Shown here: positions 1 to 24,673 of the stretch, piece after piece
Layout: each line of letters opens with the position of its first letter
Position numbering within the stretch: position 1 is the first letter of the stretch
From: a virus
Taxonomy: Duplodnaviria > Heunggongvirae > Uroviricota > Caudoviricetes
Virus record (IMG/VR): IMGVR_UViG_2585427758_000016
Reading direction: 5' to 3' (one strand)
DNA length: 24,673 bases
The notes under the pieces: model-generated
Seen by the model: only the letters and a program-made list of their open reading frames with translations
Databases searched by the model: none
Told to the model about the DNA's origin: nothing
Program-made: the position numbers and the translations under genes

Positions 1-1557
1 ATCCGTACCGATTTCGGTAAGGTAAACCCCGTTTTTGTTTCGCTTACGTGGCATGCTGGCCACCGGCTTACCGTAGACGGATGCCCCTTTAATGGGGATC
101 ACCCGGAACAGCCCATGTTTTTTCGAGCGTTCATACACAATGGTAGGGTCAATCCCGCCAGTATCCCAGCAGATACGGGATACCGACATTTCTGCACCAT
201 TCCGGCGGGTATAGGTTTTATTGATGGCCTCATCCACACGCTGCAGCGTCTGTTCATCGTCGTGGCGACCCATAATAATCTGCCGGTCAATCAGCCAGCT
301 TTCCTCACCCGGCCCCCATCCCCATACGCGCATTTCGTAGCGGTCCAGCTGGGAGTCGATACCGGCAGTCAGGTAAGCCACACGGTCAGGAACGGGCGCT
401 GAATAATGCTCTTTCCGCTCTGCCATCACTTCAGCATCCGGACGTTCGCCAATTTTCGCCTCCCACGTCTCACCGAGCGTGGTGTTCACGAAGGTTTTAC
501 GTTTTCCCGTATCCCCTTTCGTCTTCATCCAGTCTTTGACAATCTGCACCCAGGTGGTGAACGGGCTGTACGCCGTCCAGATGTGAAAGGTCACGCTGTC
601 AGGCGGTTCAATCTCTTCACCGGATGACGAAAACCAGAGAATGCCATCACGGGTCCAGATCCCGGTCTTTTCGCAGATATAACGGGCATCAGTGAAGTCC
701 AGCTCCTGCTGACGGATGACGCAGGCGTTATGCTCGCAGAGATAAAACACGCTGGAGGGGTCATCCGGCGTCCATTTGAGGCCAAACGGCGTCTCTTTAT
801 CGCCAAATTTAAGGTACTGCTCCTCCCCGCAGTGCGGGCAGGCAACATGAAAACGCATAAAATGCGGGGATTCACTGGCTGCACGCTCAATCTGGCAGGT
901 GCCTCTCACTTTGGGCGTGGAGCCACGGATGGACTTTGGCCAGACCGAGCCTTCAATACGCTTATCGCCCAGGAACGTCGGAGAGCCTTCCTGTTCAATA
1001 TCCTCATCAAAGGCAGCAAGTTCATCATAACCCGCCACATCCACCGACTTTTCACGGTAGTTTTTTGCCGCTTTACCGCCCAGGCACCAGAAGCCACGAC
1101 CATTGGAAAAACGCTTCATGGTGAGCGTGTTATCCCGGTGCTTTTTGCCATACCACGGAGCCAGCGCCAGCAGCGACGGAATATCGCGGATGGTCGGCTC
1201 AACGTGGGTTTTCATAAAGTTCTCGGCATCACCATCCGTCGGCAACCAGATAAGGGTGTTGCGCTGCTTATGCTCTATGAAGTAGGCATAAACACCCAGC
1301 AGCATTTTGGAATAACCAACACGGGCAGACTTCACCACATTCACCTCGCGGACGTAGTCACTGCCCATCGCATTCATGATGGCCCGCTGAAAGGGCAGTG
1401 TTTCCCAGCGCCCTTCCTGGTATGCGGATTCTTTCGGGAGATAGTAATTGGCATCCGCCCATTCAACGGCGGTCTGTGGCTCCGGCCGGAACAGTGAGCG
1501 AAGCCCGGCGCGGACAAAATGCCGCAGCCTGTTAACCTGACTGTTCGATATATTCAC
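1..1557 (-). CDS. A: Terminase large subunit gpA, N-terminal ~519 codons; gene continues beyond window start
   Basis: Minus-strand translation from GTG at 1557 gives VNISNSQVNRLRHFVRAGLR..., and further in RIEGSVWPKSIRGSTPKVRGTCQIERAASESPHFMRFHVA (from 841-960), matching lambda gpA as I recall it. Start overlaps the Nu1 stop as in lambda. Not in the ORF track because it runs off the window edge. Confidence 0.9.
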   Translation of the reverse strand, partial: MNISNSQVNRLRHFVRAGLRSLFRPEPQTAVEWADANYYLPKESAYQEGRWETLPFQRAIMNAMGSDYVREVNVVKSARVGYSKMLLGVYAYFIEHKQRNTLIWLPTDGDAENFMKTHVEPTIRDIPSLLALAPWYGKKHRDNTLTMKRFSNGRGFWCLGGKAAKNYREKSVDVAGYDELAAFDEDIEQEGSPTFLGDKRIEGSVWPKSIRGSTPKVRGTCQIERAASESPHFMRFHVACPHCGEEQYLKFGDKETPFGLKWTPDDPSSVFYLCEHNACVIRQQELDFTDARYICEKTGIWTRDGILWFSSSGEEIEPPDSVTFHIWTAYSPFTTWVQIVKDWMKTKGDTGKRKTFVNTTLGETWEAKIGERPDAEVMAERKEHYSAPVPDRVAYLTAGIDSQLDRYEMRVWGWGPGEESWLIDRQIIMGRHDDEQTLQRVDEAINKTYTRRNGAEMSVSRICWDTGGIDPTIVYERSKKHGLFRVIPIKGASVYGKPVASMPRKRNKNGVYLTEIGTD

Positions 1558-2077
1558 TCAGCAACCCCGGTATCAGTTCATCCAGCGCGGCTGCTTTGTT
1601 CATGGCTTTGATGATATCCCGTTTCAGGAAATCAACATGTCGGTTTTCCAGTTCCGGAAAACGCCGCTGCACCGACAGGGGGATCCCGTCGAGAATACTG
1701 GCAATTTCACCTGCGATCCGCGACAGCACGAAAGTACAGAATGCGGTTTCCACCACTTCAGCGGAGTCTCTGGCATTCTTCAGTTCCTGTGCGTCGGCCT
1801 GCGCACGCGTAAGTCGATGGCGTTCGTACTCAATAGTCCCTGGCTGGAGATCTGCCTCGCTGGCCTGCCGCAGTTCTTCAACTTCCCGGCGCAGCTTTTC
1901 GTTCTCAATTTCAGCATCCCTTTCGGCATACCATCTTATAACGGCGGCAGAGTCATAAAGCACCTCATTACCCTTGCCACCGCCTCGCAGAACGGGCATT
2001 CCCTGTTCCTGCCAGTTCTGAATGGTACGGATACTCGCACCGAAAATGTCAGCCAGCTGCTTTTTGTTGACTTCCAT
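1532..2077 (-). CDS. nu1: Terminase small subunit Nu1
   Basis: 181 aa ORF MEVNKKQLADIFGASIRTIQNWQEQGMPVLRGGGKGNEVLYDSAAV... matches lambda Nu1 (K-12 NohQ homolog) along its full length from memory; sits immediately upstream of A and next to cos. Confidence 0.95.
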   Translation of the reverse strand: MEVNKKQLADIFGASIRTIQNWQEQGMPVLRGGGKGNEVLYDSAAVIRWYAERDAEIENEKLRREVEELRQASEADLQPGTIEYERHRLTRAQADAQELKNARDSAEVVETAFCTFVLSRIAGEIASILDGIPLSVQRRFPELENRHVDFLKRDIIKAMNKAAALDELIPGLLSEYIEQSG

Positions 2078-2300
2078 TGTTCATTCCACGGCCAAAAACA
2101 GAGAAAGGAAACGACAGAGGCCCAAAAGCTCGTTTTCAGCACCTGTCGTTTCCTTTCTTTTCAGGGGGTATTTTAAATAAAAACATTAAGTTACAACGAA
2201 GAAGAACGGAAACGCCTTAAACCGGAAAATTTTCATAAATAGCGAAAACCCGCGAGGTCGCCGCCCCGTAACCTGTCGGATCGCCGGAAAGGACCCGCAA
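2078..2300. other. cos: Lambda-type cos site (cosB between Nu1 and cosN; cosN 12-nt cohesive-end sequence at 2255-2266; cosQ side beyond)
   Basis: Sequence cgaaaacccgcgaggtcgccgccccgtaacctgtcggatcgccggaaaggacccgc is the reverse complement of the lambda junction GACAGGTTACG|GGGCGGCGACCT|CGCGGGTTTTCG as I recall it; aggtcgccgccc at 2255-2266 is the reverse complement of GGGCGGCGACCT. Confidence 0.85.
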
Positions 2301-2465
2301 AATGATAATAATTATCATCTGCATGTCACAACGTGCATCTACGCAATCAAACCACGTCAAATAATCAATTATGACGCAGATATCGTATTAATTGATCTGC
2401 ATCAACTTAACGTAAAAACAACTTCAGACAATACAAATCAGCGACACTGAATACGGGACAACCTC

Positions 2466-2699
2466 ATGTCAACGAAGAACAGAACCCGCAGAACAACAAC
2501 CCGCAACATCCGCTTTCCTAACCAAATGATTGAACAAATTAACATCGCTCTTGAGCAAAAAGGGTCCGGGAATTTCTCAGCCTGGGTCATTGAAGCCTGC
2601 CGCCGGAGACTGTGCTCAGAAAAAAGAGTTTCTTCTGAAGCAAACAAAGAAAAGAGTGACATTACTGAATTGCTCAGAAAACAGGTCAGACCAGATTGA
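2466..2699 (+). CDS. Small basic hypothetical protein (YnfO-like position in Qin-type prophages)
   Basis: 77 aa ORF directly after cos, arginine-rich N-terminus; same relative position as ynfO in K-12 Qin. Family assignment is by position and length only. Confidence 0.5.
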   Translation: MSTKNRTRRTTTRNIRFPNQMIEQINIALEQKGSGNFSAWVIEACRRRLCSEKRVSSEANKEKSDITELLRKQVRPD

Positions 2700-2741
2700 A
2701 GCAATTTAGATAATCGTGCAGACTACGCCCCCTCATATCAC

Positions 2742-3167
2742 ATGGAAGGTTTATCTATGGATCAGGTAGTCATTTTTAAACAAATATTTGATAAAGTTCG
2801 AAACGATTTAAACTATCAATGGTTTTATTCTGAGCTAAAACGTCACAATGTCTCACATTACATTTACTATTTAGCCACAGAGAATGTTCATATTGTATTA
2901 AAAAATGATAATACAGTGTTATTAAAGGGCCTAAAAAACATTGTGTCTGTCAAATTTTCAAAGGATAGGCATCTTATAGAAACGACCTCTAATAAGCTGA
3001 AATCCAGAGAGATCACATTTCAGGAATACAGAAGAAACCTTGCTAAAGCAGGAGTTTTTCGGTGGGTTACAAATATCCACGAACAAAAAAGATATTACTA
3101 TACCTTTGATAATTCATTACCATTTACTGAAAGCATCCAGAAAACTACACAGATCTTACCACGCTAA
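2742..3167 (+). CDS. DUF1398-family protein (YdfO/YnaE-like)
   Basis: 141 aa ORF; size and position match ydfO of Qin. True start may be the internal Met at 2757 (MDQVVIF...). Confidence 0.55.
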
Positions 3168-3318
3168 ACCATAACGTCCGGCTTCTTTCACTCCTGAGCC
3201 GGACTGCATTGGTTTAATAAAAACCATCAACAATTGTGATTTAGATATTCGGAACCATTCAAATATAACAAAACCCCGTAAAAACGAGGTTTATGGATAA
3301 ATTTTATTATTGAATACA

Positions 3319-3492
3319 TCAGATTAAATTAATCTTGACATCATAGCTTTCAAGACCCGTCATTTTTTCCCGTGCGGTAAACTGAATACTGGTAACTTCT
3401 TTCCCGGTCTTTTTCTTAAGTTCAATAATTTTTTTTGTTATATATTCAGAAATATCTGCTTCTGCTTTTGTTTTTAAGTTTTCAATATTCAT
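3319..3492 (-). CDS. gnsB: GnsB-like small protein (57 aa)
   Basis: Hand translation of the minus strand gives MNIENLKTKAEADISEYITKKIIELKKKTGKEVTSIQFTAREKMTGLESYDVKINLI, matching the Gns family as recalled. Below the 60 aa cutoff of the ORF track. Confidence 0.7.
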   Translation of the reverse strand: MNIENLKTKAEADISEYITKKIIELKKKTGKEVTSIQFTAREKMTGLESYDVKINLI

Positions 3493-3663
3493 CATTTCCT
3501 CTTTTAGTCTGTTATGACTTTCCAGTTACACAGTAAGTCGATTATATGGTGCAAACGTTTAAAAGATAAGATGAAACATCGCAATAATCAACATACGATA
3601 GTCTAAATTTTACACAAACAGACAAAGAGAATTTTCCTGAATTATCAATGCAATAGCATCAAA

Positions 3664-3894
3664 TCAACTCAAGAGCCTTATTGCTGCTTCCAGAATTTCT
3701 TCTGAAGTAACATGTCGATCCGCGGCTACATAAATGACTTTATGATCTCCGGTCAGAGATGGAAACCCTGCGGCCATTACAGTAAGGTGTGTTTTTTCGC
3801 CATTTGGATATTCACGCATGATGGTGTTAACTCCAGTCATCGCTGGCACTACCACTGCTGGTTCAGAGTTAAAAAAAACTATGATTTTTTTCAT
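3664..3894 (-). CDS. Hypothetical small protein (76 aa from MKKIIVFFNSEP...)
   Basis: ORF 3664-3936; chosen start is the internal Met at 3894 where the hydrophilic, protein-like sequence begins. No family recognised. Confidence 0.35.
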   Translation of the reverse strand: MKKIIVFFNSEPAVVVPAMTGVNTIMREYPNGEKTHLTVMAAGFPSLTGDHKVIYVAADRHVTSEEILEAAIRLLS

Positions 3895-4165
3895 GATGTT
3901 ACCGTAGTATGTGAGTATCCATCGAATAGACACCAAGCAAAAAAGCTCCCGAAGGAGCCTTCATTTTCACTTTTTTAAATCCAACGACAGACGGCTGGCA
4001 TTTAAGTATTGTGAAATATTATCAAATGTAATCATCATTGATTTACAAAAGATACATTTTGCCCCGAAAGGATTCATGTCAGAAACATCAAAAGATGATG
4101 TTCTATACTGGGAACCATGACAACACGGGCATCTAAAGTGAATATGGTTTGTAATATTGTCTACC

Positions 4166-4378
4166 TCAAAGCGCCACTACATGAACAGCGGCAGGACCTT
4201 TAGGTCCGTTCTCAATACCAAATTCAACTTCCTGATTCTCAGTTAATGTTTTGAAATCGTTGCTCTGAATTGCTGAGAAATGGACAAACACATCTTTGCT
4301 GCCATCTTTCGGCGTGATGAAACCAAAACCTTTTTCAGGGTTAAACCATTTCACTAAACCAGTCATTTTGTTAGACAT
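4166..4378 (-). CDS. cspI: Cold-shock protein, CspI-like
   Basis: 70 aa [38 protein letters not shown]...; canonical cold-shock domain RNP1 (KGFGFI) and RNP2 (VFVHF) motifs; long AT-rich 5' leader upstream (4379-4700). Confidence 0.9.
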
Positions 4379-4739
4379 AATTATTACCTTTTGAAGAAAT
4401 TAGCCCTTGGGCAGAATGGTCCGAAAAAAATATCAGAGAGAAAAACCAACAAGGAAATCTCAAGAGGTACAAATAATAAAATTATAACAATGACTGCTTC
4501 AGATAAATTTGTAACAAACCAGAACACCATTAACGCATGATTAACCACCCATAGCAAGGATTACTTTTGTAAAGAAAAACACAGCAATGAAAGAATAGCT
4601 TTATTTATTAATAAAACGTGTCATTCTGATTAAGACCTTTTATCTTACCCTTAAGATTTCAGGAATTTTGGCTCATGGAAGAGTCCTTTTTATTTAAATT
4701 TTACATTCCGCGATGTAAATGTTCCGATTTAATATTACC

Positions 4740-5763
<1,024 letters not shown>

Positions 5764-5767
<4 letters not shown>

Positions 5768-6075
5768 ATATATTTATGATGAGGACGCTCGTGCTTATTG
5801 GCAGGATTTTCAATCTTAAAGGAGTACTGATGCTGCAGATAAGACTCAACTTTTTCTGACAATTTTTCTGCTACTTCCAGGAAGACTTGCCGGACGCTCC
5901 TTCTGGCTGCTGCCTCATAAAACTCCAGCGCAGCTCCTTCAACACGGTCCATGGCGACATCCAGGTCAAAAATTTCACCGTCAAAGCGTTCCTTGTCCTG
6001 TAAGGCTACAGTTACCGTAACTTTATTCTCAAAATTACGGACTCCTTTCACAACCAGTTCATAGTCTTGAGTCAT
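5764..6075 (-). CDS. YdfR-like protein (DUF1327) between holin and endolysin
   Basis: 103 aa acidic ORF placed between holin and endolysin exactly as ydfR lies between essQ and rrrQ in Qin. Confidence 0.6.
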
Positions 6076-6079
6076 TGGA

Positions 6080-6295
6080 TTACTCTCCTCTCGCAGCCTT
6101 ACGCCTGTCTTCTTTAATCTTGAAATAAAGATTTGTCAGATACGTCAGCAGGCCAAAAACCAGGCTACCCAGCACACCGATTGCAGCCCACTGTGACGGA
6201 GTTACTTTATCGAGTAACTGCAATGCCCAGAAACCAGCATTACCCGCCGATGTGCCATAGGCAACACCTGTTGTTAACTTATCCATTGATTTCAT
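6080..6295 (-). CDS. Class II holin / pinholin (S21/EssD-like), dual-start MKSM motif
   Basis: From the Met at 6295: [26 protein letters not shown]...[36 protein letters not shown], two TMDs and a basic C-terminus; closely resembles phage 21 S21 as recalled. The ORF track ORF extends to 6370 but the upstream 25 codons look non-native. Confidence 0.8.
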
Positions 6296-6514
6296 ATCCT
6301 CACCCCGATGTACACGGATGGTGCAATATGTTTGAAAAGATCGGAGTCTACGGGGTAGTTTTGACAGCACACGTTGTTCTCAACGGCGCTAAAAAAACAT
6401 ACACATTAAAAATGTGGGTAATTATTTTGAAAGAAAGTCATATATAAAATAATAATACGAGAAATGTTTTCATATTTAGTGTACTGTATACGGCCATTTA
6501 TACAGGAAAAGCCT

Positions 6515-6685
6515 ATGTCAGAACGTAAAGACTCAAAATCACGCCGTAATTATCTCGTTAAATGTTCCTGCCCAAACTGCACCCAAGAGTCAGAACACAG
6601 TTTTTCAAGAGTACAAAAAGGTGCCCTTTTGATCTGCCCTCATTGCAACAAAGTATTCCAGACAAATCTTAAAGCTGTAGCCTGA
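6515..6685 (+). CDS. Small zinc-ribbon protein (C-x2-C ... C-x2-C)
   Basis: ORF 6464-6685; internal start at 6515 is preceded by an AGGAAAAG RBS; MSERKDSKSRRNYLVKCSCPNCTQESEHSFSRVQKGALLICPHCNKVF has two CxxC pairs. Confidence 0.45.
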   Translation: MSERKDSKSRRNYLVKCSCPNCTQESEHSFSRVQKGALLICPHCNKVFQTNLKAVA

Positions 6686-6744
6686 TTGATTTTATTAGTA
6701 ACAAGTATTTTTTATATTTTAATAATATATTTAAAGCAGATAAT

Positions 6745-6767
6745 AAAAAACCCGCCTGAGCGGGTTT
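6745..6767 (-). terminator. Rho-independent terminator (minus orientation)
   Basis: Stem aacccgc/gcgggtt with a 4-nt loop; on the minus strand it is followed by a U-rich tract (the plus strand reads ataataaaaaa just upstream). Confidence 0.5.
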
Positions 6768-7048
6768 GAGATTGTGGTGCTTTTTGTGGGAGTCATCCAC
6801 TTACGCACTTTGTTTTGCGATGCCAGCAGTTAGCTTCTGCTGTGAAACTATTCATGCAGCAAACCTGCACTTCACCACAATGGTTAGCATACTTTTCCTG
6901 ATTAAGATTTTGCCAAATATGCTGGCCATTGTTTCATGTATTGGACCTCCTTACTTTTTATTAAAGAGATCCAATATTCACTACTCTGTCCGTATCTCTA
7001 CTCAGGCATCAGCCTTCTTCGTTATCGTATACAGACGAGCGATGAATT

Positions 7049-7264
7049 TTAATCAGTAATGATGACATTTACTGCTGCAGGACCTTTAGCACCACTCTCT
7101 ATAGAGAAGGTAACCTTTTGACCTTCAAATAAGGTTCGATAATTATCATTCTGAATCGCAGAAAAATGCACAAACACATCTTTACTACCATCAACAGGAG
7201 AAATAAAGCCGAAACCTTTATCAGCGTTAAACCATTTTACTAAACCAGTCATTTTATTTGACAT
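7049..7264 (-). CDS. cspB: Cold-shock protein, CspB-like
   Basis: 71 aa [64 protein letters not shown]...; cold-shock domain with long 5' leader. Confidence 0.9.
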
Positions 7265-7574
7265 TCTACATTCCTTAACTTGAGCCTTTCGGCATAAATG
7301 GTTTGCATAACAGAAACGACTTCGTACTTAATTGGAGAGACTCAAAGAAGGAATAAGTGAATAACACCTGAAATGAGAACTGCTTTAGTAAACTACTTCG
7401 TATATCGTCTGTTCTTCAAACCGACGCAGTCATTAACTCATAGTTGAACATATGAAGCAATGTTTATTTTAGACATCCAGCCACCTTCAATCCTATCAAA
7501 AAAGTAGTTTTCTCCAGGAACGTGTGTATGGTGCACCAGGTTATCAGTATTAAGGAGTTTTTCTGTCCCCTAAA

Positions 7575-7775
7575 ATGACAGGAATTGTCAAAAACTTTGA
7601 CGGCAAAAGCGGCAAGGGTCTTATCACCCCATCCGATGGTCGTATCGATGTCCAGCTTCATGTTTCAGCGCTCAATCTCCGCGATGCAGAAGAAATTACC
7701 ACCGGATTACGCGTGGAATTTTACCGGATAAATGGTCTGCGTGGCCCTTCAGCTGCCAATGTTTACCTTTCATGA
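7575..7775 (+). CDS. cspF: Cold-shock-domain protein, CspF/CspH-like
   Basis: 66 aa [41 protein letters not shown]...; divergent from cspB; an in-frame stop lies 8 codons upstream so the start is fixed; RBS taaggag upstream. Confidence 0.85.
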
Positions 7776-8059
7776 GCTATATTAAAGCTTTAATTTCAGG
7801 CCCCATCGGATCACACATGGAGAGTTTTTATGAATAACTCCGTCTGTCTTGATGACTGGTTGATTGGCTTTAAAATCTTATGCTGTACTTTGGCCGTAAT
7901 AGCTCTGCTAATAATATAATAAGCAGACTCATTGTGTTTAGGGACATTGTACTGGAAGAAAACATTTTAAACATCAGGCAAATAACCAAGTCACCAGCTA
8001 AATAATAAGTTAACAGACATGAGTCCCGGGATGAGATTCAACATTACCATTGCCCCATT

Positions 8060-8090
8060 TAAAGCACAAAACCCGCTCATCAGCGGGTTT
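8060..8090 (-). terminator. Rho-independent terminator downstream of Q (candidate tR'); hairpin is flanked by T-runs on both strands
   Basis: aaacccgct-catc-agcgggttt stem-loop; minus-strand transcript would end in UUUUGUGCUUU; the plus strand has ttttctacttttt after the stem. Confidence 0.6.
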
Positions 8091-8135
8091 TCTACTTTTT
8101 CTTAACGTCGGGTATACAAAGCCCATCGTTGAAAA

Positions 8136-8165
8136 AATTTTATCCATATTTTTTGAAAAATGCAA
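8136..8165 (-). promoter_or_regulatory. Candidate late promoter pR' (sigma-70: -35 TTGCAT, 17-nt spacer, -10 TAAAAT on the minus strand)
   Basis: Read on the minus strand: ttgcat ttttcaaaaaatatgga taaaat, located 30-60 nt downstream of the Q stop and about 50 nt upstream of the terminator. Confidence 0.4.
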
Positions 8166-8196
8166 ACATCATGTCGCCATCTTCAGCAAAAATCAT

Positions 8197-8949
8197 TTAT
8201 CTCGTCACCTTCCTCAATTGCGCTTCCGCGTATGCTTCTTCCTGCCAGCACTTTGTTACCAGTTTACCAATGACGTCCGCATACCCCTTATACCACTGAT
8301 AATCGGTCAGGTCTGGTACCAGCTTCTGGACATGACGTCGTGCCAGCGTGGTCGGTAAACGACTAAACCGGTTTCCATTACAACGCCCACAAATCTTATA
8401 TACCGGTACGCCATGAAACCGGGTTCTTTTTTCATCCAGAACAATCCCTTTACCCTTACACCCTCTGCACGCTGTGCTGGCTTCGCCCTTACCATGGCAA
8501 TGCTGACATAGTTCCTTCACCCATTCTTCCTTGATTACAGATTCCCCGCGTCTGTAGTGTTTCACCACTTCGCGCAATACATTATAAAATCCCGTACCTG
8601 AACAATGCTCACAGCGAGCCTTACTTGCCGCAGACCTGGAGTAATCAGCAAATGCAAAACTCACGAGGTAAGGAATAATCTGTAACCGGATTTCTTCACT
8701 CAATTTGTTCAATGTCGGGTTATCCAGTGCCATCGCGTAATTTAGCAGGCCTTCAATCGCAAACTGAGGGTCCTGAACACCAACTTTTGCCAGAAATAAG
8801 GCCAACCCAAGTGGTGCTTTCGACTGCACCATCCCCTGCGCTGCCATTACATCCGTAATTGTTAAACAACCGGTGCCTGTCGCTGGAGCGTCATCGCTCA
8901 ATTTTGGAGATTTTGGGGAGTAATATTTTGGTAAGGCTTCAAGGTTCAT
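8197..8949 (-). CDS. quuQ: Late-gene antiterminator Q (QuuQ-like)
   Basis: 250 aa from the Met at 8949 (MNLEALPKYY...); several CxxC/HCHGKG zinc-binding motifs (CEHCSGTG, CQHCHGKG, CRGCKGKG, CGRCNG); positioned just upstream of the pR'/tR' candidates and the lysis cassette. Confidence 0.85.
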   Translation of the reverse strand: MNLEALPKYYSPKSPKLSDDAPATGTGCLTITDVMAAQGMVQSKAPLGLALFLAKVGVQDPQFAIEGLLNYAMALDNPTLNKLSEEIRLQIIPYLVSFAFADYSRSAASKARCEHCSGTGFYNVLREVVKHYRRGESVIKEEWVKELCQHCHGKGEASTACRGCKGKGIVLDEKRTRFHGVPVYKICGRCNGNRFSRLPTTLARRHVQKLVPDLTDYQWYKGYADVIGKLVTKCWQEEAYAEAQLRKVTR

Positions 8950-8962
8950 GCTCGTTCTCCAC

Positions 8963-10051
8963 TTACGCCAGTACGCCAATTGCCAGCGCGCGATCGATAA
9001 AACGAAATATCAGCTCCAGTTGGGAGCCATACTTATCTTCAAATGCCACTGTATCCGTATGCAGCTCGTTGTGATGCTTTCTGCACAAAGGCAACACAAA
9101 GAGATCATGTGCTTTTGTTCCCATTCCGCCCTGCCCGTGACCAATCAGATGATGCGAATCGTCGGCTGGCATACCGCAGCAAGCACACGGCTGTGTCTTA
9201 ACCCAACGTGTGTATTTCTCCTTAACCCAGCGGCGACGTTTAGGCAGCTTCATGAAAGATTCCGGAGACTCTGGATCAACGGTGATGCTTACCACCGTCT
9301 TTTCCTGTGGTGATTTTTGTTGCTGGTGGGCGTAAGGCAACGGTGCAAGATTTTTTGTGCGTTGTTTCAATATGCTGGTGGCGGTCTGCTCTCCCGGTAC
9401 GATGTCGCTTTCGCGGTACACCGAGCAGATTTTTTCCGCTGGTAATCCCAGCGAACGACGCGATACAGCCTCAGGTAGTGCATCCACCACCTGATTGCAG
9501 ACCGCCCACCAGGATAATTCAGCCAAAGATAATTCCCGCTCCTGCGTACCGCTTATTGCGTGACGGATGACGTCAATCACCCATGCTGTCAGATTTTGTT
9601 GAGCAAGCAGCTCCAGTGATTCCGATGTCTGGTCACGCAGTTGGTTGTCGCAGTGCCAGCACAACACCATTGCGCCGGTACCATAACGGTGAATGACTGT
9701 TTCAGTGTGATGGTAATCGCCATTAGGCCACTGGCAGGATGTAACATGACGTAATAGCCAGTCGGACAATGCGCCAACGCCGCCAGCAGCACGAATCACC
9801 CGTTCGTTACTAAAAAACGGCAGCAATGTTTTGTCTTCCGCCAGCGGCTGGCGAACGGCAGGAACGACTCCGGATGGCAGATTACGCATGCTTTTTGGTT
9901 CCGGTTCCACCAGCACTCGAGGATTATGAAATATCTGTATGGATTCACGGCCCGGCTTAAGGACCACCAGCCCAAGCTCAGGCACCAGAACAGGTCTAAG
10001 TAATACCCGCACGTTACCTCCAGATCCGTTGCTGGAAAGTGCGGGACGCAC
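8963..10051 (-). CDS. ydfU: YdfU-like protein (DUF968)
   Basis: 362 aa ORF immediately upstream of Q, as ydfU is in Qin. The N-terminal ~50 residues are low-complexity and may not be translated; an internal Met (MRNLPSG...) is an alternative start. Confidence 0.7.
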   Translation of the reverse strand: MRPALSSNGSGGNVRVLLRPVLVPELGLVVLKPGRESIQIFHNPRVLVEPEPKSMRNLPSGVVPAVRQPLAEDKTLLPFFSNERVIRAAGGVGALSDWLLRHVTSCQWPNGDYHHTETVIHRYGTGAMVLCWHCDNQLRDQTSESLELLAQQNLTAWVIDVIRHAISGTQERELSLAELSWWAVCNQVVDALPEAVSRRSLGLPAEKICSVYRESDIVPGEQTATSILKQRTKNLAPLPYAHQQQKSPQEKTVVSITVDPESPESFMKLPKRRRWVKEKYTRWVKTQPCACCGMPADDSHHLIGHGQGGMGTKAHDLFVLPLCRKHHNELHTDTVAFEDKYGSQLELIFRFIDRALAIGVLA

Positions 10052-10292
10052 GTGGTGGGCGTTCGGAATAAGGCAGCCTGACAGAGATTATCCAGTGCCG
10101 ATAGTCGAGACTGAGAGCTTTCTTAACCTCGAACCCGCGCCTGCGGTAAGAATGAATCAGCCATTCGGCCTGTTCTGCAGTGCATGGAGGGTGCTGGAAC
10201 CATTCAGACTTGAATGCGTGAGAATACCGCCCGTGCGTGCAGGCAAGAACGGGCGAATTATCAGAATTGTAATATTTTGCGTTGCGTGCCAT
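10014..10292 (-). CDS. Hypothetical protein (92 aa) between rem and ydfU
   Basis: ORF with a plausible N-terminus (MARNAKYYNSDNSPVLACTHG...) but a low-complexity C-terminus that overlaps the ydfU ORF; no family recognised. Confidence 0.3.
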   Translation of the reverse strand: MARNAKYYNSDNSPVLACTHGRYSHAFKSEWFQHPPCTAEQAEWLIHSYRRRGFEVKKALSLDYRHWIISVRLPYSERPPRASRTFQQRIWR

Positions 10293-10358
10293 CGGTTTTC
10301 TCCGGTGGCACGGTGTTACTCAGCGGGAGTTCAGCCCCGCGCAAGATTGTAGATGAGT

Positions 10359-10610
10359 TTATTCTCCTGAAAAAGCAGAAAAGCCAGCTTTTATTCCGAT
10401 CTCTTTCAATGCCTGTAATGAAGTGACAAACTCACCTTCGCGCAAGATAAATCCGTCCGTGACCCGAGCATCCACAAAATTAATTAACGCAGCCCCATTC
10501 TTTCGCAAACACATAATGCGGTAATGACTAACAAGATTTCCATTTTCAACGCACACAGCATAGAGGCCATCTTCACAAAAAATTTTACGCAGTTCTTCGA
10601 TGTTCATCAT
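10359..10610 (-). CDS. rem: Rem-like protein
   Basis: 83 aa ORF in the position and of the length of Qin rem. Confidence 0.7.
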   Translation of the reverse strand: MMNIEELRKIFCEDGLYAVCVENGNLVSHYRIMCLRKNGAALINFVDARVTDGFILREGEFVTSLQALKEIGIKAGFSAFSGE

Positions 10611-10740
10611 CAGAATCCTTCCGGATAATTAGCTCTCCCCTTTAAGGGACCATCCCTCTTATCCCTGCGCGCTACTTAAGTATTTTTGATTCTATTCCGG
10701 CACCGTCCAGAACTTCAAACGCGTTGAAAATAAAAACAAA

Positions 10741-10762
10741 AACCCGCCGAAGCGGGTTAAGT
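10741..10762 (-). terminator. Rho-independent terminator ending the relB-relE-hokD operon
   Basis: Stem aacccgc-cgaa-gcgggtt; minus-strand U-tract (plus strand reads aaaataaaaacaaa just upstream); about 65 nt downstream of the hokD stop. Confidence 0.6.
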
Positions 10763-10826
10763 GCGGGTGCGTTGAGGATGCCTGCCACATCAGAGGTGGC
10801 GAGGGATTTCTCCCCCGCCGGGTCTC

Positions 10827-10982
10827 TTACTCCTCAGGTTCGTAAGCTGTGAAGACAGCGACCTCCGTCTGGCCGGTTCGGATTCGTACCTCGCAGAGGT
10901 CTTTCCTCGTTACCAGTGCCGTCACTATGACGGTTAAACAGATGACGATCAGGGCGATTAACATCGCCTTTTGCTGCTTCAT
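10827..10982 (-). CDS. hokD: Hok-family membrane toxin HokD (RelF)
   Basis: Hand translation gives MKQQKAMLIALIVICLTVIVTALVTRKDLCEVRIRTGQTEVAVFTAYEPEE (51 aa), the Hok/Gef family signature; below the ORF-track size cutoff. Confidence 0.85.
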   Translation of the reverse strand: MKQQKAMLIALIVICLTVIVTALVTRKDLCEVRIRTGQTEVAVFTAYEPEE

Positions 10983-11053
10983 AGCCTGCTTCTCCTGTCA
11001 ACGCAAAGCAGAAGTGTCACCTTCGGTGCGAAACAGAGATGTCATGCTTTGGT

Positions 11054-11341
11054 TCAGAGAATGCGTTTGACCGCCTCGCTATATACTTCCGAGCGTTCTC
11101 TTTTCCCAACAGAAATCACGAAAACGACAACTTTCTCGTCTATAACCTGGTATACAAGGCGATAGCCTGAAGACCGGAGCTTAATCTTGTAACAATCAGG
11201 CATACCACGGAGCTTGTTTGCTTCAATCCGGGGTGACTCAAGTACTTCAACCAGCTTCTTTTTCAACTGTTCACGTACCGTCGAGCCCAGCTTTCGCCAT
11301 TCCTTTAGTGCCCGCTCGTCAAAATCCAGAAAATACGCCAT
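11054..11341 (-). CDS. relE: mRNA interferase toxin RelE
   Basis: 95 aa MAYFLDFDERALKEWRKLGSTVREQLKKKLVEVLESPRIEANKLRGMPDCYKIKLRSSGYRLVYQVIDEKVVVFVISVGKRERSEVY... matches K-12 RelE from memory. Confidence 0.95.
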   Translation of the reverse strand: MAYFLDFDERALKEWRKLGSTVREQLKKKLVEVLESPRIEANKLRGMPDCYKIKLRSSGYRLVYQVIDEKVVVFVISVGKRERSEVYSEAVKRIL

Positions 11342-11580
11342 CAGAGTTCATCCAGCGTCACACGTACTGGCTTAGGATTACGAAGCCGTTCTTTCACTAT
11401 CTCCACAAGTTCAGCATCTTCATCACTCAGGAGTGTCTGTTTGAACGGCAAGCGTTCATTGTCAGCGATATACTCGAGCATGAGACGAAGCGCTTCAGAA
11501 GGAGTTACACCCATTTTTTCAAGCGCGGCGTAAGAACGCGCTTTAAGTTCATCGTCAATACGCAGGTTAATGCTACCCAT
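11341..11580 (-). CDS. relB: Antitoxin RelB
   Basis: 79 aa MGSINLRIDDELKARSYAALEKMGVTPSEALRLMLEYIADNERLP...; one-base overlap with relE, the classical arrangement. Confidence 0.95.
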   Translation of the reverse strand: MGSINLRIDDELKARSYAALEKMGVTPSEALRLMLEYIADNERLPFKQTLLSDEDAELVEIVKERLRNPKPVRVTLDEL

Positions 11581-11584
11581 GTCT

Positions 11585-11640
11585 TACACCTCTTGTAATT
11601 ACAAATGTCATTACAAGTATCGCACTACAACATGCTTAGG
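11585..11640 (-). promoter_or_regulatory. relBE promoter and operator (relO)
   Basis: Immediately upstream of the relB start, read on the minus strand: cttgtaatgacatttgtaattacaagaggtgtaagacATG, containing the palindromic TTGTAATTACAA and repeated TGTAAT/ATTACA hexads. Confidence 0.7.
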
Positions 11641-12062
11641 GCAAGTCACGAAGGAAGTCAGAAAGTAGTCGTAAGAACGGTGATCACTGTCCGCTTTGTG
11701 CCAGGAGCAGCCATTGCTAAGTCCATCCTGTATTGTGCAGGTCAGCTCGTTTTTAAAGAGTCCGGCCATCATCTTACTGGTACAGACACCATATACTTTG
11801 TGACGGTCAGGCTACATATGCACAACTCAACTTATTCATCTATTTTTTGCTTTAGCATGTCAGTGTTGCTTTCTCGTCGGCGGGTGAGCGGTGACCTGAC
11901 CTGTCGATAAAGGAACGTAACACGTTTTATGCAACACCCGCATGCGGCAGAAAATTATTGCCGAACGTTTACCCCTGTCAACAAGCTTTACTTTCTGAGG
12001 CGCGCCAGCCCGCGAGGAAAACAATCTGAACATCAAACAATTAATGACACAAGAAATACGAT

Positions 12063-12089
12063 TAAAGATTTTTTTGTGCATGCCGATAG
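12063..12089 (+). promoter_or_regulatory. Sigma-28 (FliA) class 3 flagellar promoter upstream of flxA
   Basis: TAAAGATT - 11 nt - GCCGATAG against the consensus TAAAGTTT-N11-GCCGATAA; followed by an AAGGAG RBS and the flxA ATG at 12113. Confidence 0.65.
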
Positions 12090-12112
12090 TGCTTTTTTAA
12101 AAGGAGAAATCT

Positions 12113-12445
12113 ATGTCTGTCACAATTCAGGGAAATACCTCAACCGTTATTTCAAACAACTCCGCCCCGGAAGGAACATCAGAAATAGCCAAAATCACAA
12201 GACAAATTCAGGTGCTGACTGAAAAGCTTGGGAAAATCTCATCGGAAGAGGGGATGACGACACAGCAGAAAAAAGAAATGGCTGCATTGGTACAGAAGCA
12301 AATTGAAAGCCTCTGGGCTCAACTGGAGCAGTTGTTAAGGCAGCAGGCAGAGAAAAAGAATGAAGACGCGACAGTTCAGCCTGATAAAAAAGAAGAGAAA
12401 AAAGACGATACAAATACCGCTGGCACCATTGATATTTACGTCTAA
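12113..12445 (+). CDS. flxA: FlxA (FliA-regulated protein)
   Basis: 110 aa ORF with a Gln/Glu/Lys-rich coiled-coil-like sequence, preceded by a sigma-28 promoter; position corresponds to flxA in Qin. Confidence 0.85.
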   Translation: MSVTIQGNTSTVISNNSAPEGTSEIAKITRQIQVLTEKLGKISSEEGMTTQQKKEMAALVQKQIESLWAQLEQLLRQQAEKKNEDATVQPDKKEEKKDDTNTAGTIDIYV

Positions 12446-12458
12446 GTGACAGCCGTAT

Positions 12459-12482
12459 TGTGGCCCTCATCGGGCCACTTTT
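12459..12482 (+). terminator. Rho-independent terminator of flxA
   Basis: tgtggccc-tcatc-gggccac followed by tttt, 14 nt after the flxA stop. Confidence 0.65.
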
Positions 12483-12533
12483 CGCCATCAGCCTTTTCTT
12501 TAAAGACATATTATCTTTGTATCATTTCTGATA

Positions 12534-14407
12534 GTTAACATTACAAGATATAAGTAATGGACGCACTCCCAATTAGTCTATTTAAATCGCCACGAGTTTA
12601 ACTGACAACCCATGATCAATTATGAATTGCAACTATTTCTGTAGTCACTTTTGTGGGGACAGTCCACAAAACTGCCAACTTCCGCTTCTTGCTCTTAGCG
12701 GACATTAGCATAGGCTATTTACCATAACGTCTCATTACGCGCACCGCCCAGACTGACTCAGCGCGTTTCTGGCATATCCCCGGTAAAACAAGTAACAAAC
12801 CACCCGAAAATGAACACCAGAAACGCGACTTAAGAATCTACCCTATGAATGGATATGCACTCAACCGAATCGATCTTGGTTTCAATCTTTTTTATCGGGA
12901 TCAGGCTTCTTTTTAGGTAACTTCGGGGGCTTAACTTGCTGATGACTTTGCGTTCGGCGCGTAAGCCAGGGATGGTCAGCTTTAGGTTTAACATAGTATT
13001 TTGAGCGTAAATCAATACGGGCATTATCCACTCGTTCATGGACACTCTTTTCATCATCCAGTGGTATAGGCTCCGGGCCATCAACATACTTTTCCCAGCC
13101 CAGCGCTTTCCCGTCATACAGAACGTTAATTTCACCGTCAAAGTTCTCGCATACAGTAACAACCGAATGCCTAAGTCGATATCCCCGGCTCTCACTGCGT
13201 ACCTGAAACGCACTGCTTTTGTACTGGAAAGTGAGATTTTTAGACAGAACGCGCTTCGCCTGTAGGCTGAAGATATAACCCAGTTCCTCTTCAGAATGGT
13301 GCACATCAAGATGAGCATTATCAGTAGTACGAGGCGACGTAGCGAACCGGTTGTTATAGGCTTCAATAAAGGTCGGCAACCATGCATTTGCTGTTTCAAT
13401 ATCACTGATATTCTGAAGCCGCATTTCTTTGACCAGCCTGTCCTGTAGTGTCTGATTGGCGCGCTCTACCCGCCCTTTTGCCTGCGGGCTGTTGGCATGG
13501 ATTGGCTCGATGCCCAGTGTCTTTATCGCACGAGTGAACTGGGTCAGCTCACCTTCCCGCTCTGGGTTATTTACCCTGAATATACTGTGTCTATCAGAGT
13601 AGAGAGCGAGCGGTACGCCATGATCATTAAGGTAACCCCGGAGGGTTTCCATGTAAGCCCGGGTTGTTTCAGCAGGCACAAAACGCAACGCCATCAACGC
13701 ACTGGTGGCATCATCAATGAAAACGATCAGTGTACATCTGGGGCCTCGATTTTCAAACCAGTCATGAGGTGAGCCATCAATCTGGATCAGTTCACCGTAA
13801 GATGGTCGTCGCATGCGGCGTTGATATATACGGGCAATTTTACGACGGCGTTCACGCCATAACCCCTCTTCTATCATCCACTTTCTGAGAGTTTCAACGG
13901 ATAAAGATAAACCGTGTATCTCGCGCAATTTTTCGCACGCAAACGTAGGTCCAAAATCAGCGTAACGGCCTTTGAGGAGTGAAATTACTGTTGCTCTGAA
14001 TTCAGTAGAAAAGGAATTATTAGGACGCTTTCCACGTCGGTGGGAAACCAGACCAGAAGGCCCTTCATTTCTATACCGTTGCACCAGACGTTTAACCTGC
14101 CGAATAGAAATGCCAATGCGTGCCGCAGCTTGTTCCTGAGTAATATGTCGATTAATTGACTCCTGAATAATCTGAAGTCGGTGGAGTTCCTTATGACTCA
14201 TCGTAACAGTCTCTTTGATCATGAAAAATCCCCCAGAGAATTGTCTGGGGACATTTTAGAATGGTTCAAAGGGGACATTACAGCTTGGTGTTAACAATAG
14301 CCTGCTTCTCCGTGCCTTTCGGCACGTAAGAGGCTAACCTACATGTGTCTAGCATGAAATTGGCCTCAGATTAATGTTAAGCGTCTTGCAGGACGCGTAA
14401 TGTTAAC
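12534..14407 (-). mobile_element. Putative insertion sequence carrying one DDE transposase gene (IS481-family-like); boundaries tentative
   Basis: Single transposase ORF flanked by non-coding DNA; only candidate terminal inverted repeat I could find by eye is gttaacattac (12534-12544) versus gtaatgttaac (14397-14407). No direct repeats confirmed. Confidence 0.3.
12882..14222 (-). CDS. DDE transposase with N-terminal HTH and rve integrase-core domain
   Basis: 446 aa; N-terminal HTH region (TQEQAAARIGISIRQVKRLVQRY), catalytic-triad candidates in QIDGS, YSDRHSIF and GRVERANQTLQDRL with a basic residue seven positions after the Glu; Lys/Pro-rich C-terminal tail. Confidence 0.8.
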   Translation of the reverse strand: MIKETVTMSHKELHRLQIIQESINRHITQEQAAARIGISIRQVKRLVQRYRNEGPSGLVSHRRGKRPNNSFSTEFRATVISLLKGRYADFGPTFACEKLREIHGLSLSVETLRKWMIEEGLWRERRRKIARIYQRRMRRPSYGELIQIDGSPHDWFENRGPRCTLIVFIDDATSALMALRFVPAETTRAYMETLRGYLNDHGVPLALYSDRHSIFRVNNPEREGELTQFTRAIKTLGIEPIHANSPQAKGRVERANQTLQDRLVKEMRLQNISDIETANAWLPTFIEAYNNRFATSPRTTDNAHLDVHHSEEELGYIFSLQAKRVLSKNLTFQYKSSAFQVRSESRGYRLRHSVVTVCENFDGEINVLYDGKALGWEKYVDGPEPIPLDDEKSVHERVDNARIDLRSKYYVKPKADHPWLTRRTQSHQQVKPPKLPKKKPDPDKKD

Positions 14408-15887
14408 TGGGGCTTTTCTCTATCTGCCGTTGGTGTCCATGCCCGAGGCAGATAGCCTCAAGCACCCGCAGTCATTCTACTTAACTAAGATTTCCCCGCA
14501 AACCGTTTTTGTCCAGCACAGTAAATATCCAACTAAACCAATGGAGTTCGCTGTATTTACCGCCAGTATTCAATGCACATGACCGCCATGAACACCCCTA
14601 AAAAAAGGGCATTTATATATCCAAATATTAATATCAAAACATCAACTTTTTCCATATACCTTGCTGTGAAGATGATGGGCATACATGATGCGAACAACCA
14701 GAACGCAACAAACAAAAACTGCAATGCGTTTTTCATTATTCCTCCTACAATCAATGTGCAATTACATTTAAACACACCTCAATTTGGCCGGACATATAAA
14801 TATCTAAACCAGAAAAAATCACTTACATAGCGTTACAAACTCTTTAGTCTAAAGGTTCATCGTAAAACATTCCCCATACTTATCAGTCCGTTCCGCGCCA
14901 GGTAGCTCATTGCCTTATCTGGCAACCTGTAATCAGGTTTCCGCTTTTTCAGTTGGCTGGTCGTTTAACCGACATAGTTAATCCATTAATCTAGTTGCCG
15001 GATGTTGGTGGATTTTCGCGTTTTAGTTGTTCATAAAAGTGCACAGCTTTAACCAGTTCTTCTGATGTAACCGGGACTGGTGAGGCAGTGAATAAGGCCT
15101 GAATTTGATAGTTCGGCCTGTCGTTACAATCCTCTTTTTTCGGTACATATTTCCAGTCACCAGACCACTACTTCCCCTGAAAGTCCGTAACGCTTTTTTC
15201 ACGTAGCGATATCGCCATGCCACTGGTTTTGCTTGCCCCGCCGTTTCATGCCCTTCCTGATAATTAATCTCGCTCATTCATCGCCCCACTCATCACAATA
15301 TGCTTCGACCGGAGTTTTTCCCGCTTCATAGTCATCACGCTAGGATTCGACATCAGCAGCACTTCCACCGCGTAATTCACCATAGTCCATTAATAGTTCA
15401 TCCCGCTCTTCAAAACTGATGTTATATTTAGCTGAACAAAAATCAGCCACTTTGTTCTTCCTCATCGTCTTTTATTTCGTGGTATGAGTAATTGCAGTAG
15501 TTAAAGAAAATTTCTTATGCTCCGTCATGAATTTCATCAGGTGTTGCGTCATCGTCCACTTCGAATACATCCTCAAAATCTCCACCAGCTATTTCCGTTT
15601 CAATAATAATTTTGAACTTTCGCATTTCACTACCGCCCTTTCGGGCGGCCTCCTGATGTTCTGAGGGTGCAGAAATCCATCCGGTTAAGGATTAAGTTTT
15701 ATTTACAGAACTGAATTTAATTATTCAGATATACGTATCTGTAACCTTACGAATCTACTCACTGGATGCCTCTTTCATAAAAATAATCCAGTGGGTTTTA
15801 TCGTTTTTTCCCTGTTCGTTGACAGATAACAGGCTTTCTATCTGTCAGTGCCAGAATCTGGCTTACCGGTATTTGCGTTTCATTCCA

Positions 15888-16244
15888 TTAAAAAATCAGA
15901 ACGCCGTGCGGCCTCAACACCCGAAAAGCTTCTTTAAATCTCTGTCGCAAATCATCACGCCAGGCATCTTTATTCAGCCGTCCATATTTCTTTCCCATCC
16001 AGGCGTTATCACCAACACGCTCAAGATGCGGAGGGTCTAATACAACCATCGAAAAAGATGCGTCTGCAAATGATAATGCACGAAAATCTGCGATAATGTC
16101 AGGGCTGATAATCAAGCGTCTCCCATTGCGTAATGTGTATCCTTCTTTTCTGATATCGCTGAATATCGCCCGTTTGTCAGACTTATCGAACCAGAACATG
16201 CGGCTGCCACAGCACATATCAAGAATGGTTGCCGGTGCACTCAC
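15888..16244 (-). CDS. DNA methyltransferase N-terminal region (AdoMet-binding DMCCGS motif and DPPH motif IV); probably truncated
   Basis: 118 aa ORF with a DxxxGxG-like SAM motif and DPPH; ends about 45 residues after motif IV with no continuation in any minus frame, so a C-terminal domain appears missing. Confidence 0.5.
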   Translation of the reverse strand: MSAPATILDMCCGSRMFWFDKSDKRAIFSDIRKEGYTLRNGRRLIISPDIIADFRALSFADASFSMVVLDPPHLERVGDNAWMGKKYGRLNKDAWRDDLRQRFKEAFRVLRPHGVLIF

Positions 16245-16663
16245 TGCGCCACGTCCTGAAAATTACCCTGATAGAAAGCCAGTATGCGCTGCATAACTTC
16301 GCTCTTCCGGCACTCGCGACAGATTATGTTTAGGCGACTGTCGTAGCGACGTATTTCTCCGTCAGGTGATGACCAGATAAGGTCCGGATCAACCACAGCA
16401 GGTTTCTTCACCTTTGCCCTCGAGAGTTTTTTGCGGGCGTTTTGCCAGTCCTTACGCGCCTGTTCAGAGGGGAATAACCCGTAGCCGGAGTTGTATACAT
16501 CGCCACTGGCTACCAGCTCTCTGGCAAGAACGCTCATCAGATATCTAGTCGCACCTGTTTTAGCTTCCAGTTGCCGTAACGTCTCACGGCCGCTCTGGCG
16601 CACGAGTTCCACCACCTGCCATTTAATTTTTTCCCGCTCTTCTTGTGTAAAAACTTTTGCCAC
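16241..16663 (-). CDS. Hypothetical protein (140 aa), early-operon gene downstream of the replication gene
   Basis: Protein-like composition; translationally coupled to the methyltransferase fragment (stop/start overlap); no family recognised. Confidence 0.5.
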   Translation of the reverse strand: MAKVFTQEEREKIKWQVVELVRQSGRETLRQLEAKTGATRYLMSVLARELVASGDVYNSGYGLFPSEQARKDWQNARKKLSRAKVKKPAVVDPDLIWSSPDGEIRRYDSRLNIICRECRKSEVMQRILAFYQGNFQDVAQ

Positions 16664-16703
16664 AAGTCCCCCTTAAAATTACCTCATGACCTGAAATCAA
16701 CAC

Positions 16704-17723
16704 TTATCCTCTGAAACCAGGCGGAATTTCTGTATCCGGTTCAGAAATATGATTAACACAACGCTGTACAGGTGAACGTCCCAGGCGGATGACCAGTTCG
16801 TCCCATTTTTCGCGGAGCTTTGACGGGCTCATGATGTTTTTTACCCAGAATGGATCTCGCTGAACCCGACCAAACATTTCGCAAATTTGTCTGTGGCTTC
16901 TGCCATCCAGCATCCGCATTGTGCGCACGTCATTGGCCCAGGCAGTCCAGTTAGGCTCTTTTGGTCGCATGATCTCGCCATCATCACTGGCTGCCTGTTC
17001 GTAGAGACCCACGATCCGCCCCCAGATCCACTGCGCACACGCCAAATCCTCCCTGCTACCCCACTGGCGTTTTTTCGCACTAAACACAACCGCGTCGGAG
17101 TTCCGGGTTAAAGAATCCTGTTCAGTCGTCTGCGGGTCCGGTTGCGAAGCTTCCGGACGAAAAGTGTTTTTATTCTCTGTAGTAATCTCTGTTGTATTCT
17201 CTGTAAGATCATCAGGCCATTTTGACCCGATGACATTGGGTCGTTTTGAACCAATGGAGCGTTTCATTTTGACCTCTTCCATCGTGTCATTTTGACCTGA
17301 TGGAGCGGCGCATTTTGAACCGATGGATTCGCTCAATTTGCCACCATCTAAAAGCTCGCTCCCATAGTTGATCGTGTAGAAATTGGTCATATCGCGCTTT
17401 GATTTATTGAGCTTTTCACAACGCAAAAGCCCCAGCGTTTTCAGACTTGCAAACGCGCGCTTTAACGTTGACTCTGACCAGAATGGGAACTGTTCAAGCC
17501 ATTGTTCCGTTGTGTTATAAATCCAGCGAACACCATCACATTCCATGCCGGAGTTGGTATCTCTCAACCAGTAGTGCAGTTGTTGCAAAACAATGGCTTC
17601 GTTTAAGCCAATTTTCATTGCCAGCTGCGTGTTTATAACCAGTGGGCGTTCAGCAAAAAGAAGGCTCATAATTCCATCCAGCTTTTTGTTGGTATTGCTG
17701 TCGATACGCAAGCTTGAAAGCAA
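16704..17723 (-). CDS. Phage replication initiation protein (lambda O-like, iterons inside the gene)
   Basis: 339 aa; N-terminal winged-helix-like region (INTQLAMKIGLNEAIVLQQLHYWL), a central repetitive linker encoded by DNA iterons, and a conserved-looking C-terminal domain; follows the cro-like gene in the rightward early operon. Start may be the internal Met at 17669. Confidence 0.65.
   Translation of the reverse strand: MLSSLRIDSNTNKKLDGIMSLLFAERPLVINTQLAMKIGLNEAIVLQQLHYWLRDTNSGMECDGVRWIYNTTEQWLEQFPFWSESTLKRAFASLKTLGLLRCEKLNKSKRDMTNFYTINYGSELLDGGKLSESIGSKCAAPSGQNDTMEEVKMKRSIGSKRPNVIGSKWPDDLTENTTEITTENKNTFRPEASQPDPQTTEQDSLTRNSDAVVFSAKKRQWGSREDLACAQWIWGRIVGLYEQAASDDGEIMRPKEPNWTAWANDVRTMRMLDGRSHRQICEMFGRVQRDPFWVKNIMSPSKLREKWDELVIRLGRSPVQRCVNHISEPDTEIPPGFRG
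17160..17350. repeat. Putative replication origin: five to six ~20-bp iterons (core ATTTTGA(A/C)C...GATGG) plus an adjacent triplicated ATTCTCTGT motif
   Basis: Direct repeats cattttgacccgatg / ttttgaaccaatgg / cattttgacctc / cattttgacctgatgg / cattttgaaccgatgg / caatttgccacc at 17217-17348, preceded by tattctctgta-gtaatctctgt-tgtattctctgta at 17171-17205. Confidence 0.55.
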
Positions 17724-18171
17724 TTGCTTTTTCTATAAGTTCGTCAGTTTCACGATCCACTACGGCAGGATCAGCAAAAAGCAGTCCGGACTCCACCACA
17801 TCGCCATATTCTTTGTTTAACCCGGCGATCATGCACGTGATGCTTTTTCCGTCAGTAATTTCACGATACAACCTGAAATCACTAATCCGGATAGCCTCCA
17901 TAATCGCAGGCACTAGCGCCGTGAACTTTTCACGCTTATCCCTGGTGTCGATAGCCTTCCAGCGTTCGAATATCTTCACTCGATTAACACCAAGCGCTCG
18001 CTGATCAACCGCGCCACCTTCATCTGTGACACGCTGAACATCGATGTTCGGGCGCTCTTTCAAAGCCCAGAATGCTTCAGTGATTAATATCGTCGCCTGC
18101 TCCTGTGTCATTCCTGGTCGACATATCCAGGCATCCAGAGCCTCACGAGCCTGTTCAGGAGTGATTTTCAT
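17650..18171 (-). CDS. Hypothetical early protein (173 aa) between the cro-like gene and the replication gene
   Basis: Protein-like ORF overlapping dicC by 17 nt at its start and the O-like ORF at its end; occupies the cII-equivalent position; no family recognised. Confidence 0.5.
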   Translation of the reverse strand: MKITPEQAREALDAWICRPGMTQEQATILITEAFWALKERPNIDVQRVTDEGGAVDQRALGVNRVKIFERWKAIDTRDKREKFTALVPAIMEAIRISDFRLYREITDGKSITCMIAGLNKEYGDVVESGLLFADPAVVDRETDELIEKAIAFKLAYRQQYQQKAGWNYEPSFC

Positions 18172-18385
18172 TGTTCAACCGCCCCGCCCGCTTCGTCTTA
18201 CGATATTCATCATAAACTTTGGGATCATACTGAAGCTCCCCGCCAGATGCCTCCTGTAGACGCATCGCGCGACCTTCAGGAACCAGTATCCCCCAAGCAG
18301 CAACACTTGCCAGCCTCACTCCTGCGGCATTGGCAAGCTTTGTTTTGCTGCCAAAAAAAGTAATTGCGTCAACTTTAAGCATCAA
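18155..18385 (-). CDS. dicC: Cro-like regulator DicC
   Basis: 76 aa; ...FGSKTKLANAAGVRLASVAAWG...PEGRAMRLQEASGGELQYDPKVYDEYRKTKRAGRL resembles K-12 DicC as recalled; divergent from the repressor gene. Confidence 0.85.
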   Translation of the reverse strand: MMLKVDAITFFGSKTKLANAAGVRLASVAAWGILVPEGRAMRLQEASGGELQYDPKVYDEYRKTKRAGRLNNENHS

Positions 18386-18396
18386 AGCCCCCTCTT

Positions 18397-18413
18397 GTTA
18401 GACTTTTCTAACA
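18397..18413. promoter_or_regulatory. Operator palindrome in the dicC-dicA divergent promoter region (TGTTAGA-n4-TCTAACA)
   Basis: tgttagacttttctaaca; 7-bp inverted arms with a 4-bp spacer, centred in the 77-bp intergenic region. Confidence 0.6.
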
Positions 18414-18462
18414 TTATTGTGCGCGGGATACCTAAGTCAAGAAAAATTAGAATTACCTAACT

Positions 18463-18870
18463 ATGGATACAAGAACCCTGGGCCAGCGAGTTCTGGCGCG
18501 ACGAAAAGAATTACGCTTAACACAACGAGAAGCCGCGCGCCTCGCTGGAGTTGCTCACGTCACAATTTCACAATGGGAAAGAGACGAAACCCAGCCAGTC
18601 GGAAAACGATTGTTTGCTTTAGCGGATGCTCTGAAGTGCTCACCTACATGGCTAATGTTTGGTGACGAAGACAAGGCACCAGTGCCTGCACAAGAACTTC
18701 ATGTGGAAACAGAGCTAACTCCCAACCACAAAGAATTGATCGAATTATTCGATGCTCTTCCATCTTCCGAGCAGGAAGCCTTGCTGTCTGAAATGCGCGC
18801 AAGAGTAGAAAACTTCAACAAACTCTTCGAAGAAATGCTTAAAGCGCGTAAAAATAAATCAATAAAATAA
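18463..18870 (+). CDS. dicA: Prophage repressor DicA (HTH_XRE family)
   Basis: 135 aa; HTH region LTQREAARLAGVAHVTISQWERDETQP and a C-terminus (...LFDALPSSEQEALLSEMRARVENFNKLFEEMLKARK) resembling K-12 DicA as recalled. Confidence 0.9.
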   Translation: MDTRTLGQRVLARRKELRLTQREAARLAGVAHVTISQWERDETQPVGKRLFALADALKCSPTWLMFGDEDKAPVPAQELHVETELTPNHKELIELFDALPSSEQEALLSEMRARVENFNKLFEEMLKARKNKSIK

Positions 18871-18902
18871 CATTCTTTTCAAGTGATTAGTTGCGCCCAC
18901 CC

Positions 18903-18959
18903 TTTTTGTTAGATCAATCTAACAAAAAACACTTGCCTCTCATGTTAGGTTATTCTAAA
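18903..18959. promoter_or_regulatory. Operator palindromes downstream of dicA (candidate promoter/operator of the ydfA-dicB operon)
   Basis: Perfect palindrome TTTTTGTTAGA-tcaa-TCTAACAAAAA at 18903-18928 and a weaker related site tgttaggttattctaaa at 18943-18959; same half-site as the dicC-dicA operator. Confidence 0.55.
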
Positions 18960-19038
18960 TTATTTTCCATCAAGACACCGCACGGTGTTCTCAGCAAACA
19001 GTTCCGCTACCCCGGCGTTAAGGGGAAATGAGGTCAGC

Positions 19039-19194
19039 ATGGATACTATCGATCTTGGCAACAGCGAATCTCTGGTATGTGGCGTGTTCCCCAACCAGGA
19101 CGGTACGTTCACCGCGATGACGTATACCAAAAGCAAAACGTTTAAAACCGAAAATGGTGCCCGTCGCTGGCTGGAAAGAAACCCAGGTGAGTGA
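19039..19194 (+). CDS. ydfA: YdfA-like small protein (DUF1391)
   Basis: 51 aa from the internal Met: MDTIDLGNSESLVCGVFPNQDGTFTAMTYTKSKTFKTENGARRW...; RBS aggggaaatgagg upstream. Confidence 0.75.
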   Translation: MDTIDLGNSESLVCGVFPNQDGTFTAMTYTKSKTFKTENGARRWLERNPGE

Positions 19195-19195
19195 T

Positions 19196-19324
19196 ATGGA
19201 TTTCGACACAATCATGGAAAAGGCTTACGAAGAATACTTCGAAGGTCTTGCCGACGGCGAAGAAGCTCTCAGCTTCAACGAATTTAAACAGGCGCTTTCC
19301 AGTTCGGCAAAATCTAACGGCTGA
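19196..19324 (+). CDS. ydfB: YdfB-like small protein (42 aa)
   Basis: Hand translation: MDFDTIMEKAYEEYFEGLADGEEALSFNEFKQALSSSAKSNG; below the ORF-track cutoff. Confidence 0.75.
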   Translation: MDFDTIMEKAYEEYFEGLADGEEALSFNEFKQALSSSAKSNG

Positions 19325-19353
19325 TAAGCGAAACAGCACCGCGAGGAATCAGT

Positions 19354-19572
19354 ATGCAGAAACGAGAACCCGTCATCATCGCGCCAGACTATACCGATGA
19401 TGAACTTTATGAGTGGATGCGCCAGAAAATTAATGCAGCGCAGGATTTGAAATGGGCCAATGAAACCAGGGCTAAGCAGGCTGAAAATCTGTCCGCTCTG
19501 GAGCAGGATATCACCAATCTGGAAAAAGCAGCGGCATTAAGCATTGCCAGAATGATTACATACCCGCGTTAG
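19354..19572 (+). CDS. ydfC: YdfC-like protein
   Basis: 72 aa ORF following ydfB; MQKREPVIIAPDYTDDELYEWMRQKINAAQDLKW... Confidence 0.8.
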   Translation: MQKREPVIIAPDYTDDELYEWMRQKINAAQDLKWANETRAKQAENLSALEQDITNLEKAAALSIARMITYPR

Positions 19573-19912
19573 TAGCTAATCAACAAAGCTAAGGTTAGTA
19601 ATTAAGGAGTTCTCCACGGGTGAGGTGGAGTGCGTGCGCCGGACACGGGTGAGCATCCGGCACTGACAGTTTACTGAAAGGATATTTCCCTGAAAAGTCA
19701 GACCATAACGCGAAAGCGCACGGCGAGGTAGCTGGTTCATAGATAGCCTGTCGTTAAATTTTCGTCGACCGTGCGCTTCCGGTTGTGGCAACCCGCGAAA
19801 TGGCGCGGCGGTAAGTATGGCGGGGTTATTCCTTCCCCGTTGAGGACACCGGGTTGTCAGGTTGACCATACGCTTAAGTGACAACCCCGCTGCAACGCCC
19901 TCTGTTATCAAT

Positions 19913-19970
19913 TTTCTGGTGACGTTTGGCGGTATCAGTTTTACTCCGTGACTGCTCTGCCGCCCTTTTT
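19913..19970 (+). ncRNA. dicF: DicF small RNA (ftsZ-targeting antisense sRNA) with its intrinsic terminator
   Basis: tttctggtgacgtttggcggtatcagttttactccgtgactgctctgccgcccttttt matches DicF as I recall it, including the ggcgg...ccgcc terminator stem and U-tail; lies between ydfC and dicB. Confidence 0.8.
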
Positions 19971-20139
19971 AAAGTGAATTTTGTGATGTGGTGAATGCGG
20001 CTGAGCGCACGCGGAACAGTTAAAACCAAAAACAGTGTTATGGGTGGATTCTCTGTATCCGGCGTTAATTGTTAACTGGTTAACGTCACCTGGAGGCACC
20101 AGGCACTGCATCACAAAATTCATTGTTGAGGACGCGATA

Positions 20140-20328
20140 ATGAAAACGTTATTACCAAACGTTAATACGTCTGAAGGTTGTTTTGAAATTGGTGTCACTA
20201 TCAGTAACCCAGTATTTACTGAAGATGCCATTAACAAGAGAAAACAAGAACGGGAGCTATTAAATAAAATATGCATTGTTTCAATGCTGGCTCGTTTACG
20301 TCTGATGCCAAAAGGATGTGCACAATGA
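20140..20328 (+). CDS. dicB: Cell-division inhibitor DicB
   Basis: 62 aa from the internal Met: MKTLLPNVNTSEGCFEIGVTISNPVFTEDAINKRKQERELLNKICIVSMLARLRLMPKGCAQ. Confidence 0.9.
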   Translation: MKTLLPNVNTSEGCFEIGVTISNPVFTEDAINKRKQERELLNKICIVSMLARLRLMPKGCAQ

Positions 20329-20516
20329 ATTCAGCATTTGTGCTTGTTCTGACAGTTTTTCTTGTTTCCGGAGAGCCAGTTGATATTGCAGTCAGTGTGC
20401 ACAGGACAATGCAGGAGTGTATGACTGCAGCAACCGAACAGAAAATTCCCGGTAACTGTTACCCGGTCGATAAAGTTATTCACCAGGATAATATCGAAAT
20501 CCCGGCAGGTCTTTAA
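20325..20516 (+). CDS. ydfD: YdfD-like small membrane (lysis-associated) protein
   Basis: 63 aa MNSAFVLVLTVFLVSGEPVDIAVSVHRTMQECMTAATEQKIPGNCYPVDKVIHQDNIEIPAGL; hydrophobic N-terminus; start overlaps the dicB stop (ATGA). Confidence 0.8.
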   Translation: MNSAFVLVLTVFLVSGEPVDIAVSVHRTMQECMTAATEQKIPGNCYPVDKVIHQDNIEIPAGL

Positions 20517-20609
20517 AACAGTTCCGTAATAAATATCCGGTTTCATTCTTATATGCCAGCAATGGCAGGGATTTGTTCATCCTTAAATCTGTCATGAGGT
20601 TAAAACAAA

Positions 20610-20867
20610 ATGAGTAAAGTCTTTATTTGCGCCGCTATTCCTGACGAACTGGCAACAAGGGAAGAAGGCGCTGTGGCTGTAGCCACAGCCATTGAAGCTG
20701 GCGACGAACGCCGTGCTCGAGCAAAATTTCACTGGCAGTTCCTGGAACATTATCCGGCTGCTCAGGACTGCGCTTATAAATTTATTGTCTGCGAGGATAA
20801 ACCTGGCATACCCCGCCCTGCCCTCGATTCATGGGATGCTGAATATGCAGGAAAACCGCTGGGATGA
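20610..20867 (+). CDS. Hypothetical protein (85 aa) upstream of the exonuclease
   Basis: ORF with an SD-like gaggt upstream; its 3' end overlaps the start region of the large exonuclease ORF in another frame. Confidence 0.45.
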   Translation: MSKVFICAAIPDELATREEGAVAVATAIEAGDERRARAKFHWQFLEHYPAAQDCAYKFIVCEDKPGIPRPALDSWDAEYAGKPLG

Positions 20868-23034
20868 GGAGTCTGCTTCTTTTGTCCCGGTTGAGACTGA
20901 ATCCGATCCGATGAACGTCACTTTTGACAAGCTGGCCCCTGAAGTACAGAACGCTGTCATGGTTAAGTTCGACACATGTGAAAACATCACCGTTGATATG
21001 GTTATTAGCGCACAGGAATTGTTGCAGGAAGACATGGCAACATTCGACGGACATATCGTTGAAGCGTTGATGAAAATGCCAGAAGTTAACGCCATGTATC
21101 CGGAGCTTAAGTTGCACGCCATTGGGTGGGTTAAGCATAAATGTATTCCTGGTGCTAAATGGCCCGAAATTCAGGCAGAGATGCGCATCTGGAAAAAACG
21201 TCGCGAAGGTGAACGCAAGGAAACCGGAAAATACACGTCTGTTGTTGATCTCGCCCGCGCCAGAACCAATCAACAGTACACTGAAAATTCAACAGGAAAA
21301 ATCAGCCCGGTCATTGCTGCCATTCATCGCGAATACAAGCAGACATGGAAAACACTGGATGACGAACTGGCCTACGCTCTCTGGCCTGGTGATGTGGATG
21401 CCGGAAACATTGACGGCAGCATCCATCGCTGGGCAAAAAAAGAAGTTATCGACAACGACCGCGAAGACTGGAAGCGTATCTCGGCATCAATGCGCAAACA
21501 GCCTGATGCCCTTCGCTACGACCGCCAGACTATTTTTGGCCTTGTCCGTGAGCGTCCGATCGACATTCACAAAGATCCCATAGCACTGAACAAATATATC
21601 TGCGAATACCTGACGACAAAGGGCGTGTTTGAGAATGAAGAAACAGACCTGGGCACTGTTGATGTTCCCCAGTCATCAGAAACACAAACTGATGCAGTGG
21701 AAACTGAGGTATCTGATATCCCAAAAAATGAAACCGCGCCGGAAGCTGAACCATCTGTAGAGCGTGAGGGGCCGTTCTATTTCCTCTTCGCAGATAAGGA
21801 CGGAGAAAAATACGGTCGCGCAAACAAACTTTCTGGTCTGGATAAGGCACTGGCTGCTGGCGCCACTGAAATCACAAAAGAAGAATATTTTGCCCGAAAA
21901 AATGGCACATACACGGGCTTACCGCAAAATGTAGATACCGCTGAAGATTCAGAACAACCAGAGCCGATAAAAGTTACCGCTGACGAAGTAAACAAAATTA
22001 TGCAGGCAGCCAATATCAGCCAGCCTGACGCCGATAAGTTGCTTGCTGCATCACGTGGTGAATTTGTTGAAGGGATTAGTGACCCGAATGATCCGAAATG
22101 GGTTAAGGGGATCCAGACCCGCGATTCTGTGAACCAGAACCAGCATGAATCGGAACGGAACTACCAAAAAGCGGAACAAAACAGCACAAATGCGTTACAA
22201 AACGAGCCAGAAACGAAACAGCCTGAACCAGTGGCGCAACTGGAAGTGGAAAAAGTCTGCACCGCCTGCGGTCAGACCGGCGGCGGCAACTGCCCTGATT
22301 GTGGCGCGGTGATGGGCGACGCAACATACCAGGAAACATTCGATGAAGAGTATCAGGTTGAAGTTCAGGAAGATGATCTGGAGGAAATGGAAGGCGCTGA
22401 ACATCCACACAAGGAGAACACTGGCGGCAATCAGCATCACAATAGCGATAATGAAACTGGCGAGACGGCAGATCACTCAATTAAGGTGAACGGTCATCAC
22501 GAAATCACATCCACCAGCAGGACGTGTGACCATCTAATGATCGACCTTGAAACCATGGGAAAAAATCCTGATGCCCCGATCATCTCAATAGGTGCAATAT
22601 TTTTCGATCTGGAAACTGCTGGCGGAGTCATTGATCGGGACACCATTAAATGGTGGCTTAAGCAATCACGCGAAGCGCAATCTGCCATTATGACCGATGA
22701 AATCCCGTTAGATGATGCACTGTTACAATTGCGGGAATTTATCGACGAAAACTCCGGTGAATTTTTTGTTCAGGTTTGGGGAAATGGAGCCAACTTCGAC
22801 AACACGATTTTGCGCCGTTCATACGAACGGCAGGGGATCCCCTGCCCGTGGCGTTACTACAACGATCGCGATGTACGCACAATCGTTGAGCTGGGGAAAG
22901 CCATAGACTTCGATGCCAGAACGGCTATTCCATTCGAAGGTGAGCGCCATAATGCACTTGATGACGCCCGTTACCAGGCAAAATACGTTTCAGTTATCTG
23001 GCAAAAACTGATCCCGAGTCAGGCTGATTCTTAA
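20836..23034 (+). CDS. Large prophage exonuclease: long N-terminal region, acidic linker with a CxxC...CxxC motif, and C-terminal DEDDh (DnaQ-like) 3'-5' exonuclease domain
   Basis: The ORF opens at 20692 but the first ~48 codons overlap the preceding gene and look non-native; likely start is MLNMQENRWDEE at 20836 or the Met at 20845. C-terminus shows Exo I (MIDLETMG), Exo II (WGNGANFDNTIL) and Exo III (HNALDDARYQAKY) motifs; occupies the exo/recE slot of the early-left operon. Confidence 0.8.
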   Translation: MLNMQENRWDEESASFVPVETESDPMNVTFDKLAPEVQNAVMVKFDTCENITVDMVISAQELLQEDMATFDGHIVEALMKMPEVNAMYPELKLHAIGWVKHKCIPGAKWPEIQAEMRIWKKRREGERKETGKYTSVVDLARARTNQQYTENSTGKISPVIAAIHREYKQTWKTLDDELAYALWPGDVDAGNIDGSIHRWAKKEVIDNDREDWKRISASMRKQPDALRYDRQTIFGLVRERPIDIHKDPIALNKYICEYLTTKGVFENEETDLGTVDVPQSSETQTDAVETEVSDIPKNETAPEAEPSVEREGPFYFLFADKDGEKYGRANKLSGLDKALAAGATEITKEEYFARKNGTYTGLPQNVDTAEDSEQPEPIKVTADEVNKIMQAANISQPDADKLLAASRGEFVEGISDPNDPKWVKGIQTRDSVNQNQHESERNYQKAEQNSTNALQNEPETKQPEPVAQLEVEKVCTACGQTGGGNCPDCGAVMGDATYQETFDEEYQVEVQEDDLEEMEGAEHPHKENTGGNQHHNSDNETGETADHSIKVNGHHEITSTSRTCDHLMIDLETMGKNPDAPIISIGAIFFDLETAGGVIDRDTIKWWLKQSREAQSAIMTDEIPLDDALLQLREFIDENSGEFFVQVWGNGANFDNTILRRSYERQGIPCPWRYYNDRDVRTIVELGKAIDFDARTAIPFEGERHNALDDARYQAKYVSVIWQKLIPSQADS

Positions 23035-23106
23035 TGTTCAACTGTCGCCGGTTGTGACTGGTATTCTGCAACCGGCGCTCGTCTAATGTAAGAGATAAAG
23101 AAATCG

Positions 23107-23358
23107 ATGAGCGAAGTAATCATGATTGTCTCTCCCGGCAAATGGGTATCCGAAGAGCAGTTAATTGCGCTGAAAGGAATAAAAAAAGGTACGTTAAAAA
23201 AGGCCCGGGAAAAATCGTTTATGGAAGGAAGGGAATATAAGCATGTCGCTCATGACGGTATGCCATGGGATAACAGCCCATGCTTTTACAACCTGGAAGA
23301 AATTGATCGCTGGATTGAGCGCCAGGCATCAGCGAGACCAAGACGTCATCTTACTTGA
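23107..23358 (+). CDS. xis: Excisionase-like protein (Xis)
   Basis: 83 aa basic protein immediately upstream of the integrase on the same strand. Confidence 0.6.
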   Translation: MSEVIMIVSPGKWVSEEQLIALKGIKKGTLKKAREKSFMEGREYKHVAHDGMPWDNSPCFYNLEEIDRWIERQASARPRRHLT

Positions 23359-23377
23359 CTAAAAGCCACACTAACTA

Positions 23378-24673
23378 ATGAGAGAAGTTGAAATGAAATA
23401 TCCGACAGGCGTGGAAAACCATGGAGGGAAATTACGTATCTGGTTTGTTTATAAAGGCGTAAGAGTCAGGGAAAATCTGGGGGTTCCTGACACAGCAAAA
23501 AACAGGCGCGTTGCAGGTGAACTACGCGCCTCTGTTTGTTACGCAATAAAAACTGGTGTTTTCGACTATGCAAAACAGTTTCCCTCCTCACGCAATCTGG
23601 AAAAATTTGGTGAGGCCCGACAAGATTTAACCATAAAAGAACTGGCTGAAAAATTTCTGGCACTGAAAGAAACTGAAGTCGCAAAAACATCACTCAACAC
23701 ATACCGTGCCGTCATCAAAAATATCCTGAGCATAATCGGTGAAAAAAATCTTGCCTCATCGATTAATAAAGAAAAATTACTGGAGGTTCGTAAAGAGCTA
23801 CTGACTGGATACCAGATCCCCAAAAGTAACTATATTGTTACACAACCAGGGAGATCGGCTGTAACTGTAAATAATTACATGACAAATCTTAACGCCGTGT
23901 TCCAGTTTGGTGTTGATAACGGTTACTTGGCAGATAACCCGTTTAAGGGGATCTCGCCATTAAAGGAATCAAGAACCATTCCGGATCCTCTTTCGCGGGA
24001 GGAATTCATCCGTCTTATCGATGCGTGCAGAAATCAGCAAGCCAAAAATTTATGGTGTGTTTCTGTTTATACTGGCGTTCGCCCTGGTGAGCTGTGTGCA
24101 CTTGGATGGGAGGACATAGATCTGAAAAATGGAACAATGATGATCAGGAGAAATTTAGCAAAAGACCGTTTCACGGTACCAAAAACACAGGCGGGAACCA
24201 ATCGGGTCATTCATCTTATTAAGCCAGCAATCGACGCTCTCCGGAGTCAGATGACATTAACGAGACTGAGCAAAGAGCATATCATTGATGTTCACCTCAG
24301 AGAGTATGGCAGAACAGAAAAACAAAAATGCACCTTTGTTTTTCAACCTGAAGTGTCAGCGAGAGTAAAAAATTATGGTGACCATTTTACCGTTGACTCA
24401 ATAAGGCAGATGTGGGACGCAGCGATAAAACGTGCCGGACTCCGCCATCGAAAATCATATCAGTCGAGACATACTTATGCCTGCTGGTCGCTGACAGCTG
24501 GTGCTAACCCGGCATTTATAGCAAACCAGATGGGCCATGCAGATGCGCAAATGGTATTTCAGGTATACGGAAAATGGATGTCTGAAAACAATAATGCACA
24601 GGTAGCTTTGTTAAATACACAGTTAAGCGAGTTTGTCCCAACCATGCCCCATAACGAAGCAATGAAAAATTAA
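23378..24673 (+). CDS. int: Tyrosine integrase (phage integrase family)
   Basis: 431 aa; catalytic-signature candidates VYTGVRPGEL (Arg), HxxR in SRHTYACWS, and the nucleophile Tyr in VFQVYGKW; the stop codon is the last codon of the window, so attachment site lies outside it. Confidence 0.9.
   Translation: MREVEMKYPTGVENHGGKLRIWFVYKGVRVRENLGVPDTAKNRRVAGELRASVCYAIKTGVFDYAKQFPSSRNLEKFGEARQDLTIKELAEKFLALKETEVAKTSLNTYRAVIKNILSIIGEKNLASSINKEKLLEVRKELLTGYQIPKSNYIVTQPGRSAVTVNNYMTNLNAVFQFGVDNGYLADNPFKGISPLKESRTIPDPLSREEFIRLIDACRNQQAKNLWCVSVYTGVRPGELCALGWEDIDLKNGTMMIRRNLAKDRFTVPKTQAGTNRVIHLIKPAIDALRSQMTLTRLSKEHIIDVHLREYGRTEKQKCTFVFQPEVSARVKNYGDHFTVDSIRQMWDAAIKRAGLRHRKSYQSRHTYACWSLTAGANPAFIANQMGHADAQMVFQVYGKWMSENNNAQVALLNTQLSEFVPTMPHNEAMKN

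Follow-up and report, generated by a model that had tools for sequence, protein, structure and literature searches.

The replication origins of lambdoid phages, composed of iterons and an AT-rich tract, are located in the middle of gene O (PMC7466680). Binding of the lambda O protein to single strands of the AT-rich region has also been reported (PMC7466680). The lambda origin (iterons at 39034-39118 of J02459 and the AT-rich tract), lying between the parts of gene O that encode the N-terminal and C-terminal domains, and the six-iteron origins of the Stx phages 933W and P27 are the known systems closest to the locus described here. An origin placed inside its own initiator gene is a textbook, well-understood kind of element. 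In the RepA_N family of initiators, the winged-helix N-terminal domain binds repeats located centrally within the rep gene itself, and the host-specific C-terminal domain recruits replication proteins of the host. Plasmid Rep proteins read one strand of the tandem units of their unwinding elements in a sequence-specific manner.

The window analyzed here, a stretch of 24,673 nucleotides, is a Qin/mEp460-like lambdoid prophage of Escherichia coli; it is 100% identical to the chromosome of E. coli MB10 and, over 16600-17800, 99.8% and 98.3% identical to the phages PhiR42_1 and HannyBb, respectively. Sequence comparison makes it highly probable that positions 17160-17348 are the vegetative replication origin of this Qin/mEp460-type prophage, located where its own initiator gene encodes the linker. 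A lambda-type origin within an O-like gene had been suggested by a previous sequence-only reading of the same DNA, and this suggestion is supported by dyad-symmetric iterons in the middle of the gene, their lambda-like spacing, a homologous C-terminal domain and the adjoining least stable DNA. None of the records examined carries an origin annotation, and a literature search found no replication study of mEp460, PhiR42 or HannyBb.

The genes around the candidate origin follow the order cro-like, cII-like, O-like and ren-like. The O-like initiator gene (16704-17669, minus strand; open reading frame list and translation) matches PHROG 391, “replication initiation O-like”, with an E-value of 5.6e-91. 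Its product is 321 aa long, starting from ATG 17669, a start backed by RefSeq, three phage records and the N-termini of homologs (MSLL...); the length of 339 aa given by the sequence-only reading is that of the maximal open reading frame from TTG 17723. The start of the gene overlaps by 20 nt a cII-like gene of the YdaT family (17650-18171, minus strand; PF06254, PHROG 163 CII-like), and directly 3' of it lies a Ren-like DUF977 gene (16241-16663, minus strand; PF06163, PHROG 142 Ren-like), the product of which aligns with lambda Ren at 26% identity. A consensus scan identified one pR-like promoter, TTGACT-16-AATAAT (18413-18440, minus strand; 10/12, a pattern match only), from which transcription of the cro-like, cII-like and O-like genes would continue across the origin; this was the sole match, and no sigma-70-type promoter was detected by the scan within the origin itself. 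An Rfam search detected no RNA family in the origin region.

The array consists of six dyad-symmetric 23-bp repeats that occupy 17210-17348, in the middle of the gene, between the parts encoding the N-terminal and C-terminal domains. A repeat search places copies at 17210, 17234, 17257, 17280 and 17303, with a degenerate sixth at 17326 (spacing 24, 23, 23, 23 and 23). Numbered along the coding strand, the degenerate iteron 1 (17326-17348, GATGGTGGCAAATTGAGCGAATC), which is in 23-bp register with the others and varies more than any other copy between E. coli alleles, is followed by iteron 2 (17303-17325, CATCGGTTCAAAATGCGCCGCTC), iteron 3 (17280-17302, CATCAGGTCAAAATGACACGATG, with dyad arms CATCAGG/CACGATG), iteron 4 (17257-17279, GAAGAGGTCAAAATGAAACGCTC), iteron 5 (17234-17256, CATTGGTTCAAAACGACCCAATG) and iteron 6 (17210-17232, CATCGGGTCAAAATGGCCTGATG), which adjoins the 12-mers described below. 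Tandem Repeats Finder reports a period of 23 with 3.7 copies (score 70), and the core CATTTTGAMCNNATGG, allowing at most one mismatch, occurs four times in the 24.7-kb window, always within 17218-17326. The lag-23 autocorrelation over 17210-17348 is 0.56, compared to the window-wide mean of 0.35 (sd 0.032), and none of 5000 codon shuffles reaches 0.56. The presence of the repeats, far beyond chance, is therefore confirmed. Loose patterns (3 mismatches or 9-mers), counted over the whole window, were not above chance and are uninformative; the signal is carried by clustering and periodicity. The window contains no second repeat array comparable to this one; a second periodic signal at about 22071-22121 (period 21) was dropped because no repeat is visible there. 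Direct repeats inside the replication gene had been noticed in the sequence-only reading, and their translations, SIGSK... and LTENTTEITTENKN, are as stated there. The unit of about 20 bp has to be revised to 23 bp and the array extends to 17348; the motif ATTTTGA(A/C)C...GATGG is present but represents the complement of the coding strand, the gene being on the minus strand.

Next to the array, the triplicated motif described in the same reading is found at 17171-17206, where it reads TATTCTCTGTAG / TAATCTCTGTTG / TATTCTCTGTAA on the strand of the window. On the coding strand, it forms three tandem 12-mers, TTACAGAGAATAC AACAGAGATTAC TACAGAGAATA, encoding the peptide LTENTTEITTEN and detected by Tandem Repeats Finder with a period of 12 and 2.7 copies (score 50); repeat detection, stability and conservation identify this block as a candidate unwinding element. 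Within the gene, stability is lowest for the 40-mers that start at 17159-17171 (-44.3 vs a window mean of -53.5 kcal/mol, sd 4.4), and the A/T run adjoining the 12-mers (17160-17170, coding strand AAAACACTTTT) is part of this stability minimum, which spans 17159-17210. A short inverted repeat, GTCCGG-11 nt-CCGGAC (17136-17158), was read from the sequence; it is weak and could be due to chance, and relatives carry related palindromes (GGTTGCnnnGCAACC) at the same place. A DnaA-dependent origin was considered and rejected because DnaA boxes (TTWTNCACA) are missing near the unwinding element: there are two in the window, compared to 2.8 expected by chance, and none in 16700-17700.

The initiator protein itself is poorly covered by existing models: Pfam yields no family at E<=0.01, NCBIfam yields nothing usable except for the C-terminal tail shared with DnaT, and a sequence search against the PDB retrieves this tail only. 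The N-terminal domain (residues 1-113; 17331-17669, minus strand), presumed to bind the iterons, has an H-H-E-H-H-E-E topology in the AlphaFold2 model, with pLDDT of 60-80. Its best Foldseek matches in the PDB are the N-terminal domains of plasmid Rep initiators (5kbj, 4pql and 4pt7; E 0.08, probability 1.0, TM 0.55), followed by winged-helix regulators. The prediction is built on a shallow alignment (mean pLDDT 53) and all Foldseek matches have E>=0.08, so these matches were used solely as support for the fold, and the domain is assigned to the winged helices with modest confidence. It matches no Pfam model, including Phage_rep_O (PF04492), and has no BLASTP match to lambda O; the family comprises 10,317 representatives at E<=1e-3. 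The linker encoded over the origin is predicted to be disordered (pLDDT 25-30). The C-terminal domain (residues 203-297; 16779-17063, minus strand), helical in the model with pLDDT of 62-84, is homologous to that of lambda O, judging from the BLASTP alignment (34% identity over 148 aa, E 5e-26).

Comparison of about 25 diverged homologs from Escherichia, Klebsiella, Citrobacter, Pantoea, Xenorhabdus, Proteus, Providencia and Aeromonadaceae revealed the 23-bp array directly upstream of the 12-mers in every case. The sequence-only reading had named relatives that keep the protein and lose the nucleotide periodicity as the finding that would speak against an origin; all homologs retain the 23-bp period, down to less than 40% protein identity, which favors the origin. 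The similarity of iteron consensus sequences follows N-terminal domain identity (Spearman 0.73; Mantel 0/2000), so that, in the aligned sequences, the iterons directly show covariation with the N-terminal domain, a signal that would partly be expected from physical linkage alone. The 12-mers serve as an internal control and do not covary with this domain: below 50% N-terminal domain identity, iteron similarity drops to 0.39, whereas the 12-mer block is still 85-93% identical.

The initiator ends with the tail QRCVNHISEPDTEIPPGFRG and a stop codon (16704-16766, minus strand), the tail copying the final 20 residues of the host DnaT, with 15/20 residues identical to positions 160-179 of the E. 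coli protein. The match is located at the extreme C-terminus of both proteins, but the rest of the initiator is not DnaT: the NCBIfam model NF002770 gives 16.3 bits against a cut-off of 201, over residues 302-321 only, and the identification of the initiator as DnaT (primosomal protein I) is accordingly rejected. In PhiR42_1, HannyBb and mEp460, the initiator is labeled protein O, O-like or “primosomal protein I”, and the last of these annotations derives from the tail alone. One related initiator (L103) carries a whole DnaT-type C-terminal domain (E 2.4e-9 vs 6aep). The DnaT literature examined does not say what the DnaT tail binds. The sequence-only reading implied a full lambda O/P system; this is not supported, since the phage lacks genes for P, DnaC and DnaB, the gene following the initiator is the Ren-like one, and the N-terminal domain is unmatched by the lambda O model of Pfam. 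Furthermore, the annotation of HannyBb (45 kb) lists no helicase, loader or primase, and neither does that of the 18 kb around the PhiR42_1 module. The possibility that initiators lacking the tail are always encoded beside a loader gene was discarded, as relatives from Xenorhabdus, Proteus and Providencia have Dam or antirepressor genes at this position.

These features suggest the following scheme. After derepression, transcription from the pR-like promoter would run through the cro-like, cII-like and O-like genes. Anatomy, homology and covariation are consistent with dimers of the winged-helix domain binding five or six iterons to form an O-some-like complex, which would strain and open the low-stability 12-mers together with the A/T run (17160-17206). 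With no P, DnaC or DnaB of the phage, the host DnaB-DnaC would presumably have to be brought by the initiator itself, speculatively via the lambda-O-like C-terminal domain and possibly the DnaT-like tail.

The nucleotide sequence of the 12-mer block, (ACAGAGAWTACW)n, hardly changes in any of the homologs, even beside unrelated iterons and domains, and the same holds for phages infecting Bacillus, Staphylococcus, Acinetobacter and Pseudomonas. When phages of Proteobacteria are compared with those of Firmicutes, its roughly 36 nt are 82-100% identical, and a 12-base repeat beside the iterons is the same, letter for letter, in phages whose bacterial hosts are very distantly related. String searches of the literature for the 12-mer, its peptide and PGFRG returned nothing relevant, and no description was found. 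It is conceivable, although we would not yet favor it, that the block is an undescribed sequence-specific origin element common to thousands of initiator genes in phages of Proteobacteria and Firmicutes, read by a shared factor and persisting whatever iterons, N-terminal or C-terminal domain flank it, and that, in the subset lacking a loader, the DnaT-mimicking tail plugs the origin into the host primosome. Candidate readers are the winged-helix initiators, which would bind the block in its single-stranded form, or a universal host replication protein, for example, primase.

The repeats could, alternatively, be a by-product of a repetitive peptide linker and have no function as DNA, as the region is translated, predicted to be disordered and contains the recurring peptides SIGSK and TENTTE. 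This explanation can hardly be maintained. A period of 23 bp is not divisible by 3, and the iteron cores, which fall in reading frames 1, 0, 2, 1, 0 and 0, yield SKC, GQND, VKMK, SKR and SKW across all three frames, which refutes the explanation for the iterons. Variability at silent sites is also reduced 2.6- to 8-fold relative to the flanking domains. When 56 E. coli alleles were compared at loci anchored by blastn, the third codon position varied at 8/46 sites of the iterons (Fisher p = 4e-4) and at 1/17 sites of the 12-mers (p = 1.4e-3), both against 93/205 for the two domains. In the 12-mers, Glu is encoded by GAG in 86 of 86 cases, compared to 245 GAG and 351 GAA outside, and, in L110, the middle 12-mer is translated in another frame while the DNA core is retained. 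The iterons are elements at the DNA level, not a peptide repeat, and purifying selection acts on their silent sites. A different alternative applies to the 12-mer block, which might be kept mainly as shared homology for the recombination of modules, one comprising the N-terminal domain and iterons and the other the C-terminal domain, and not be read by any replication factor. Mosaic breakpoints indeed fall at the block (Klebsiella phages share only 17171-17612 and Stx phages only 17171-17210), and it joins at least five kinds of C-terminal domain to many different N-terminal domains. Nevertheless, we regard this as unlikely: second-order selection would hardly freeze about 36 nt in phages that seldom encounter one another, those of Firmicutes and those of Proteobacteria, the block coincides with the stability minimum, and its silent sites are frozen within a single E. 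coli lineage.

The iterons might also be regulatory sites of the initiator (for autorepression, copy control by handcuffing or exclusion of related phages), with the true origin elsewhere. Iteron arrays of plasmids are known to serve control functions. In addition, cloned fragments of the lambda origin are reported to inhibit homologous phages (PMC3349717). Against this possibility, which appears very unlikely, the array immediately abuts the stability minimum of the gene, the arrangement corresponds unit by unit to the mapped origin of lambda, and the window contains no second array of this kind; moreover, origin and control functions are not mutually exclusive. Somewhat more weight, although still the lesser share, is due to the view that the locus is an origin by descent and now an inactive relic. 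The Qin prophage of E. coli K-12 is defective, and the 100%-identical locus of MB10 contains frameshifted terminase and exonuclease genes, a methyltransferase pseudogene and an inserted IS element; the prophage carrying the window may be defective, and the origin may therefore not fire in the MB10 host. Conversely, the open reading frame of the initiator is intact and 98-99.8% identical to the initiators of isolated phages, the silent-site constraint is seen across the population, and the module is present in 1734 of the 5426 complete E. coli genomes. The question of decay also bears on activity in one host and not on the identity of the element as an origin.

Recognition of this origin is of practical value, primarily, for annotation: in RefSeq, the initiator is a “hypothetical protein” in most of the 1734 carrier genomes, and the family of its N-terminal domain, with more than 10,000 cluster representatives, has no Pfam model. 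A block of about 36 nt with frozen silent sites, common to initiator genes in phages of distant phyla, would provide a handle on origin opening or priming, a step that is unclear even for lambda. The DnaT tail, or the whole DnaT C-terminal domain in relatives, on initiators that lack a loader suggests a phage route to the host restart primosome and offers a natural tool for probing how DnaT recruits DnaB-DnaC.

Compared to the lambda and Stx phage origins, the locus shares four to six dyad-symmetric iterons with an A-tract core (TCAAAAYG; TCAAAATG in the window and TCAAAACG in lambda) and a spacing of 20-24 bp. As in lambda, the iterons are followed on the promoter-distal side by AT-rich DNA of low stability and then by a palindrome, the inverted repeat at 17136-17158 being positioned like the one to the right of the lambda AT-rich tract, and a pR-type promoter is positioned to drive rightward transcription across the origin. 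Unlike in lambda, the N-terminal domain lacks a match to Phage_rep_O, the iterons have a strict 23-bp period and different arm sequences, and three sequence-conserved 12-mers replace the plain AT-rich tract; the ren-like gene directly follows the initiator without P, which in lambda precedes ren, and the initiator bears a DnaT-like tail. The best structural matches to the predicted N-terminal domain are the RepA_N-type initiators of staphylococcal and enterococcal plasmids (PDB 4PQL, 4PT7 and 5KBJ), which belong to plasmids of Firmicutes rather than to phages; membership in RepA_N was rejected, there being no sequence similarity, no match to the Pfam RepA_N model and only a weak fold resemblance (E 0.08) on a low-confidence model. 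Finally, the 13-mers of E. coli oriC and the unwinding elements of the iteron plasmids RK2 and F likewise comprise three tandem units of 12-13 bp that form the least stable DNA beside an initiator-binding array, whereas the 12-mers of the window are unrelated to them in sequence, are translated and have no DnaA box nearby.

The initiator gene, O-like in its replication function, lies on the minus strand at 16704-17669, which corrects the strand implied by the sequence-only reading, and its likely start, ATG at 17669, gives a protein of 321 aa rather than the 339 aa first proposed, in agreement with RefSeq, phage records and all homologs. The repeats reported inside this gene are real, with a period of 23 bp instead of the suggested 20 or so: six copies start at 17210, 17234, 17257, 17280, 17303 and 17326, and their coding-strand consensus, CATCRGGTCAAAATGnCCYGATG, comprises an A-tract flanked by imperfect 7-bp inverted arms. 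The iteron array adjoins three 12-mers (17171-17206), the triplicated motif noticed previously, followed by an A/T run (17160-17170); the degenerate iteron is the copy most distant from the 12-mers, and the peptides quoted for the repeats were confirmed by translation. With at most one mismatch, the strict iteron core occurs four times in the 24.7 kb, every time in the array. Autocorrelation at lag 23 reaches 0.56, compared with 0.35 +/- 0.032 window-wide, and none of 5000 codon shuffles was as periodic. Comparable autocorrelation occurs at just one other place in the window, 22071-22140 (plus strand; 0.57 at lag 21), within a 780-aa exonuclease VIII-like ORF (20692-23034), where reading through the sequence revealed no clear repeat. 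Two short tandem repeats were also detected by TRF, at 11594-11616 (12 nt x 1.9, TGTAATTACAAA) and 20144-20168 (13 nt x 1.9, AAACGTTAATACC). A GATC (Dam site) at 17207-17210 falls exactly where the last iteron meets the first 12-mer (GATCTTACAGAG); this junction site is present in most enterobacterial homologs and absent in homologs from Dam-less hosts.

The possibility that the iterons represent a peptide repeat was ruled out, the 23-bp period being incompatible with a peptide period. The six cores fall in reading frames 1, 0, 2, 1, 0 and 0 and are translated as GKL, SKC, GQND, VKMK, SKR and SKW. The comparison of silent sites drew on 104 homologs, all full-length, ungapped and 90-100% identical (56 alleles), which were anchored with blastn across the whole gene. 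Among the 56 alleles, 93 of 205 third-codon positions vary in the two structured domains, compared with 8 of 46 in the iteron block (Fisher p = 4e-4) and 1 of 17 in the 12-mers and A/T run (p = 1.4e-3). It follows from this low variability in iterons and 12-mers that purifying selection acts on the origin's silent sites in natural populations.

Periodicity also persists at larger distances. Diverged homologs were taken from phage records and one genome per species, covering Escherichia, Klebsiella, Citrobacter, Raoultella, Izhakiella, Pantoea, Xenorhabdus, Proteus, Providencia and an Aeromonadaceae MAG. Over the 170 nt that precede the 12-mers, the best periods are 23 and 46 in all ~25 of them, so the loss of nucleotide periodicity in homologs that had been named as evidence against an origin is not seen. 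Each array contains five or six copies and ends a constant few bases short of CTTACAGAG. The iteron sequence itself depends on the lineage: GGTCAAAATGACC in Escherichia, Klebsiella and Xenorhabdus, GGGCAAATTGCCC or GGACAnnTTGTCC in Pantoea, and GGGAAACCC in the O gene of an Stx phage, the protein of which is merely 20% identical. Iteron-consensus similarity tracks N-domain identity (Spearman 0.73; Mantel 0/2000), dropping to 0.39 where N-domain identity is below 50%, whereas identity of the 12-mer block remains at 85-93% throughout. This covariation is partly due to linkage; despite that, it is the pattern that would be expected for an initiator and its cognate sites. In one viral record (IMGVR_UViG_3300017658_000175), four 23-bp iterons (CGACAAAATGACGG) and 12-mers, with one 11-nt spacing, lie at ~11000-11240 outside any intact initiator ORF; they represent either the remains of a decayed gene or an origin of this type in a non-coding copy.

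The 12-mer block is near-identical in nucleotides in all homologs examined, regardless of their iterons, N-domain or C-domain. A 66-nt blastn query retrieved it at 82-100% identity within initiator genes of phages of Acinetobacter (21 records), Bacillus (14) and Staphylococcus (9), as well as of Klebsiella, Erwinia, Pseudomonas and Geobacillus, and in each distant-phage record read a 22-23-bp array lies just upstream. An exact 23-nt pattern from the block has at least 120 matches in the viral collection, with ~0.01 estimated by chance; among the matches listed, 19 of 21 non-redundant classes carry it in frame, within residues 137-222 of an ORF of 260-390 aa. The nucleotide sequence of (ACAGAGAWTACW)n is conserved across phage initiator genes of Firmicutes and Proteobacteria (17171-17206 here; loci L113-L118 and L119-L198 among the related initiators). 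One of these records, OR842880.1 ("Xanthomonas phage SU1"), has an initiator gene of 32% G+C close to that of Staphylococcus phage 37 and a taxonomy line reading Rockefellervirus, with which its stated Xanthomonas host looks inconsistent. Codon usage within the block is strongly skewed: Glu is encoded by GAG 86 times and never by GAA (outside, 245 and 351), and Thr by ACA/ACT 168 times and by ACC/ACG twice (outside, 239 and 290). Unit spacing is 13 and 11 nt in a Selenomonadaceae MAG, where the middle unit is translated in a different frame but retains CAGAGAAT. Evidently it is the 12-mer DNA itself that is constrained. The block links N-domains to C-domains of at least five kinds (lambda-O-like, Phg_2220_C, DnaB_2, DnaT-like and others), and among 125 long representatives from the N-domain family, 49 have TE[NIST]T[TS]E where the two domains meet. 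As a best guess, the block would be a sequence-specific element for unwinding or priming; its maintenance as a recombination junction is the weaker alternative. Neither a DnaA box nor a promoter was found inside it, and its motif strings had no match in the searchable literature, which does not prove that they are undescribed.

The initiator falls into the PHROGs class "replication initiation O-like" (E 5.6e-91) and has no Pfam model. Its residues 147-294 align with lambda O 135-270 (34% identity, E 5e-26), spanning the lambda C-domain, and the same alignment sets LTENTTEITTEN opposite the peptide from lambda's AT-rich tract. An AlphaFold model, for which a shallow alignment was used, is of poor overall quality (mean pLDDT 53). 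In this model the N-domain has the order helix-helix-strand-helix-helix-wing (pLDDT 60-80), residues 110-202 form a disordered linker coinciding exactly with the stretch encoded by the origin, the C-domain is helical and the tail is disordered. The top PDB fold matches, all with weak E-values, are N-domains of staphylococcal plasmid Rep initiators (5kbj, 4pql, 4pt7), followed by winged-helix regulators. The N-domain (17331-17669, minus strand) belongs to a family of 10,317 representatives of 50%-identity clusters (E<=1e-3) that also lacks a Pfam model; some members, proteins of 400-880 aa, contain two tandem copies.

The region 16600-17800 is 100% identical to the E. coli MB10 chromosome, 99.8% to phage PhiR42_1 (from ECOR13), 98.3% to HannyBb and 96.9% to mEp460_ev081, and at least 80% of it is contained in 1734 of 5426 complete E. 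coli genomes. The neighbor genes (dicC, dicA-like, ydfA-D, dicB, relBE, hokD, ydfU, Q antiterminator and rrrQ, with an integrase beside rspB), together with Rfam matches to DicF RNA (19914-19965, plus strand) and sok antitoxin RNA (14296-14467, minus strand), identify the prophage as Qin-type lambdoid. These matches and two cspA thermoregulators (4139-4523 and 7002-7425, both minus strand), all at gathering score, are consistent with such a prophage. In minus-strand order, a pR-like promoter (18440-18413) is followed by a cro/DicC-like gene, a cII/YdaT-like gene (17650-18171), the initiator, a Ren-like DUF977 gene (16241-16663) and a decayed methyltransferase.

The lambda order is O, P, ren, whereas here the Ren-like gene comes straight after the initiator, and no helicase, loader or primase is annotated in the isolated 45-kb phage HannyBb. 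The last 20 residues of the initiator (16704-16766, minus strand; QRCVNHISEPDTEIPPGFRG) match the C-terminus of E. coli DnaT at 15 of 20 positions. The ..P.GFRG ending was found in 16 of ~45 surveyed initiators, exclusively from Enterobacterales. In none of the 16 do the next genes include a Walker-A ORF, nor is a helicase or loader gene the immediate neighbor; the neighbor gene, scanned for two of them, was PerC or of no family. Tail-less relatives often, though not always, have an adjacent P-like, DnaC-like or DnaB-like gene. The initiator of an Aeromonadaceae MAG (CAMFKP010000035.1), followed by a lambda-P-like gene, has as its C-terminal half a complete DnaT-type C-domain for ssDNA binding (E 2.4e-9 to PDB 6aep; 6e-8 to E. 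coli DnaT 87-155). These similarities suggest domain exchange between DnaT and phage-type initiators of this kind. Since the binding partner of the DnaT tail is not established in the literature searched, recruitment of the host primosome or DnaB-DnaC by the DnaT-like tail is offered as a hypothesis only.

On the coding strand, lambda and the present initiator share the order N-domain, iterons, low-stability tract, short palindrome and C-domain; the lambda iterons start at 39034, 39054, 39078 and 39101 and have the core TCAAAACG. The least stable 40-mers of the whole initiator gene start at 17159-17171 (-44.3 kcal/mol; window mean -53.5, sd 4.4). [quoted passage not shown] This order, the stability minimum, the published layout and the homology to the lambda O C-domain support the earlier proposal of a probable lambda-type origin within the initiator gene (17160-17348). 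It would be a previously uncharacterised member of the "origin inside initiator gene" class and, as such, of modest interest in itself; the parts that merit experiment are the DnaT-like tail and the conserved 12-mer block. Where lambda has a plain AT-rich tract, this initiator family has (ACAGAGAWTACW)n instead.

Follow-up and report, generated by a model that had tools for sequence, protein, structure and literature searches.

Four putative repressor-binding sites arranged two and two around dicA in the immunity switch of a Qin-type Escherichia coli prophage

Introduction

The closest described relative of the locus analysed here is the Qin (Kim) cryptic prophage of Escherichia coli K-12 (Bejar et al. 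1986, 1988; Yun et al. 2012, PMC3441716; Ragunathan et al. 2023, PMC10448788), in which DicA and DicC act as a bistable switch (PMC10448788). K-12 DicA binds sequence-specifically in vivo to a 20-bp inverted repeat, Oc, which overlaps the dicC -10 element; a single A-to-C change in Oc abolishes binding, and transcription of dicA requires DicA, which also represses dicC (PMC3441716). Two other proposed sites, the middle site Om and Oa, went unbound by K-12 DicA in vivo, according to data that the authors mention but do not show (PMC3441716). The promoter of the dicB operon, dicBp, is derepressed 22-fold by deletion of dicA and 165-fold by the antirepressor Rem, and induction is brought about by Rem, heat, urea or noise, not by SOS (PMC10448788). 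In 1988 Bejar et al., as cited in PMC10448788, put forward three operators for each region. The K-12 dicA mRNA has a 3-nt leader, its transcription start site (TSS) lying 3 nt before the ATG (PMC4681348, Table S3).

Two further points of comparison are the immC region of phage P22 and the cI/cro switch of phage lambda. The operator core of P22 is TTAAG. The P22 repressor, c2, makes its operator contacts at the outer bases and none at the central 4 bp (PMC4267663).

Here we analyse a stretch of 24,673 nucleotides (IMG/VR virus record IMGVR_UViG_2585427758_000016; hereafter the window), for which an original prediction made from the letters alone had proposed a DicA/DicC switch with three operator palindromes. 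The idea of DicA/DicC operators is not new, as the system is known and the window holds a diverged but common allele of it. By analogy with K-12, the locus is very likely a Qin-type immunity switch with four repressor-binding sites, two on either side of dicA.

Results and discussion

Locus identity and gene content

The window is an E. coli Qin-type cryptic (lambdoid) prophage carrying the DicA/DicC immunity switch. RefSeq places the locus in the Qin prophage, adjoining rspB/ynfA; a 1.3-kb region of it is 100% identical in many E. coli chromosomes, and at least 80% of this region is carried by 539 of the 5,426 complete E. coli genomes (~10%). Searches against NCBIfam, Pfam and Rfam bear out the gene assignments originally made for dicA, dicC, ydfA, DicF and dicB, and the genes of the switch, its antirepressor and its controlled operon are as follows.

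10362..10610, minus strand: rem, antirepressor gene (tblastn, 100% identity over 83 aa to K-12 Rem)
18155..18382, minus strand: dicC, Cro analogue, 75 aa (NCBIfam NF007282, 165.7 bits, cut-off 130; Pfam P22_Cro)
18463..18870, plus strand: dicA, short CI-type repressor, 135 aa (NCBIfam NF007257, 224.7 bits, cut-off 101)
19039..20516, plus strand: controlled operon ydfA-ydfB-ydfC-DicF-dicB-ydfD (Pfam, Rfam and RefSeq annotation of the identical locus)
19039-19194, plus strand: ydfA (Pfam DUF1391)
19196-19324, plus strand: ydfB
19354-19572, plus strand: ydfC
19914-19965, plus strand: DicF RNA (Rfam, 76.7 bits)
20140-20328, plus strand: dicB (Pfam DicB, 137 bits)
20325-20516, plus strand: ydfD

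DicC is homologous to P22 Cro (structure 1rzs). The NF007257 match spans residues 1-134 of the 135 in DicA, which is therefore a full-length member of that family, and residues 1-71 match the N-terminal domain of P22 c2 (1adr, 2r1j; E = 1e-18). Pfam finds HTH_3 alone in the 135-aa protein and no match to a Peptidase_S24 domain; DicA thus resembles c2 at the DNA level, yet it is not a full member of the c2/LexA-like family. With only HTH domains detected in the repressor and rem present in the same prophage, the locus has the make-up of a non-SOS repressor with a cognate antirepressor gene.

Comparison with the K-12 Qin allele

Consistent with its assignment to the Qin type, the locus shares with K-12 a chromosomal prophage location, the gene order (ydaT-like gene, then dicC and dicA diverging, then ydfABC-dicF-dicB-ydfD), the placement of the dicC promoter, the ATG context CTAACTATG, an identical Rem gene and near-identical flanking DNA. 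The divergent dicC-dicA intergenic region is also of similar length, at ~80 bp (18383-18462) against 83 bp in K-12. Pairwise alignment to K-12 Qin is a mosaic, identical to ~18277, diverged thereafter and near-identical again from 18976, and so delimits one further feature.

18278..18975, no strand: diverged immunity module, 700 bp, ~60% identical to K-12

This module jointly holds the DicC HTH, all four sites described below, dicA and the dicB-operon promoter. DicA is 56% identical to its K-12 counterpart, and DicC differs from that of K-12 only in its first 33 aa, which contain the HTH. Within the diverged module, the operator arms, the dicC -35 and the dicBp -35 stand out as conserved islands. 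The four positions are also occupied by sites in K-12, namely Oc (TTGTTAGTcataACTAACAA), Oa (TTTAGCattaGCTAACT) at the ATG, and TGTTAGCtataGCATACA and TGTTAGTcatgGCTAATC after dicA, and the two alleles have in common the outer core TTGTTAG...CTAAC(AA). They differ in that site 2 is a perfect palindrome here and degenerate in K-12 (TGTTAGCtataGCATACA), in that the K-12 'Om' sequence is absent here, and in that the early-right genes (a ydaT-like gene and a replication-protein-like ORF) are intact here and reduced to the remnants ydfX/ydfW in K-12.

Four palindromic sites flank dicA

The three palindromes of the original prediction are all present in the sequence, but the number of sites is four, in a 2 + 2 arrangement, the one at 18445-18462 having been missed. 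Being palindromic, the sites are listed without strand.

18395..18414: site 1, homologue of K-12 Oc, TTGTTAGActttTCTAACAt; overlaps the edge of the dicC promoter -10 and the start site
18445..18462: site 1b, homologue of K-12 'Oa', AATTAGAattaCCTAACT; AATTAGA-atta-CCTAACT, ending at the dicA ATG (18463)
18903..18928: site 2, perfect 26-bp palindrome, TTTTTGTTAGATcaATCTAACAAAAA; just upstream of the dicBp -35
18943..18960: site 3, weaker, TGTTAGGttatTCTAAAT; TGTTAGG-ttat-TCTAAAT, within the dicBp spacer and -10

The core of site 1, TGTTAGA-cttt-TCTAACA (18396-18413), has the 7-bp arms TGTTAGA-n4-TCTAACA that had been predicted, with the start coordinate then off by one (it is 18396). Site 1 differs at one position from TTGTTAG-N6-CTAACAA, aligns with K-12 Oc TTGTTAGTCATAACTAACAA and abuts or overlaps the predicted -10 (18413-18418), giving the window a 20-bp inverted repeat over the dicC -10 element. 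Site 2 had been rightly recognised as a perfect palindrome but credited with 11-bp arms; a repeat search gives arms of 12 nt, TTTTTGTTAGAT and ATCTAACAAAAA, with 100% complementarity around a 2-nt centre, and the match to TTGTTAG-N6-CTAACAA is without mismatch. The weaker third site had been placed downstream of dicA, as found for site 3, which lies 36 bp from site 2 centre to centre. Site 1b and inverted site 3 are alike at 16 of 20 positions, spacer included, and neither has the outer TTG/CAA that marks sites 1 and 2.

The motif scan of the whole prophage that had been suggested for TTAGA-N4-TCTAA, allowing at most one mismatch, returned exactly four matches in 24,673 bp (starts 18398, 18447, 18909 and 18945), all of them within 561 bp and against 0.63 expected from shuffles; a count of four was reached by 2 of 100 shuffles. 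No further operator was found at this threshold elsewhere in the 24.7-kb window, and at two mismatches the pattern is uninformative (10 found, 10.8 expected). The segment 16174-16193 was considered as an extra operator and rejected, its 3-mismatch match to the long motif being within chance expectation. There is no full middle operator corresponding to K-12 'Om'; a conserved half-site, CCTAAG, stands alone beside the dicC -35.

Promoter-like elements overlap the sites

Three promoters are placed in the region, as follows.

18413..18440, minus strand: predicted dicC promoter (dicCp), -35 TTGACT (18440-18435), 16-nt spacer, -10 AATAAT (18418-18413)
18448-18453, plus strand: -10 (TAGAAT) of the dicA promoter, inside site 1b, with the start at ~18460
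18933..18961, plus strand: dicBp, placed by homology, -35 TTGCCT (18933-18938), 17-nt spacer, -10 TAAATT (18956-18961)

The dicC promoter is the only sigma-70 consensus match in the region (10 of 12 positions), with a predicted TSS at ~18406 on the minus strand, and the K-12 dicC promoter is in the same place, its 5' end having been mapped by 5'RACE (PMC3441716). The sequence AGTCAAG in the dicC -35 region is conserved in all alleles. For dicA, the K-12 TSS 3 nt before the ATG puts the -10 hexamer TAGAAT inside site 1b, which thereby overlaps both this element and the start of a near-leaderless dicA mRNA; no Shine-Dalgarno sequence is visible ahead of dicA. As the predicted starts are divergent and only ~54 bp apart, dicCp and the dicA promoter overlap.

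The dicB-operon promoter aligns with the K-12 element TTGACC-17-TAATCT, is conserved across 55 unique sequences and was missed by the consensus scan because only 8 of its 12 positions match; homology would put its TSS at ~18968. The K-12 dicBp-lacZ fragment, as defined by its primers, is 113 bp long, begins 2 nt beyond the dicA stop and extends to ...TGCATCAACACACCGCACGG, and the K-12 in-locus fusion junction falls just past TTGACC-17-TAATCT, such that fragment and junction bracket exactly this element. The counterpart of the fragment in the window, 18871-18986, holds sites 2 and 3, centred at about -52.5 and -16.5 relative to dicBp. By homology, then, an operator-bearing dicBp directly after dicA would drive ydfABC-dicF-dicB. 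A leftward promoter built on the minus-strand TAGAAT of site 3 was considered and rejected on inspection, for lack of an acceptable -35.

Conservation of the sites and covariation with the recognition helix

We compared 21 loci from species-representative genomes and ~200 from IMG/VR, a sample dominated by closely related E. coli prophages. The search pattern for sites was TTAG-N6-CTAA, a single mismatch being tolerated, and did not include the flanking TTG and CA(A). Loci in which the DicA helix reads HV[TS][IV]SQWE were found in Escherichia, Citrobacter, Enterobacter, Symbiopectobacterium and Rahnella, and every locus of this SQWE class has TTAG-N6-CTAA centred at -58/-59 and at -8/-9 from the dicA ATG, plus a further such site between +79 and +137 relative to the dicA stop. 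Most also have a distal downstream site, the homologue of site 2, centred ~+45 to +50 after the dicA stop, which is too degenerate to score in K-12-type loci and in two others (L010 and L097). Spacing is tightly kept: the Oc-Oa distance is 49 bp in 55 and 50 bp in 5 of 60 unique loci, and the downstream pair is separated by 35-37 bp (56 unique loci).

The outer TTG and CA(A) are near-invariant, being present in 19 of 20 distinct variants of site 1 and 17 of 18 of site 2, while the inner six differ between loci, the 'A' of TTAGA among them (A, G or T). Conserved outer bases around a variable inner six give the motif TTGTTAG-N6-CTAACAA, and it is this rather than the originally proposed 'TTAGA' that is the conserved determinant. 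The combination of conserved arms and variable centre matches the contact pattern of the P22 repressor (PMC4267663). We also considered the 'A' of TTAGA as the determinant separating this allele from K-12 (T or C) and rejected it, as A, G or T occurs within one helix class; the sequence comparison suggests that K-12 and the present allele probably share DicA specificity.

Different recognition helices are accompanied by different operators at the same positions, SLWES-type helices pairing with TTGTTGAG... or ATTGAG-N4-CTCAAT and FKWEN-type helices with ATAACT..AGTTAT. When the 20-mer at the Oc position was compared with the region after dicA, the agreement was 14.8 of 20 positions inside a single locus, 14.1 between loci of one class and 11.8 between classes. 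This fixed-coordinate test replaced a best-palindrome/6-mer count, which picked the wrong palindromes in several loci.

Alternative readings of the sites

The alternative that survives best, although we consider it unlikely, is that only sites 1 and 2 are DicA operators and that sites 1b and 3 are chiefly promoter -10 elements, or else operators preferred by DicC. K-12 DicA did not bind Oa in vivo (PMC3441716), so site 1b may not be a DicA site at all. Site 1b holds TAGAAT at the correct distance from a K-12-type start, and all specificity classes have a -10-like hexamer 6-9 nt ahead of the ATG, irrespective of their operator sequences. The 16/20 agreement between site 1b and inverted site 3, together with their missing outer TTG/CAA, points the same way, as does the near-identity of Oa in two classes that have different DicA helices but similar DicC helices (SAVSQW). 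Against this, sites 1b and 3 are still TTAG-N6-CTAA palindromes, each at a constant distance from its strong neighbour, and the Oa of other classes departs from the Oc core of the same class by a single mismatch in each half-site, as expected of a weak operator of that kind. In lambda and P22, Cro and repressor bind common operators. Finally, an operator in the dicBp spacer is what one would expect of a promoter under DicA repression, as dicBp is in K-12 (PMC10448788).

A more elaborate proposal, which we hold to be more doubtful still, is that the sites are written in two dialects, the symmetric TTGTTAG-N6-CTAACAA of sites 1 and 2 being read by DicA and an asymmetric class being preferred by DicC. 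The asymmetric class, TTAGAAT(T/A)ACCTAAC, would consist of site 1b and inverted site 3, which lie on the -10s of dicA and dicBp. If this were true, DicC and not DicA would shut off dicA and would later damp the toxic dicB operon.

It is very improbable that the site 2 palindrome is instead an RNA hairpin serving as terminator or stabiliser of the dicA transcript. The palindrome does fold as an 11-bp stem (region MFE -16.2 kcal/mol, z = -2.0), and the scan for intrinsic terminators predicted none between dicA and dicBp or between dicA and ydfA, leaving the interval without another candidate. However, no U-tract follows the stem and the terminator scan does not call site 2 itself; the K-12 homologue is an imperfect palindrome; and in related loci changes in the inner stem are uncompensated (TTAGACCAATCTAA, TTAGTTTTATCTAA) while the outer half-sites are fixed, which is the signature of DNA half-sites and not of a helix. 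That AT-rich intergenic DNA has produced the palindromes by chance is hardly credible, for although the short pattern is at chance level when two mismatches are allowed, the four matches against 0.63 expected are clustered in 561 bp, position and sequence are conserved across genera, the palindromes covary with the repressor helix, and binding to the K-12 counterpart is experimental (PMC3441716).

A model for the switch

The preferred reading, with four repressor-binding sites, combines two kinds of evidence: the sites, their positions relative to genes and promoter-like elements, their conservation and their covariation are observed here, and DicA-Oc binding, repression of dicC and dicBp, the dicA start and the action of Rem are taken by analogy from the K-12 orthologue, for which alone they have been demonstrated. 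We posit that DicA is a dimeric repressor that reads TTGTTAG-N6-CTAACAA through its P22 c2-like HTH. The strong pair would be site 1, at the dicCp start, and site 2, a short way ahead of the dicB-operon promoter; the other two would probably be weaker, site 1b over the dicA -10 and start and site 3 between the dicBp -35 and -10. On the analogy of K-12 Oa, site 3 might be a weak operator or one that depends on site 2; the strengths given to the sites, the proteins assigned to 1b and 3 and any cooperativity are deductions.

With DicA present, dicCp would be blocked at site 1 and dicBp at sites 2 and 3, such that ydfABC-DicF-DicB-YdfD would be silent, while dicA would stay on. The -35 regions of dicCp and the dicA promoter would interdigitate, and shut-off of dicCp probably frees the weak dicA promoter; promoter overlap would thus be a simple alternative account of the dicA 'auto-activation' reported in K-12. 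Loss of DicA, through the Rem antirepressor, heat or urea, or stochastically, would allow DicC to be made, and DicC would repress dicA, probably at site 1b, and lock the opposite state. The original proposal that one repressor both autoregulates the switch and gates the ydfA-dicF-dicB operon is in keeping with this model, supported as it is by the K-12 Qin experiments and, by analogy, the conserved sites.

Relation to the P22 and lambda switches

The arrangement is close to that of P22 immC: the N-domain of c2 and P22 Cro have sequence homologues in the N-domain of DicA and in DicC, the two genes are divergent with operators over both promoters, and the leftward early promoter, beyond the repressor gene, has an operator set of its own. 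The A/T-rich, variable operator centre parallels the contact pattern of P22 (PMC4267663). Unlike P22 c2, DicA has only 135 aa; its short C-terminal domain is unrelated, and the S24 peptidase/RecA-cleavage domain is missing. Induction of K-12 Qin is by Rem, heat, urea or noise and not by SOS (PMC10448788). There are moreover two recognisable sites per promoter region here and three in P22, and the DicA-type operator core is TTAG.

The lambda cI/cro switch is alike in topology and logic, in the leaderless or near-leaderless repressor mRNA (shown for K-12 dicA; PMC4681348), and in a repressor that represses the cro-type gene and is required for its own transcription (for DicA, in K-12). It differs in that the operators have no sequence homology, in that the repressor and cro-type starts are predicted to lie ~54 bp apart here with overlapping promoters, and in that the DicA system has no sign of OR2-type contact activation.

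Conclusions

The result mainly confirms that a textbook-style prophage switch is recoverable from raw sequence, and the account of how the toxic dicF/dicB operon is silenced is unchanged. Beyond the single locus, the 2 + 2 layout and the extended motif are conserved across enterobacterial DicA-type prophages and covary with the recognition helix. The same operator core and the same Rem, despite 56% DicA identity, suggest that Qin-type repressors may cross-react, and diverged DicA alleles with an identical Rem could thus cross-regulate several Qin-like prophages in one cell.

Operator-like sequences in and around the switch

The putative operator abutting the start codon of dicA (site 1b, the homologue of K-12 Oa) resembles one of the two putative operators at dicBp, the promoter of the ydfA-dicF-dicB operon: when site 3 (18941-18960) is reverse-complemented, it shares 16 of 20 positions, spacer included, with site 1b (18444-18463). 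The same pairing was recovered in an inverted-repeat search (23 nt, 83%), and a similar but weaker tendency is seen in the Citrobacter and K-12 alleles; the SGSSISLWES allele does not show the resemblance. The 16/20 agreement is not accounted for by constraints on the promoters.

Two further operator-like sequences were noted, one of them within the switch:

18421-18436, GC-rich block GCGCGGGATA with the operator-like half-site CCTAAG, adjoining the dicC -35
16174-16193, TTGTCAGACTTATCGAACCA, the long operator motif (TTGTTAG-N6-CTAACAA) with three mismatches

The block beside the dicC -35 is kept in alleles of the SQWE class, one of the classes defined by the DicA recognition helix, and the half-site at this position differs by specificity class (CTCAAG, CTTAAG, AGTTAT). 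It may be the remnant of a middle operator. The match at 16174-16193 lies within chance expectation (1.3 expected; at least three matches in 17 of 100 shuffles).

The stretch from the dicA stop codon to the ydfA operon (18870-19039) contains no predicted intrinsic terminator. Conceivably, DicA bound at sites 2 and 3 could act as a roadblock that keeps transcription started at the dicA promoter from running on into the toxic operon.

Genes flanking the switch

Intact early-right genes follow downstream of dicC, whereas in the K-12 Qin prophage they are reduced to the ydfX/ydfW remnants:

17650-18171 (-), YdaT-family protein of 173 aa, its gene overlapping the dicC stop by 17 nt
16704-17723 (-), ORF of 339 aa (321-aa hypothetical protein in RefSeq), which may encode a replication protein
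16241-16663 (-), DUF977 protein

DicA, the presumed target of the antirepressor Rem, shares only 56% identity with its K-12 counterpart, in contrast to the complete identity of Rem; hokD, relE, ydfU and ydfT are likewise 99-100% identical.

10362-10610 (-), rem antirepressor gene, 100% identity to K-12 Rem
14296-14467 (-), sok antitoxin RNA (Rfam, 104 bits)
4139-4523 (-) and 7002-7425 (-), cspA-type thermoregulator 5' UTRs (Rfam RF01766, 114 and 159 bits)
20692-23034 (+), seemingly intact 780-aa ORF after ydfD

The sok match lies ~3.4 kb from the hokD homologue (10830-10982), implying that the prophage carries a second module of the hok/sok type, and the two 5' UTRs are probably those of cspI and cspB, cold-shock genes of the prophage. 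Counterparts of the 780-aa ORF are disrupted elsewhere: the gene, for a 3'-5' exoribonuclease domain protein, is frameshifted in strain 17MR471, and ydfE is an IS2-interrupted pseudogene in K-12.

DicA-type repressors in phages

Short DicA-type repressors with 52-66% identity are present in phage genome records, for example mEp460, Cronobacter phiES15, PPompW and Klebsiella ST405-OXA48phi1.2. Given these occurrences, at least one of them (phiES15) in a UV-induced prophage, the DicA-type repressor family is probably not limited to cryptic prophages.

Follow-up and report, generated by a model that had tools for sequence, protein, structure and literature searches.

Does the locus at 19039-20516 of the window (the whole 24,673-nt stretch of phage DNA that was analysed) hold an intact dicBF operon, and what is the long untranslated region that precedes its small RNA? 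With a probability of about 0.9, this 1478-nt stretch is the intact ydfABC-dicF-dicB-ydfD operon of a Qin-type lambdoid Escherichia coli prophage, located in the early-left position under the control of a DicA-type repressor. On the plus strand, ydfA (19039-19194; 51 residues, DUF1391, Pfam PF07151 at 95.6 bits, so named by PGAP in identical genomes) is followed by ydfB (19196-19324; 42 residues, PHROG 2061, likewise a PGAP name), ydfC (19354-19572; 72 residues, PHROG 1744), an untranslated leader of 340 nt that constitutes the ydfC 3′ UTR (19573-19912) and the 53-nt dicF gene (19913-19965), whose intrinsic terminator has a U-tract extending to 19970. Downstream lie dicB (20140-20328), encoding a 62-residue cell-division inhibitor recognized by both NCBIfam NF049927 (132.8 bits, cut-off 100) and Pfam PF05358 (136.8 bits, cut-off 27), and ydfD (20325-20516), encoding a 63-residue lysis protein of the DUF1482 family (PF07358, 91.1 bits, cut-off 25); the ATG of the latter overlaps the dicB stop codon as ATGA (20325-20328).

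This order of genes on one strand, 3′ of dicA and with dicC divergent, is the arrangement that identifies a dicBF operon, and order, spacing, strand and chromosomal neighbourhood are all those of the Qin prophage of E. coli K-12 (ydfABC-dicF-dicB-ydfDE). Compared with K-12 MG1655, no difference is seen in dicF, in the dicF-dicB spacer of 174 nt or in dicB (100% identity); the leader carries 3 substitutions in 340 nt (99.1% identity) and ydfD a single synonymous one, with DicB and YdfD being unchanged as proteins and YdfC, YdfB and YdfA differing at one, two and three amino acids, respectively. The 1478-nt stretch recurs at 100% identity in complete E. coli genomes, at least 25 of them, with PGAP assigning the same five gene names there, and some match to it is found in 4757 of 5426 genomes. 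A first-pass annotation made from the sequence alone had described this module as DicF with its terminator between ydfC and dicB, followed by dicB and a translationally coupled ydfD, and had suggested that it is functional; all of these features are present and both genes are intact, small corrections being needed for the limits of dicF and the start of ydfB (19196), and the identity to K-12 supports a probably functional module. The operon itself, how RNase III and RNase E process it, the targets of DicF and the activities of DicB and YdfD are published, so that this part of the finding is already known and the copy is essentially the K-12 sequence.

The window differs from K-12 Qin in its immunity type. 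A dicC-like gene for a Cro-type regulator (18155-18382, minus strand; NCBIfam NF007282 DicC at 165.7 bits, Pfam P22_Cro) shares 80% nucleotide identity with K-12 dicC, and the dicA-family repressor gene (18463-18870, plus strand; 135 residues, NF007257 at 224.7 bits with a cut-off of 101, HTH_3) shares 56% with K-12 dicA. The window has its own TTAG-N6-CTAA palindromes, two of them between dicC and dicA (18398-18411 and 18447-18460) and two more, on the plus strand, 3′ of dicA (18909-18922 and 18945-18958), where they overlap a promoter predicted from the sequence (TTGCCT at 18933-18938, a 17-nt spacer and TAAATT at 18956-18961). These four sites are the only ones in the window, where 0.38 would be expected and none of 100 shuffles reached four, and all are confined to the two immunity intergenic regions. 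Judged by sequence, the repressor is of a different immunity type from K-12 DicA, so that the operators are predicted only; the repressor probably binds at the palindromes. The repressor-controlled, leftward position proposed in the first-pass annotation is borne out by the placement of the operon on the same strand as, and directly 3′ of, the DicA-family gene, with the Cro/DicC-like gene divergent beyond it, as is usual for lambdoid early-left operons. Integrase and excisionase genes are intact in the window, as opposed to K-12, where intQ and ydfE are pseudogenes accompanied by an IS2 fragment, and a Rem homolog is also present.

The small RNA at the centre of the operon is identical to the experimentally characterised K-12 molecule. 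The Rfam DicF model (RF00039), which the first-pass annotation had named as a check, did not fail to score the region: it matches 19914-19965 at 76.7 bits (gathering score 48, E=1.4e-15) across model positions 1-52 of 52 and without a non-canonical pair. In the Rfam structure line, the intrinsic terminator has only canonical pairs, with UUUUU next to it at 19966-19970; a simple terminator scan had missed it on account of the interrupted stem. Since all 53 nucleotides agree with K-12 b1574, target-pairing segments included, the regions that pair with ftsZ, xylR and pykA mRNAs (as delimited in PMC5069750) are untouched, and the ftsZ-pairing region is free of inactivating substitutions. The K-12 RNA, which has the same sequence, is known to bind Hfq and to repress translation of ftsZ (PMC5069750); its 5′ end is made by RNase E, and its 3′ ends by the terminator or by RNase III (PMC5069750; PMC9438474). 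A 72-nt form is described in the same papers. RNase III gives rise to a 190-nt species and RNase E to the 53-nt one, the former being RNase III-dependent, accumulating upon RNase E inactivation and not originating from an internal promoter (PMC10448788).

If the window follows the course established for K-12, its repressor would keep the promoter 5′ of ydfA off until induction by an antirepressor (Rem) or a spontaneous switch, and the polycistronic transcript would then either stop at the DicF intrinsic terminator or read through into dicB-ydfD. RNase III would cut 5′ of dicF to yield the 190-nt RNA, from which RNase E would release 53-nt DicF, with read-through transcripts also being cut downstream by RNase III to produce the 72-nt form. 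Together with Hfq, DicF would base-pair with ftsZ, xylR, pykA and manX mRNAs, DicB would act as an indirect inhibitor of FtsZ polymerisation, as the papers describe, and YdfD would lead to lysis by inhibiting IspG (lysis function, PMC8835842). DicF is the founding example of small RNAs that arise by early intrinsic termination and RNase E cleavage and bind Hfq (PMC9438474). CpxQ, SroC and SdhX, which RNase E processes from mRNA 3′ UTRs or operon interiors, share this principle of release; DicF differs from them in that an RNase III step comes first and generates a 190-nt intermediate with a large conserved 5′ domain, a step that PMC9438474 does not describe for the others.

Structures are found at each of the published cleavage positions: both RNase III positions have a helix, and the RNase E site has an AU-rich linker (cleavages as in PMC10448788 and PMC5069750). 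On the 3′ side, the dicF-dicB spacer folds into a long-range helix (19975-20122, plus strand) whose arms, 19975-19993 and 20104-20122, form a 19-nt inverted repeat with 89% complementarity (I1) and enclose smaller hairpins; the fold of 19900-20145 has a z-score of -4.84, and none of 200 shuffles folds as well. As the 3′ end of the published 72-nt DicF (19984) lies inside the 5′ arm, this helix would be the second RNase III site. The spacer was also considered as a member of the STnc100 family (RF02076), since 19963-20172 aligns to the whole 206-position model and has the hairpin CACCNGGAGGCACCNGGCAC in common with it; the score of 34.4 bits is below the gathering score of 47, so that the spacer does not belong to the family. 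In a related locus, a true STnc100 RNA (100.8 bits) is located next to tRNA genes at a distance of 8 kb and does not adjoin dicF, and PasD/STnc100 RNAs are described as sitting near the Q antiterminator and lysis genes (preprint 10.64898/2026.05.13.724894).

On the 5′ side, the leader is a mosaic of structured modules, different phages matching different segments of it, and its last 210 nt contain two conserved structures supported by covariation. The upstream one, here called P0ext, is a helix of 20 pairs with small bulges, formed by arms 19703-19724 and 19767-19788 of the plus strand (inverted repeat I2) and recovered in minimum free energy (MFE) folds. Across 38 distinct variants, 89.6% of its alignment cells are paired (slid controls, 23-44%) and 9 of the 20 pairs change on both sides, the paired fraction being inflated by the selection of the 5′ arms for complementarity. 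The 5′ end of the 190-nt pre-DicF falls at about 19776, midway along the P0ext 3′ arm and 6 nt 5′ of the second structure; this position is derived from the length of the RNA, as the text of PMC10448788 does not give the exact nucleotide. With transcription starting near 18964-18970, RNase III position 813/814 as published (PMC10448788) corresponds to approximately 19776-19782, which fits the 190-nt species. We infer that the upstream RNase III site is probably this conserved helix of about 20 bp. A boxA or nut-like site was considered for the same segment, but its GUGCUCU/GUGCGCU motif is base-paired as the 3′ arm of P0ext, covarying with the opposite strand; accordingly, 19769-19781 together with the following structure lacks the lambdoid nut arrangement of a single-stranded boxA (YGCUCUUUA) 5′ of a short boxB hairpin.

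The second structure is a 115-nt cloverleaf with a four-way junction (19782-19896, plus strand) that makes up the 5′ domain of the 190-nt pre-DicF. It consists of an 8-bp closing stem (stem P1, 19782-19789/19889-19896), hairpin H1 (19793-19797/19804-19808), a stem P2 (19810-19812/19848-19850) that carries a 6x6 internal loop and leads to H2 (19819-19825/19835-19841), and hairpin H3 (19851-19859/19879-19887). This is the MFE structure for most of about 64 distinct variants, each folded separately. In a MAFFT alignment of 72 sequences, 94.0% of the cloverleaf cells are paired and 11 of the 32 pairs change on both sides, a result reached by none of 500 shuffles and contrasting with 37-63% in slid controls; in an alignment fitted to a covariance model, the pairs with changes on both sides amount to 13 of 32. 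The cloverleaf is followed by the AU-rich linker GCCCUCUGUUAUCAAU (19897-19912), which is single-stranded, is the segment that varies most between lineages and ends at the DicF 5′ end (19913 in the K-12 annotation), whose generation depends on RNase E (PMC5069750; PMC10448788). Folding and covariation thus agree with the structured, processed leader that the first-pass annotation had postulated, locating the RNase III cut at a conserved helix and the cloverleaf within the precursor, with processing as reported in PMC10448788. No Rfam 15 family matches the cloverleaf, which seems to be uncatalogued; an earlier description may exist in Faubladier 1990, in Faubladier and Bouche 1994 or in the P1 genome paper.

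The cloverleaf extends well beyond DicF. It is found in many enterobacterial prophages (Citrobacter, Serratia, Trabulsiella, Erwinia and Izhakiella) and in phage P1, with a BLAST match in a Salmonella phage, and these copies often have no DicF seed. In every lineage examined, the cloverleaf is followed by a terminator hairpin, with a variable linker in between; each true locus searched that has any cloverleaf has exactly one, and its strand is always that of the repressor gene where a repressor is detected. The ban operon leader of P1 (the 'dicF-like region' of AF234173) carries this cloverleaf too (90-94 bits with the covariance model), H2 and H3 showing compensatory changes; it is located about 45 nt directly 3′ of the C1-controlled promoter Pban and followed after approximately 20 nt by a hairpin and U-tract, as in the DicF arrangement. 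Unlike dicBF, this leader lacks a DicF seed, its terminator differs in sequence, the helix that precedes its cloverleaf can be aligned only in part, and what follows is not dicB but tRNA genes, tciABC and ban. The cloverleaf copies of phage Ayreon, of the Stx2c-converting phages closely resembling it and of P1 have almost no seed segment, and production of a trans-acting small RNA can therefore not be the only role of the element.

P0ext and the cloverleaf have one strand in common, GUUGUGG (19782-19788), and are therefore mutually exclusive. P0ext would sequester this strand, which is also the 5′ strand of the cloverleaf closing stem, until RNase III cuts near 19776, leaving a 5′-monophosphate and, we propose, freeing GUUGUGG for folding of the cloverleaf, the 190-nt precursor's 5′ domain, while the AU-rich linker would stay single-stranded for the RNase E cut at 19912/19913. 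The cloverleaf may accordingly serve as a maturation and stability scaffold for a small RNA that ends in a terminator and whose seed segment varies by phage lineage, DicF being the E. coli/Shigella version. The MFE fold of the K-12-type 190-nt RNA, described below, counts against this model, as it does not consist of the cloverleaf and the DicF hairpin. More broadly, P0ext and the cloverleaf (19703-19896) may represent an uncatalogued and widespread RNA family of temperate enterobacterial phages: a cassette, refolded upon RNase III cleavage, that lies 3′ of a repressor-controlled early promoter and 5′ of the first terminator, carries a lineage-specific seed and sets the share of transcript that becomes small RNA (DicF in E. 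coli) relative to that which runs on into the genes beyond (dicB/ydfD or, in P1, tRNAs and ban). This is a tentative proposal, to which we give somewhat less than even odds. If it holds, DicF would be one member of a larger family of which the cloverleaf is the conserved functional core, and the released 137-nt cloverleaf fragment could be active on its own. Conservation reaches more widely for the non-DicF portion of the 190-nt precursor than for DicF, and the structural map of the leader, a useful by-product, offers a testable explanation of why a 190-nt species exists and suggests how phages make terminator-ended small RNAs with interchangeable seeds.

Other explanations of the cloverleaf invoke transcription or tRNA-like processing. 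In the first case, it would be a cis-acting element, comparable to the put RNA of phage HK022 or a riboswitch-like attenuator, that modifies RNA polymerase or governs the next hairpin and thereby decides between a stop at the DicF terminator and read-through into dicB and further genes. Its invariable placement between a repressor-controlled early promoter and the first intrinsic terminator, which it immediately precedes, seen in Qin-type prophages, in Ayreon and the near-identical Stx2c-converting phage locus, in Erwinia, Izhakiella, Trabulsiella and Serratia prophages and in P1 ban, speaks for such a role, as does the lack of a recognisable N-like antiterminator at the start of these operons (in the window, a PHROGs search found none among the first operon genes). 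Moreover, the MFE structure of the K-12-type 190-nt RNA is an alternative fold, 8 kcal/mol below the cloverleaf plus DicF hairpin, in which GCGGCGG of the cloverleaf pairs with the 3′ strand of the DicF terminator; this candidate anti-terminator is complete, however, only in the K-12-type sequence of the window, being absent from 15 of 16 other lineage representatives and partial in the remaining one (L108), and was rejected as a conserved feature. The analogy with putL and putR is at most functional, in that both are structured cis RNAs located upstream of terminators in a lambdoid early operon (PMC9378689): put elements are about 70 nt long, fold into two stems with a triplex and occur after both pL and pR, whereas the 115-nt four-way junction is present as a single leftward copy per locus, with none in the rightward operon, has no blastn similarity to HK022 and yields no covariance model hit in the HK022 genome. 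Considering also that the boxA-like motif is one strand of P0ext, we regard a cis-acting role as unlikely. We give far less weight to a degenerate tRNA, or a tRNA-like substrate of RNase P, along the lines of the P1 c4 and P4 CI RNA precursors, even if the four arms, the 8-bp closing stem, the three tRNA genes in the operon of the P1 copy and a hairpin resembling a T-arm (GGGUUCAAUUCCUGCC), present in some lineages within the loop of the preceding helix, call it to mind. ARAGORN detects no gene in the window and no tRNA or tmRNA at the element in nine loci, no Rfam tRNA model matches 19782-19896 up to E=10, and the C4 model is negative there, though it finds C4 elsewhere in Ayreon; the element is also 115 nt long and without a canonical T-loop, and the 190-nt RNA has an RNase III-dependent 5′ end located not at the base of the closing stem but 6 nt upstream.

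That the leader encodes a protein is barely credible, in keeping with the first-pass view that these approximately 340 nt contain no credible open reading frame. The region harbours only two, a 36-residue GTG frame on the plus strand and an uninterrupted TTG frame of 111 codons on the minus strand (19576-19911), and phage records do list hypothetical proteins under the match; however, neither frame has a Pfam match, no gene is annotated here in K-12 or RefSeq, and the substitutions compensate pairing of the plus-strand RNA. Homologous copies furthermore carry 1-nt indels, which would break any reading frame, and a replaced H2 hairpin of different length. A silent, decaying relic, no longer expressed or functional in its strain, would fit the IS elements of this Qin-like prophage, the predicted promoter, a weak match (four of six positions in each hexamer) absent from the automatic promoter-scan list, and the exonuclease gene directly downstream, where a 2-nt frameshift that distinguishes the window from K-12 Qin and a 45-nt deletion attest to some decay in the prophage. 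We nevertheless consider it improbable, given that all five reading frames are intact and two of the proteins identical to those of K-12, that DicF, the spacer and dicB match without exception a copy shown to be expressed and toxic (PMC5069750, PMC10448788), that the repressor, operator-like sites and Rem homolog are in place, and that the 1478 nt are unchanged in the genomes counted above.

A second, degenerate cloverleaf within the leader was also sought with the covariance model, with its filters switched off, and none was found; what the region does contain is a 17-nt direct repeat (19709-19725 and 19794-19810). In three copies of the element (L013, L057 and L134), the 5′ strand of the closing stem has apparently been lost across this repeat.

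The operon comprises, all on the plus strand, ydfA (19039-19194, DUF1391), ydfB (19196-19324), ydfC (19354-19572), a 340-nt leader without a supported ORF (19573-19912), dicF (19913-19965, U-tract to 19970), a 174-nt spacer, dicB (20140-20328, above NCBIfam and Pfam cut-offs) and ydfD (20325-20516, DUF1482), whose start ATG overlaps the dicB stop codon (ATGA) with both frames intact. Positions 19914-19965 cover the whole Rfam DicF model (76.7 bits, gathering 48, E=1.4e-15). Alignment with E. coli K-12 MG1655 shows 100% identity in dicF, spacer and dicB, 3 substitutions in the leader and one synonymous change in ydfD; DicB and YdfD have no protein differences, and YdfC, YdfB and YdfA differ by 1, 2 and 3 residues, respectively. 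At least 25 complete E. coli genomes carry the 1478-nt operon stretch with 100% identity and the same PGAP gene names, and 4757 of 5426 genomes show some match to it. The window is a Qin-type prophage located at the chromosomal site of Qin, with 99.9% identity to E. coli strain MB10. The intact operon, the coupling of dicB and ydfD and the leader without credible ORF proposed by the first-pass annotation, which had named the Rfam alignment as a check, are thus all borne out.

According to published work, DicF originates from a polycistronic transcript, with a 5' end that requires RNase E and a 3' end made by the intrinsic terminator (53 nt) or, on read-through, by RNase III (72 nt) (PMC5069750, PMC9438474). 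Ragunathan et al. 2023, who do not treat secondary structure, additionally describe a 190-nt DicF species that has no internal promoter, whose 5' end is generated by RNase III between transcript positions 813/814, and that is lost in an rnc mutant and builds up on RNase E inactivation (PMC10448788). Division is inhibited by DicB and DicF (PMC5069750, PMC8835842), and YdfD is a lysis protein and IspG inhibitor (PMC8835842). This biology and processing support the earlier interpretation as right, and as textbook knowledge.

Upstream of the operon, a gene of the DicA repressor family (18463-18870, 224.7 bits) stands divergent from a DicC/Cro-type gene. DNA identity to K-12 is 56% for dicA and 80% for dicC, which gives this prophage a different immunity type. 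TTAG-N6-CTAA palindromes occur 4 times in the window (0.38 expected), two per intergenic region on either side of the repressor gene; the pair at 18909-18958 coincides in part with a weak promoter-like site (TTGCCT-17 nt-TAAATT, 18933-18961) that was read by eye and is absent from the automatic promoter scan. A Rem antirepressor homolog (10362-10610, minus strand) has 92% amino acid identity, and Rem is reported to lift the repression exerted by DicA in K-12, where operators are present in both intergenic regions (PMC10448788). The control region fits this DicA/Rem picture, and the repressor control claimed for the operon is upheld with operator binding predicted for this immunity type. Separately, the immunity region (18155-18960) is divergent from K-12, yet the downstream operon is 94-100% identical, and the jump between dicA and ydfA suggests modular exchange there.

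BLAST of leader, dicF and spacer against phage records reveals that the leader is a mosaic. Its part just 5' of dicF (~19782-19904) is 78-89% conserved in phages without the DicF seed, including Ayreon, Stx2c phages, 2H10, Salmonella phage F1055 and phage P1; in P1 the C1-controlled ban promoter precedes the copy by ~45 nt, and the annotation has a "dicF-like region" that overlaps it. Exact-pattern scans recover at least 120 copies in IMG/VR and 16 true copies, plus 3 chance matches, among GTDB species representatives; carriers of the 16 are Escherichia species, Shigella, Citrobacter, Serratia symbiotica, Trabulsiella, Erwinia tracheiphila and Izhakiella, as well as three MAG contigs labelled Bacillota, Veillonella and Collinsella with copies near-identical to E. 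coli and phage P1 types. Elsewhere in the leader, 19602-19674, with TAAGGAG followed by hairpins CUCCAC..GUGGAG and GCCGGA..UCCGGC, has a 92% match in phage vB_EcoP_phi367, where its surroundings differ; it is another mobile leader module.

Within this conserved part, 115 nt (19782-19896) immediately 5' of dicF fold into a cloverleaf. Most of ~64 distinct variants, folded singly, yield the same four-way junction: closing stem P1 (19782-19789/19889-19896), H1 (19793-97/19804-08), a long arm (19810-12 ... 19848-50) made of P2, a 6x6 internal loop and H2, and H3 (19851-59/19879-87). Pairing holds for 94.0% of cells in a MAFFT alignment of 72 distinct sequences, where 11 of 32 pairs vary on both sides (13 of 32 in the model-fitted alignment); none of 500 shuffles reaches any measure, and slid partners pair in only 37-63%. 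For example, the H3 arms read GGGUUGUCA/UGACAACCC in E. coli, GGGUAACCA/UGGUUACCC in Izhakiella and GGAUUGUCA/UGGCAAUCC in Citrobacter; H2 sequences are unrelated and differ in length, with a hairpin always formed. A covariance model finds exactly one cloverleaf per true locus (among them phage P1, L003:2486-2617; Ayreon, L004:2997-3130; Erwinia, L143:4531-4664; Izhakiella, L144:2372-2505), on the repressor gene's strand wherever a DicA-like repressor gene is detected, and none in HK022 or the chance-match loci. Rfam 15 gives no match to it at E up to 10. The helix-plus-cloverleaf module was not found in Rfam or the literature searched; parts of it may already appear in Faubladier 1990 and 1994 and in the article on the P1 genome. 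As the order cloverleaf, variable linker, hairpin and U-tract is kept in every lineage examined, often without the DicF seed, the arrangement resembles a fixed scaffold that carries an interchangeable seed.

A 17-nt direct repeat is present at 19709-19725 and 19794-19810 (CGCGAAAGCGCACGGCG / CGCGAAATGGCGCGGCG). In three comparison loci (L013, L057, L134) stem P1 appears to be missing its 5' strand, which is replaced by different upstream sequence, and the L013 junction matches the repeat, as expected of a deletion between repeats.

Upstream of the cloverleaf, helix P0ext pairs 19703-19724 with 19767-19788 (20 pairs). Its arms covary between E. coli (AAGCGCAC/GUGCGCUU) and Erwinia- and Ayreon-type copies (GAGAGCAU/GUGCUCUC); over 38 variants, paired cells make up 89.6%, a fraction inflated by locating 5' arms through complementarity, with double changes in 9 of 20 pairs and slid controls at 23-44%. 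A 190-nt RNA sharing the 3' end of DicF would begin at 19776, mid 3' arm, so that an RNase III cut there, in a ~20-bp helix, would be expected. Since GUUGUGG (19782-19788) is common to P0ext and the 5' strand of stem P1, the two structures, in each of which the partner of this strand is conserved, are predicted to be mutually exclusive. The 190-nt species (PMC10448788) and these folds agree with the earlier description of the leader as processed and structured. Within the loop of the helix that precedes the cloverleaf, ~90-120 nt upstream of the cloverleaf, Erwinia and Izhakiella carry a T-arm-like hairpin (GCGGG-UUCAAUU-CCUGC), of which CUGG-UUCGAUU-CCAG in L050 is a compensatory variant; ARAGORN calls no tRNA.

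We infer a maturation route in which the nascent transcript would first fold P0ext, RNase III would cleave it near 19776, the 190-nt product, expected to bear a 5'-monophosphate, would refold to the cloverleaf and leave the AU-rich linker 19897-19912 (...UAUCAA/UUUUC...) single-stranded, and an RNase E cut at 19912/19913 would free the 53-nt DicF. Publications on the identical K-12 sequence cover the first, second and fourth steps; the refolding and the scaffold role of the cloverleaf are proposed here. On read-through transcripts, the 72-nt DicF end falls within a second helix (19975-19993/20104-20122, fold z=-4.84).

That the cloverleaf is instead a put-like or attenuator-like transcription-control element is unlikely. 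In its favour, it always precedes the first terminator of an early operon, and no N-like protein is recognised; against it, there is no similarity to put, and 15 of 16 other lineages lack the anti-terminator pairing of the K-12-type minimum-energy fold (-69.6 vs -61.2 kcal/mol). Also counting against such control, a candidate boxA 5' of the cloverleaf was rejected, the motif being the 3' arm of covarying P0ext. A tRNA-like RNase P substrate is very improbable given that ARAGORN finds no tRNA at the cloverleaf, and a protein-coding leader can be practically dismissed, with no Pfam match and with indels in homologous copies. The neighbouring exonuclease gene is frameshifted, as might suit a silent relic; intact frames and identity to the expressed copy make this improbable for the operon.

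The exonuclease gene itself (20610-23034, after ydfD) lacks 2 nt (AT) at 20842 when compared with K-12 and strain CFSAN064036, leaving 85-aa and 780-aa ORFs, and also has a 45-nt in-frame deletion at 22603; it is either a pseudogene or affected by a sequencing slip in the AT repeat. The region 19963-20172, between dicF and dicB, aligns to the full Rfam STnc100 model below threshold (34.4 bits vs 47, E ~2.5e-5); a site upstream of tciA in phage P1 (L003:3842-3961) likewise scores below threshold, and L092 has a true STnc100 8 kb from dicF, adjoining tRNA genes. At the DicF-terminator position, Erwinia (L143:~4690-4770), Izhakiella (L144), Trabulsiella (L140) and Serratia (L132) form a hairpin, GGCGGUACC...GGUACCGCC UUUUUU, enclosing ~60 nt with a Shine-Dalgarno-like AGGAG and a conserved ATG TTC TAC CG (MFYR...), so that translation of a short ORF may begin within the stem of the terminator. 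Finally, Rfam gathering-level matches on the minus strand comprise cspA-type thermoregulator leaders of prophage cold-shock genes (4139-4523 and 7002-7425) and a sok antitoxin RNA adjoining hokD (14296-14467).
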